Of a DNA stretch of 62,000 nucleotides, positions 1-62,000 are shown one piece after another. Below the pieces are notes generated by a model. The model searched no databases and was not told the DNA's origin. It was given only the letters and a program-made list of their open reading frames with translations. Made by a program: the position numbers and the translations under genes. How positions within the stretch are numbered: the first letter of the stretch is position 1; every line of letters starts with the position of its first letter. The DNA is taken from contig NC_086108.1 of the NCBI RefSeq assembly GCF_963921235.1, forward strand, positions 26,536,001-26,598,000, read 5' to 3'. This DNA comes from Mobula hypostoma (lineage: Eukaryota).

Positions 1-739
1 GGGCTCCATACAAAGGAAAGAACAAGTACACAGAGGCAGGTAGAGCATACAGGGACATTTCTCTTCATTCTAGACTCCCCAAAGTGCAGGCATTCAGAAA
101 TGGTTCCCCTGTCCTCACAGAGATCTCCCTTGTAGCACTGGAAGATGTTACTGGCCCCTGTAAGCAAACAATATGCCGTCCGAGGGTACTGATTTTCACC
201 ACCCTGTCATGGTTTATCTGACCCTCTCTGATCATACCATCATCCCCTCCGTCATCAATGTAACATCTAGAAGCAACACTTCTCTTTTGCCTCTTTCTGA
301 GGTTGGCCTTAAAGTGCTGCCTTTCATAAATCATACCTGCTACAACAGGCCAAAGGTCAAAAAGGAGCACCGCAACGTGAGTGATAGAATACAACTTTAA
401 CAAAAAGTGATGACCTGCAGTGCTGTTCCAACACCAAAAGTAATGCGTGATTTTACCAGGCCCTTTGCATTTTACATGCAAACCAAAACTCCCAATTCAT
501 TGGTTTTGCATTGCCCCATTACTTTCTATTTTGGGTGGTTGCTAATCAAAATAAGGCAGATAAGTGTCAGCTTCTATTAAGAATGATTTTCTTCATGTTT
601 CACATTTGAAGTAATAAGCTGACATTGTCTCACTGATCAGCTGAATATTTATTCAGTGCAAACTTAATTAGAAGGACACATACACCAAAACTAATTTCTT
701 TACTTAGTGACTGTATTTGCTGCCCAGATGAGGGATCTG

Positions 740-2278
740 GCCGAATAGTAAAGACCTGTGCTGATCAGCTTGCAGGAGCGAGCACTGATATCCTCAACTT
801 CTCGCTTTGGCAGTCTGAGGTACCCACCTGCTTCAAGCGGGCTTCAAATATACCAGTGCCTAAGAAGAAAATGGCAATCTGTCTCAGTAACTGGAGTCCA
901 GTAGCACTGACATCAGCTGTGATGAAGTGCTTTGGGAACATGATGATGAAACATATCAACTCCTGCCTGTGAAGTGACTTGGATCCACTCCAATTTGCCT
1001 ACTGGCATAACAGGTCCACAGCAGATGCCATTTCATTGGCTCTTCACTCAACACTGGAACCTCTGAACAGCAAAGGTGCCTACGTCAGGATGCTCTTCAT
1101 TGACTACAGCTCAGCATTCAACATTATCATTAGTCAAAACTAATAAATAAACTTCAAGACCTTGACGTCAATACCCCCGTGCAATTGGATCCTTGATTTC
1201 CTCATTTGCAAACCTCGGTCAGTTCTTATTGGCAAAAACATCTTCACAATCTCCATCAGTATAGGTGTACCATAAAGCTGTGTGTTTAGCCTCCAGCTCT
1301 ACTTACTTTATACTTATGACTGTGAGGCTAAGTACAGCTTCAATGCTATTTTTCAGTTTGCTGATGACGCCACTGTCATTGGCCTCATCAAAGGTGGTAA
1401 CGAATTAGCTGAAAACCTATCTGAGTGATGCCACAAGATCAACCTCTCACTTGATATCAGTAAGACCAAGGAGTTGATTATTGACTTCAGGAGGAGGAAA
1501 TCTGAGGGCCAGGAGCCAGTCCTCATCAGGGGATGAGCAACTTTAAGTTCCTTGGTGTTACCATTTCAGAGAATCTGTCTTGGGTCCATTATGAAGAAAG
1601 CATGGCAGTGTCTCTACATCCTTAGAAGTTTGTGAAGATTTGGCATGACATCTAAAACTTGTATAGATGTATGGTGGAGAGTATATTGACTGGTTGTATC
1701 AGGGCCTGGTATGGAAACACCAATGTCCTTGAATGGAAAATCCTACAAAAAGTAGTGAATACAATCCAGTCCATTATGGGTAAAACCCTCCCTACCATTG
1801 AACACATCTACATGGAGAACTGTCACAGGAAAGTAGTATCCATCATCAAGAACCCCCACCATCCAGGCTATGCTGTCTTGTTGCTGCTGCCATCAGGAAG
1901 AAGGTAGGGAGCTCAGGACCCACATCACCAGGTTCAGGAACAGTTATTAACCCTCAACCATCAGGCTCCTTGTACCAGAGTAGATAACATCACTCATCTT
2001 CACTCGCTCCATCACTGAACTGTCCCAACAGCCTATGGGCTCACTTTCAAGGACTCAATATTTATTGCTAATTTATTTGTTCTTTTGTATTTACGCAGTT
2101 TGTTGTCTTCTGCACATTAGTTATTTGTCCATCCTGTTGGATGTGGTCTTCCATTTATTCTACTCTGTTTCTTAGATTTACTGTGTATGCCCACAAGAGT
2201 ACAAATCTCAGGGTTATGTATGGCAACGTATCTGTATTTTGTCAATATATTTACTTTGAACATTGAACTTTGAACTTT
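740..2278 (+). mobile_element. Decayed Rex-Babar/L2-type LINE, RT domain and 3' end
   Basis: Broken RT motifs ([36 protein letters not shown]) and a (tttgaac)-like 3' tail at ~2255-2278. Confidence 0.8.
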
Positions 2279-3056
2279 TGTACTTTGTTTGACAAATGAA
2301 ACGTGATGAACTGTGTATTTTCCAAAGCATTGGGAGTACTTTTCAATCTCTGAATTTTGATAAATAGAATTGTGGCCTTTGTTGCTGGTTGCTGTGAAAT
2401 GCAGCTAAAGTGACTGATGGAAATTGATGATATCCTTATCAGCCTCACAGAACATAGCTGAACAAGCAGTGCAAGGGGAATTGCTTAAAGAACTGCTGTC
2501 TTTAGGGACTTGCCTGGATGGATTAAGTGCCATGTTTGAGAAGCTGCACCCTATGAAATAATGTGCACCATTAAAAATAACTTTGTATTTTGTTCTTTAA
2601 AAAGCAATAACATGGCTCTTAACTCTCAGCAGCCTAGAAGTTGCTGACTGAGTCAGATAATAGAATACTATATACCTCAAACAGGCACGATAAAGCAATG
2701 ATAATTTAATAAAATAAATGTGTTGTGGGGAATTTGTCAGGAGCTGTGAACACAACACTGGGTAAGGCAATGGGTTGGGAGTAAAATGGTGAAAGGTTGG
2801 GGGTGGATTGATGAGGTAGTGTATTCTACAGAAAGGTGAATGAGGAAGGTTGTTAGATGGAGGGCAGGTGGCGACTGGTTGTTCATTAAAGAGCTAGATA
2901 GGGAAGGGTGAGTTAGATGAGAGTAGTAGGGGCCTGTTTAAGAGATCAGTGGAGTTAAACAGTTGGAGGATGCGATTAATCTGTTAGATGGGGAAGAGTG
3001 TCCCATACCTTACATACTTAGTGTTATAGAAAGAGGCCATTTGGCCCATTGAGTCT

Positions 3057-3301
3057 TGTTGCATGTTGTAACTTCAAAACATTATACTAATTCAAAAAAA
3101 GACACGGGAGTCTGAATATATGGGTGTAACTTAGTCTTTACTTTAAATGAGGCATGCATATATCATGTGGTAGCATGATGACGTATGCAATTAATGTATT
3201 TTACATATAACTCATCATTAATTATTTAAACAAACAAGAATACTTAAACAATATATATGTATACAAGATTGCTCAAATATTCCTGAAATATTAAATACAC
3301 A
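3057..3301 (-). repeat. 3' LTR of the Gypsy element
   Basis: Has TG...CA ends, is adjacent to the PPT, and aligns by eye to 5630-5745 plus 6991-7107. Confidence 0.8.
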
Positions 3302-3624
3302 GCACTCTTCCTGCTTAGCTTTAAACTCCAACTCAATGGAGAATGCATCTCAACTATATATACAGTATGTTATATAATAGAACTACCATACTAATACATT
3401 CACAGAATAGTCGATTTTAAATTGTCCCATTCAGGCCTAAAGATTTAATCCTGTGGTGGATTTCTTACTCTTGTGGGATAACGTCTTTCATGACATGGGG
3501 AATCGCTCTGCTTGGCAGGTGAGAGTTGTTGCTGTGAAGCAATCTTAGGTTCTGGAACCTTCCCCACAGTGGTTGTAGGAGTTAACTGAGGCAGTAGGAA
3601 GGAGTTCTGACTGTGGTAGCCACC

Positions 3625-4173
3625 TTTCTTCTTCTGGTCTGTGCATCTTGATCTTGGGAAGGTACATTTAGTTTACTGGAGATATTCTCTTATTAATCCT
3701 TCTATCGCTCCCTTTATGTTCTGATCTCTTCTCTTGATTTCCTCACCCACAACATCATCTCATGAATCCTCTGTTTCCCTATCTCCATTGACTCCTTTAT
3801 TTTTCGCCATCCATTCATCCAGCTGGGCTTTGATCTTCACATCTACTTTTACAAGCAGCATTTTGTCTCCCAGTTGAAGTTCATGCAATGATTTTAATGC
3901 ATGGAGAATAGATTCTCGTTCTTTATACTCACAAAAGCCGAATGCTTGCAGCTTTCCTGAAGCTCCTTGAACTCTCTTCCAGCTTAGATCCAAGCCACAT
4001 TTTGCAAGTAACTGCCTGATTAACGGATCAGAAGCTATCTCAGATATGTTGCCTACAAAAACTGTTGTAGTCAGACCATTGCTTTCATTAGTTTCACACT
4101 TCCTCTGAGCAGCATGGTGTTTCTTTGGTCCAATATGCTTTCCAGCCAGAGGCATAGAGGCTGGCACCAACGC
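3625..4173 (-). pseudogene. RBM25: Partial processed copy (retrocopy) of RBM25, RRM region
   Basis: ORF 3760-4170 reads TTVFVGNISEIASDPLIRQLLAKCGLDLSWKRVQGASGKLQAFGFCEYKE...LLVKVDVKIKAQLDEW. After frameshifts it continues as EEIKRRDQNIKGAIEGLIREY/SSKLNVPSQ. This matches recalled RBM25, is uninterrupted by introns, and is disabled. Confidence 0.92.
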
Positions 4174-5745
4174 CTGCTTTCCCTCTGCTGGAGAACAGTT
4201 CAGGGTGGAGACAGTTATGCATCATCCAGTACCTTTCATTAAATCACTTTCATGTGGTTTCATTGCAGGGGATGTGGCATCCAAATTGTGAATGGATCTC
4301 CAATGAAGTATAGTTGTCTCAGCCAATCACACCCTCATAATGATGGTCCTTCTGTTTTTACCACAAGATCAATGTGACTTGTTGGTTGTTGGACTTCACA
4401 GCTACAAATGTCATTCCCATGGGAATTTTCTCCAGTATAAGTTCTTAATTGGATATCTGCAGGCTTCAGTTTAATACCTTTGAATTGCCATGAAAATTTA
4501 TTTTGTTGAATGACTTAGCCAGTGTCCAATTCAATTTTAATTCATTTGCCGTTCACTTCTGATGTAAGCCATATTACTGTCTATTATTCATTTTCACACT
4601 GTAAATCTCAAGGCTGCACAATTCTGTGGCACTCTTGTCATCAGATTTATAACAGCTCTTTTTGAAACTGCAACATGATTTTTTTATCTTTTTCTCTTCT
4701 CTGTGCAGGCCATTTATTTTTGATTACCTGACGTGCTCTTTGTGTCCTACTTTGTTGCATTTTCTGCAATTTTGCCTTTAATTCTGCATTTGTTTTGTAT
4801 ATGTGCACCTATGACAGAATGGTACCACAATGTGTTCAGAGAAGCAGGTTTCTGTTTAGATGCTACAGTTTTGTTCACACTCACTTTCATTCCCGACTGC
4901 AACTCAATTGTATCCCCGCCTGTGGTTTCCATTGAAACAGTGATTTCCACCTATTTTTAAATATAAGTTGTCTTCAGTTAGGAGTTGTTTTTAAATACAG
5001 TACCTTTTTTTAAGATTCCTGGAACTAAACAATCTCACAGTGTATCAATAAGCCCATTACCGAACTGACGATGCTCAATCTCTTCAATTCAGCCACATAT
5101 GCTGAAGCCGACTCCCCTTTCTTTTGTTTATGCAGGTGAAATCTAAAGCATTCTACAATCAACAATGGCTTTTGTTCTAAGTGTTCCTGCATCACTTTGA
5201 CAACAGTACCAAAGCTCAATTCTGATGGTTTGGTTGGAGAAGTCAAACTTCAAAGTAAACTGCACGCCTTTAAACCAAATGCACTAAACAAAATTGGCAC
5301 TGACTTTTCATTGGCTTCAAAATACTGTTCCAATAGTTCAGTATACATGAGCCAATTACCCATTGTGTAATGAAACTTGTCAATCTTTCACATATAAACA
5401 GCCATGTTGATTTTTTAAATGATTATTATCATCCACTCTTTAAAAACCCGTGAGTTTTTCCATTTTCTTACATTTTATTTTAAACACTCAAATCTTCTTT
5501 TCTGAAGAACACACTCGTTTCATAATTCGACCATTCCTCACTGCATTTTATTTCATTTCAAACATCTCGCTGTACTTTCAACAGCTCGGTAGCTGTTTCA
5601 GGTTCATTTTGAAACTGCCTCATCACCAATATTATGTTTGGTAACTTCAAAGCATTAAACTAATTCAAACAAAGTCATGGGAGTTCGAAAATATGGGTGT
5701 AACTTTGTATTTGGATTAAGGAAGTCATGCGCGTATCACGTAGAA

Positions 5746-6990
5746 CAGCAGTCCCCAACCACTGGGCCGTGGACTGGTACCGGGCCGCAAAGCATGCGCT
5801 ACCGGGCCGCGAGGAAACAATATGATTTGGCGATAGGAGTCAGCTGCACCTTTCCTCATTCCCTGTCACGCACTGTTGAGCCATTACGCATGCGAGGTCA
5901 TTACCCGCTCGTCATCCATGTCAGCGCGGGAAGAAGATCAACCCCTCGAGCTTGCAAATGACGGCGGGCTGAAAAGTATGTTTGACATAACATCTCTGCT
6001 GGCATTTCAGATCAAAGTCAAGGCTAAATATCCTGAGATAGCCACGAAAGCACTGAAAACATTGCTTCCATTTCCAACATTTTTCTACGAAGCGGAGTTT
6101 TCTGCAATGAATACAATGAAAACTAAATTGCGGAACAGACTGGACATAAGGAACCCCCTTCGAGTATCGTTGTCTCCCATCACCCCTCGATAGGGCCGTC
6201 TTGTTGCAGGAAAACAAGCCCAGGGCTCCCACTGATTTAGCGATATTCGTGTGTTCCAATAATTTTATATGTTCATACGGGGAAAATATGTGCTGTGTGT
6301 TTAATATCCAAATGTTACTTAAAATGTTATGATGCTATTGACTTATAAGTGACTTATATAACCATATAACAATTATAGCATGAAAACAGGCCATCTCTGC
6401 CCTTCTAGTCCATGCTGAATGCTACTCTCACCTAGTCCCACCGACCTGCACTCAGCCCATAACCCTCCATTCCTTTCCTGTCCATATACCTATCCAATTT
6501 TTCTTTAAATGATAATATCGAACCTGCCTCTGCCACTTCTACTGGAAGTTCGTTAAACACTTACTTCAGGCTCCCCTGTCCTCCCCTGATAATTGACTTA
6601 TCACTATATTCATGCAAGGAAAATATGTGCTGTGTGTTTAATATCAAATTCGTTAGATAAACCCTTTTAGAAATGAAATTGAGTGTATTAGCCACTTATC
6701 ATCTATATTCCGGTCGTGATTAACACCCCCCACCCCCCGAACAGAATCGACAAAAACGATTTGCAGAGAGGAAAAAAATCGGCACATACACGCATGCACA
6801 CTGGTGCCTGTGCAAGGCTCCATGGTCATTGTGGTCTTTCTCTGGGCAAACACAATGTATTTCACTGCTACTCTTGTCCTTTGGCAACCCTACCCGCCCC
6901 CCACCCCCCCCAACCCCCGGGTCAGCCGGTCCACAAGAATATTGTCAATATTAAACCGGTCCGCAGTGCAAAAAAGGTTGGGGACCCCTG
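5746..6990 (+). mobile_element. hAT-Charlie (Charlie3/MER1-like) internally deleted DNA transposon
   Basis: TIRs cagcagtccccaacc / ggttggggacccctg; exact 8-bp TSD acgtagaa (5738-5745, 6991-6998). Transposase C-terminal remnant ...YPEIATKALKTLLPFPT...RLDIRNPLRVSLSPITPR*GRLVAGKQAQGSH at ~5945-6234. Confidence 0.93.
6358..6555 (-). mobile_element. CR1 3'-end fragment inside the hAT element
   Basis: Same CR1 3' UTR pattern (aacaggcc...cccttc...gtcc) as other copies in the window. Confidence 0.6.
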
Positions 6991-7117
6991 ACGTAGAATG
7001 ATGACATGTACAATTAATGTGTTTTTACATATAACCTATAATTAAATATATCAATTATTTAAACAAACAATACTTAATCAAATAATATATAAACTGTATA
7101 TAAGATGTATATATATT

Positions 7118-7885
7118 GGTGTCGCAGCAACAACATTGCACCCAATGTCAGTAAGATCAAAGATCTGATTGTGGACTTCAGGAAGGGTAAGATGAGGGAA
7201 TATAAGCCAATCCTCTTAAATGGTTCAGAACTGGAAAGAATGAGCAATTTTAAATTCCTGATTAGATCTCTGAGAATCTAACCTCATCCCGACACATCAA
7301 TGCAGCTATAATGAAGGAAAGACAGTGGCTATGTTTCATTAGAAGTCTAATGAGATTTGGTTTGTCACCTAAAACACTTGAAAACCTCTACAGATGTACC
7401 ATGGAGAGAATTCTGACAGGCTACAGAAAGAAGCTACAGAATGTGTAAAACTAGTCAGCTCCATCTTGGGTACTAGCCTCCGTAGTATCCAAGACACCTT
7501 CAAGGAGCGGTGCCTCAGAAAGCCAGCTTCCATTATTAAGGACCCTCAATCACCCAGGGCATACCCTTTTCTCATTGTTACCATCAGGAAGGAGATACAG
7601 AAGCCTGAAGGCACACCCTCACTGATTCAGGAACAGCTTCTTCCCCTCCACAATCTGATTTCTGAATGGACATTGAAACCATGAACACTACCTCACTTTT
7701 TAAAAAATATTATTTCTGTTTTTGCACTATTTTTAATTGAATTGTTTAATATACATATATATACTTAATGCAATTGATATACTTATTTATTTTTTTCTCT
7801 ATTATCATGTATTGCATTGTACTGCTGCTGCTAAGTTAACAAATTTCATGACACATGCTGGTGATTTTAAACCTGATTCTGATTA
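7118..7885 (+). mobile_element. Rex-Babar/L2-type LINE 3' fragment
   Basis: LIVDFRK and KERCLRKPASIIKDP motifs; ctgattctga tail; similar to 44296-45027. Confidence 0.8.
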
Positions 7886-9257
7886 CTCAAATATTATTGA
7901 AATATTAAAAACACAACACATCCCATCTCTCCACTTATTTTCCTGTTACCTACTCACTCCCTCAGATTTTCTTTTCAGTCATCCACACCATTGATAATTA
8001 ATAAAGATCAATTAACTGAACAATCAGCTTGATTTTCAAAATGAGAGAGGAAACGAGGGCACGCAGGGAGGAGATGCGGTCTGCCCACTGGCCACACTGA
8101 GATACAGGAAGAAACTGAGTTCCTGGAGCTGTGAGATAGCAGTTCTTCCAGGTGCTCGATCATGCCTTCCTGCTGGCGGGGAGGCACGGATGGTTTTGGA
8201 CAGGCTGCTATGTAGAGAGATGGTTCAGGAGAGTTTGATACAAGATGATTGGTCAGGCTGCTGAATGGGGTGATAGGCAGGGACAGATGAAGACAGATGG
8301 AATGGGCTTGGGGAAAGGAAATGTGTGGGGCTGGATGACAGAAGGGGGTGCGTGTGGCTGGCCTCTCAGATGGAGCTGCTGGGATCAGGTTGTTTGATTG
8401 AAAGATCAATAGGCTAGGCTGATATACAGGGGCTGGATGTGGGGTGGCAGGGAAATGAAGGATGAGCTTGACAGGCTGTTAAAGATACAGGTGGGGCAAA
8501 GGCATTTGATAAAAGAGTTTGGAGAGCACGCTATTGGATGAAATTGGTCGGAGAGGTGGATGGAGCAGGCTTTCGGGTTGGTTAAGATGGATGAGCTGGA
8601 GAGAGAGGCGGAACAGCTGGTAGTCGGAGAGGTGGGAAGCTAATCAGGTCCAACATTAATGGGCATGCTCCAATGTTACATATTGTATCTTGGATTAATC
8701 ATATTGCAGTTACTGCTTTCAATATGTTACTTTATGAATGAAAAATATCTGATCAGCACGTAACTGAATCAATGTTAATTGCTGCCACAATCATTGTGAA
8801 ATATGTCCCATGGGTTAATAATTCACTTCATGAAATATTGTTTCCATAGGTTAATTTTTTTTTGTTACTCTCTTCATGTGGAGATAATATCCGTTGATTA
8901 TACTCAGCTGTCATGATCTAAATTGTCCAGTTCCTTTAGGATCTGAAGAAACACCAATTAGATCAGCTCATCCTTCTTCCCTATGTAAGCATGCTTAATT
9001 TACATAATAACCCTATGCCTCTGTCCCAGTAATTTGTCTTACCTTTCCTTTGTCCTTTCAATTGCTGAAATATATTTTTGCACTGTGCTGAACACAGACT
9101 GCTACATGATTTATAAAGTGCCAAAATCACCTCAATATTTCAGCTTCATATTGACCTTTTATTACACTGCACCATCTGCTTGTTGCCACTACTCTTGCAA
9201 AATCTTCAGTTCATTGGCATTCCTGATTTCCTTGCTTTATTCGTGCATATTATTCCC

Positions 9258-9530
9258 ATTATTTATTTATTTATTGAGATATGGCACAGAGTAGGCCCTT
9301 CCCACCCTTCGAGCTGCACCAGCCAGCAATCCCCCGATTTCATCCTAGCCTAATCGGGACAATTTACAATGACCAATTGACCTACCAACCTATGTATCCT
9401 TGGACTGTGGGAGGAAGCCAGAAACCCAAGCGGTCAGGGGGAGAATGTATGAACTCCTTACAGATAGAAGTGAGAGCTGAACCTGGGTCTCCGGTACTGT
9501 AAAGCATTGTGCTAACCGTTACGCTTTACA
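9258..9530 (-). mobile_element. HE1-like V-SINE
   Basis: tRNA-like head, ttcctcccacagtccaag V-domain motif and an AAAT-type tail. Confidence 0.75.
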
Positions 9531-9594
9531 CTACAGTGGCGTCTCTATAACAGGATCCCTAATGTTTTTTCCCTAGTTTGTTCTAAAGTTGTGG

Positions 9595-10205
9595 AGACTT
9601 ACAACACAGAACAGGCCCTTCAGCCTGCTGTATCTTGATAGATTTTTGATGTTAGGGCAGGAACCGTTACAGGGAGAAGGCAGGAGAGTGGGGTTGAGAG
9701 GGAAATAGATCAGCCAGGATCAAATGGCAGAGCAGACTCGATGGGCCAAATTCTGCTCCTCTGTTTTATGATCTTATCTATGTCAAACATCTTGTCTGTC
9801 TACACTAATCCGACTTGCCTGCATTAGCCCTTTGTCCTTCTATGGCTTTGCCTGTTCAAATGCCTCCATGTCTTTTAAAAGTCGTGATCACAAAGTCCAC
9901 TGGCAGCATATTCCAAATATCAACCCTCTATTGTGTAGAAAGAATGTAGTTCTCCTTTAAAACTTCTCATCTAAAACCTATCCCCTTTTGTTTCTGACAC
10001 CATGACCATGGGGAAAAGATTGTGACTCTCTGCCCTATCGGTGCCTCTCACTTTGATATACCGTTCAGTGTTCTTTGATCCAGGGAAAGCAAGCTGAACC
10101 TATCCAATCTCTCTCCATAACTAAAGCCCTCCAATCTGAGCAACATCCTGATGAGTATCTTCACACCCTCGCCAGAGTCATCACATCCATCTTCTAGTAT
10201 GCTTT
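9595..10205 (-). mobile_element. Old CR1 3' fragment(s)
   Basis: acagaacaggcccttcagcc tail and degenerate RT C-terminus; a short + strand CR1 tail is nested at ~9640-9775. Confidence 0.6.
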
Positions 10206-10889
10206 TCAACACTGAATTTCATCTGTTGCTTGTCTATCAATACCTGATTATATCTATATCCTTGTGTGGCTCATGTTGTTTGGCTTTGCAGACTACATCT
10301 TCATATGCTATGTATCAAATGTAAAAGTAGTCACACCTGATGCAGCCTATATCAATAGATAATTTACAAGATTTGAAAGAGAAGAATTTGCTAAATTAAT
10401 CCCATAGAATGCCACTGTAACGTATACCAAGAATAATTATAATCCTCCCACATTCCTCTTAGGTCTATGATTCAACTGATTATTATCAAGATGGTGAACA
10501 CAGCTATTACCAGCCTGAGCATCAATGCATGAAATAAAGATGGATTGGTACATATTTATACATTGCAGCATTTTGACAAAGTGCAGAGGTCAGTTTTGAT
10601 GAAGAGTAGACATTAGGTAAAATGAGGGAAAGATACTCTGTACAAAGAGAGAGCTAAAACAGAGATTCATTGATAAACACCAGTGATGTCAGCCAAAAGT
10701 CAGAGCTTGATATGTAGGGAGGGGAGGTGTAGAAGATTTAATTGAGAGGTACGGAATTAACAAGCAAGCGAGCATTGCATATTTTTCCCCTCTTAAAGCA
10801 GGTTCCTTTAATTCATAATTTATAAAGAAAAGTGTAACTAAAGTGCAAAGCATTATCCAATACAGTATTACCATGATCAAATTACTGCC

Positions 10890-11210
10890 TCATAGAGAAA
10901 TATAGCACAGAAACAGACCCTTCAGCCCACCAAGTTTGCACTGACCATTTACATTAATCCTACTTGAAAGACATTTCATTCACCCTATGTTGTCCCACTC
11001 CTGTCTGATGCTGCCAGCTTCTACACACTGGAGTAAACTAACAGCCACCAGTTAGCTTCCCAGCCTGTATATCTTGGGATGTGAAGGGAAGCTGCAACAC
11101 CCAGAGGAAGCCTGTGCAGTCACAGGGAGAATATGTAACCTCCTCACAGACAGCACTCAACGTCAGCATTGAGTCTGAGTCTCTGGTGTTATGAGACATC
11201 ACTGTGCTGC
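10890..11210 (-). mobile_element. Decayed HE1-like SINE
   Basis: CR1-like tail plus V-domain remnants. Confidence 0.55.
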
Positions 11211-11339
11211 CAAAAGTTAATTTAACTAAATGATGATAGATATGGCTGAACATGTGACATGCTGTAGATGCAGCATGTGTGATCGGGTGGAGTCTAATGC
11301 GATCTACAGACGCTAAATCTGTAGGGAGTGCCTGCATCT

Positions 11340-12310
11340 CGAGGAACTTTGGGTTGGAATTTATTGTCTAGAGTCTGAAATTCAGAAGCTGTAATGCATC
11401 AATGACAGGGGGAGTGTAAATGGACAATTTCTTCCAGGAGACAGTCACACCTCTTAGGTTAAGTACTGAAGTTTTGGTCAACGGATGGGGACAAGAGGTG
11501 CAATGTAATATGGGGGAGATACAACTGGGGGAACCTTGCTTCTTGCAGTGGCACAGAGGAGCAAGGTTTTGGCAGCCTATGTGAAAGAGTACGAGAGCTG
11601 CAAGCAGTTTGAGCAAAGTACCCAGAGCATCTTACAAACTACAGAGTGGCATTTTAATAGTGGTACAGGGGATTATAACCTGTCCTCTACGTCCATCATT
11701 GTTAGTCCAAAAAGGCTGTTTTCTCCACAAGGTGCCAAGTTTAGGGGCAGCAGTAGGCAGGATAGGAACATTAGGTGTGAAGATCCATATTTCATGATCC
11801 AGTTAAGGGTCAACTTCATTGTTAGAAAACTAAGAAAGAAGGTTGCTGATGGGGTGTGGCCAGCTAGGGTCTGAATTAAAAAGCAAAAACATAAAGGTTA
11901 TCTCCTGATTACTGTTTGAACTATTCTGAACTGTGTGAAAATTGGATTGACTCAACAATATCAGAGAAAGGGTTGAGAGAAGTGGGTTTCATTTCTTTAG
12001 GACTAGGGAAAGGAGAAGCTGCTCCATTGAGATGAGCTTCAATCGAGCAGTGATCTGCCTGCTGGAAAATTGAATTTGCACTACACACTTGAAGGTGGAG
12101 AACAAGGATTTAGGTTTTTACAGGGAATTTCAGAAAGTTATAGTAAAAGGACAAGGCAATTATGGGGATATGGATATTGGCAATTGGGAAGTACACTGTG
12201 ACAGAAAGGGAGATGATGTTTTAACATAAGGGGCAGGGTAAGGGAAAATATTAAACTGACCAAACTAAAGACTCTGTATTTGAATAAACACAGCATACAT
12301 AGGGTTATCA
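11340..12310 (+). mobile_element. Old CR1 5' fragment (ORF1 esterase to start of ORF2)
   Basis: Degenerate similarity to the ORF1 LGxELK..KVIISGLL and DGLHLN motifs of the intact element, then an LYLN motif near 12275. Confidence 0.5.
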
Positions 12311-12830
12311 AGTTCCACAGCCCAAAGACATCCACTGTGTCTTTGATCCACCACGTCCGCACTGACCATTTTGCACATCAACATTAACCATATTTGCCTG
12401 CATTAGAACAGTATCCTTCTATACCTTGCATAAAGTGACTGTCCAAATGCTTCTTAATGCCGAGATTTTGTCTGATTCCACCATCTCCTCTAGCAATGAA
12501 TTTCAGAAATCAAGCATTCTCTGTGTAAACAAAAGAAATCACTCAGATTCCTTTTAATACACTTTAAGACTATCCCCTCTTGTTTTTGATGTCCCTGCTG
12601 TGGGAAAAAGTTTCTGACTATCTACTATATTTATTCTTCTCATAATGTTACATACCTAGGTCATGAAATCCCTCAACCTACTTCGCTCTGGGGGAAAATA
12701 CCCAGCCTATCCAATCTCTACCTATAATTAATCCCAGCAACAGCCTGGTGAATCTCCTCTACACTCTCTGCAGCATAACCTCATTCTTCCACTAGTGTTA
12801 TGATCGGAGATGCACACGATACACAACAAA
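12300..12830 (-). mobile_element. Old CR1 3' fragment
   Basis: Degenerate CR1 RT C-terminus and 3' UTR (ORF piece LCCRECRGDSPGCCWD is an off-frame reading of ERVQRRFTR). Confidence 0.55.
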
Positions 12831-14540
12831 ACAGGCGAACTGTTTGCATAACTAGAAACTAGTGCCCTGATCCAATAACCAAGACAGAGATGTGGCTGCC
12901 AAGTGAGCGAAGCTGAAAATGTAAGTGTTCTGTGATGTACTTCAGTTTGGTTGGATACCCAGTGATGAAGAGGGGAGAGGTTAGTCTGATTAGTAAAGAT
13001 AAGATCAGTGCAGATACTGTTTCGGATTAGATTATTGTGACATATGCCAAGATGCAATGAGATTCCTTGCCTGTGAAGCTCAGAGCATAAATATTATCCA
13101 TGGTAGTATTAAATACAGCAACAAGTGCAAAACCAGAGAATGGGGTAAAGATAGTCGTGCAATCTGAAGGAGTGCAAAAATAAATGCTGAAGTGACAGTG
13201 ACAGAATAATCAGGAGTTCAGCAGTAGAAAATATCCTTAGATCAGAAATACCATACCATAGAATTAAAAAACTGAAATGTAAAGAAAGAGGGTTTGCATG
13301 TCAATATTTGGCATACTGCAGAAGTGTACGGTCTTTCTAAACAAGGTGGGATATACCTGTAATGGAGACATTTGAATGAAAATATACTGCTTTAAGACAA
13401 GAGCAATGATTGAGTAGAATGGCTTTACCTTCATTGGAGTTGAGTAGGAGGTGGTTTTTACTGAAGAATTACATTCTGAAGGGGCATATCATCGATGATG
13501 AGTGTGAGGAATTGAAGATTGGCATGGACCAATTGAGTTGTAGGGTGTGTTTCTGTGCTGTGTGACTCTATGAATGCATGATGCGAATGAGAGTTGAAAA
13601 AAGTGAGATTTGTGAAGGATTAGTGTAAATGGCTGGTTAATGGTCAATGCAAACTCATGAGCCAATGGGCATGCTTCCATGCTGTGTCATTCCAAGTTTC
13701 ATTTATTTATGTAAGCAATAAATCTCAGGGAGACCTTGATTAACGTTTGGAGGACTGTTCAGGAAGAAGGTTGAATGTTGTGGTTTACACAGATCACTTT
13801 CAGAGTTAAGTACAGAAGCTTGTCAATTTGTTGATCACTTAGATCTTGCATATTTTCTGAAATATGCCCTGAAACTCACAACTACTTGGTAAATGTGTGG
13901 AACCATTTTGCTTAGATAATAAGCAGAGTTAAGTATTTATATAAAATGTTCTCAGGAAGCTAATCAAATAAAGATGCCAGGTGTGTCTTCCGAGAGAAAA
14001 CTTACAGACATTCTTTCCAAAATAATCTCATTAGAGAAGAATCTTCCCTCCATTACAAAACTAACAGCAATTCAATTCTTTGCCACTTTTAACAAAGCAG
14101 AAAGTGCCTCAAAGCACCTCACAGGAGCATTTTGAAGCTGAAGAGATTGACACCAAAGCAATTCAAATGACATTAGGGCCGATTGCCAATGGTTATAAAG
14201 TGATGTCTTAAGAATTCAAAAGTCAATAAAAATGCAAGAAATCCGAAAGGAAGAAAAAACTAACTAAGAAGGTTGGGTCAGGCAGCATCTGTGGAGAGAG
14301 GAAATGGGCAAATGATCAGGTCAAAGATCTGAAACATTAATTCTGAGCTTAGAAATCCTGCATGTTTTACTTTTCAAACAATACATTTTATGTTGTACAC
14401 AAATCACTGAATCTTAACATACCTGGCAGTTAAGAAGGTAAAGAGTAAACATAGAAACATAGAAAATAGGTGCAGGAGTAGGCCATTCGGCCCTTCGAGC
14501 CTGCACCGCCATTTATTATGATCATGGCTGATCATCCAAC

Positions 14541-17540
14541 TCAGAACCCAGCCTTCCCTCCATACCCCCTGACCCCTGTAGCCACAAGGGCCATATCTAA
14601 CTTCCTTTTAAACATAGCTAATGAACTGGCCTCAACAGTTTGCTGTGGCAGAGAATTCCACAGATTCACCACTCTCTGTGTGAAGAAGTTTTTCCTAACC
14701 TCGGTCCTAAAAGGCTTCCCCTCGATCCTCAAACTGTGACCCCTCGTTCTAGACCTCCCCAACATCGGGAACAATCTTCCCGCATCTAGCCTGTCCAATC
14801 CCTTTAGGATCTTATACGTTTCAATCAGATCCCCCCTCAATCTTCTAAATTCCAACGAGTACAAGACCAGTTCATCCAGTCTTTCTTCATATGAAAGACC
14901 TGCCATCCCAGGAATCAATCTGGTGAACCTTCTTTGTACTCCCTCTATGGCAAAGATGTCTTTCCTCAGATTAGGGGACCAAAACTGCACACAATACTCC
15001 AGGTGTGGTCTCACCAATGCCTTGTACAACTGCAGTAGTACCTCCCTGCTCCTGTACTCGAATCCTCTCGCTATAAATGCCAGCATACCGTTCGCCTTTT
15101 TCACCGCCTGCTGTACCTGCATGCCCACTTTCAATGACTGGTGTATAATGACACCCAGGTCTCGTTGCACCTCCCCTTTTCCTAATCGGCCACCATTCAG
15201 ATAATAATCTGTTTTCCTATTTTTGCCACCAAAGTGGATAACTTCACATTTATCCACATTAAATTGCATCTGCCATGAGTTTGCCCACTCACCCAACCTA
15301 TCCAAGTCACCCTGCATCCTTTTAGCATCCTCCTCACTGCTAACACTGCCACCCAGCTTTGTGTCATCCGCAAACTTGGAGATGTTGCATTTAATTCCCT
15401 CATCCATGTCATTAATATATATTGTAAACAACTGGGGTCCCAGCACTGAGCCTTGCGGTACCCCACTAGTCACCGCCTGCCATTCTGAAAAGGTCCCGTT
15501 TATTCCCACTCTTTGCTTCCTGTCTGCTAACCAATTCTCCACCCACACCAATACCTTACCCCCAATACCGTGTGCTTTAAGTTTGCACACTAATCTCCTG
15601 TGTGGGACCTTGTCAAAAGCCTTTTGAAAATCCAAATATACCACATCCACTGGTTTTCCCCTATCCACTCTACTAGTTACATCCTCAAAAAATTCTATGA
15701 GATTCGTCAGACATGATTTTCCTTTCACAAATCCATGCTGACTTTGTCCGATCATTTCACCGCTTTCCAAATGTGCTGTTATCACATCCTTGATAACTGA
15801 CTCCAGCAGTTTCCCCACCACCGACGTTAGGCTAACCGGCCTATAATTCCCCGGTTTCTCTCTCCCTCCTTTTTTAAAAAGTGGGGTTACATTAGCCACC
15901 CTCCAATCCTCAGGAACTAGTCCAGAATCTAACGAGTTTTGAAAAATTATCACTAATGCATCCACTATTTCTTGGGCCACTTCCTTAAGCACTCTGGGAT
16001 GCAGACCATCTGGCCCTGGGGATTTATCTGCCTTCAATCCCTTCAATTTACCTAACACCACTTCCCTACTAACATGTATTTCGCTCAGTTCCTCCATCTC
16101 ACTGGACCCTCTGTCCCTTACTATTTCTGGAAGATTATTTATGTCCTCCTTAGTGAAGACAGAACCAAAGTAATTATTCAATTGGTCTGCCATGTCCTTG
16201 CTCCCCATAATCAATTCACCTGTTTCTGTTTGCAGGGGACCTACATTTGTCTTTATCAGTCTTTTCCTTTTTACATATCTATAAAAGCTTTTACAGTCCG
16301 TTTTTATGTTCTCTGCCAGTTTTCTCTCATAATCTTTTTTCCCCTTCCTAATTAAGCCCTTTGTCCTCCTCTGCTGAACTCTGAATTTCTCCCAGTCCTC
16401 AGGTGAGCCACTTTCTCTGGCTAATTTGTATGCTACTTCTTTGGAATTGATACTATCCCTAATTTCTCTTGTCAGCCACGGGTGCACTACCTTCCTTGAT
16501 TTATTCTTTTGCCAAACTGAGATGAACAATTGTTGTAGTTCATCCATGCAACCTTTAAATGCCTGCCATTGCATATCCACCGTCAATCCTTGAAGTGTCA
16601 TTTGCCAGTCTATCTTAGCTAATTCACGTCTCATACCTTCAAAGTTACCCCTCTTTAAGTTCAGAACCTTTGTTTCTGAATTAACTACGTCACTCTCCAT
16701 GTTAATGAAGAATTCCACCATATTATGGTCACTCTTACCCAAGGGGCCTCTCACGACAAGATCGCTAATTAACCCTTCCTCATTGCTCAAAACCCAGTCC
16801 AGAATAGCCTGCTCTCTAGTCGGTTCCTCGACATGTTGGTTCAAAAAACCATCCCGCATACATTCCAAGAAATCCTCTTCCTCAGCACCTTTACCAATTT
16901 GGTTCACCCAGTCTACATGTAGATTGAAGTCACCCATTATAACTGCTGTTCCTTTATTGCACACATTTCTAATTTCCTGTTTAATACCATCTCCGACCTC
17001 ACTACTACTGTTAGGTGGCCTGTACACAACTCCCACCAGCGTCTTCTGCCCCTTAGTGTTACGCAGCTCTACCCATATCGATTCCACATCTTCCCGGCTT
17101 ATGTCCTTCCTTTCTATTGCGTTAATCTCTTTTTTAACCAGCAATGCTACCCCACCTCCCCTTCCTTCATGTCTATCCCTCCTGAATATTGAATATCCCT
17201 GAACGTTGAGCTCCCATCCCTGGTCACCCTGGAGCCATGTCTCTGTGATCCCAACTATATCATAATCATTAATAACAATCTGCACTTTCAATTCATCCAC
17301 CTTATTACGAATACTCCTTGCATTGACACATAAAGCCTTCAGGCGCTCTTTTACAACTCTCTTAGCCCTTTTTAATGCTTGCCCTGGATTTGTCGGCCTG
17401 CCACTTTTACTTTTCCCCTTTGTACTGTTTGCTTCTACGCTCACTTTACACCCCTCTGTCTCTCTGCACTGATTCCCATCCCTCTGTTGTGAACTAACCT
17501 CCTCACACCTAGCCGCTTTAATTTGATTCCCACCCCCCAA
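14541..17540 (-). CDS. CR1 ORF2: APE endonuclease + reverse transcriptase
   Basis: 999-codon open frame with NARS, ITETWL, YRPP, GDFN and SDHN (endonuclease) and KSPGPDG, YRPVSLTS, DFQKAFD, PQGSVLGP and FADD (RT). The called start is TTG; the frame is open from 17561. Confidence 0.97.
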   Translation of the reverse strand: MGGGNQIKAARCEEVSSQQRDGNQCRETEGCKVSVEANSTKGKSKSGRPTNPGQALKRAKRVVKERLKALCVNARSIRNKVDELKVQIVINDYDIVGITETWLQGDQGWELNVQGYSIFRRDRHEGRGGGVALLVKKEINAIERKDISREDVESIWVELRNTKGQKTLVGVVYRPPNSSSEVGDGIKQEIRNVCNKGTAVIMGDFNLHVDWVNQIGKGAEEEDFLECMRDGFLNQHVEEPTREQAILDWVLSNEEGLISDLVVRGPLGKSDHNMVEFFINMESDVVNSETKVLNLKRGNFEGMRRELAKIDWQMTLQGLTVDMQWQAFKGCMDELQQLFISVWQKNKSRKVVHPWLTREIRDSINSKEVAYKLARESGSPEDWEKFRVQQRRTKGLIRKGKKDYERKLAENIKTDCKSFYRYVKRKRLIKTNVGPLQTETGELIMGSKDMADQLNNYFGSVFTKEDINNLPEIVRDRGSSEMEELSEIHVSREVVLGKLKGLKADKSPGPDGLHPRVLKEVAQEIVDALVIIFQNSLDSGLVPEDWRVANVTPLFKKGGREKPGNYRPVSLTSVVGKLLESVIKDVITAHLESGEMIGQSQHGFVKGKSCLTNLIEFFEDVTSRVDRGKPVDVVYLDFQKAFDKVPHRRLVCKLKAHGIGGKVLVWVENWLADRKQRVGINGTFSEWQAVTSGVPQGSVLGPQLFTIYINDMDEGIKCNISKFADDTKLGGSVSSEEDAKRMQGDLDRLGEWANSWQMQFNVDKCEVIHFGGKNRKTDYYLNGGRLGKGEVQRDLGVIIHQSLKVGMQVQQAVKKANGMLAFIARGFEYRSREVLLQLYKALVRPHLEYCVQFWSPNLRKDIFAIEGVQRRFTRLIPGMAGLSYEERLDELVLYSLEFRRLRGDLIETYKILKGLDRLDAGRLFPMLGRSRTRGHSLRIEGKPFRTEVRKNFFTQRVVNLWNSLPQQTVEASSLAMFKRKLDMALVATGVRGYGGKAGF

Positions 17541-17545
17541 CCATT

Positions 17546-18481
17546 CTAGTTTAAAGTCACCTCAGTAGCCCCCACTAATCTCCCTGCCAGGATATTGGTC
17601 CCCCTAGGATTTAAGTGTAACCCGTCCTTTTTGTACAGGTCACACCTGCGCCAAAAGAGGTCCCAATGATCCAAAAACTTGAATCCCTGCCCCCTGCTCC
17701 AATCCCTCAGCCACGCATTTATCCTCCACCTCATCGCATTCCTACTCTCACTGTCGCGTGGCACAGGCAGTAATCCCGAGATTACTACCTTTGCGGTCCT
17801 TTTTCTCAACTCCCTTCCTAGCTCCCTATATTCTTCTTTCAGGACCTCATCCCTTTTCCTACCTATGTCATTGGTACCTATATGTACCAGGACCTCTGGC
17901 TCTTCACCCTCCCACTTCAGGATATCTTGGACACGATCAGAAATATCCCGGACCCTGGCACCAGGGAGGCAAACTACCATCCGAGTCTCTGGACTGCGTC
18001 CACAGAATCGCCTATCTGACCCCCTTACTATCGAGTCCCCTATCACAACTGCCCTCCTCTTCCTTGCCCTACCCTTCTGAGCTACAGGGCCAGACTCTGT
18101 GCCGGAGGCAGGGCCACTGTCGCTTCCCCCGGGTAAGCTGTCCCCCCCAACAGTACTCAAACAGGAGTACCTGTTGTTAAGGGGCACAGCCGCCGGGGTA
18201 CTCCCCATCACCTGCCTTTTCCCCTTCCCCCTCCTAACCGTGACCCACTTGTCTGCCTCCCGTGGCCCCGGCGTGACCACCTGCCTTCCACTCCTCTCTA
18301 TCACCTCCTCGCTCTCCCTGACCAGACGAAGGTCATCAAGCTGCAGCTCCAGTTCCGTAACGCGGTCCCTTAGGAGCTGCATCTCGATGCACCTGGCGCA
18401 GATGTAGACGTCCGGGAGGCTTGGAGACTCCAGGGCCTCCCACATCCGACACCGAGAACAGCAAACTGCCCTCACAGTCAT
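17546..18481 (-). CDS. CR1 ORF1p: zinc finger/leucine zipper + SGNH esterase domain (311 aa from first ATG)
   Basis: CxxC...CxxC, heptad leucine repeat, IGDSIVR, HIGTND and DGLH esterase blocks. Confidence 0.95.
   Translation of the reverse strand: MTVRAVCCSRCRMWEALESPSLPDVYICARCIEMQLLRDRVTELELQLDDLRLVRESEEVIERSGRQVVTPGPREADKWVTVRRGKGKRQVMGSTPAAVPLNNRYSCLSTVGGDSLPGGSDSGPASGTESGPVAQKGRARKRRAVVIGDSIVRGSDRRFCGRSPETRMVVCLPGARVRDISDRVQDILKWEGEEPEVLVHIGTNDIGRKRDEVLKEEYRELGRELRKRTAKVVISGLLPVPRDSESRNAMRWRINAWLRDWSRGQGFKFLDHWDLFWRRCDLYKKDGLHLNPRGTNILAGRLVGATEVTLN
17549..17555 (-). promoter_or_regulatory. Candidate -1 ribosomal frameshift heptamer U_UUA_AAC at the CR1 ORF1/ORF2 junction
   Basis: Minus strand reads ACT TTA AAC TAG in the ORF1 frame. 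A -1 slip gives TTT AAA CTA GAA TGG TTG, which is the ORF2 frame. Confidence 0.65.
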
Positions 18482-18643
18482 AATGCCCCTCTCCTCAAAT
18501 AGCAACAGAAAATGAATGTCAAACCTTCCTCGCCTCGCCCGCTTCCGCCTAAGCCCGTTGAGCCGAAGCCCTTAAGTCTTCACTCTGCTCCCGGCTCACT
18601 CCGCTGCCCGCAAACTACGCTGCCCGCTCTCTGAGGCTCTGTT

Positions 18644-18881
18644 CCTTTTAAATCTGCCGCGCTGCACTGCCCGACGTCACACGCCTGCGCAGTCCCGCCT
18701 CTCAGAAAGCCGTTGGAGAAAAAAAATAACGAAAATTTCAAAAATCTCTTTCTCGGCACTCCCACTCAGACTCTCAGACTCCTTCTTCGAATCAAATCCG
18801 AAGCAGGATGTCTGCCCTTTTAAATCTGCTGCGCTGCACTGCCCGACGTCACACGCCTGCGCAGTCCCGCCTCTCAGAAAG
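18644..18881 (-). promoter_or_regulatory. Duplicated 66-bp promoter-like module in the CR1 5' UTR
   Basis: 18644-18709 and 18816-18881 differ at one base. Each contains GGCGGG, TGCGCAGGCG, TGACGTC and TTTAAAAGG on the - strand. Confidence 0.65.
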
Positions 18882-18889
18882 TAGAGTTA

Positions 18890-20700
18890 GAGAGTAGAGT
18901 CATAAGGCACTGTTGCACAGAAACAGGGCCTCTGGCCTTTCTAGTCTATGTTGAACTGTTATTCTTCCTAATCCCATCAACCTACACCTGGACCATACAC
19001 CTCCATACCCCTCCCATTCATGTACTTACCCCAACTTCTCTTTAATGTTGCAGTCAAACCCACATCCACCACTTCTTCTGGCAGCTCGTTCCACACTCGC
19101 AATATTTGTGTCATACGCAAACTTGCTAATCTAGTTAACCAAATTATCATCCAGATTGTTGATATAGATGACAAACAACAACTGACCCAGCACTGATCCC
19201 TGTGCCACTCCGCTATTCATAAGCCTCCAATCAGAGAGGCAAAGTTCACTACTGAAGGCTGCCCACTTACCAAGTACACTTTTGCCAGAAAATATTCAGT
19301 CCCAATCCACACTCGCCAGATCTTTCCTGATACCATCAAAGTTAACTTTTCTCCAATTTAGAAGCTCAGCCTGCAGACAGGACCTATCTATTGGCATATT
19401 TACTTTGAAACTAATGGCATTCTGATTACTAAATGCAAAGTGTTCCCCTGAACAAACTTCTGTCACGTCCCCTGTCTCATTACTTAATAGCAGATCAAGT
19501 ATTGCACACTGTCTCATGGGGACTGCTGCGTACTGATTAAGGAAACTTTCCTGAGCACATTTACAAATTCTATCCCACCCGGGCATTTTACAGTACAGTA
19601 AAAGGACTAGTCTCTCGTTCTAGTCTCAGACGACATCAGTGGAAGAAGCCTACTTGCATTAACCCTATTTATGCCCTTCATAATTTTGTATACCTCTGTC
19701 AAATCTCCCCTCATTTTCCTAAAGGAATGTGACCAAAACTGCACGCGGTATTCCAAATCTGGCGTCTCTAAGGTCTTATACAACTTCAACATAACATTCC
19801 AACTCCTGAATTTAATACTTAGATTTATGAAGGCCAGTGTGCCAAAACGTCTGTTTATGACCTGATCTACCTGTCACAGCACTTTAAAGGAATAATGGAT
19901 ATGTATTCCTAAATCCCTCTTTTCCACAACACTTCTCTGTGCCCTACCATTCGCTGTGTGAGTTCTATTCTGGTTTGTCCTCCCAAAATGCTGTACCTCA
20001 CAGTTGTCTGCATAAAATTCCATCTGCTTCTTTTCAACACATTTTTCCAGCTGGTCCAAATCTCACTGCAAGCTTTGATAGACTTTCTTACTGTCCACTA
20101 ACACACCCCCCCCCCCCCAAATCTTGGTGTCATCTTCAAATTTGCTGATCCAGTTAATCACATCATCATCCAGATGGGTGATATACTGCAGACGACAAAC
20201 AGCGATGGATCCAGCACCATTCCTGTGGCACTCCACTAGCCACAGACCTCCAGTCAGATGCACAACCATCTACAACCATTTTCATGCTTCTCTCATAAAG
20301 CCAATGAAGAATCGGCTTCATAACTCATCCTGAATACCAAGTGACTGAATTATCTTATCCAGCCTCCTATGTGAGACTTTGTCAAAGGCCTTGCTAAAGT
20401 CCATGTAGACAACATCCACTGCCTTTCTTTCTTCAACTGTCCTGGTAACCCCTCGAAAACTCCATAAGATTGGTTTGTCCTTTGATAATAAATTTATTTT
20501 GAATTTGAATATGAACAAAGCCACGTTGACTATCTCTAATCAGTTGTGTCTATCCAAATGCTTATATTTCTGGTCCCTTAGAATATTTTCCAATAATTTG
20601 CTCACTACTGATGTCAGACTCACCCACCTGTAATTTCCTGGCTTATCCTTTGAGCCTTTCTTAAACAGCAGCTATCCTCCAGTTCTCCAGCATTAGACTT
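18890..20700 (-). mobile_element. Cluster of decayed CR1 ORF2 fragments
   Basis: ORF-track peptides AVDVVYMDFSKAFDKV, KLYKTL..LEYRVQFWS, ISKFEDDTK and AILDLLLSNE. Confidence 0.8.
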
Positions 20701-21897
20701 TATTGAAAGAGGATTTGAAAACAAGAGTAAAGATATATTTTTTGGTGAGACTGCACTTAGTGTATTGTATTTCATTCTGACATTCATATCCCATAAGGAC
20801 ATACTTATTACAGGAGTGCACTGAAGATTTAACAGACTTGTTCTGGGAAGCAGATCTTTCATTTTGTGATGCTTAGCCTCTATACCTTGAAAATCAGTAA
20901 AACGAACAATGAAAACCTGCTGAAACATGGAAAATTATTGGAGGAATTCACAGAGTAAATATAGAGAGTAAATATGCTTGTCCGACTTTGGAGTCTAGAA
21001 CCATGTCTCAAAATGAGGGATAGGTCTATCTGGGACTGCAATCAGAAGGTATGAATTTTTAGAATATTTTGTGGAGCTCCATGGAGTTGTTGATTGCATT
21101 TAGAACTAATTTTTATTGATTTCTGGATGTGGGAGGCATCGAGGGACGTGGGGAAATATTGCTGATGTAGCCGGTCGTTGAATGTCTTATTGAATTTTGG
21201 AGCAATCTTGAGGGGCCGAGTGGTTGATTCCTGCCCCTATTATTTCTGCCCTTCTTAAATTCTGAGTGAGGAGGGACAAAGAAAATGAAGGGAATTATCT
21301 CATGGAAGGAATGACCTGACAATGCTTGAGGAGGAAATTTTAAAGATTTCAAGTCTGGAAGCTAAAGGCAAAATTTCCAATAATGGAATGGTTAAATTTG
21401 GGCATACTTAACTAGTCAGGAATGGAGAATCAAAAGACATCTCAGATAGACAGGATGCTGAGTGACAGAGGAAAGGACATAACCCTAACCATGGAGAGGT
21501 TTGAAAACAGGTGGTCTGGATCTACAGTCTATTCTACCTATCTACTGCAAAGGTGAGCTGTGAACTGCAGGCTGATAATGCTTGCACTATAAATAAAAGG
21601 TTGCATTAACCCTCTCTGTTCCATTATAAGCAGAGTGAAAAATACAAATGAATTATAGGCTAATTAAAGTCAACAGCAAAAATTGAAAGGTCGGTTATTT
21701 AAAAATGTGTACAATAGAAGATGGTTCACCACGTAGCTACATTTTTATATACACCATTAAGGATTAAAAATTAAAACTTCCTCAATGAATTGAATGTACA
21801 AACCATGTTATCTGAGTGAAAATTTGTGGCAAAGGCAAAGGAATAAAATGTTACAAGGCTTTCACTGACAAATTGTCTCTTTTTTCCGGTTGTCCAG

Positions 21898-22003
21898 GTA
21901 ACGGAAACCAGAACAGGACCTCTTGGATGCAGTAACTATGACAATCTGGACTCTGTTAGTTCAGTTCTGGTACAAAGTCCCGAGAACAAAATTCACTTAC
22001 AAG
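21898..22003 (+). CDS. BRINP2: BRINP-family (BMP/retinoic acid-inducible neural-specific protein, BRINP2/BRINP3-like) internal coding exon, 106 bp
   Basis: Pyrimidine tract and ...tgtccag acceptor; reads [35 protein letters not shown](G); gtcagt donor. Near-identical to the recalled BRINP2/3 peptide. The phase-1 end matches the next exon. Paralogue assignment (2 vs 3) is uncertain. Confidence 0.9.
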
Positions 22004-22689
22004 GTCAGTACAGGTGCGGCTGCTAAATTTCTCCTTTTATCCCTGTAGCAGTTGATGTGCACTGTCCCTTATTCCCTTATGACTAGTTGCAGTGGCTGGA
22101 GCCTTCTTCAATTATTCATGCTTAAAACTGGCTGTTGCGTGACTTAATATTATTCCTATAATATCAGCAGCAACTGCTGGAGTCCCCATGTATAACCATG
22201 AATAATTCAGGGACTCATAAGATATATTAAAATACTAGAAGTGCAGGATTATAACAATACAATGTGTATCTGAGTAGCACAATTACAGGAAACTCATGCT
22301 TTGATTAATTTCTGTACTGTTACTTTCTGCTTGCGATTTCTAGAGCAAATGTGCCCTCAGTTGCACCCATTTTGTTTTTTTCATGATCTTACTAAAAGTC
22401 ACTGCACACCTGTGAGTCAATCATGAGCCATTGTAATGTAAAATTTTGAATACATTTTAGTTTTTAAACATGCCCTCCATACAAAAGAAGCTGCCAACTT
22501 GACGGCTTGGAACCAAGCTAATCAAGAAAACTTAATATTTTCAAACACACTACCAACCAAATTCCAATCAGCAAAATGATTTAAACTAGAAAAGGTATAT
22601 GAAGGCATATTTATTGGTTTATTAGTAAGTTAAAATATAGTATAATAGAAGCATTTAAAAACACATTTTTGTTGCATCTTAGCACAACC

Positions 22690-22955
22690 AAGACCTATAG
22701 GCTCACTTCCAAGGACTCTACAGTTCATGTTCTCAGAATTTATTTATTTATTATAATCATTTGTATGGTTTGCCTTGTTTTGAAATTGATTGCTCATCTG
22801 TCTTTGTTCTTCACAGAATTTCATAAACTCTACTGCATTCCTTTATTTCTCTGTAAATACCTGCAAGAAAATGAATCTCAAGGTAGTCTATGGTGACAGA
22901 CTGCATACGTACTTTAATAATAAATTTACTTTGAACTTTGATCTTTAAACTTTGA
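22690..22955 (+). mobile_element. Rex-Babar-type 3' UTR fragment
   Basis: ctcacttccaaggactc...aataaatttactttgaacttt, shared with 2040-2278 and 57660-58012. Confidence 0.6.
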
Positions 22956-23009
22956 AGCTAATAAATTCGGTTGTATTTTCTGAGACTCTCTGAAAATTAA
23001 TAACAAGCC

Positions 23010-24820
23010 TATAGGAGTAGAATTAGACCATTCTTCCCATCAAGTCTGCTTCATTATTCAATCTTGGCTGATTTATTTTTCCTTTCAACCCCACTCAGTT
23101 GCCTTCTCTCCCTAACATTTGGCACCGATCTAATCAAGAAGCTATAAACTTCTGCTTAAATATACCCAAAAACTTGGCCTCCACAGATGGTTGTTGCAGT
23201 GAATTCTACAGATTCACCATCTTTGGTGAAAGAAATTCCTCCTCATTTCTGATTTAAAGGGACATCCTTCTATTCTGAAGCTGTGCCCTCTATTGAAAAC
23301 CTCAGTCCATGTCTACTGTCTTCAGGGTTTTCAATATTCGGTAGGTTTCCATGAGATCCCCCTTAAACTTCTAATCTCTAGTGAGGACAGGCACGGAGCC
23401 AACAAACACTCATCATACATCAACTCTTTCATTCCTGAATCAGTCTTGTAAATTCCTTCTGGATCCTCTCCAATGCTAGTTCATCCTTCCTTAGATATGG
23501 GGCCCAATCTTGCTCACAGTACCCCAACTGTAGTTTACCAATGCCTTATCAACCTCAGCATTACACCCTTGCTTTTATATGCTAATCCTCTTCAAATGAA
23601 TGTTAACATTCTATTTGCCTTCCTCATCACCAGCTCAATCTGCAAGATAACCACACCTTTATTCCTTCTAGCAAAGTGCATGACCATACACTTCTCTACA
23701 GTCTTCAATCTACCACCTTTAATTGTCCTTTCTCCTAATCTGTCCTCCCTGTTTCCCCAACACTGCCTGCTCCTCACCTACCTTTTGTATCATCAACATA
23801 TCCAGAACATTAACATATAATATGGAAATTAGTGGACCTGAGTGACCCCTGTGGAACACCATTAGTCACCAACAGGCAATCAGAAAAGACCCACTTGAAG
23901 TCAACCTAACTAGCCTCTAGTTTCCTGTTTTTTGCCTCCCCCCCACCCCGACCCTTCTTGAAGAGTGGAGTGACATTTGTGATTTTCCTGACCACTGGAA
24001 CTACTCCAGAATCTAGTGATTCTTGCGGATCACTACTACTGCCTCCATAATCTCAAGCTACCACTTTCAGAACTCTGGGGTGTAGTCCATTTGGTCCAGG
24101 TGAACCAGATCTTTCAGACCTTTCAGCTTCCCAAGCAACTTTTCCTATATCATAGCAACTATATTCACTTCAGACACCTGACACTCTCAAATTTCTGGCA
24201 TGTTGCTGGTGTTTGCCACAATGAAGATTGATGCTTAATACTTATTCAGTTCATCAATAATTTTCTGTTCCCCATTGCTACCATCATTTTCCAGTGGTCC
24301 AATGTCCAATAATGCTTTTTACTCTTTATGTATCTGAAAAACACTAAAAATAATCTTGTTTTCGTCTTTTATATTATTGCCTTTATATTTTTTCCTGTCA
24401 TTACTTTTTAGCTGTTTTCTGTTCGTTTTTAAGGGCTTCCCAATCATCTAACTTCCTATTAATTTTTGAAATATCGTATGCCCTCTCTTTCACTTTTATG
24501 CTGTCTTTGACTTTTCTTGTCAACTGTGGTTGCTTTGTCCTCCCTTTAGAATACTTCTTCTTCTCTGAGATGAGCTGACTCTGCATCTCCTAGAAGCTTC
24601 TTTCATTGCTGCTCTGCCATCATCACTCCTCGTGTTCCCTTCTGATAAATTTTCACCAGCTCCTCTCTCATGCCTCTGTAGTTTCTTTTACTCCAGTTTA
24701 ATACTGATACATCTGATTTTAGCTTCTCCCTCTCAAAATGCAGGGTGAATTCTATCATATTATGGTCACTGCCTGGTAACTATTATCTGAAGCCCCCTGA
24801 TCAAATGTGCATCATTGCAT
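23010..24820 (-). mobile_element. Decayed CR1 ORF2 with internal deletions
   Basis: CR1 tail at ~23010-23060; KCMVMHF and EDWEA-like motifs. Confidence 0.75.
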
Positions 24821-25094
24821 AACACCAGAATTCCATTTTTACACAGCCTTGAAAACCCGTGGCAATTAAATAAAATTATATTTTTTAAAATTCCAGCTGC
24901 ACGGCAACAAAGGCCACGTGCATGGGAGCAGTTCAGTTACTGTGCAGCCATGCACCCATATAGTTTAGAGGGAACAGTGATCATAGCATTGCCCTTTTAC
25001 GTGTTTTTCTATCCTCTGTTGTAATTTGTACTCTGCATCTTGTTTACCATTGGGAAGCCTGTATATACTGTCCTAAGTCCTCGTTCAACGTGCA

Positions 25095-25530
25095 AAGTTC
25101 AAGATTAATTTATTATCAAAGTACATAAATGTCACCATATCCTACCCTGAAATTCATTTTTTTGCAGGCACTCACAGTAAATAGAACCAATGAAAAACTG
25201 CACACAAAGATGGACAAACAACTAATGAGGAACGGACATCAAATTGTATAAATACAAAAAAACAAAATAATAGCAATAAATTAAGTAATAAACCTTGAGA
25301 ACATGAGTTGTTGAGTCCTTGAAAAGGAGTCCCTAGATTGTGGAATCATTCAGTATTGTGGTGAGTGAAGTTACCCACTCTGGTTCAGCAGTCTAATGGT
25401 TGAGGGATAAGTTTTCCTGATCCTAGTGGTATGGGCTCCTGTACTTTCTTCCCAATGGCAGCAGTGAGAAGAGAGCATGGCCCGGATGGTGGGAGTCCTT
25501 AATGATGGATGCTGCTTTCTTACAACAAAG
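25095..25530 (-). mobile_element. Rex-Babar-type 3' fragment
   Basis: IIKD..HPGHALFSLLP and TIRLLN motifs; matching 3' UTR. Confidence 0.65.
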
Positions 25531-25640
25531 CTCTTTTTAAGAGCCTGCAAACATATTTTCATTCTTGCACTTTATTCACTCTACTGACAAGGATTTTACA
25601 TCTTCTGATCCTTTGTCAATTCTTCCTAACGATACATTTT

Positions 25641-26370
25641 ATACTTTATACTTCATACTTTATTGTCGCCAAACAATTGATACTAGAACGTATAATCATC
25701 ACAGCGATATTTGATTCCACGCTTCGTGCTCCCTGGAGTACAAATCGATAGTAAATATTAAAAATTTAAATTATAGATCACAAATAGAAAATAGAAAAGA
25801 GGCAGATCCGGATATTTGGCGGGAACAGCCCAGATCTGGGTCAGGATCCATTCAGCAGTCTTATCACAGTTGGAAAGAAGCCGTTCCTAAATCTGGCTGT
25901 ACGAGTCTTCAAGCTCCTGAGCCTTCTCCCGGAGGGAAGAGGAACGAAAAGTGTGTTGGCTGGGTGGGTCATGTCCTTGATTATCCTAGCAGCACTGCTC
26001 CGACAGCGTGCGGTGTAAAGTGAGTCCAAGGTTGGAAAATTGGTTTGTGTGATGTGCTGTGCTGTGTTCACCATCTTCAGCAGCTTCTTCCGGTCTTGGA
26101 CAGGACAACTTCCATACCAGGTTGTGATGCACCCTAGAAGAATGCTTTCTACGGTGCATCTATAAAAATTAGTGAGGGTTTTAGGCGACAGGCCAAATTT
26201 CTTCAGCTTTCTCAGGAAATAAAAGCGCTGGTGGGCCTTCTTGGCAGTGGACTCTGCTTGGTTGGACCAAGTCAGGTCATTTGTGATATTAACCCCGAGG
26301 AACTTAAAGCTTTTGACCTGTTCCACTTGCGCACCACCGATATAAATTGGGTCGTGCGGTCCGCTACTCC
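25641..26370 (-). mobile_element. Young 5'-truncated Rex-Babar LINE
   Basis: Open 161-aa RT C-terminus (FKFLGVNITNDLTWS...YRCTVESIL), (aagtat)n tail and 8-bp TSD tacatttt (25633-25640, 26371-26378). Confidence 0.88.
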
Positions 26371-26559
26371 TACATTTTCATTTTTTAACAACAGAGCCAC
26401 CCCATGCCCTTCTGCCCAGAAGTCTGACATATCAATACAATGTGTGTTCTTGGATGTTTTGGTCACAGTTGCGATCTACATTCAACCACCACCCTCTGGT
26501 GCCCACAATATCATACCAGCCAATTTTTTGCAGGGTATAAACTCATCTACTTTACTTCA

Positions 26560-29414
26560 CATATTGTGTGCCTTGCAGCCATGTAGACTAAATGTGTGCT
26601 ATGCACGACAGGTTTGTCATCAAGGAATGCTGTGAAATGGCAACCCTCTGAAAGAAAACGAAAATGGTGGCCAGCTGGATAGAGACTCAGAAGCTTACGG
26701 TCAAATATGTTGTGCTTCCTTTCGGGGGGTTTGGAGCTGCCCACTGAAGAAGGCGAGTGGCTGCCACACACCTCTGACCAACTGTTCGTGCACAGCACCC
26801 ACAGCATAGTCTGAAGCATCAGTAGTAATGGTTACAGCTGCATTAGGGAGTAGGTGTGCCAAAAGGGGAGCATTGGAAAGAGTTTGTTTGACATTATCAA
26901 ATTCTCTAGTCCTGTCTGCTGACCAGTCAAGCATGTGATTAAGGGTATTGCCTTTAAGCACACTATACAGGGGAACCATGAGTTCAGCAGCTCACAGAGT
27001 GATGCAGTTATAGAAATTCACCATGCCTAATAACTCCTGTAGTTTTTTAGTAGTGTGGTGTGGTGGGAAATTGATAATAGCAGTTTCTTTTGATGGAAGA
27101 GGTTTTGCACCTTCTGCAGAGATGCGATGGCAAGAAAATCAATGCTTGACAACCCAGACTGGCATTCAGCAGGGTTAATAATCAACACTTATTGGCTTAA
27201 GCACTCAAAAAGTATGCGGAGATGAGATACGTGATTGGATTTGTATGCACTAGTAACAAGTATGTCATCCAGGTAAACAAAAAGAAATTTCAAATCTTTT
27301 AATACAATGTCCATCGGCCATTGGAAACTCTGTGCTGCATGTTTCAGCCCAAAAACAGCATGTGCAGAATCTCAAAGAGACCAAAAGTAGTTATCACAGC
27401 CATTTTGGGAATGTCCTCTGAGCACACAGGCACCTGATGGTAGCCCCTAACTAGATCAACTTTGGAAAAAAATAACTTTCTGGCTAAACGTGGTGAAAAG
27501 TCCTGGATGTGTGAGACTGGGTTATGATCAGGAGTGGTGGCCTTGTTAAAGCATCAGTAATTGCCACTAATGGATTTAGGGACCACATGGAGGGATGAAG
27601 CCCAGGGGCTGTTCGACTAGTGTACAATGCCGAGTCTTTCATGTTGGCAAACTTAGCTTTTGCAATTGCCAGCCTATGCATCCGGGTATGGACTGCTGGG
27701 CCAATTCTAGGAATGTGGTGCTCAACACCATGTTTTGTGACTGTGGTGGAGAACGTGAGCTCGGTGAGGTTTGGGAATTCACCCAGCAGCTGAGTAACTC
27801 CCATGCGGTGGTGCACGCACTTGACAGAGTCAATGTGGGGAACTTACTGGGGGAGCAGGGTAACAACCGAAAGTCTTGACATCCACAAGCAATTTTTAAG
27901 ATTGAGCACACAAGAAATCTACACCAATCAGAGGTCTAGCCACTTGAGCTGGGGCGAAGTCCCATGTGTAACACGGCTGACTGAAGCAGAGTGCCAATCC
28001 TTGTGTCCCGTAAGTCTGGATCCTGCTGCCATTGGCAGCCTCTAGTGAGGTTTCATCACTCCTTGCCTTCTCGTCAATTGGGGATGCTGGCATCACACTT
28101 GAGTACCTGTGTTGCACAGGAAACATCGCCCTGAAAAGGTGTCCGTATTGAGTAGTAGACAACTCTGGCAGCTGGAACCCATGGCGTTCTCAGACCTCCA
28201 ATGTCCCAAAGCACTGGCACTGTCAAAGCTGCAAAGGGGTCAGCACATCCTAGTCTTCGTAGCAAAGTGAGAGAGCTAAAAGCCTGGCGTCATCTGTTTC
28301 GCAGCTGCAAGCATCTGTAAGTTGGAGTCGAGAAAGTAGGAATGATGAACCACTGCCTTGCACAGCATAAACTGTCAGCAACTTTAGCAAGCTCCCTTCA
28401 TGTGTGCACTAGCGAGGGCTATACGAACTTGATCAGGCATGAAGAGTTCTTTAAAAATAAAACAAGGGTGGTGATTTCCCATTTGCTCTGATGGCTTACC
28501 ATCACTGAGTCTGGGCAAGGAGAGCAACTGATTGGCGTGCTCAGACTCTGATAGTCCTTAAGTCTGTGAAAGGTGAGTTTTCACAATTGGTGTTTATCAC
28601 GTTAACGCGGGTGCTCTGGTAGACACACCACACTCACAGTTATGGAGTTGCTGAGCAGCGTTACTACATAGAAATATTTAGTGTTGCCGGCAGAGATTTC
28701 TCACAGTGTGAAGTGGTTTTTGGCTTGAACAAACAAAGCAACAGCGTTTTGGTCCCAAAACTCTGACAGTTTCAAAACAATTGCACTGGCTATCATGTTC
28801 AATAACTCGGGAATTGTCCTAGAGCATTGACATCACCAGTGTCGGTTTTCATAAATAAAAGTGCAGAGGTGTTTTATGTTTAAGAAAAAATGGTAGTGGG
28901 CTGGCTGGTGGTGCAATGATATCAGCGCTGGACTCTGGAATGGAGGTTCCTGGGTTCGAACCCAGTTGGGTCCACTCCTGAGTACGCTTTCCATCAGTGC
29001 CAGGTTGAGTGTCGAGATCACAACTTGATCTCGTAAAATAAAAGGGAAAAATACTGCGAAATGTCTGTGTGAGGAGTGGTGCTCCACACAGTCTCTCTCT
29101 CTCTTGCTCTATGCCTTGTAAAGGCATGAAAAAAGACATAGTCCCGCCAACATCGCACACGCATGCACGCACACGCCAAAAAAAAAGAAAAAATGGTAGC
29201 AACTCACTTATTGAAAACCAGAAAATGAACACAAAAGTTGTTTTCGTAATTACCTCACCATGTCAGACCAGCCTGTTAGAGTGAACCCCAACCCAATGTT
29301 GGTGGATGGGAATTCTGTACTTTCCACTAATTACATTGCCCTACACCCTTCCCTCTGAACCACAGAGTCAGGCTCGGTGCAGAGCCTTGACCACTGTGTC
29401 TGTCCTCTGCTACA
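26560..29414 (-). mobile_element. Decayed Gypsy LTR retrotransposon (5' LTR, gag, PR, RT, RNase H; 3' truncated)
   Basis: gag KLSEFWDQN...TKYFYVV (~28650-28796), AANGSRIQTYG (PR), VYLDDI (~27262-27279) and TTDASDYAVGAV...WQPLAFFS (RNase H). PBS tggtga at ~28833-28838; putative LTR 28840-29414. Confidence 0.85.
28897..29184 (+). mobile_element. tRNA-derived SINE with poly(A) tail inserted in the Gypsy LTR
   Basis: A box tggtgcaatg, B box gggttcgaaccc, A tail and 15-bp TSD aagaaaaaatggtag (28882-28896, 29185-29199). Confidence 0.88.
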
Positions 29415-29887
29415 TCATCCCCTCAACAGTATCTTAAGCGGTCGGTAACATTGGCATTGTTTCTCTATATCAGTCACATTGGTGTCACCGGGATTACTTT
29501 GTTTCATTGTTATTATTGGCAACATGATGGTCTGAGCTTCCTTGTGTTATTTCTGTGAACGTAAAATACCATTGGTGAAGTTTATTCCTCTCAATTGCAC
29601 TGTAATGTATGTTATTCCCTTTAACTGTTTCTAGTGATTACACTGCATTTGGCGTATTTTCCATTCAATGCTTTTGTAATTACTGCAGGCAAGTGCAGTT
29701 ACTACAGTTAGGTGGGGTAATTGGCAGAGATTCAGTAGACTCTCAGGCCTTTTTCTATTCTGTACCTAGCTATGATTCTATTACTTCAATTACTAACTCT
29801 GTGTCATTGGGTTTTATGGTACTATTCCTTTTTCTCTCTGCAATTGTGGAGCTTCCTACTGTTATTCCAGACAATGTCACTGTCAAA

Positions 29888-30145
29888 TACTAGAGGGCAT
29901 AGCTTCAAGATCAGAGGATGAAAGTTTAAAGATTTATGAGGCCTGTAATTGCTGCCAGGGGAAGCGTTAGAAACAGATGCAAGAACAATGTTTAAGAGGC
30001 AGTTACATCAGCACATGAACAGGCAGGGAATGGAGGAACATCAACTATGTACAGATAGATAGATTTAGGAAGAGTGACATCAGAGTTAGTGCAGATATCA
30101 TGAAATAAAAGGCCCGTTCCTGTGCTGTACTGGTCTCTGTTCTGC
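29888..30145 (+). mobile_element. CR1 3' fragment
   Basis: TRGHSFK motif then the ggcccgttcctgtgctgtac tail. Confidence 0.7.
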
Positions 30146-30267
30146 ATGGTTGTCTTCCCTTTTGTTATTTATGACTGATGGAGACTTCTGACGGTGTTTG
30201 TGCGGAGATTTGTTAAATTGTTTCCATTATTTGATCTGTGATTAATGGGGATTATCTGCATGATTTC

Positions 30268-32380
30268 ATAGAACATAAAACATAGACCAAATACAGCACA
30301 AGGAACAGGCCCTTCAGCCCACAGTGTTGTATCAAACCAATTAAAGTAGTAATCAAACAACCAACTAACTAATCTTTACTGCCTACATCAATGTCTATAT
30401 GTTTCCATTTCCTTCACATTCATGTGTCTGTCTAAACATCTCTTAAAAGTCTCAGTGTTATTGCCTCTATCACTACCCCAGGCACCCGCCACTCTGCGTA
30501 AAAAACTTGCTCCTCACATCTCGTTTGAAAGTACACTTTCTCACCTTAGGTGCATGTCCTCTGGTATTAGACATTTCAGTCCTGGGAAAAAGATACTGCC
30601 TGTCTTCTTTATCTATGCCTCTCATAATCTGATGAACTTCCATCAGGATTCCCCTCAGCCTCTGCCACCCAAGAGAATACAGCGCAAGTTTGTCCAACCT
30701 CTCATTATGGAACATGCCCTGTAATCCAGAGAGCATGCTGGTAAACCTCTTCTGCACTCTCTCCAAAGCCTCAGCATCCATCCTATAATGGGATGACCAG
30801 AACTGTATGCAATACTCCAGAAGTTCCTACTGAAGGGTCTGAAACGTTGACTGTACTTCTTTTCCATGGATGCTGCCTGGCCTTCCAAGTTCCTCAAACA
30901 TTTTGTGTGTGTTGCAATACTCCAGATGTACCCTAACTAGAGTTTTATAAAGCTGCAACATAACTTCCTGACTTTTGATCGCAATGCCTTGACTAATAAA
31001 GGCCTCTTAACCACCCTATCAACCTGTGTAGTCACTTTCAGCAATCTATGAAACCTGGACCCCAAGATCCCTTTGCTCATCACCAATGAAAAGGGATTTC
31101 CCCTGAACAGTGTACTGTATCTTTACATTTGACCTACCAAAGTGCAACCCTTCACACTTGGCCAGGTTAAACCCCATCTGCTATTTCTCCTCCCATATCT
31201 GCAACTGATCTATATCCTGTTGTATTCTTTGCCAGTCTTCTCCACCATTTCCAACATCACCAATCTTCATATTATCTGCAAACTTACTAACCCACTCATC
31301 TATATTTTTATCCAAGTCATTTATATACATCATAAACAGCAGAGGTCCCATCATAAATCCCTGTCAAACACCACCAATCACAGACCTCCTGCTAGAGTAA
31401 GTCCCTTCAGTCATTACCCTCTGCCTTCAATGCGCAAGCCAGTTCCGAATCCATACGGCCAATTTACCATGGATCCCATGCATCTTAATCTTTTGGATGA
31501 GCCTCCCATGATGGACCTCGTCAAACACCTTACTAAAATCCATGTAGACAACATCCACAGCTCTACCTTCATCAGTCATACTTGTTAACTTGTCAAAAAA
31601 ACTCAAATCAAGATAGTAAGATATGACTTCCCTTCACCATGCTGGCTCTCCCAAATTAGGCTTTGGTTTCCCAAATGCTCATAAATCCTATCCCAGAGAA
31701 TTCTTTCCAATATCTTCCCTACCACTGACGTGAGACTCACCAGTCTATGTTTTCCAGGATTATCTCTGTTTCTCTTCTTGAATAATGGAACAGCATTAGC
31801 TACTTGCTAGTGCTCCAGGGCATCCCCTGTGGCTACAGAGAGAGAGAGGACTTGAAGATATTGCTCAAGGCCTCTGCAATCTCTTCTCTCAAAAGATGTT
31901 GGGATGCTCTAGCATGTCCATATGCTCAGTACCGATTCCCTTATTCTCTAGTCCTTCTCCTTGATAAATACTGATGTAAAGTACCCATTAATAACCTCAC
32001 CCACATCACTTGCATTCAAGCAAGTGTTCCCCTCCTCTGCCCCTTTATCCTTGAGTGGTCCTACCCTCTCCCAAGTTATCCTCCTGCTCTTGATATACTG
32101 TATGTATAGAATGTCTTCCGATTCTCTTTAATCCTACCTGTCAAGGACTTTTCATGGCTTCTCCTGGCTTTCCTAATTCCCTTCTTGAGTTCTTTTCTGG
32201 CTTCTTTATAATCCCCTAGGGCTCTGTTTGATTCTAGTTTCCTAAGGTTTGCATAATGTTCTTTTTTTTCTTTTTGACTAAATTCAGCACCTCTTTCAAC
32301 ATCCATGTCTCGCTAACCTTGCCATCGTTGATCTTCCTTCTTACCAGAACATACCTGTCCTGTATCCTGTGCAATTGGTC
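30268..32380 (-). mobile_element. Decayed CR1 ORF2 (RT) with 3' tail
   Basis: ALERVQKRFT, DVVYMDFSK and KFADN motifs; (catagaa)n tail. Confidence 0.85.
30822..30912 (+). mobile_element. 91-bp Penelope-derived mini-element with a decayed hammerhead motif
   Basis: 14-bp TSD tgcaatactccaga (30808-30821, 30913-30926) inside a CR1 copy. Confidence 0.75.
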
Positions 32381-32954
32381 TTATTCAATCACATCACTGT
32401 GATTGATGGTCTCCTGCTGTATTTTCAGAAAGTTAAGAAGCCACAATGACTTCTTCAATTTCCTTGCATAGCTCATGACAGTGTTGCTGTTACTGATGGT
32501 GGTTTCTGCAATACTGCTGACAATGTCACTGCAATTGGATGGGTTTTCTTGTTTTTTCAGAGGAGACACTGTAATTGGCCAAGTCTCTTTTTACAACTAA
32601 TATTCAGGTCACTGTTCTTTGAGAATTTTATTTCTACCTTTCATATCATAGGAAATTGAAATGTTTGTGTTGCCATGAAATATTTCTATGATTGTTGTTT
32701 GTGGAGATCCTGTGGACTAAAGTGTTAATGTAACTGGTACAGTTTCTTTTTATGTGCTCCATCACTCTTGCTGGGATTGGTGAAGTTTTCTTCTTCCTGT
32801 CAGTTTCACTGTAAGTTGTGCAGTTTCTTAGAATATTTCTATTGTAGGAATATGATTGCAGAGCCCAACAGTCTCATGTGACTGATGGAGTTTATTGTAT
32901 CATACCTATAATATCACTGTGATTGATGGTCAGCTGATGTATTTTCACATCATA

Positions 32955-33905
32955 TGTCAATGATGGATGATGGAATTGATGGCTTTGTGGGAAAGTTTGC
33001 AGATGATACAAAAATAGGCGAAGGGACAGGTGGTATCGTGGAAGCAGAGAGTCTGCAGAAGGACATAGATTAGGAGAATGAACAAAGAAGTGGCAGATGG
33101 AATATACTGTAAGGAAGTGTATGGTCATGCACTTCAGTAAAGGAATAAAGGAATAAAACCTCCATATTTTCTAAACAGGGAGAAAATTCAGAAATTAGAG
33201 GTGCATAAGGATTTGGGAGTCCTTGTGTAGGGTTCCCTAAAAGTTAACTTGCAGGATGAGTCAGTGCAAATGCAATGTTTGCATTCATTTTGAGAAGACT
33301 AGAATATAAAAGCAAGGATCTAACGCTGAGGCTTTATAAGACAGTGGTTAGACCACACTTGGAGTATTGTGAAAAATTTTGGGGTCCTTATCTAAGAAAG
33401 GATGTGCTGGCATTGGAAAGGGTCCAGAAGTTGCCCACGAGAATGTTCCTGGGAATGAAAGAGTTCATATATGAGCAGAGTTTGATGGCTCTGGGCCTGT
33501 ATCACTGGAGATTAAAACAATGTGGGGGAATCTCATTGAAAGCTGTTGCATATTGGAAGACCTAGTTAGAGTGGATGTGGAGAGGACTTTTCCTATCGTG
33601 AGAGAATCCAGGACCAGAGAGCACAGCCTCAGAATATAAAGGTGTCTGTTTAGAACAGAGATGGAGAAGAATTTACTTAGCCAGAGGTTGGAATTTATGG
33701 CCACAGATTGTTGTGGAGGCCAAATCATTGCATATATTTAAAGCAGAGGTTGATAATTGATTAGAAATTGTGTCAAAGGTTACAGGGAGAAGGCAGGAGA
33801 ATGGGGTTGAGAGGGATAATAAATCAGCCATGATTGAATGGTAGAGCAAACTGGATGGGCTGAATGGCTTAATTCCACTTGTATGTGCTGTGGTATTATA
33901 GTCTT
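32955..33905 (+). mobile_element. CR1 RT C-terminal fragment with 3' UTR
   Basis: KFADDTK and LYKTVVRPHLEYC motifs. Confidence 0.85.
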
Positions 33906-35450
33906 AAGGTATTATTCCTAATGATGATACTGTGATTTTGTTTGTTCACTGTATACCGACATATACTGAAACAAGCATCAAGATCATCAAATCAGTTAAA
34001 GACTCACTTTGTCTTCCAGCAGAGTGAGCTGTCCATAAGGGAATTTTGCCAACTGGCACATTCCTGACTGCAGGAGTACATGCCAAGCAATGCACAGAAG
34101 CTTGCTGCAGCCAACACAAAGACCATGCCTTCTGAGGTCCTTCTGCCACCAGATGTTGAGTAGTTAAGCTCTGTGTCAAAGCCTTTCAAATACGTGTGTT
34201 TGTACTCTCCCAGGAGACTATATGAATGGCAATGGTGCTCCTTATGCACAATGTGCTATCACTATAAATGTATGGAAATGATACATGATGAATGTATGGT
34301 ACAAAAACACTATGAATTTTAATAAAACCACACACTACTCTTTTGTATTTCTTATATAATAATTTTAATGAATAAAGTTTACTTTTAAAAATAAGCTTGC
34401 TTTTGGTACCTGTTTTGATCAATTGGCATCACTGTGGGGAAACTCAATTGTCTTATTCCTTTCTTGTGATTTGGAATTTTTTTTTGTATTATTCCTACTA
34501 CTTCTATTGATTTAATCTACAGTATCTCTATGTCCTTATGCTGCTTGGGAGAGTAACTTTGGTTGGTGAGGCTCCCTTCTGTACTCATGTCAATGGCACA
34601 GTGCGTGATGCATTTTCCTTATTCCTATTAATGTCCCCATGATTGGTGGAGTTTCTCTAGTGTTCCTGTAAGTGAACCTTGCATTATTCTGTGCAGTGCC
34701 ATTGAACGTAGTGGAGTATGTGGGTCGTTTTGATAGGTGGATTTTCCTTCTATGATTGTAACTTTGATTGGCTGGCGTTATTTCAATCAATGCTAATCTG
34801 AATGGTGGACTTTCCTACATCATTTCTAACAAAAGTGCTTTTTTTTGTTTCATTTTTAATTTTATTCCAAATCGGAATGATCTTGATTGCTGAAATTCTC
34901 ATTCCCATCAAAGTCACTGTGATTGTGGATGTATCATTCCCAATCATGGCTCTATACTTGCCATAGATTCTTTGACTGCAATGCTGATTGGTGGAGTTAA
35001 CTTGCACAAATTCTATTTGTATTTAGCCCTCTTGTTATTCTAATCTCTATCAGTATGAAATAAGGAGCTTCCTTCTACTGCCTCTCTGAGTTCTGCTGTG
35101 ATTGGTCCTATTTCCTTCTACTATTCCTTATCATGGCACTATGATTGATAGAATTTTCTGATAATTCTTCAAATCAGTGGTGGAATCACAGACAATTTTA
35201 AACACAGAAAAGGTTATTAGGTTGGTGTCAGTGCCATCCTTATCCCACCTTACACCAGTACACCACTAACTCTTACAGGCAGATCCTACCTCTTGAAGAA
35301 TATATCCAAGTAAAGTGATGAAGGTGATGATCTGTTGTCCTTGCTGGGAGTGAGCTTCACATTCTTCCAGTTTCAGGATGAAGGAACCTTTTCGTCATCT
35401 CCATATTATCCTAAATAAATTCTTCCTATTTACTTTAACTGGAGGAGGGG

Positions 35451-35670
35451 AACATTGACTCAGACCATGAGAGGCCTGCGTCGGGCATCTTCATGCCTTA
35501 CAAGGCGCAGATTGGAAGTCTGTGTGGGGCGCCACTCCTCGCACAGACACTAGGGCAATGTGTGGTTAAGTGCCTTGCTCAAGGACACAAACACGCTGCC
35601 ACAGCTGAGGCTCGAACTAGCAACCTTCAGATCACTAGACAAATGCCTTAACCACTTGGCCACATGCCCA
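35451..35670 (-). mobile_element. tRNA-derived SINE with a CORE-like motif
   Basis: A box tggccaagtgg, B box agttcgagcc, gtgtccttgagcaaggcacttaacc. Confidence 0.8.
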
Positions 35671-36607
35671 GCTTTATCTGAGCCCCTTATAATTTTATAT
35701 GACACAATCAAGCTTCACCTTTGCATCCTCTGTTGCAAAGGAAACAACCTTAAATTGTCAATTTTCTAGTCCTGGCCACGTCCTTGCAAATCTCCACTGA
35801 ACCCTCTCCAGTGCAAGTATAAATTTCCTGTACAGTAGTCACCAGAACATGATGTTATCTTCAAACTGTGGCCCAAGAATTGTTGTATAGAATTCCATGT
35901 AGCACCCATCCTACCACTCTGGTATTCATAATATATTGTTTATATTTATATTATGCTACCTTGATATCAAGAGCAGCTAATTCCACCGCAGCTCTGGAAT
36001 CCACCTCTTTGCTCTATGTTTGGACCAAGGCTAGCTGGATCTGTTGCCATGACAACATACAAGTTAGGTATCTGTTAGCAGATTGTTACTGAATAAATGC
36101 CAACTGAGAGCACCTTTGGTGATACCTTGCATCTCACACTGCTGATCGATAATTGTAGATTGACTGGATAGTAGCTGCTCTGACTGGACTTAATTCTGAA
36201 ATTTGGGAATAGGTTGCGTTGAGGTAATTTTCCACATTTATTCAAGATGCTACAGGATCTCCAAAGGACAGGCAACATCTGTGAAGGAAAACTCAGTCAG
36301 TATTTCAGACTTCGTCAGTCCAGATGATTATCCATTTGCCCCTGTTGATGCTGTCTAACCCGCTGAGTTCCTCCAGCATCATGTGTGTTTTTCCAAATTC
36401 CAGCATCACTTGTGTCTCCATTTTTCAACAATGTTAGGTAAATTCAGGCTGGTAACTGCACTAGGGAGTTGCTTAGATGTGACCAGTTCTGGAGAGCAAG
36501 TTTTCAGTCCTACAGCCAGGAAGTTGTTTGGACCCTAAAACATGCCTGTATCCAGTGCTATCAGTTACTTCTTGATGTCCATGAGGAATGAATTGAATTG
36601 GCTGTAA

Positions 36608-36915
36608 TTTATTTATTTATATACAGTATGTATTTATTGAGATACAGCGTGGAATAGACATTTCCAGCCCTTCGAGCCACAGTGCCCAGCAATCCTCCAA
36701 TTTAATCCTAGCCTAAACATGGGGCAATTTATAATGACCAATTAACCTATCATCCAGCACACCTTTAGACTGTGGAAGGAAACTGGAGCACCCAGAGGAG
36801 ATCCACTTGGTCACAGCAAGGATGTACAAACTCCTTACAGGCAGTGCCTGGAAATGAACCTGGGCCACTGGCACCGTAAAGCATTGTGCTAACCACTGTG
36901 CTACCGTGCCACCCT
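36608..36915 (-). mobile_element. HE1-like V-SINE
   Basis: gggtggcacggtagcacagtggttagc head, V-domain motif and tail as in 9258-9530. Confidence 0.82.
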
Positions 36916-37139
36916 GTAAGGTCAGGTTTGTGGTGATGGAGATCTCAGAAGGATAGTATGAGATCATCATTCACCACATCGAGCTGAATGAGGTCGCTGA
37001 TGCTTCGTCTTTGTCTTCAGTGTTCATATTCTTGCCCTGACCTCATTGAGAGTGAGGATGCTCTTCTAGCCTCTTCCTGCTAATTGTTCAGTTGTCTGTT
37101 TCCACCGTTAGCTGAGGAAGGTTTGCAGAACCTTGATCT

Positions 37140-38190
37140 AATCCAACCAACACACACAAAATGCTGGAGGAACTCTGCAGGCCAGGCAGCACCTATGGAA
37201 AAGAGTAAACAGTTGATATTTCAGGCCAAGACCTTTCAGCAGGACTGGAGAAATAAGATATGAAATCAGAGTAAGAAGGTGGGGGAAGGGGAGGAAGGAA
37301 TACAAGGTAGTATGTGATAGGTGAAACCAGAAGATAGGGAGGGGTGAAGTAAAGAGTTGAGAAGTTGAGTAGTGAAAGAGATAAAAGGTTAGAGAAGGGG
37401 GAACTTGATAGGAGAGGACAGAAGGCCATGGAAGAAAGGGAAGGGGCAGGAGTACCAGAGGGAGGTGATGAGTAGGTGAGGAGGTAAGGTGAGAGAGGGA
37501 AATGGGAATGGGGAAGGAGAAGGAGGGGGGCATTATCAGAAGGTCAAGAATTCAATGTTCATGTCATCAGGTTGGAGCTACCCAGATGGAATATAAGGTG
37601 TTGCTCCTCCAAACTGAGTGTGGCTTCATTGCAGCAGTAGAGGAGGCCATGGACTGACATATCAGAATGGGAATGGGAAGTAGGAATGAAATGGGTGGCC
37701 ACTGGGAGATCCCACTTTTACTGGATGAAGCGTAGGTGCTTGGTGAAGCAGTCTCCCGATCTACGTCAGGTCTCACTGATATACAAGAGGCCATACTGGG
37801 AGCAGCAGATGCAGTAGATGACCCCAACAGACTCGCAGATGAAGAGTTGCCTCATGTGGAAGGACTGTATCATACTGAGGGAGGAGGTGTACGGGCAGGT
37901 GTAGCACTTGTTCCACTTGCAAGGGCCTCCTTTATCCCTTTCACCAATCGACTTTCCAGCTTATTACATTACCACCTCCCCCCTCCCAGTTTCACCAATC
38001 AACTACTAACTTGTATTTTTTCCTCCTGCTCCTCACCTTCTTACTCTGATTTCTCATTTTTTTTTCCAGTTCTGATGAAGGGTTCAGCCTAAAACATTGA
38101 CTGTTTGCTCGTTTCCTCAGATGCTGCCTGGCCTGCATAGCTCCTCCAGCAATTTGTGTATGTTGCTTGAAAATCTACAGATTTTCTCTT
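37140..38190 (-). mobile_element. Penelope-like element (GIY-YIG remnant) with an inverted terminal-region copy
   Basis: 37530-37925 is the reverse complement of the 59780-60180 GIY-YIG region. 37925-38190 is a + strand copy of the terminal region found at 37140-37400. Confidence 0.8.
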
Positions 38191-39371
38191 GATTGTTCCT
38201 GATATAATCTATTGGTTATGGCTTTGCTTAGCTCTGCCTCACGTGTTGTTTTTAATATTTAGCTCAGTTCTATCACTGGCTCTGCAATTGTTAAGAATTT
38301 CCTTGCTTTATTCCAGACCATCTATTTTTATTTATTATTATCATTCCAACCAATGGCGCTGTGATTGGTGGGGATTCTATGGAATATTCTTATCACTGTC
38401 CCTGTAATTATCAAACCCTCCTTGTGCTGAGGGGAAAGACTGGAGAAGCTCAGCAGTTCAGGCAGCATCTGTAGAGAGAGTACCTCAGGTGTTAACTGTG
38501 CTCTGCCTGCTGAACTTCCGACCATTTCCAAATTTCAATGTTACTATTTCAGACTTTGAACAGGTGTTGTTTCTCTGAGGATTTCACGTCCTATGTGGTA
38601 ATGTTTTTGTAACATTTTTATTGATGGAATTTGGTGCTTATTTCTATCAATGACTCAGAATTTTTTTCAATTTTGTGTATAATTCCAATCAGTTTTTTCA
38701 ACATTCAGCAAGTTCTATTGGACTGTTCCAATCAGTCTTCCACACAGTGTTTCCCAGTATCATTCCTATCAACAGTTCTGTGATTGGTGAAGTTTCAATA
38801 CAATATTCTTCTTCTTTCTTGACATGATAATTGATGGAGTTCTCTTGTATTATTTCTATCAATTGTACTACTTTGGGCAGAGCTGCTTTATTATTGTGAC
38901 TGATAGAATTTCCTCACTGTATAATTGTCAATGATGCTGTGATGCATGGAATTTCCTTGCCCTATTCCTGTCAGTGTCATTGTGTTTGGTGGGGCAATTT
39001 TGTGTCGGTGTCACAGAGACTGGTGGAATTCTTCATATTACAGTACTTGCAACTAGTCCAGTGAGTTGGCCTCAAGTTGTGCAAACTTCCATATCTAGAT
39101 ATAAAGTGGTCTGCCCCACGTGGCACTGACTAGGCACATCTGTTTTCCAGTAGAACCAACAGATCTCAGTGGCCCCGGTCAGGAACAATTGCTTAACAGC
39201 GATGATCATTGATGTTGTTATCCAACCACCGAGTCCTTGTATTATCCTTGTTGTCATTGTGATAGTTGTTTTTATCAAAGTGAAGGCCAAAGTTAGAATT
39301 ACATGCCTTTCTCAGGTTGGAAAGATGTAGTGGAATGGCCTGGGTATATGATCTTGACACTCAATGATTTA

Positions 39372-39800
39372 CTATTTCAAAGTCAAAGTAATTATCAAAA
39401 TGTATAAATATTTCCATATTTTACCTTAAGATTTATTTTCATGCAGGTATTTACAGAAGAATAACAAATTACATGAGCAAAGACTGATAAACAGCCAATG
39501 TGCAAAATAAATTAAACTGTGCAAATGAAAATTTAATTAATACTGAGAACATGAGTTGTACAGGCAGTCCTTTAAAGTTTGTCTGTAGGTTGTGGAATCA
39601 GTTCAGAGTTGTGGTGAGTGGAGTTATCCATGATGGTTCAGAGCCTAATGGTTGTAGAGTAATAACTGTTCCTGAACCTGGTGGTGTGGGACCTAAGGCT
39701 TCTGTACCTCCTGCCCAATGGTAGTAGAGAGAAGAGAGCATGCCCTGGATGTTGGGGGCCCCTTGGTGATGGATGTGCCCTTCTTGTGGCAGTGCTTAAG
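39372..39800 (-). mobile_element. Rex-Babar-type 3' fragment
   Basis: Same 3' UTR and RFRNSYY.TTIRL motif as 25095-25530. Confidence 0.7.
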
Positions 39801-39839
39801 GTGCATTGAATATAAAATAACTAAATATACTTATTACCC

Positions 39840-40700
39840 AAAAGTAGGTGTAAGGACACATTACTGTGAAGTTTTCCTGATTCTACTGCAGGATCTAGAC
39901 AGATTGAGTAAGTGTGGAAAATTTTGGCAAATGAATTTTAATGCTGAGATGTGTGACATCATGTGTTTTGGTGTGAGGAATCAAGAAGCAGATTATTGTC
40001 TCAGTGGAGTGAGATTGCAAATGAGTGAAGCACAGAGGGATCTAGAGGTGTTCTAGTGCACAAGTCAGAAACGTTACAGGAAGGTACATCAAATATTTAA
40101 GAAGGGGACAGTATTATTGGCATTTATTGCAAGGCAGCTGGAGTTTAGAAATGGAGAAGTTTTGTAACAATCCTACAGGGTATTGGCAACACTCACAACA
40201 CGCTGGAGGAACTCAGCAGGTCGGACAGCATCCGTGGAAAAAGATCGGTCGACGTGCTTTGACCCCAGCATCTGCAGATTATTTTGTGTTTACTATAGGG
40301 TATTGGTCAGGCAATACCAGTTTTGCTTGCCTTATTTAAGAAATGCCTATGGTAATGCTGGAGACAATTCAAAGGGAATTCACCAGGTTAATTCCTGGGA
40401 ATGAGAGAATTATATATTCAAGAGATCCTGAGCAGCTTGGGTCTGTATTCCTTGTGGTTTAGAAAGATGACAAGTGAAATTATTTGCCGCAAGATCCTAG
40501 CATGATGTGACAAGGTAGATGCTGAGATATTTTCTCTAATGGGAGAGTCTGGAATGAGGGGACATAGGTACATGATAAAGAGAAATGAAGCATAGAAATG
40601 TTATTTCCCAAAGGGTAGTTAATCTCAAGAATGCGCCCCAGAAATTTGCAGATGCTGGATCACAGGAATTTTTGAAATTGTAATTTATGAAAGATTAGGG
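39840..40700 (+). mobile_element. Old CR1 RT fragment
   Basis: LQDLDRLSKCGKFWQMNFNAEMC motif; interrupted at 40187-40292. Confidence 0.75.
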
Positions 40701-40719
40701 AATTGGGGGTTCTCAGGAG

Positions 40720-42632
40720 AATCAGAATCGGGTTTAATATCGCTGACATATATTGTGTAATTTTCTGTTTTGTGGCAGCAGTACAATGCGATACAAAATA
40801 ATAAGAAAATTATATATTGCAATAAGAAAAAAAAATTAAATTACAAAGTAGTGCAAAATGAGAGCAAAACAGAAAAAAAGTCAGTGAGTAGTGTACATAG
40901 GTTCACTGTCCATTCAGGAATCTGATGGCAGAAGGGAAGAAGCTGGTCTTAAAACACTGAGGAACAGCATTGAGGAGTCTTCAGGTTCCTGTATCTCTTA
41001 CTTGATGGTAGCAATGGGAAGAGCGTATGTCCTGGGTGATGGGGTCCTTAGTGAATGATGCAGCCTTTTTGAGGCATCGCTTTTTAAAGGTGTCCTCGAT
41101 GCTGGGGAGGCTAGTGCCCGTGGTGGAGCTGGGTGATTTACAGCTTTCTGCAGTTTCTTTCTGATCCTGTGCAGTGGTCTCTCCATACCACATAAAGTCA
41201 AGTCAAGTCAAGTCAAGTCACTTCTTATTGTCATTTCAACCATAACTGCTGGTACAGTACACAGTAAAAATGAGACAATGTTTTTCAGGACCATGGTGCT
41301 ACATGAAACAATACAAAAACTACACTGAACTATGTAAAACAACACAAAAACTACACTAGACTACGGACCTACCCAGGACTTCATAAAGTGCACAAAACAG
41401 TGCAGGCATTACAATAAATAATAAACAAGACAATAGGCACAGTAGAGGGCAGTAGGTTGGTGTCAGTCTAGGCTCTAGGTATTGAGGAGTCTGATGGCTT
41501 GGGGGAAGAAACTGTTACATAGTCTGGTTGAGAGAGCCTGAATGCTTTGGTACCTTTTGCCAGATGGCAAAGAGAGAAAAGAGTTTGTATGAGGGGTGTG
41601 TGGGGTCCTTCATAATGCTGTTTGCTTTACAGATGCAGCATCTGATGTAAATGTCTGTAATGGCAAGAAGAGAGACCCTGATGATCTTCTCAGCTGACCT
41701 CACTATCCGCTGCAGGGTCTTGTGATCTGAGATGGTGCAATTTCCTAACCAGGCAGTGATGCAGCTGCTCAGGATGCTCTCAATACAACCTCTGTAGAAT
41801 GTGGTGAGGATGGGGGGCGTAGGAGATGGACTTTTCTCAGCTTTCGCAGAAGTAGAGACGCTGCTGGGCTTTCTTTGCTATGGAGCTGGTGTTGAGGGAC
41901 CAGGTGAGATTCTCCGCCAGGTGAACACCAAGAAATTTGGTGCTGTTAACGATCTCTACAGAAGAGTCATCGATGTTCAGCAGAGAGTGGGCGTTCCGTG
42001 TCCTCCTGAAGTCAACAACCATCTCTTTTGTTTTGTTCACATTCAGAGACAGGTTGTTGGCTCTGCACCAGTCCGTTAGCCGCTGCACCTCCTCTCTGTA
42101 TACTGACTCATCATTCTTGCTGATGAGACCCACCACGGTCATGTCATTGGCGAACTTGATGGTGTGGTTCGAGCTGTGTGTTGCAGCACAGTCGTGGGTC
42201 AGCAGAGTGAACAGCAGTAGACTGAGCACACAGCCCTGGGGGGCTCCCATGCCCAGTGTGATAGTGTTGGAGATGGTGTGATGGTGTTGCAACCAGTGAG
42301 AATGTTCCCCATGGAACATGTAGAAATTTGCGGTTGTCTTTGGTGACATACCAATTCTCCTCAAACTCCTAATGAAATATAGCTGCTGTCATGCTTTCTT
42401 TATAATTGCATCAATATATTAGGCCCAGGGTAGATCTTCAAAGATGTCGATATCCAGGAACATGAAGCTGCTCACACTTTCCACTGCTGATCCCTCGATG
42501 AGGACTGCTGTGTGTTCCCTCAACTTCCCCTTCCTGAAGTCCACAATTAATTCCTGGTTTTTACAGATGTTGAGTTGCAATACCACTCAACCAGCTGATC
42601 TATCTCACTCCTGTATGCCTCCTCGTCATCAT
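40720..42632 (-). mobile_element. Rex-Babar LINE interrupted by a second Rex-Babar copy (41195-42277, (gactt)n tail)
   Basis: GAPQGCVLS..LFTLLTHDC, KFAND and KTKEMVVDFRR; (aagtc)n at 41195-41220. Confidence 0.85.
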
Positions 42633-43267
42633 GACTAGCACATGAGGAGTTGAGATCTGGGTAGATCAGTTGTGAACGTATCAAATGGTAGGACTGGCTC
42701 GACGGGCCAAGTGGCCTACTTCTGCTCTTAGTTTTTGTGTTCTTTCATTTTCTTGCTGTATTTCCAATTGATCGCAGTATATTGCCTAATAATAACTGTA
42801 AATTTCTTTGATGACTCTCGGTAGTATCAGAGTAGCCAATTGATATTCCCACTACTTCACCTTTTGTGTTGACATGTTTGCTGTAATTTCTTGTCATTAA
42901 TCCCGTCTATATGATACTCCTCATTGCCAGTGCTAACTCTTGTGTTTCGCAAAACATTTATCTGAGATGATTTCATTTAATGCTTCTTTGCTGTAGTAGT
43001 CGAACCAGAGATCAAGTGGCAGAAGTGGATTTATTTATTGCAAAATTGAAAATGCATAAACAGTACAGAGGAAACAATTGAGATTAAAGAGATTAAAGTC
43101 AAACTGACAGGTTTAATCTAATAGTGAATGCTGAGTGTGTGAGTCTGTAAACTTTAGGTAAACTCTCCTAATGTATTTAGTTCCAAATTTATTCTAAATT
43201 GAGGATTATCTGAATAATGTTGCATATTGCTGATGAATGTACTTGACACATTTTTCTGAACGTTCAT

Positions 43268-43575
43268 ACTTATTTATTTATTGAGGTACAACACAGAACA
43301 GGCCCTTCTGGATTTTGAGCCGCACCACCCAGCAACCTCTGATTTAACCCTTGCCTGCCCACAGGAGAATTTACAATGACGAACATACTTACTAATTGGT
43401 ATGTTTTTGGACTGTGGGAGGAATCTGGAACCGCCGGAGAAAGCCCATGGAAGGACATACAGACTCCTTACAAATGATGTGGGAATTGGGAGTTCAATTC
43501 CCACATCATTTGTAAGGAATCTGACAGACCGAGCTGTAATAGTGTCACTCTAACCACTACACTACCAGGGCACCC
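43268..43575 (-). mobile_element. HE1-like V-SINE with an internal inverted duplication
   Basis: V-domain motif; tccttacaaatgatgtgggaattg and its reverse complement at 43465-43519. Confidence 0.75.
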
Positions 43576-44295
43576 TCATTACTCCTGTTGGACTCTTTTC
43601 CATTGCGCCGTAGTTCTGAATTTTTACCACTTCATTGCTCATGGGCAAAAAGAACAGAACCATGAAGGTACACGTACAGAAAAAGAACTAGTTACATTTA
43701 GGTCTTGGCATGCTCCACTATAGAGACAAAATGTCAACCAATTTCCTGTAAAAAGGATTTACTAAAGGAGATGGGGTCAATAACCTGGTACTGCTCTGTT
43801 GGAAATTCGGACTTCATTCTGGTGGGACTTTTTGTTTTCATTGGTTTTGTTATGAATTTCTAAGTAACAAAGCTTGGTTTAGCTGCTAACCATTTTAATG
43901 CCATAGGCCAATACCATTAAGCAAGGGGTCTGTGGAGCCCAAGTTGGAAAACCCATGGATCAGCATCTTATCCAATAGATTGTGGTAAAGATGGTATGAA
44001 TTTAATCTCAAATGGAAAACAGGAAGCTCATCAAAGATCAGGAAAACTGGTAAAAGAAAATAATTGCCTAACACCACAAAGTGTAGTGCAAAGCAGCAGG
44101 GAATACATTTTTCATCAATATTGTATCATCCTGCTGATTACCTAAGCTAAATCTTGCTCCATGCAACCTCACAATCAAGAATTTTATAAATGACTCCACA
44201 GTATTTTCAGCAAAAATCATCTACAGAATACTGGACATGATTTCTATCAGATTAATGACAAGGTCCCGACACAATACCCTCATTGTAAGATACAA

Positions 44296-45027
44296 TCATT
44301 GTTGGTAGAATCTCAGGTGGTGAGGAGAGGGTGTATGGGGTGAGATATGCCAACTAGTGGAATGATGCCACAGCAACAACCTGGCATTCAACATCAGTAA
44401 GACAAAAGAGCTGATCGTGGACTTCAGGAAGGGTAAGACAAAGGAACACATACCAATCCTCATAGAGGGATCAGAAGTGGAGAGAGTGAGCAGTTTCAAG
44501 TTCCTGGGTGTCAAGATCTCTGAGGATCTAACCTGTCCCAATATATTGATGTAGTTATAAAGAAGGCAAGGCAGCAGCTATACCTTATTAGGAGTTTGAA
44601 GAGATTTGGCATGTCAACAAATACACACAAAAACTTCTATTGTTGTACCGTGGAGAGCATTCTGACAGGCTGCATCACTGTCTGGTATGGAGGGGCTACT
44701 GCACAGGACCGAAAGAAGCTGCAGAGGGTTGTAAATCTAGTCAGCTCCATCTTGGGTACTAGCCTACCAAGTACCCAGGACATCTTCAGAGAGCTTTGTC
44801 TCAGAGAGGCAGCGTCCATTATTAAGGACCTCCAGCATTCAGGGCATGCACTTTTCTCACTGTTACCATCAGGTAGGAGGTACAGAAGCCTGAAAGCACA
44901 CACTCAGTGATTCAGGAACAGCTTCTTCCCCTCTGCCACCCGATTCCTAAATGGACATTGAATCCTTGGACAATACCTCACTTTTTTTAACATACAGCAT
45001 TTCTGTTTTTTGTACATTTTAAATCTA
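44296..45027 (+). mobile_element. Rex-Babar LINE 3' fragment
   Basis: KTKELIVDFRK, FKFLGV and NFYCCTVESILTGCITVWYG motifs. Confidence 0.85.
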
Positions 45028-47049
45028 TTCTCCTGCACCTATTTTCTATGTTTCTATGTTTCTGAATCTAATATGACATGAGCCAATTGACTTTTATATA
45101 TCACAAAGTAACTTGTGAGATTGTGGAATGTGATACCCAAGCATGAATAAAGTCCACAGATTCAAGATTAGGTTATAAATACTCAGTCACATTGAAGTGG
45201 TGGAGTAGATTCTTGTTCTTTACAAAGATTGGTGTTTTAGTTGTACTTTATGTTTGGTTTGAAACCACTAATTCTATTATTTTTGGTATTACAAATATAC
45301 TTCATTCCCATCTAGCCAACATTTTCAGCCTCCTGTTCCCTGGCATGGACTCCTATCTTCTCCATGGTCTTTCTTGCCTCTCTCATGTTAACCTGTGTTC
45401 CTTGATCACTATTTCCCTCTGAACTGCAGCCTTTTATCTGTTCTGTATGTTAGCTGACATTGTAAATGAATCCTGAGTATTTCTCCATTTCAATCTCTAA
45501 ATTTATCTTGCTGTCTCCCTAATATTTATGAAGTGCCATCATCTGCCAAACTAATGGCTAATTATACCCTAGTTTCATGCTTGTACCTCTCGGGCAAATT
45601 CCCTAACTTTGTAGTTATACCTCCCAACTCAATTCCCATTCTTGTATAAGAATGACACATCTGTAACCTCAGAGAAAAAATCATGGCCATATTTTCTTAT
45701 CCTTCCTCATTTTCCTTGATCTTGCTGCAGTCTTTACAGGTTTGACATCATAATCGAATGACTATTTCTTCATCATCATCATAAACAGGTTGCCTATCCT
45801 TGCCTATCCAATCATGGCTAGAGGAACTTCAGGGTCTCAAGAGGTACTGCAGATGCTGGAAATCTAGAGCAATGTGCATAATATGCTAGAGGAGTTCAGT
45901 AAGTTGAGCAGCATTGATGGATGGAAGTAAACCGACGATGCTGCCTAACCTGCTGAGCTCCTCCAGCAAATTCTGTGTATTGTGCTAGATAAACTTCAAT
46001 TGCTCTTCTTCCTTCTACATGATTAACTCTAGAAGTTATTCCCATTCCTCATTTTCCTCATTAACTGTACACCTTTCCCCCCCCCCCCCCATTCCTGTCA
46101 GCTCCTGTCAAGCTCATCTTCAGGAATGGAAATGGCTTCGACAATGGGATCCATTTCCCGTCTTCACCATCCCTGTGAATACTCCTATTGAGATTAGATC
46201 ATTCGTAGCTTCACAGCTGAGAAATTTCTGTTTGGTCGGAGACATGAAACTGAGAATGTGTTTAGATTAGATTATTGCCATGAAGATGGTAGAATATATG
46301 CAGGGGATTAAATGGCCTGAGCAGCATTTCAGGAGGAAAGAAATTGTCAATGTTTCAAAATGAAACTCAGGGCTGACAATTATTTTTCTTGTACAGGTGT
46401 TGTTTGAGCTGTTGAATTCCTCCAGCAGGTTGTTTGTCATTCCAGTTTCTAGCATTTGCAGTCTCATGTGGTCAGGTTAAATGGCTTATTGACTATATTT
46501 GTACATTATATAATATCAGCTCTCACTGTCTTTATTAGCATATAATGAATGTTGAATTATGGGCTGTTGATGGTAGCATAGGGAAAATGAAATGGGATTA
46601 TTGTACAATAAATGGGTAATCAATGTTTAGTGTGGATTTGGACTGAAGGGGCGTTGCCTCTCTGTACAGTGGTGCTTTATCCTATACAAAACAAGTGCGG
46701 GTAATAATAGTCCTCCAGGTTCACAATGCCCCGTGCAGGGTTTTCAAATAAATTGTCAGCAGTTCACTTACTCTCACAAATGCTGTTTGACCCACTGAGT
46801 TCTTCCAGCAGATGTTGTTCAATGCTAGTGTTGGCATACACACTTTACAACGGCTTGGAGTAACTTCTATTTGATTCAACAATTAATCTCTAAATTAATT
46901 TGCTTAAAGAACAATGAGTGAGAGACGTGCATTAATCTTTGACGATCTGGAGACCTCACAAATCATTAATTACTACTTTAATGTGGGAGAAAGTGCAGAT
47001 AAAGCAAGCTGCTACAAAGAACAATGAGATAGTGGCCTGATAATCTAAT

Positions 47050-47139
47050 AAAGGGTCTCGGCCCGAAACGTCGACTATACCACTTCCTAGAGATGCTGCC
47101 TGGCCTGCTGCGTTCACCAGCAACTTTGATGTGTGTTGC
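47050..47139 (+). mobile_element. 90-bp Penelope-derived mini-insertion (partial hammerhead)
   Basis: Near-identical to 60526-60611; 7-bp TSD atctaat (47043-47049, 47140-47146). Confidence 0.75.
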
Positions 47140-47494
47140 ATCTAATTTTAGTAATGCTTTTGTTTTGTTTTCCTCTGTTTTTTAATGTCTGACCTGACAG
47201 ATAGTAGCTCCAATGGTGTGACTATACTTTGCTCTCAAGTTTCATTCATGCCAGTGAAATTTACAACCTTCTGAAATGGAAATGACTGAGAGAAGATTGA
47301 TAATCCAGTGCACAACTTTTTTTGAGTACATCCACCAAAAATATGTCACTTTCCAATTAATTTATGGGCCCTACTTGAAAATAAGAAACTAACCGGTGTA
47401 GAAGAATAAACATATCTACAAGTATAAGTACACAATATCAGAGGCTGTAGTCTATGTTAATAAAGTCAAAAAAATCAATCCTTTAGTGCTTTAT

Positions 47495-47830
47495 TGGTGC
47501 AGCATAGTGAGGCTGCTAGAAGTGTCATTACCTCATGGCATCAGAGACCCAGGTTGAGACCTGGCTGTTGAATCTGTACACTCTCCCTGTGACTGCCTGA
47601 GTTTCCTCTTTGGTTTCCCAAAGACACACAGGTTAATCAGTTAGTTGGACACTGAATATTACCCCTAGTTATTAGGCAAGTTGGTAGAATCTGGGGATTT
47701 GATAAGAAAATGGGGAGAATAAACCTCACTTGGGACTAATATAGAATTTTTGTAAAAGGATGGTTGATGGTCGGCAGGAACTTGATGGGCTGAAGGGCCT
47801 GTTTTCATGCTGTTTCACTGTCTCTCATTA
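47495..47830 (+). mobile_element. Decayed HE1-like SINE
   Basis: ctctccctgtgactgc...tttcct and gatgggctgaagggcctgttt tail. Confidence 0.65.
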
Positions 47831-48872
47831 TGACTCTGCTGTAAAAGGCTTGTTGCTGTCCTATATATTCTGTGTAATTCCACATAGTGTTCAATACCAT
47901 GTGTGGTAGTTTTATTGTCAAGAAATTAACTTGGATTAAAATAGGCCAAGCAAGAATTTTCCACGTGTACTAAAAGTAGTCCACTAAGGAATTTATACTC
48001 TGGAGTACATTGCAACATTAAAAACAATATAGTCCAAGTTCCATTATGTAAAGTGCACCATTATTATCTATAACTGTAGTATAATCTGAAGTGTTCTACT
48101 CTGTACTGTACTACTGGAGCATATAAAGATGCAATTAGTTTCAGTAACAATTTGTTGTTTAACGTGTGCAAGGATTAAATGATATACTGAATCGCATGGT
48201 GAAAGAGCTCAAGTGCAATAGAAATCAAATGTATATGGGAACAGTAACTGCCTACAAATGAAATGGTACATAACGTACCTGATATAACAGAAGTCATGCA
48301 GTTGCCTCTTGTACCTTTTTAGAACTCTCAGCTGACTCTATTTATACACTATCAGATCAGATCAGATGCTGCATGTATTAGCTTTTACATTTAAACTCAG
48401 ATTTTATATGAAGAAGCTTATCCATCTCAAATAGCTCAGAGTGAATGTGTCAGCGTTTTAACTGGGTGCTGCACATTGAATATTGGATTGGATATTGACA
48501 CATAGTTTGTGGCAATGGAGGTATGTTGTTTCCAACAGCCGAACCAATCCATGAGAGCCTGTTTAGTTGAACTTGGGCAGTTTTCTTTAAGCATTGAAAA
48601 AGAAACTCTGAAAGAATTAGTTTATTGCTTACATTTTTAGGATCATTTCAACACTTAAAATCTGCACTGTAGATACAGGAGAGGACTGTTTATGGAAGGG
48701 CTTAATGTATGGATCATATCCTCCTGTGGGATCTTAAGAATTTCACAACTCTGCGGGGAGCAAAGCAGCCTATTTGAGACAATCTATACTTCTAAACAAA
48801 AGTATCTCAGTTTTTGGGAAGTCAGGGTGGAGAAAGCATGCAGGCAATTGATAGCAGTTCTGTAGTTCTCTA

Positions 48873-49150
48873 AAATATGATCCTCTCATATCCCTTTTGC
48901 CAATCACCTGTCCGGCTCTTGGCTCCATCCCTCCCCCTTCTGTCTTCTCCTATCATTTTGGATCTCCCCCTCCCCCTCCCACTTTCAAATCTCTTACTAG
49001 CTCTTCCTTCAGTTAGCCCTGATGAAGGGTCTCGGCCCGAAATGTCGACTGTACCTCTTCCTACAGATGCTGCCTGGCCTGCTGTGTTCACCAGCAACTT
49101 TGATGTGTGTTGCTTGAATTTCCAGCATCTGCAGAATTCCTCATGTTTAC
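48873..49150 (+). mobile_element. Penelope terminal-repeat fragment
   Basis: Highly similar to 60378-60611; 9-bp TSD agttctcta (48864-48872, 49151-49159). Confidence 0.82.
49015..49051 (+). ncRNA. Minimal type I hammerhead ribozyme motif
   Basis: agcc-CTGATGA-a-ggg-tctcgg-ccc-GAAA-t-GTC-gact: intact CUGANGA and GAAA core, stem II and a GUC cleavage triplet. Stem I has one mismatch. Confidence 0.65.
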
Positions 49151-49481
49151 AGTTCTCTAGAAGTTTGTTTGCTTTAAGGATTAAGTGGGCTGCTGTTGGT
49201 AGCATAATGGACAAGTAAATGATACTTCTAGCTGGGTGATGGTGGTCATGCAGTTTGATGACTGGGGTGGTGCAGGAGATAGTTGGTGGGAGGGTTTTGC
49301 TGGTGGGAATTTTGATCTTAGAGTAGTCATTGTAAACTTGCGGTTAATTGCTGCTCAGACTCCCTTTGTTATGGCTTGCAAATCCAAAAGCACTACTCTT
49401 GGTCACAAGCGGATTGGTAATATATTTATGTTTTTGTGGCCTCTGTGTGGATGTCTGCAAAGTTTTATTGAGCTCTGTGTT

Positions 49482-50214
49482 CATCATCATCATCATCAGG
49501 TGCCGTGCCCAGTTTGAGCTTTGACTGCCATGGCCCACACACTTCTGTCTCGGGTCAAGTGGATCAATTCATTGGTATTCATTTCCAGGTCTTTGGCTGC
49601 TGTCTCCATCATCATTTATCTTTGTCTTCCTCTTGCTTTCTTCCCTTCAATCTTTCCCATAATTACCATGCATTCTAACTTCTCTTTCCTAATCACATGC
49701 CCAATGAAGTTACGTTGCCTTTTCATGATCTCATACATTATTTCTCTTGTTGTGTTTGCTCTGTTCATGACATCCTCATTAGATATTCGTTTTGTCCATG
49801 ACGTTCTTTGCATCCTCCTCAAAAACCACATCTCTGCTGCTTCAATTCATTTCCTCGTGTTACTAGATATTGTCCAACATTCTGAGCCATATAACATAAC
49901 TGGATAAACATAACATCTCAGTACTCTGAGGCAGGTTGTCATACCTAGTTTAGTGTTGGTCTGTATACTCTTCATTCTCATAAAGGTGTCTTTTACCATC
50001 CCTATTCTTCTTTTGATGTCCATGTCGCACCTGCCATCTGATGTCACCCAGCTTCCTATGTAGCAAATGTTCTGTACTTGTCTTATGTCTTCCCCATTTA
50101 TTCTCAGCCTGCAGATAGGATTTTCCTTCCTTTTGGATATCACCATACATTCTGTCTTTTTGCAATTGATAGGAAGACCCATTTTTGCACTTTCTTCAAC
50201 AATTATATCAATTA
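49482..50214 (-). mobile_element. 5'-truncated RTE-clade LINE
   Basis: INCKKTECMVI, DIKRRIG, YGSECWT, WFLRRM and GKKARGRQR motifs; (TGA)n tail; 11-bp TSD agctctgtgtt (49471-49481, 50215-50225). Confidence 0.9.
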
Positions 50215-50582
50215 AGCTCTGTGTTACTCTTTCATAATTTAATGTTGTATTAATATCTGATCCTTATGGGAGGCCTGAAAATGATATTCGTTAATGATGA
50301 AAGCATGGTTTATGCAGGCACTACAGTCATATAAAACAGTTGATATCGTAGTGGGACATGGCCAAAAACTTGGACCTAAAATTAATCCAAGAAGTTAACT
50401 TGGATTAAAACAGGCAAAGCACGAAGTTTCCACAAATGAACTAAAAGTAGTCCACAAAGAAATTTATACTCCAGAGGGTATTGTAATATTAAAGGGAATT
50501 TTCCAAACTGGTTCACTGTCATTCTTGAACTGTCAATGTCACATATGTACTTTGTTTACGGAAGGACAATGACCCTCTAACA

Positions 50583-50662
50583 TAGAGGTTCCCAACTGGG
50601 GGTCCACAGACACCTCAGTTAATGGTAGGGGTCCATGGATTAAACAAGCTGGAGAAACACTG
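50583..50662. mobile_element. 80-bp hAT MITE
   Basis: Imperfect Charlie-like TIRs; 8-bp TSD ctctaaca (50575-50582, 50663-50670). Confidence 0.75.
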
Positions 50663-51026
50663 CTCTAACATGTCTCCTATGGTATGTGCAGTGATGCTGC
50701 GACAAGTAAGTTTTTCATTATACCCGTGCATACATGTGCTTGTGCAGGTGACAATAAACTTGACTTTGACTTTGAATTGCTATACCTCCAGAGGTCCTGA
50801 ATGGAATGCAGACTGCTGTTCCTGGACTTGTTCTGCTCCAGTAGATGAGGAAATGAGCACAACAATGAATTCACAATGGTGGCGAATGGTGTGGTACGCT
50901 CAAACAAATACAACAAAAAGAAAATTCCTCTTGAATAAATAGCTTAACATTTTAGATTCTGAAGTACCAGAAAAATAGATGCCTGAAGAAAAAAAAAGTT
51001 CTCAAAGGTAAGGAGTGCCTTGAACA

Positions 51027-51105
51027 CAGGTGTTCCCAACCTGGGACCCCAGGCCACTCAGTTAATGGTAGTGGTCTACAGCATAAAAAGGGTTGGGAAC
51101 CCCTG
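51027..51105. mobile_element. 79-bp hAT MITE (same family as 50583-50662 and ~43880-43958)
   Basis: TIRs caggtgttcccaacc / ggttgggaacccctg; shared ctcagttaatggtag core. Confidence 0.75.
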
Positions 51106-54100
51106 CTCTAAACAACCCAGGGATTAATAGTTTCTAGTACGTGATAAACTGGATGGTTCTAAAATAAGCAGACCTGCCTTTCCTAGAGTCATAGTATAGC
51201 ACAGAAATGGTCCCTTTGACTTATTGTGTCCAACACATCCATGCTGACCTTTGTGCTTGTCTACACTAATTCCATTTGCTCTGATTTTGAGTGTATCCTT
51301 CTCTGCCTTGTCTATTGAAGTATCTATCTCAATGCCTTTGATTAACTTCAACATCAGATATATCTTGTTTTTTTCTTGCCCTACAGATTATTCCTTCCAT
51401 TATCAATAAGAAATGTGTGTGTTTCCAGCATATCTTTCAGTACGTTTTTTTGCTTTCGCTTGCAAGATGTTCCCTGTGAGACTATTCTTGTGCTCTCTAC
51501 TTTCTTTGTGGCTGACTTGGCTACTTGAATGCTATTAGCAAGTGGTTCTATCATCTGTGTTACATTAAAAGGAAGATGCTGCTGAGGTGTGCGATTGAAC
51601 AATCCTTTGGTCCTGTGCAGCTCCTGCAGATACTAGATCATTACTAAGTTATTATCTGCTGCTTATCCACAAGCAATTCCGCAGAGGCTCAATTTTGAAT
51701 CCTTGCACAAGCCTCTGGACTTTTGATATCTAAGGAAGTAATGTACACTGATTTAGTTTGAAGCCTATTGATGAAAATAGTATTACAATATATGTCTCCC
51801 CTGGGAATTATTGCACTCAGTCCATTACCTGTAAGTGGTAATGCAGCATCTTGTCCAACTTCAGCAATGATGAATATATCACCAAATGAAACTCATTTAT
51901 CATTATCCTTCCACCAGAAGAGAAAGCTTGCAATGTCCTCTACCCCCCAACTCTATGGCTTACCATGTCTCTAGACATGTAGGTCAGTTTGCACCATTTT
52001 GATTTATTGTAAGCGTGTGTTGAATCTAAACATACTCCCATTAAGTTTATTTTAAACAAGCCATGTTCATCTCTCCTTTTTATCTGTACCTTTGCCTTAA
52101 ATCACCCCAGTGGCAGTGCCAAAAATGGGAATAAGTGAGCATCAACTATTTCATTTAAAGTCACCGTCGTTGACAGTGCATTGCATTGGTTACTGTAGCA
52201 ACTCAGACTACCCAACTAACCCATTCTACCCATTTAACCTGTAAGTATGATTACCAAGTCTCCATATCACATTGATGCTGTGGTGTCAGCATTACAGTGT
52301 TGCTAAGATGTGAAAGGAGGCAGTTTTCCCCTGAGAATCCAGTTAGTCTTAGTAGAGTGAGCCTGCTCATCCCATTCCACCTCCCCCCACCAACTCTTTT
52401 CCCACAGCCCTGCTTATCTTTCCTCAAATGCCCACTGATGGCTGTTTGAAAGTCCTGATTGACTTTGTGTCTGTATTAAGAAGAATTTTGTATCATATTC
52501 TCCTCGATGGTCTTTGTCCACCGTTTTGTCCTCTCAGACTCTTCCTGCTCACCTTTAATTGAAGGTTCTCATGATTTTGTCCATACTTGTCAAATCTTCT
52601 CCCAAACTTCTTTGCTCCGGGGAAACATTCCTGGGTTCTTCAGACTGACTTCTTAGCCAAAATCCTTTTTCTATGAATGTCCTCCTCGAGCTTTCACATT
52701 CTTCTACAATGAGCTGATAACCTAACCAGTGTTTGATATAGGTTCAATGTTGCTTCCCTGTTTTTGTACTCAGTGTCTCTCCGTAAGAAGAGAACTGAGT
52801 CTGTGAAATGTTGCTAACCATTCCCTCAACAAATCTAGCCACATTAAAGTATCTATGCATTGTGCACCCAGATTCCCTTCATTCTAGCTTATGCATTGGA
52901 TTGGTGCAAATTATTGCTAAAATCCCTCATCATTGGAACCTTTCCAATAATTACTCTGTTGCATCTTCGCTAAGACTTTCACATTCTTCCAAAAAGAGTT
53001 CATCATCATTTATTGAACTTCATCCGCCACTCGCCTGCGCAATCTGCCAATTTATGTCCTCTTGTTGTCAATTACTCTGTGCATTGTTTGCTATTCCTCC
53101 AAGATTTGTGTATTGAAGCTTTTGAAATTGTATTTTGCACTCCATATCTAATATATACCTAAAATGATCTCAGTATTAATTTAAAGGGAAAACTTTGCTC
53201 ACTATTCTAGAGCAAATATCTTACAATGTTATTAGTAATTCTGCCCTCTAAAATTCATTTGAAAATTTGTACTTGTAAAAATTCACAACTGAGAAAAGGA
53301 CAAACATGCACCAGGATATAGTCATTGACAGCTTCTGCGCATCCCAAATATTGCACAGCTTATGGAGTACTTTTGCAATTTGCAGGTACATGGAGGAAAA
53401 TCAAACAGAATTATAAAATCTATCAGTTAGTTTATTTATTTAATGTTGTTTGTGGGGACGGATATCAGGCAGGATACAAGGGGACATGGTCTACTTCTTT
53501 TGAACAGAGTTTTGGTTGCAAGAATTGTGGGAGCTTTGATAAACTGCGTCAAGCTAAAAGGCAGCAGCTGCTGTTGTATAGCACCTATTAGTATGGTACG
53601 AAATGCAAAAGTAATCTAGAGTGTATTAAATTATGAAACCAACACTGAGAATATTTATGGAATGCCTCATTAATGGCAGATTGTTAATGTAAGTAATTTT
53701 GCTTCTGGCTGTGATTCAAGTTGTTTTCTGCTGTCCTGCATAGACTGAATGATAGAAAACTCTGCATATTGTATCTCTGCATCGCCTTTAAAGTGCCTTA
53801 GCATTAATGATGAACATTTCAGAATCAGTATTGGAATCAGGTTTAATATCGCCGGCATATGTCGTGAAATTTGTTGTCTTTGTGGCAGCAGTGCATTGCA
53901 ATACATAATAATAGAGGAAACAAACTGTGAATTACAGTAAGTATATAAAAATTCCCTCTGGGGTGTTGGCCTGAAACATCGACCGTTTATCTACTGTATT
54001 TCCATGGGTGCTGCCTGACCTGCTGTGCTCCTCCAGTCTTTTGTGCCTGTTACACTGGAAACGGCCTCTTTTCTTGAAATAGTCCCATGTTCTGAGACGC

Positions 54101-54505
54101 TGGATGCCTCGCCTTTACATTTCATCTGATAGACAGAGAAGTGCTTCCTCAGTAGTGACCTGAAGAGTCAGCTTAAATTTTTGCTCTCAGATCTCTGCAC
54201 TGAGAGCTAAAATTGTGCTGGGTGCTGGAAGCAGCAGGACTTAATGAATAACTTGCGGCCATTGTTAAGTTGTGCTGGTGCAGGGCATTCGTCAATCTGA
54301 GTGACCAACTTAGGTATCACAGGCAGCGGTATCATTTTATACCTGGGATTAGGTACCATGCCGAGGTTTATTCCAGTTGCATCCATTCCTGCTTTTTCCT
54401 GATTTCCACATGATATATTTTTATTATAGCGATAAACCCTCCACCTCCTTCCAAGTACAGAACCATTTGCAATCCTAATACTATTTTGAACTCCCAAAAC
54501 ATATA

Positions 54506-54659
54506 CAGGTCGACCTTCACTAATCCGACTACCTGTAATCCCGTTCCTTCGATAATCCGGCACTAATTATGTTTAATATGATCCTTCTGTATTTCAGCAT
54601 TTTCACTAATCCAGCACTCCTCAGGTGCCAATGGTGCCGGATTAGAGAAGGTCGACCTG
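54506..54659. mobile_element. Tc1/mariner-pogo (Tigger-like) MITE, 154 bp
   Basis: 22-bp TIRs caggtcgaccttc(a/t)ctaatccg with a TA target duplication. Confidence 0.88.
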
Positions 54660-54765
54660 TAGTTTAATTTCATATATTTACTGCCTGGCATAGGTAAATG
54701 CAGGTTTTTAGATTTGGGGGTACTTGAGTAGATATCTAACCTTTGTCTGATCTTTGTTATTCTAG

Positions 54766-55002
54766 GCCTTCAAGCTATTTTGCCAGTGCACCTGCGGGAA
54801 CGGTTTGTTGAGGCAGCTCTGAGCTACATTGCCTGTAACTCCGAAGGCAGCTTCATCTGTAAGGACCATGACTGCTGGTGTCAGTGTACAGCCAAATATC
54901 CAGAATGCAACTGCCCTTTTCTGGACATCCAAGCCATGGAGGACAATCTGCTGTGGATAACAGACAGCTGGACCAACCACAACAAAGAATTTGAGGTGTC
55001 GG
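54766..55002 (+). CDS. BRINP2: BRINP-family (BRINP2/BRINP3-like) internal coding exon, 237 bp, Cys-rich region
   Basis: ttgttattctag acceptor; (G)LQAILPVHLRERFVEAALSYIACNSEGSFICKDHDCWCQCTAKYPECNCPFLDIQAMEDNLLWITDSWTNHNKEFEVS; gtgagc donor. In frame with exon 21898-22003 across a ~32.8 kb intron. LRERFV and DSW..HN lean towards BRINP2; SYIACNSEG leans towards BRINP3. Confidence 0.9.
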
Positions 55003-56039
55003 GTGAGCAGTCTCATTTCTATGGCTTGATACTCCTCCCCCAGGGTCTTTTTTTTTGGAAACATATTGATTTCTTTGTCCGGCAGTGTGAGAAGGGAAAG
55101 GACAAAGACCGGGCTTTGAGGTGATGAAGACAATTGAAATCAGATTTAACGTAGAACAGTTTTCTTCTTGAAAAGTACAATAATGCAGATGCTGGAAACC
55201 TGAAATAAACACTGAAAAAAAAAGTTGGTGATACCTAGCAGATCAGGCAGCAATTCTGGAGAGAGGAAATTATATTTTTTTCAGGTCATTCATTGTGTGT
55301 CTCTTCACAGATACTACCTTATCTCCTGTGTATCACCAGCACTTGCTCTTTTTTTTTGTCTCTTTATTTTTTTTTCTCCCTTTTTGGAGCATTTCTATTG
55401 CTGTCATACTGTGGGTTATTTGCAATACATTTCCACAGAATGCTTCAACTTGGAAATTTCCCAAATGGTGCAGGACTGGGCAGCTTGTCATATGGGAATG
55501 CATGAACAAATGTGTCTCCATCACTGTAGTTGCATAATGTCTCTGCATTTCCTCTAGATAACCTTTGACCTGGTATTGATTGAAGTATGACTGGTTGATT
55601 CTTCAGTTCCAAGAGATTATGAGTCAAACCTGGAAACTTTATATATCCCCATTCACCAATGAAATTTATGATTCACAGTTTGCTTTTTAATTCTCCTTGG
55701 TTTATTCAGAGTAGTTTGCTCTTCAAAAATACAATGCACATTATTGTTTTATCTTGGGTGATTAGGGATTTTATTCCAGCTTTGGGATGATAATTGGCTA
55801 AATCCCATGAAATATGAGGTTTAATTACAGTATGTCCATAGAAGTTTATTGCACTAGTTGAAGACTGAACTCGATAGCTGATGAAGATGTATTTCACTAA
55901 GTAGTTGTGGATTACTCCTCACCTATTCAGTAAAAAGCACATGAACAGTGCTGTGTCCTCCCGTATATTATTTCTAACTACAGGCCAAGGGCCTTCCTGC
56001 TGAATAGTAAGCACCAGTTAACATGAGCATGTGCTCCTG

Positions 56040-57035
56040 AACCGAAGGGGCATCTTGGCGAGACCTACCGATTCCCAAGTTATCTTGACTCTTCCTACCC
56101 TATCTCCAGAAAAAATGCTATTTCCTTTTCTCAGTTCCTTCATCTCCACAGCATCTATTCCCAGGATGTGGATTTCCTTTTCAGGGAATCAGAGGTATCC
56201 TCCTTCTTCAAAGAATGGGGTTTCCCTTCCTCCACCCACATCTCCTCAATTTCCCGAACATTGGCACTCACCCCATCTTCCCCCTTGCTTAAGAATGATA
56301 GAGTTTCTCTTGTCTTTCCCTGCCATCCCATGATCATCTACATCCAACACATCATTCTCTACAACTTCCACCATTTTCAAAGAGATCCTACCGCCAAACA
56401 TATCTTTACCTCACCCCACTCTCTCCACCACAGGGATCACTTCCTCCATGATTCCCTTGTCCATTTGCCCCTCCCAGCACTTATCCCTGCAAGCAACCGA
56501 AGTGCCACACCTGCCCATTCACTTCCTCCCTCACCTCCCACAGGGCCCCAAACAGTCCTTCCAGGTGAGGCAACATTTCACCTGCGAATCCGCTCAGGTT
56601 GTCTATTGTGTCCAGTGTTCCCAGTGTGGCCTCCTGTACATTGGTGAGACCCGTCATAAATTGGCGGACTGCTTCATCGAGCATCTCTGCTCCATCTGCC
56701 AAAAGCGGAACTTCCTGGTGGCCAAACATTTTAATTCTGATTCCCATTCACTGACATGTCAGTTCATTGTTTCCTCTTGTGCCATGATGAAGCCATCTTC
56801 AGGATGGAGGAGCAGCACCTTATATTCTATTTGGGTAGCTTCCAACTTGTTGGCATGAACATCGATTTCACCTTGCAGTTTAAGAAAATTCTCTTGCCCT
56901 CCCCTCTTCTTCTGTTCCCCACTCTGGCCTCTTACCCCTTCTCACCTGCCTATCACCTCCTCTGGGTGCCCTCCTGCTTCCTTTTCTCCTATAGTCCAGT
57001 CTCCTCTCTAGCCCTTTACCTTTCCTACCCACCTG
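56040..57035 (+). mobile_element. Decayed Penelope-like element (RT thumb region and GIY-YIG)
   Basis: FTCESAQVVYCVQCSQCGLLYIGETRHKLADCFIEH motif. Confidence 0.82.
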
Positions 57036-57659
57036 GCTGTTACAATACAGTGCTATCACATTGTCACAGTACACTTATTGTTGAAGTTAGTCTTATAATA
57101 ACAAAGATACTCCCATACCTAATTATCCCTTTGACATTCTTCTCCACAGTCCTTCTCTATGAGATATTACATGCATAATCACTTTTTAATGCACAATTCC
57201 TTCATCTGCCTCTTCTTTATTGCAAGAAGTCCTTCTTTTCTACAAAAATGTTATTATGAATCAGAAAAAGGCAAAGAAATGCTCTTCCTCAACTCTACAT
57301 TGACAGCAACAATCAGAGGTGCTAACAGTTCACACAGAAGTTATCTGAAAATATGGGATCTGCATGGTGATTTACCATGAACCAGCTCTAGGGTGAGGAG
57401 GGTGTCTGCTCACCAGGGGCAGAGATATGCAAATAAGGGTTTGATGAGATGACCAAAGAAGGAAGATCAAAAATGTGTGGTGCTTGGAAAGGGTCCAGAA
57501 AGGTGCACCAGTGTGGAACAGAGCTTTGTCTTCTCCATGCAAACATCTGTGGACCCAAGTGTGGCACAGTTTCTGATGACTGATGTCACTGCTTCCAATG
57601 TAGCATAAGCAAGCAGTGTCTTAATCTGTAGAGTAACTCAAAAGCCTGATGGTTTAGTA

Positions 57660-58012
57660 CACTCAACCATCAGGCTCTTGAATCATAGGGGATAACCACT
57701 CAACTTCACTTGCCGCATTGTTGAAATGTTCCCATAATGAATTGAAACACTTTCAAGGACTCTTTATCTCAGGGTCTTGGTACTTATTGCTTATTTATTT
57801 ATTATTGTTATTTTTATTATTTCTTTATTTTTGTATTTGCACATTTTGTTGTCTTCTGCGCTCTGGATGAATGTCCAAGATGGGTGGTCTTCCTTTGGTT
57901 CTGTTATGGTTATTATTCTATAAGTTTATTGAGTATGCCCAAAAGAAAATAAATCTCAGGGTTATATATGGTGACATATATTTTTTTGATAATAAATTTA
58001 CTTTGAACTTTG
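57660..58012 (+). mobile_element. Rex-Babar-type 3' UTR fragment
   Basis: caaccatcaggctcttga...aataaatttactttgaacttt. Confidence 0.7.
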
Positions 58013-59577
58013 AGCCTCATAAGCTTAATTATCTAGTACTCATCACTCCACTTGTCCAGTATCTGAAATGCTGGTTGCTCACAGAAGATATCTCAATTGT
58101 GGCCAGGATAACAAAGGTTAATTTGATTGATTCAATTATCTATTGTTGCAAACTTACTGAATATTAAGGTAATGAAAGCTCTTTCTGTTCTGATACATGA
58201 CAAAGTTGGCAAGATGCCTCAACACAGTCAATAGCACCCTGCTCCTTTGTGCTTTTCAATGGTGGAACTGCTGTCAAACTGGTGAACTGCATTGACTGAT
58301 TTTGAGATTTTTCACTCTTTACAAGCTTCCATCAGGCCTTTGCACAAACCTTCCAACTTTCCTTTGAATACAATGATCACATCAAATCGCAATGTATCAC
58401 CAGCACTCACTGAACCCAAAACAAGAACAGCGCGCACCCAATTTTATCCTCAAGTGTAAACCTTCAAGATTGACTGTGTTGAAAGCAAGAACTCCACAAA
58501 GCTACCTGACCGAAACGTCGACTGTACTCTTTTCCATTGATGCTGCCTGGCCTGCTGAGTTCCTCCAGTGTTCTGTGTGCATTGCTAAATCACGTCATTT
58601 TCATTAAAAATGGAATTGAGGATAAGGGGATTGATGGTCAGATCCCTTCCTTCATGGAATATGTTACATAATTTTATTACGGTAATTCAAAATATCCTAT
58701 CATTCTTCTTTATTATAAAACTTGGACATCCTGCAACATAATTATTATTATATATTTTAAGCTATGACACTGAATTTCTCCAATGTGGCAATAATTTTGA
58801 AGTTTAATAAAACCCTCTGGCACACATTGGCTAGCTGTGGCTGTATGAGTTCAATAAAGGTAATCATCCACAAATTTCTAGACTGATTGCACTAGATGTG
58901 CAATGTAATCACAATTGTGCATTGTATTTTAGCCCTCAGGTTCTTTCTGGAAGCTGAGAGTGGATCTTGGGAGTTTAGTGCTACTAAATGCAGAATCTGG
59001 AAAACATTACCTGCGCAAGGGGTAACTGCTTAACTATGTTTCTTCATATCACTCGTGCTCATTTTCCATTTTCCATGGTTATGAAGACGAGTTTTGTGAG
59101 TGGAACTGGAAGGTTGCTCTAGTAGAGAAACAAGTATAGTCATGATTGCCCGAATGCTTCTGTTTTTGTTGTAACTATTCAATAATTTGTGGCTCTGCTG
59201 CCACTCATTTTCAGATAAATATGGTCTTTACAATATTAAAACATTCCGTTTGCCTTCTTCAAAGTGTCTGTAGATGTTTATGGAAAATGATTGCATGCTT
59301 GCCTTTATAGTCAGGGCACTGAGTTCAAGAACCAAGAAGCTATGTTGCAATTTTATAAAACTCTAGTTGGGCTGCATCTGAAGTATTGCTCTGGCTGCCT
59401 CATTGTGGAAGAACAGAAGGCTTTGGAGGGGGTGCAGAAGCAGGTTTACCAGGGCCCTGGATGAGAAGCCATGTGCTATGAGGACAGTTTAGACAACCTT
59501 GGTTTGTATTTTACTCTGGAGCAGAGGAGACTGGCTGGCAATCTGATGATGTTTACCAAATTATGAGAAACATAGAC

Positions 59578-60611
59578 CCCACCAGCCTCCGGGTCCAACA
59601 TATTATTCTCTGTAACTTCCGCCACCTCCAACGGGATCCCACCACTAAGCACATCTTTCCCTCCCCACCCCACCCCCACTTTCTGCTTTCCACAACAATC
59701 AATCCCTACGCGACTCCCTTGTCCATTCATCCCCCCCCATCCCTTCCCACCGATCCCCCTCCCGGAACTTATCCTTGTAAGCGGAACAAGTGCTACACAT
59801 GCCCTTACACTTCCTCCCTCACCACCATTCAGGGCCCCAGACAGTCCTTCCAGGTGAGGCGACACTTCACCTGTGAGCCGGTTGGGGTGATATACTGTGT
59901 CCTGTACTCCCGATGCGGCCTTCTATATACTGGCGAGACCAGACGCAGGCTGGGAGACTGTTTTGCTGAACACCTATGCTCTGTCCGCCAGAGAAAGCAG
60001 GATCTCCCAGTGGCCACACCTTTTAATTCCACGTCCCATTCCCATTCTGATATGTCTATCCACAGCCTCCTCTACTGTCAAGATGAAGCCACACTCAGAT
60101 TGGAGGAACAACATCTTATATTCTGTCTGGGTAGCCTCCAACCTGATGGCATGAACACTGACTTCTCTAACTTCCGATAATGCCCCACCTCCCCTTCGTA
60201 CCCCATCCATTATTTATCTACCTATCTATCCATTTATTTATTTATTTATTTATTTTTCTTTCTCCTTTTTTATCTCTGTCTCCTTTTTCTCCCTCTGTCC
60301 CTCTCACTATACTCCTTGCCCATCCTCTGGGCTTCCCTGCTCCCCCTTTCTTTTTCCCGAGGCCTCCCATCCATCCCATGATCCTCTCATATCCCTTTTG
60401 CCAATCAACTTTCCAGCTCTTAGCTCCATCCCTTCCCCCTCCTGTCTTCTCCTATCATTTTGGATCTGCCCCTCCCCCTCACACTTTCAAATCTCTTACC
60501 ATCTCTTCTTTCAGTTAGTCCTGACAAAGGGTCTCGGCCCGAAACGTCGACTGTACCTCTTCCAATAGATGCTGCCTGGCCTGCTGCATTCACTAGCAAT
60601 TTTTATGTGTG
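59578..60611 (+). mobile_element. 5'-truncated Penelope-like element: GIY-YIG endonuclease + terminal repeat
   Basis: ORF to 60180: CKRNKCYTC, FTCEPVGVIYC, LYTGETRRRLGDCFAEH, EEQHLIFCLGSLQPDGMN. Possible 5-bp TSD tagac. Confidence 0.9.
60516..60553 (+). ncRNA. Minimal type I hammerhead ribozyme motif (one core substitution)
   Basis: tagtc-CTGACAA-a-ggg-tctcgg-ccc-GAAAC-GTC-gactg: fully paired stem I (one G-U); core G>A consistent with CpG decay. Confidence 0.55.
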
Positions 60612-61222
60612 TAGACTAGATGGACAATGTTTTTCCGCAGGGTTAAAATGTCTAATACTAGACTGAAGATATTTATGATGAGAGGGAGAAAGCTTGAAGG
60701 GTATGTGTGGGGTAGTTTTTTTGCACAGAGAATTATGGGTGCCTGGAATGATTGTAAAGATAAATACAACAGAGGTTTTTAAGAGTCTCTTAGATAGAAA
60801 CATGAATATGCTGGGAAGGGAATGATCCAGATCATGTGCAAGCAGAAGTTATTAGTGTGATTAGGAATCATTAGTTTATATACTTTGTCTCAACTTTGTG
60901 GGCTGAGGACCTGTTATTCTGTGCTTTGTAGTTCTAAAATTCTCATCAAAGAACAAAATTCCAATACGTTTTACCCTGTCCAATGGATAGATCACCAAAG
61001 TATATAAACTAATTATGTGAGTGTGTGTGTGTATTTCACAAAATTCTGATCTACTAGTAGTCCTGGGAAATGTGATGTTCTTGGTCTGAAGCTGATTTTC
61101 TCTCTGGAACCTTCTGCTTTCTCCTAAAAATCATTCCATCCTACTTGTTGGAACCCCTGTGATCAAATTTTCTTCCTACCCATTATTGATCCCAATCTCA
61201 CCATTTATCATTATCATGCTGC

Positions 61223-61575
61223 ATGATGATGGCAAGCGAGAGCGCGCTATTGCAGAGTGTTCCAAAAAAACCAAAATATAAAACATACATCACCCCAGAC
61301 TACCCTAAAGTGTACCCCTGCCTAATAGGGGTCAAAATAATGACAGTGTTGCTCGCTGCACTGTTTGCAACAGTGACTTTTCTATTGTCCATGGTTTGTT
61401 AAGACTGTAAAAGACATGTTGAGGTGAGTTTAACAGGTGTCATTCGTTCATTAGCATAGCTAACGTTATTTAAACTAGCTGGCTAGCTGCTAAGGAGCTA
61501 CTCTATTGCAGACGCCCCACCTCTCCCAGAAGTTCCGGGAGTCTCCCTCAAATTGATGTTGCTACCTCCCTGAAA
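61223..61575 (+). mobile_element. hAT transposon fragment with a frameshifted BED-type zinc-finger exon
   Basis: MASESALLQSVPKKPKYKTYITPDYPKVYPCLIGVK / NDSVARCTVCNSDFSIVHG / DCKRHVE, then a gtgagt donor. Confidence 0.65.
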
Positions 61576-62000
61576 TGAGGCTTTACAGGATGGGTTGTCT
61601 GTTGTGTGCAAGCCATTCTTCCAGATATTCTGTATATAAATACATCAAGATAGTATGAGGAGAAAAGAAAACAATGCAGAACATAATGTTACAGTTACAG
61701 AGAACATGTAGTACAAGTAAACAAAGAAATTGCAAGGGCCAGGCCTGTTTGTGTTATGACTCATACTCTCACACCAAGCTCCAATGGCTTTGTCCTTGCT
61801 GCTCTACATTTGTACACAGTTATTTCTTTCTAATCATTTTATATTAGTGTCTACCATTATCATTCCAATTTGGTGCAGCATCTTCCCATAACTTTACTCC
61901 GTCCATTCTGCCTCCTGCTCATTCATGAAGCTAATCCAGAAGTGGGAATACAACTGTTCTACGAATTTGAAACAGAAGTACTAATCCACCTACTGTTTTT

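Follow-up and report, generated by a model that had tools for sequence, protein, structure and literature searches.

The element at the locus

Positions 3057–7918 of the window (the whole stretch of DNA analysed here, 62,000 nucleotides of Mobula hypostoma contig NC_086108.1) are occupied by a dead, decayed copy of a non-autonomous Gypsy family that carries a piece of the host gene RBM25. Read 5′ to 3′ on the minus strand, the element consists of an LTR, a primer-binding site (PBS), gag, protease, spliced RBM25 sequence, an integrase tail, a polypurine tract (PPT), and a second LTR. A first-pass annotation, made from the sequence alone, had proposed this order, and it is borne out by the sequence and by tblastn with the intact fish Gypsy polyprotein P0121 as query. 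The same annotation had given the element a span of 3057–7107, which is too short: the 5′ LTR lies in three pieces, separated by two later insertions, and extends to 7918.

The outermost piece of the 5′ LTR (7881–7918, minus strand) begins with TG and matches the start of the 3′ LTR in 31 of 35 aligned columns. It is followed by a LINE-like 3′ fragment on the plus strand (7110–7884, limits approximate), a later insertion of a high-copy repeat with many matches at unrelated loci and in host introns, on either side of which the LTR continues; the LINE label is one that we presume from its ORF ends, rather than from a library match. The second LTR piece (6991–7106, minus strand; 86 of 100 ungapped columns identical to the 3′ LTR) is separated from the third, which completes the repeat (5630–5745, minus strand; 80 of 101 columns), by another later insertion, a DNA transposon (5746–6990) that ends in terminal inverted repeats and is flanked by an exact 8-bp TSD. 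On the strength of that TSD we take it to be of the hAT type; an 87–97% copy of it sits in an RBM25 intron. Together, the pieces match the 3′ LTR in 197 of 236 ungapped columns (about 83%), a value like that of other copies.

The internal part, likewise on the minus strand, opens with a decayed, putative PBS that starts with TGG (5618–5628) and is found in the same place in other copies. The gag remnant (4750–5405; matched over 5405–4750 to P0121 aa 1–225, E 8e-42) is interrupted by stops and frameshifts. Next come the remnants of the protease and the protease–RT linker (4222–4574; P0121 aa 287–380, E 1e-14, with the protease itself at 4574–4311), which are collinear with parent copies down to about 4219. 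The RBM25 cDNA (3625–4221), in the element's sense, is joined to them at a 5′ switch point (4216–4221) that is a decayed form of a 7-nt stretch that the end of RBM25 exon 3 shares with the parent pol. Behind the cDNA lie the C-terminal integrase tail of the parent (3445–3624), collinear with the parent copies L084, L091, and L093 and matched weakly by tblastn (3591–3454; P0121 aa 1256–1307, E 0.043), a PPT that is the same in other copies (3305–3316), and the 3′ LTR (3057–3304), whose decayed terminus falls at 3057 or 3065.

As the first-pass annotation had stated, the element is without RT, RNase H, and the integrase core, in that P0121 has no tblastn match to them inside it; the chimera lacks about aa 410–1250 of the internal ORF, which parent copies retain. 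Both flanks of the RBM25 piece come from one LTR family: single parent copies, L084 and L091, run collinear with them, and the LTRs are about 83% alike. No TSD is recognizable at the window copy, with its decayed 3′ LTR end, to prove that its two LTRs come from a single insertion. Contigs of two other organisms read from the flank into the window 3′ LTR at about 93–94% identity, and the insertion therefore predates the split from them.

The RBM25 insert and its donor gene

The insert encodes a whole RRM (Pfam RRM_1, E 3.7e-8), and the named proteins among the 120 matches listed for it are vertebrate RBM25, at 59–78% identity. The host RBM25 gene, which was located with a C-terminal RBM25 protein query, lies at about 99.79–99.84 Mb of G000:C1; a search for it with the Pfam PWI profile had led instead to two other genes, presumably SRRM1-like and PRPF3-like. 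Host exons match the insert at 82–90% each and are separated in the gene by GT–AG introns of 1.7–5.8 kb. By our own exon numbering, the window copy comprises the end of exon 3, a 48-nt exon (3b), exons 4–6, and most of exon 7, and so crosses five host exon junctions (at 4213, 4174, 4003, 3945, and 3784), confirming the supposition that a spliced mRNA had been captured; its last 15 nt or so resemble the start of exon 9. The piece carries a stop at 3760–3762 and frame breaks near 4219 and 3683. It lies in the sense orientation, with neither a poly(A) tail nor a TSD around it, again as the first-pass annotation had it.

That annotation had placed the RBM25 piece at 3625–4173, overlooking both the 48-nt exon and, ahead of it in the insert, the final 10 nt of exon 3; the true start is 4221. 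Exon 3b is bounded in the host gene by AG and GT and is absent from the two fish RBM25 proteins viewed; the copies preserve an old RBM25 isoform that contained it. Its presence upstream, with the end of exon 3, rules out a 5′ junction formed by splicing into exon 4.

Longer copies of the family extend to exons 8 and 9 and the start of exon 10. The founder's cargo was therefore likely about 1.07 kb long, spanning the mRNA from the end of exon 3 into the start of exon 10, and later deletions at A/G-rich repeats would have shortened it. Two points go beyond the first-pass annotation: this founder capture would be about twice as long as the piece that it described, and the 5′ fusion is in frame.

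The parent family and the switch points

A parent family with full pol is present in the genome: its protease continues into RT, RNase H, and integrase, an order that is collinear with P0121 by tblastn in four copies (L091, L157, L165, and L173). Parent loci have Pfam RVT_1 and rve matches, and the proteins closest to the parent are named K02A2.6-like. RT, RNase H, and the integrase core were found at 22, 17, and 14 of 26 parent-type loci, respectively, versus 1, 0, and 0 of 79 chimeric loci. In gag–protease, by comparison, chimeric and parent copies are separated at only 6 of 1,089 columns, and the two sets are of equal age (divergence 0.139 and 0.133). A survey of 24 parent-type loci brought out no further host cargo in common.

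At the 5′ switch, just behind the protease, the end of exon 3 has 7 nt in common with the parent pol. The codon frame is identical in both, and in natural copies an open frame runs on from the protease tail into RBM25. At the 3′ switch, 9 nt are common to exon 10 and the integrase tail, out of frame; among 14 decayed parent copies, only 4 preserve this stretch exactly. The chance of sharing at least 7 nt at a random switch point is 0.0007, and that of sharing at least 9 nt is below 0.0001. The complete 3′ switch is visible only in the longer copies, having been deleted from the shortest class. That class may also reflect a second switch back to parent RNA, and one copy of the intermediate class (L011), in which extra parent sequence stands instead, shows such a differing 3′ junction.

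Copy number, copy classes, and insertion marks

A 21-mer spanning the chimeric 5′ junction occurs at 622 places in the genome (at most one mismatch), the reversed control at none, and the parent-type 21-mer at 1,346. Of 48 copies identified independently of it—a sample biased toward window-like copies—14 pass the chimeric filter, which gives an estimate of about 2,100 copies (95% range 1,400–3,700). Searching the DNA with the insert yielded 2,879 candidates; 40 were scored. The chimera is present at no fewer than 600 places and likely in about 2,000 copies overall, or roughly one for every two parent-type copies.

We fetched 40 of 100 listed chimeric-junction places and 20 of 100 listed parent-pattern places. 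RBM25 was present at all 40 of the former and at none of the latter; in 39 of the 40, the alignment to the mRNA begins at the end of exon 3 or in the 48-nt exon, and the other has a deletion at that point. A further 29 loci were fetched; at each of them the protease side is joined to the insert, with the tail or LTR behind it in 27.

Eighty-seven copies (L030 was omitted as a near-duplicate) were surveyed for length class, and 60 of them could be assigned to one: exon 8 is retained in 4, 22 are intermediate, and 34, the window copy among them, are short. Point variants do not follow deletion class cleanly; this is at odds with a simple single line of descent and requires recombination or recurrent deletion. 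Linked amino-acid-changing variants (25/39 vs 1/37) show that copying took place in repeated rounds. Among 84 copies, the closest pair differs by 11%.

Insertion marks are partly preserved. In the seven chimeric copies with both ends, a 5-bp TSD is perfect in one, matches at 4 of 5 positions in two and at 3 of 5 in two, and is missing in two. Divergence (K) between paired LTRs is 0.17–0.28 in six chimeric pairs and 0.16 and 0.21 in two parent-type pairs. The marks of a non-autonomous family are accordingly present: dispersed copies of the same structure, three of the seven with 4–5 of 5 TSD positions, although the window copy has none.

Selection on the cargo

The copies decayed neutrally after insertion: nonsynonymous, synonymous, and stop-making changes occur in them at equal rates (transitions 0.057, 0.051, and 0.060), and the RRM is free of stops and deletions in only 14 of 77. 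The combination of an open frame and purifying selection that would mark a functional retrogene or a domesticated fusion was not found.

For the lineage that replicated, the test for selection on the RBM25 cargo gave no sign of it, but rests on about five informative changes and has little power. Between the host gene and the copies there are 19 synonymous and no nonsynonymous fixed non-CpG differences, unpolarized in direction. Over the age of the copies, 14 synonymous differences are expected from neutral drift of the host gene (P 0.13), so selection on the element side is not needed. Most of the few subfamily variants alter an amino acid ahead of the RRM; the RRM core has no non-CpG amino-acid variant at a frequency of at least 20%, in numbers too small to weigh. 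In gag–protease, common variants show a mild synonymous excess in both the chimeric and the parent sets, to which we attach no weight because cross-codon CpG sites are still included.

A second cargo family

An Sds3 profile matches at 119 of 150 scored places. At all 15 loci fetched, the Sds3 cargo follows the gag–protease of another Gypsy family; its place in the polyprotein is almost that of RBM25, and it is in frame at 12 of the loci. These copies are much younger than the RBM25 family. A common parent is ruled out, as none of the 15 loci matches by DNA or LTR. Two independent in-frame fusions right behind the protease are suggestive, although they are two cases only.

Origin of the chimera

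We regard it as highly probable that the family arose by template-switch capture of a co-packaged RBM25 mRNA, kept its cis signals, and was spread by the enzymes of its parent. Under this scheme, RBM25 mRNA would have been co-packaged with element RNA; reverse transcriptase would have switched from element RNA to RBM25 mRNA and then back, at the 7-nt and 9-nt stretches; and the chimeric product, which retained all cis signals (LTRs, PBS, and PPT), would have been multiplied in trans by enzymes of the intact parent family. We infer mobilization in trans because the LTR, gag–protease, and age are shared with the full-pol parent. The capture itself likely happened once.

Two template switches had already been suggested in the first-pass annotation, and the junctions, recurring 5′ breakpoint, and microhomologies now render that suggestion very likely. 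Its further expectations were that the breakpoint would recur genome-wide, that microhomology with the parent Gypsy would be found, and that the chimera might have spread as a non-autonomous family; the 622 junction matches, the shared 7 and 9 nt, and the TSDs at other copies agree with these.

The same capture could have delivered a helpful cargo: a Gag–protease–RRM polyprotein, the RBM25 part of which aided RNA packaging, splicing, or export, or blocked host control. The in-frame 5′ fusion, with natural copies open across the junction, would suit this idea, as would the retention of the RRM-bearing 600 nt while the downstream part was deleted, the RRM core devoid of common non-CpG amino-acid variants, and the unrelated Gypsy family with its Sds3-family cargo in nearly the same place, in frame at 12 of 15 loci. 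Several points tell against it: an in-frame fusion has a chance of one in three each time, the deleted part is an A/G-rich repeat that is prone to loss regardless, the 19 versus 0 fixed differences need nothing beyond neutral drift of the host gene, most of the few subfamily variants alter an amino acid, and intact RRMs are rare. We therefore consider a helpful cargo unlikely; the RBM25 cargo is most likely a passenger. A broader form of the idea, which would cover the RBM25 RRM and the Sds3-family corepressor in two unrelated families of hundreds or thousands of copies, is that Gypsy elements of this lineage repeatedly became vectors for Gag–protease–host-protein fusions, the protease-freed cargo aiding their spread against host RNA or chromatin control. 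We hold this to be doubtful; selection for short genomes with an intact gag–protease could explain the position of the cargo without any role for it. If true, it would amount to oncogene-style transduction as a transposon strategy, and high retrocopy counts in cartilaginous fish would partly reflect such families.

Two other routes to the same structure fare worse. In a two-step capture of the retroviral-oncogene kind, an element inserted in or near RBM25 would have yielded a read-through, spliced transcript, with a template switch at the 3′ junction only. The insert seemingly begins exactly at the exon 4 boundary, and even its true start is only 10 nt before a splice donor; yet the actual 5′ junction falls within exon 3, at the shared 7-nt stretch rather than at a splice acceptor, and the two LTRs of the family in a 160-kb host region are on the opposite strand, upstream of exon 2. 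A variant, in which a DNA-level deletion at the 7-nt microhomology was followed by splicing, may be imagined, but the two-step route as a whole strikes us as very improbable. Still less credit, close to none, goes to a LINE-made RBM25 retrocopy inside a Gypsy element whose copies spread by segmental duplication. LINE-like repeats are abundant in the genome, and two copies (L019 and L030) share identical junction stretches. Against this, there is no poly(A) tail or TSD, both ends of the insert fall within coding sequence, copies have differing flanks and TSDs of their own, and even the closest of the 84 copies differ by 11%; the replacement, rather than interruption, of pol and the independent flanks rule such a retrocopy out. 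The features of a LINE-made processed pseudogene (poly(A), TSD, and no loss of target sequence) were not found at the insert. Template-switch capture followed by spread in trans accordingly remains the preferred account, and all five features of LTR-mediated retrocopies are present: a spliced mRNA, ORF replacement, microsimilarity, no poly(A) or TSD, and one LTR family.

Relation to known systems

Acutely transforming retroviruses are helper-dependent and carry Gag–onc fusions, in which host coding sequence lies in frame behind gag-side sequence. The RBM25 family differs from them in that it has no env and that there is no evidence of cargo selection.

The capture mechanism is already known; the scale is unusually large. 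Chimeras formed by LTR-mediated retroposition in animals have been published (Tan et al. 2016, PMC5131818), and, as far as that article is covered here, they have much in common with the RBM25 family: some of the internal ORF gives way to a partial mRNA, short stretches are shared at both switches (median 6 bp in their set), poly(A) and TSD are absent around the insert while both LTRs are kept, and the chimera can act as a non-autonomous element. Secondary spread in that article amounts to 18 sites for nine fly retrocopies, and the vertebrate cases to a handful per species, compared with at least 622 sites, and likely about 2,000, here; nested later deletions are a feature of the RBM25 family that sets it apart from the chimeras as described there. 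Maize Bs1 (PMC13317346; named in PMC5131818) is also an LTR element with host gene segments. It is described, however, from a plant, with three host genes, and as a new chimeric gene (PMC13317346), whereas the RBM25 family has a single host gene as cargo and every copy examined is broken. The capture of FAM8A1 by HERV-K likewise joins a vertebrate LTR element and a host mRNA with microsimilarity at the fusion points, but the element is retroviral rather than Gypsy, and the product is described as a single case, an untranscribed pseudogene (PMC5131818).

A retrocopy survey of 244 genomes lists MIPOL1, SUDS3, SDF2L1, SLU7, and ZNF276 as the top parent genes in cartilaginous fish, ties retrocopies to non-LTR elements, and contains no RBM term in its main text (10.64898/2026.06.26.734816); the main text of a ray genome preprint mentions neither RBM25 nor SUDS3. 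Our search found no paper on an RBM25-carrying Gypsy family; Repbase, Dfam, subscription journals, and bioRxiv supplements lay outside it and may list the family.

What the RBM25 family offers is a fully resolved case of gene capture by a vertebrate LTR element, in which the parent, the donor exons, and the two switch points are all identified and one captured mRNA piece has been multiplied about 2,000-fold. Families of this kind can lead to inflated retrocopy counts and to distorted gene annotation. If the in-frame position behind the protease proves general, help from the cargo in element spread becomes testable. As a minor observation, one sequencing run, which we guess to be RNA, contains short contigs that match the family at low depth, which speaks neither for nor against expression.

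The captured RBM25 sequence and its variants

The RBM25 isoform carried by the chimeric family contains a 48-nt in-frame exon, located in the searched genome at G000:C1:99832586-99832633 (- strand) and bounded by AG/GT ends, that is absent from the two fish RBM25 proteins compared (P0003 and P0031). In L011, the stretch of parental integrase behind the RBM25 piece is longer than in other copies, probably the result of this copy recombining a second time with RNA of the parent. L019 and L030, which lie 1.2 Mb apart on the same contig (G000:C96), have identical 5' junction stretches and are perhaps a segmental duplicate; L019 also carries an additional partial RBM25 piece in tandem.

Age of the insertion

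Contigs of two other organisms (C and D) cross from unique flank into the 3' LTR (window 2600-3187, ~93-94% identity); this same insertion is therefore older than the split of both from the window's organism.

A second gene-carrying Gypsy family

A Pfam Sds3 search of the same genome gave 119 matches among 150 scored candidates. In all fifteen loci fetched (L175-L189), the gag-protease of a Gypsy family different from the RBM25 carrier is followed by Sds3-family sequence, presumably SUDS3; gag-protease ends there at residues 380-412 of the intact fish polyprotein P0121, and the cargo shares the protease frame in 12 of the 15. Divergence among ten copies is 4.8%, and by this sequence measure the copies are young.

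Other repeats in the window

A DNA transposon with an exact 8-bp target-site duplication, from which we take it to be of hAT type, occupies 5746-6990 and seems to contain a further small insertion near 6356-6564. An RBM25 intron holds a close copy (G000:C1:99806022-99807123, 87-97% identity). Remnants of reverse transcriptase and RNase H from another Gypsy element lie at 26704-27610 (- strand; 25-33% to P0121).

Follow-up and report, generated by a model that had tools for sequence, protein, structure and literature searches.

A CR1-type LINE on the minus strand of the window, a stretch of 62,000 nucleotides of Mobula hypostoma DNA, appears to express its second open reading frame by programmed -1 ribosomal frameshifting, which would produce a 1313-aa ORF1-ORF2 fusion protein in the manner of Gag-Pol. 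Judging from sequence comparison, we put the probability of this reading at roughly 78%. It is supported by a slippery heptamer, U_UUA_AAC, that is conserved together with its phase, the stop codon behind it and the closure of the -1 frame in front of it. Because UUUAAAC followed by a stop codon is kept in very distant relatives, ribosomes most likely reach the second gene by -1 slippage. The parts of the element are listed below.

18482..18890, minus strand: 5' UTR, 5' boundary approximate
17546..18481, minus strand: ORF1, 311 aa, from the ATG at 18481 to the TAG at 17548-17546, with a Cys-rich N-terminus, a coiled-coil-like region and an SGNH/GDSL esterase domain
17562..17564, minus strand: TGA closing the ORF2 (-1) frame, located 6 nt before the heptamer
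17549..17555, minus strand: slippery heptamer T_TTA_AAC (U_UUA_AAC) in X_XXY_YYZ phase
17546..17548, minus strand: ORF1 stop codon TAG, immediately following the heptamer
17533..17538, minus strand: G6 tract, candidate frameshift stimulator, with the conserved G5 at 17538-17534
14541..17561, minus strand: ORF2 frame, 1006 codons from stop to stop, with a linker, an apurinic-type endonuclease and a reverse transcriptase (PF03372, PF14529, PF00078)
14446..14540, minus strand: 3' UTR, with two copies of the octamer TTCTATGT at its end

The element is a full-length, recently active LINE, and its putative assignment to CR1 is based on the type of ORF1, the 3' tail and the named homologues. ORF1 is of the esterase (SGNH) type, with matches to Pfam PF13472 (E=3e-16) and PF00657, and its protein shares 98% identity with a named ray protein. 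The 3' end, read directly, is CR1-style, with the tandem octamer and without poly(A); such an octamer tail is known for CR1 from the accessible part of one report (PMC2612034). The 5' UTR contains two copies of a motif of ~65 nt, at about 18884-18820 and 18706-18642. Both ORF1 and ORF2 are open in the window copy.

ORF1 ends with GTG ACT TTA AAC TAG, as had been predicted from this copy, and the heptamer at 17555-17549 spans its last two sense codons and the third base of the preceding one, in the predicted phase. The ORF2 frame was likewise found to be -1 relative to ORF1, opening at 17561 and overlapping ORF1 by 16 nt. Because of the TGA at 17564-17562, any change of frame must fall within the final 16 nt of ORF1. 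T_TTA_AAC is the sole in-phase XXXYYYZ heptamer of ORF1 (309 in-phase positions), and two occur among the 1004 positions of ORF2; given these counts and about three eligible positions in the overlap, a heptamer would be present there by chance with an estimated probability of <1%. The original prediction had also placed the first AUG of ORF2 about 200 codons into the frame, and it is indeed codon 209 (TAVIMGDFNL), within the endonuclease domain. No start codon at or near the stop in the ORF2 frame, such as SART1 and caliciviruses have, was found in the window family, in which the ATG near the ORF1 stop lies in the third frame and opens an ORF of 8 codons.

In the mechanism that we propose, most ribosomes would terminate at the UAG and release the esterase-type ORF1 protein, and a minority would slip back by one base on U_UUA_AAC, either in tandem or by P-site slippage with the adjacent stop codon in the A site. 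The slipped ribosomes would read CUA GAA UGG and continue through ORF2, and the product, ...EVTLN-LEWLGGG..., would be analogous to Gag-Pol. The signal would be the conserved block UUUAAAC-UAR-N7-GGGGG. Adjacency of the stop codon is not needed for simple tandem slippage, and a termination-linked mechanism could be involved. Among the longer proteins, no natural in-frame ORF1-ORF2 fusion was found and only chimeric gene models were seen, which is weak evidence. No description of a CR1 frameshift of this kind was found in the literature covered, a coverage that stops short of older subscription papers.

The junction is conserved among ORF1 proteins. The C-terminal dipeptide -LN was found in 84 of 120 homologues, or in 78 of 87 when only those extending into the C-terminal tail are counted; named hosts were rays, skates, sharks, coelacanth, frogs, turtles, squamates, and a hummingbird. 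An independent profile search gave the LN end in 44/45 representatives reaching the end of the profile. When 38 sequences with 30-84% identity to the window protein were aligned, L310 and N311 were invariant and the surrounding tail was variable. The residue preceding LN can be encoded by an NNU codon in 82/84 cases (G25, A20, T11, S10, C6, Y5, D3, F1, and I1, versus E2), and the second residue upstream is mostly E, R, or Q. Other clusters with an esterase-type ORF1 end with -GN (10 clusters) or -KN (2 clusters), dipeptides encoded by other X_XXA_AAC heptamers. A slippery-site rule accounts for these endings better than a peptide motif does, and they suggest that G_GGA_AAC and A_AAA_AAC may play the corresponding part in sister lineages.

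Conservation was also evident at the DNA level. The heptamer and junction were identical in 30/30 near-identical genomic copies, and no variant at a frequency of at least 10% was found at 17546-17555 in contigs of four other runs. Among the runs listed as containing the sequence, none was an RNA run. The best 40 of at least 1394 candidate copies in the genome were 99-100% identical. TTTAAACTAR-N7-GGGGG was counted 22,141 times in the genome versus 8 times for a reversed control; for the GGGAAAC variant of the pattern the numbers were 17 versus 61. TTTAAAC-TAR is present in three families of the M. hypostoma genome, namely the window family, a P0014-like family (TTTAAAC-TAA in 11/15 loci), and a P0056-like family (TTTAAAC-stop in 7/15 old copies, with 5 more differing by 1 or 2 bases). 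Beyond this genome, 42 metagenome loci were selected by protein similarity and not by the motif (ORF1p identity 25-39%), and 20 of them have an in-frame stop codon after the ORF1 match inside the locus. Exact TTTAAAC followed by TAG or TAA was found at the end of ORF1 in 12 of these 20. The remaining 8 comprise one with GTTAAAC, 3 decayed loci with an out-of-frame TTTAAAC, and 4 without the heptamer, 2 of which have matches stopping short of the C-terminus. In the lineages examined, the stop codon, TAG or TAA, always directly adjoins the heptamer. Conservation of heptamer, phase, and stop across CR1, on which the original prediction was to be judged, was thus found in protein and DNA alike.

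The codon usage of the examined ORF1s (TTA, 14% of Leu codons; AAC, 34% of Asn codons; NNT, 24% of codons) leads to the expectation that xxT-TTA-AAC would encode a given x-L-N by chance in ~1% of lineages. The heptamer has therefore been kept beyond coding needs in diverged relatives, and the recurrence of identical letters in distant relatives is the strongest argument against chance. Where ORF2 is continuous with the junction, its frame is -1. It opens 13-16 nt before the end of ORF1 in intact copies of all three M. hypostoma families, and 16-121 nt before it in 7 metagenome lineages. Ten metagenome loci combine an in-frame TTTAAAC-stop with an ORF2 match, and 3 of them are not in the -1 frame (L036, L051, and L068); L051 looks like a 1-nt indel, with one G different in its G run from its relative L032. 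A conserved AUG near the junction, which would have spoken against frameshifting, is absent: an ORF2-frame ATG within 6 nt after the stop was present in only two lineages (L035 and L041), and in 4/5 P0014-like copies with a continuous ORF2 frame the ATG is at +107 nt. The triplet after CUA-Gnn varies between lineages (TGG, GTG, ATG, TCG, or AGT).

Downstream of the stop codon, the conserved feature is a run of G. Of the 11 metagenome junctions having downstream sequence, 10 have G5 at +8 to +12 after the stop, and the P0014-like and P0056-like families have it at the same position. Since G5 fixes third positions of ORF2-frame codons, the constraint acts at the RNA level. The G-rich run GGTTGGGGGGTGGG does start 6 nt after the heptamer, as had been proposed, but the GG with which it starts is not conserved; the conserved portion is the G5/G6 at 17538-17533, followed in the window by T and GGG (17532-17529). 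G5 thus begins 10 nt beyond the heptamer, farther away than the 5-9 nt that are classical for structured stimulators. Folding of the downstream sequence, as had been suggested, predicted no stable structure in the window copy (z +0.8). In nested folds of 116-137 nt, no stable structure was predicted in 11/12 lineages, in which z was positive; the sole negative z-score was -2.19, in L032. A canonical G-quadruplex is not conserved either, since the three-tier pattern was found in 0/12 lineages and a two-tier pattern in 4/12, including the window.

These results point to G5 as the likely stimulator, probably bound by a protein or another trans-acting partner rather than folded as RNA. Such a linear stimulator would be unusual; its spacing is one described for protein-dependent frameshifting, as in PRRSV. 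More tentatively, and with the odds against it, CR1 LINEs in general may make endonuclease and reverse transcriptase solely as a transframe fusion, with UUUAAAC-UAR-N7-GGGGG as a structure-independent -1 signal and a G5-bound protein as the stimulator. A host G-tract binder is one candidate for that protein and ORF1p another; if ORF1p binds G5, the ratio of ORF1p to fusion would be self-adjusting and cis-preference would have a built-in basis.

The main alternative, which we regard as unlikely, is termination-coupled reinitiation of the L1/SART1 type, yielding a separate ORF2p. After termination at the UAG, a fraction of 40S subunits would remain attached to the RNA, with the G-rich tract as a possible tether, and restart at a non-AUG codon in the ORF2 frame, for which the UUG at the eighth codon is a candidate. 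In favour of this mechanism, the stop codon always lies at the conserved block with a conserved G-rich element within 10 nt of it, and the two lineages with an ATG within 6 nt of the stop also speak for it. So does the tract GGGGG(G)-(A)UGGGA, found in the window and the P0014-like family, in which UGGGA is the core of calicivirus reinitiation motifs. The UGGGA-like string, however, is downstream rather than upstream of the stop and is absent from several lineages, there is no conserved start codon, and the nearby ATG of the window family is in the third frame. Nor does reinitiation explain an exact, in-phase heptamer, with TTA chosen among the Leu codons and a U preceding it, across lineages whose proteins are 25-40% identical. 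Translation of ORF2 in SART1 and human L1 does depend on translation of ORF1 and may be reinitiation, according to the accessible portions of two reviews (PMC2881922, PMC3894237), which speaks for this alternative.

It is considerably less probable still that the conserved letters have a role other than recoding and that ORF2 is translated through some unrelated mechanism, an internal entry site or shunting for instance. They could encode an ORF1p -LN motif overlapping an F-K-L start in the ORF2 frame, or form a packaging, localisation or transcription site; LINE RNAs carry cis-acting signals of poorly known nature, and L310 and N311 are invariant. Against this, codon choice is fixed beyond the needs of the peptide, the U before the Leu codon is kept while the residue varies among NNU-capable ones, the -GN and -KN endings depart from the motif, and the block lies exactly in the only stretch permitting a change from the ORF1 to the ORF2 frame. 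Hardly credible, finally, is that the junction is a single-copy accident or that ORF2 of the window copy is not expressed at all. Most LINE copies are dead and the prediction was made from one copy only, but both ORFs of that copy are open, the best genomic copies are 99-100% identical, its junction is shared by near-identical copies, and the motif recurs in unrelated lineages. Chance or decay is already contradicted by this copy identity and recurrence.

How LINE ORF2 is translated is a long-standing question, and CR1 LINEs are the dominant retrotransposons of most non-mammalian vertebrates. The LINE reviews, in their accessible parts, give only reinitiation-type models derived from L1 and SART1, with frameshifting unmentioned (PMC2881922, PMC3894237). 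If the frameshift reading is correct and the signal is shared by CR1 families all the way from cartilaginous fish to birds, fusion in the manner of Gag-Pol would be the strategy of a very large fraction of vertebrate retrotransposons. A low ORF2:ORF1 stoichiometry would then be explained, and ORF2p would enter the ORF1p particle by being covalently attached. At <30 nt, the signal would amount to a short, portable cassette, and an unstructured G5 at 10 nt, if necessary for the shift, would represent a new kind of cellular frameshift stimulator. Current annotation shows CR1 ORF2 as an ORF that is truncated or lacks a start, or makes it part of chimeric gene models. On the frameshift reading, it would be better modelled as continuing ORF1 in the -1 frame.

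The heptamer at the CR1 junction is identical to the U_UUA_AAC of coronavirus 1a/1b and has the same phase; deltaretrovirus pro-pol also uses it. The viral sites and CR1 share an abundant protein upstream, a polymerase in the -1 frame, and (predicted for CR1) a fusion product. The viral and retroviral U_UUA_AAC sites need a pseudoknot or stem-loop that follows at a distance of 5-9 nt, whereas CR1 has a bare G5 at 10 nt, no stable structure predicted in 11/12 lineages, and a 0-frame stop that is always directly adjacent. Rous sarcoma virus gag-pol, in which A_AAU_UUA stands directly before the gag UAG, resembles CR1 in that the heptamer abuts the upstream stop and in its Gag/Gag-Pol logic, but its heptamer is different, structured RNA is needed downstream, and the fusion of a LINE without a protease would stay uncleaved. 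L1 and SART1 also have a bicistronic LINE RNA whose ORF2 translation depends on that of ORF1, according to the accessible portions of PMC2881922 and PMC3894237. They give a separate ORF2p, possibly by unconventional termination/reinitiation, with a UAAUG stop-start overlap in SART1; CR1, by contrast, has no conserved AUG, a -1 overlap of its ORFs and a conserved slippery heptamer.

In the -2/-1 signal of PRRSV nsp2, as given in the accessible part of PMC4937337, an nsp1beta-PCBP complex acts on an unstructured C-rich motif ~10-11 nt downstream, shifting is efficient with spacers of 9-11 nt only, and longer spacers favour -1. As in CR1, there is no RNA structure and a short, linear, homopolymer-like motif lies ~10 nt 3', although the motif is G-rich in CR1, the heptamer is another one, and CR1 is a cellular retrotransposon and not a virus; the proposed likeness is drawn solely from spacing and lack of structure. 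The Dictyostelium elements TRE5-A and TRE3-A differ from CR1 in clade, host, and ORF1, but they are, like CR1, APE-type non-LTR retrotransposons and offer a precedent among LINEs, since a -1 frameshift is said to be needed for their ORF2 in the accessible text of PMC5911963.

The ORF1-ORF2 junction under study lies on the minus strand within a full-length LINE, the parts of which are given below.

Features of the LINE in window coordinates
~18890 to 14446, minus strand: full-length LINE containing the ORF1-ORF2 junction
ATG 18481 to TAG 17548-17546, minus strand: ORF1, 311 aa
17561 to 14541, minus strand: ORF2 frame, 1006 codons open, with apurinic-type endonuclease and reverse transcriptase (PF03372, PF14529, PF00078)

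The protein encoded by ORF1 contains an SGNH/GDSL esterase domain (PF13472, E=3e-16), together with an N-terminus rich in Cys and a stretch resembling a coiled coil. The 3' end of the element carries an octamer twice and has no poly(A). Since the L2 elements of chondrichthyans are stated to lack ORF1 (PMC13343379), the domains of both ORFs together with the octamer end point to a CR1-type LINE. The nearest named ORF1 proteins were from rays, and the top match among those listed showed 98% identity. A motif of ~65 nt (tttctgagaggcgggactgcgcaggcgtgtgacgtcgggcagtgcagcgc.gcagatttaaaag) was observed twice in the 5' UTR (within 18642-18884, minus strand; start-to-start distance ~180 nt), and by analogy these copies may be promoter monomers. 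Repeated 5' subunits have been described for some CR1-group elements. Just upstream of the LINE (18900-19900, minus strand), decayed reverse-transcriptase-like frames of an older LINE were found (e.g., ORFs 19296-19619 and 19607-19873), indicating that the young LINE lies within or next to a remnant of that LINE.

The host genome (3.48 Gb, 200 contigs) was searched with a 301-nt junction query. At least 1394 first-look candidates were obtained, the best 40 scored were 99-100% identical to the query, and the junction was without differences in all 30 genomic copies fetched. These results indicate recent activity of a master element with exactly this junction, although such near-identical copies have had too little time to diverge and are uninformative on selection. 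One host locus (L078, minus strand) contained two TTTAAAC-stop-G5 junctions from different CR1 families ~1 kb apart (2558-2552 and 1507-1501), suggestive of one insertion nested in, or next to, another; the second junction of this locus represents a fourth CR1 family in this genome.

All sequence statements behind the original prediction of a U_UUA_AAC frameshift fusing ORF1 to ORF2 were confirmed. On the minus strand, ORF1 ends with GTG ACT TTA AAC TAG, and TTTAAAC (17555-17549) is in X_XXY_YYZ phase. A TGA at 17564-17562 closes the ORF2 frame, which is -1 relative to ORF1; from 17561 on this frame is open, giving an overlap of 16 nt. Its first ATG is as late as claimed, at codon 209 (TAVIMGDFNL) within the endonuclease. 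Slippage on the heptamer is predicted to produce a protein of 1313 aa joined as ...EVTLN-LEWLGGG.... In-phase XXXYYYZ heptamers occurred once among 309 in-phase positions of ORF1 vs 2 among 1004 in ORF2, and we estimate the chance of finding one in the roughly three eligible overlap positions at <1%. The other two TTTAAACTAG matches in the window (22580 and 61469) were AT-rich, lacked LINE context, and were attributed to chance. In the third frame, an ATG lies 1 base past the ORF1 stop and begins an 8-codon ORF spanning the G tract (17545-17519, minus strand; ATG GTT GGG GGG TGG GAA TCA AAT TAA). This ORF was not conserved in the other lineages.

Taken together with the conservation described below, these features suggest, with a probability of roughly 0.78, that a -1 programmed frameshift operates at the CR1 ORF1-ORF2 junction. 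The majority of ribosomes would terminate at the ORF1 stop and release ORF1p, and a minority would slip on U_UUA_AAC to produce the ORF1-ORF2 fusion. The Asn tRNA may slip in the P site from AAC to AAA, aided by slow decoding of UAR, which would leave the product unchanged; a contribution of slow UAR decoding is suggested by the stop that always adjoins the heptamer. Metcalfe and Casane (PMC4120745), in the text accessible to us, describe CR1 and L2 subgroups with ORF1-type domains at the 5' end of either ORF2 or a single ORF, which makes fusion proteins plausible in this superfamily. A search for longer proteins carrying natural in-frame ORF1-ORF2 fusions gave five matches, all of them chimeric or unrelated gene models.

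Conservation of the heptamer and its phase, proposed as a check on the frameshift, was borne out across CR1 lineages at both the protein and the DNA level. The search with ORF1p gave 161 matches, and the following counts refer to the 120 listed. The C-terminus was -LN in 84 of these 120 proteins. The C-terminal tail was reached by a motif criterion in 87, of which 78 ended in -LN, and another six -LN endings fell outside that criterion. Named sources include rays, skates, sharks, sawfish, coelacanth, frogs, turtles, lizards, snake, and hummingbird. Across 38 aligned sequences, which shared 30-84% identity with the window protein, L310 and N311 were invariant and the tail before them varied; as these sequences were picked for being full-length matches, the fair measure is given by the counts over all 120. 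The residue preceding LN (n = 84) included G (25), A (20), T (11), S (10), C (6), Y (5), D (3), E (2), F (1), and I (1), and an NNU codon is possible for it in 82 of the 84, as predicted if a U is required ahead of UUA-AAC. One residue further upstream was chiefly E (30), R (27), or Q (6). In an independent profile search of 1.84 billion representatives, 45 of the 150 proteins listed reached the profile end, and 44 of these ended in -LN.

Among 62 esterase-ORF1 representatives with divergent tails, 13 ended in -LN, 10 in -GN (mostly -QGN; P0116, P0181, P0194, P0197, P0200, P0208, P0216, P0249, P0178, and P0239), and 2 in -KN (P0196 and P0236). The heptamers U_UUA_AAC, G_GGA_AAC, and A_AAA_AAC encode the dipeptides LN, GN, and KN, respectively, and the endings of the -GN and -KN clusters predict that other heptamers of the X_XXA_AAC type may serve in sister lineages. 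Five public models named after host genes (P0026, P0064, P0065, P0121, and P0122) include the ORF1 esterase sequence of the LINE and look like annotation chimeras; their names include 40S ribosomal protein S24 isoform X2, transmembrane protein 204 isoforms, hydroxyacid oxidase 2 isoform X1, and V-set immunoglobulin protein. Protein P0021 (4159-nt contig), which is catalogued as an SGNH/GDSL hydrolase of Pseudomonas aeruginosa, showed 60% identity to ORF1p, ended in -LN, and is probably vertebrate contamination in a bacterial assembly.

At the DNA level, loci were selected on protein similarity, blind to the motif. The metagenome scan with the ORF1p alignment gave 42 loci (ORF1p identity 25-39%), and an in-frame stop past the ORF1 match could be located in 20. 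In 12 of these 20, ORF1 was closed by exact TTTAAAC followed by TAG (TAA in L058). GTTAAAC was found instead in one locus (L037), TTTAAAC was shifted out of frame in three decayed copies (L031, L060, and L065), and it was absent from four, in two of which (L059 and L069) the C-terminus lies beyond the match. Two more CR1 families of the host genome, found with diverged-protein queries and named after them, carried TTTAAAC-TAA in 11 of 15 loci (P0014-like) and in 7 of 15 (the older P0056-like family, with 5 more loci 1-2 bases off). In 12 pooled ORF1s, Leu was encoded by TTA in 14% of cases and Asn by AAC in 34%, and NNT accounted for 24% of codons overall, so that xxT-TTA-AAC would be expected in ~1% of lineages even given a conserved x-L-N peptide. 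This indicates that the constraint acts on RNA. Contigs from four other runs (≥80% likeness, uncertain kind) contained no variant at ≥10% within 17546-17555 and no junction indels, with variable positions at 17559, 17562, 17522, 17519, and 17515; as these are contigs of related copies, they support conservation weakly, and they are uninformative on expression, translation starts, or slippage. The viral_contigs scan found no relative, and the sole match in the genome_contigs scan was a bacterial SGNH hydrolase (L103).

The ORF2 frame was -1 wherever it was continuous with the junction. It opened ahead of the ORF1 end by 16 nt in the window and in five P0014-like copies, by 13 nt in two P0056-like copies, and by 16-121 nt in seven metagenome lineages (L032, L034, L035, L038, L041, L042, and L058). 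In three metagenome loci (L036, L051, and L068), the endonuclease match was in another frame despite an in-frame TTTAAAC-stop. L051 and its relative L032 differed by a single G within the G run, and in L036 and L068 the ORF2 frame was closed for ~100 nt after the junction; all three are probably decayed copies.

The original prediction also named a G-rich run 6 nt after the heptamer as stimulator. G-rich sequence is indeed present, but what is conserved is a run of five G (G5) at a distance of 10 nt from the heptamer. GGGGG lay 7 bases past the stop in 10 of 11 metagenome junctions with downstream sequence, the exception being L068 (GTGGGG); a separate tabulation of motif-picked loci is illustrative only. 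The same spacing was found in the window and in both other host-genome families, and the 7 intervening bases were variable. The G run fixes the third positions of two ORF2-frame codons, indicating a constraint at the RNA level. The pattern TTTAAACTAR-N7-GGGGG occurred 22,141 times in the host genome vs 8 for the reversed control; its GGGAAAC form was not enriched there (17 vs 61 for the control). Folding of the downstream sequence, also proposed as a check, gave no structured stimulator by nested folds: over 116-117 nt from the heptamer, z was positive in 11 of 12 lineages and reached -2.19 only in L032, and the 137-nt nested fold of the window gave z +0.8. A G-quadruplex was rejected as not conserved (three-tier pattern in 0 of 12 lineages; two-tier in 4 of 12, window included). 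The element RNA is 32% G and 15% C, and its C runs never exceed 4, leaving no obvious long-range partner for the G tract.

ORF2 might instead be produced by termination-coupled reinitiation, which would account for the stop adjoining the heptamer and perhaps also for the G tract. Reinitiation leaves unexplained, however, why an in-phase heptamer is kept at the nucleotide level, and no start codon, such as an in-frame AUG, is conserved at the junction. That the conserved block serves a peptide or another RNA function is disfavoured by the codon choice, and also by the -GN and -KN endings, which appear to match other X_XXA_AAC heptamers.

No description of a CR1 frameshift signal was found in the literature searched. 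An earlier remark on the CR1 overlap is possible in the first papers on CR1 of chicken and turtle (1997-2001), in Kapitonov and Jurka 2003, or in the study of ZfL2-1 ORF1 by Kajikawa et al. 2012. The consulted portions of PMC13343379, PMC4255032, PMC4120745, PMC3894237, PMC5009743, PMC2734521, PMC3905857, PMC2881922, PMC11303007, PMC4176376, and PMC3880073 describe no CR1 frameshift. A short reporter cassette would provide a direct test of the CR1 junction.

Among non-LTR elements, the recoding review PMC5009743, in the excerpt available, names only the Drosophila telomeric HeT-A and TART, and a -1 frameshift is stated for ORF2 of the Dictyostelium TRE5-A and TRE3-A LINEs in the part of PMC5911963 consulted. 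In the PRRSV signal, according to the accessible sections of PMC4937337, a C-rich motif, placed 11 nt downstream in the introduction and at a wild-type spacer of 10 nt in a figure legend, is bound by nsp1beta and PCBP, and frameshifting is functional only with 9-11-nt spacers, longer ones favouring -1. The unstructured CR1 G5 at 10 nt shares the spacing of this protein-dependent signal, whereas the downstream motif is C-rich in PRRSV and G5 in CR1. By this analogy, we favour as the putative stimulator a factor acting in trans on the G tract; that ORF1p would be this factor is pure conjecture. Compared with these systems, the CR1 junction would combine a classical heptamer, in a host class without a report so far, with an unusual linear candidate stimulator.
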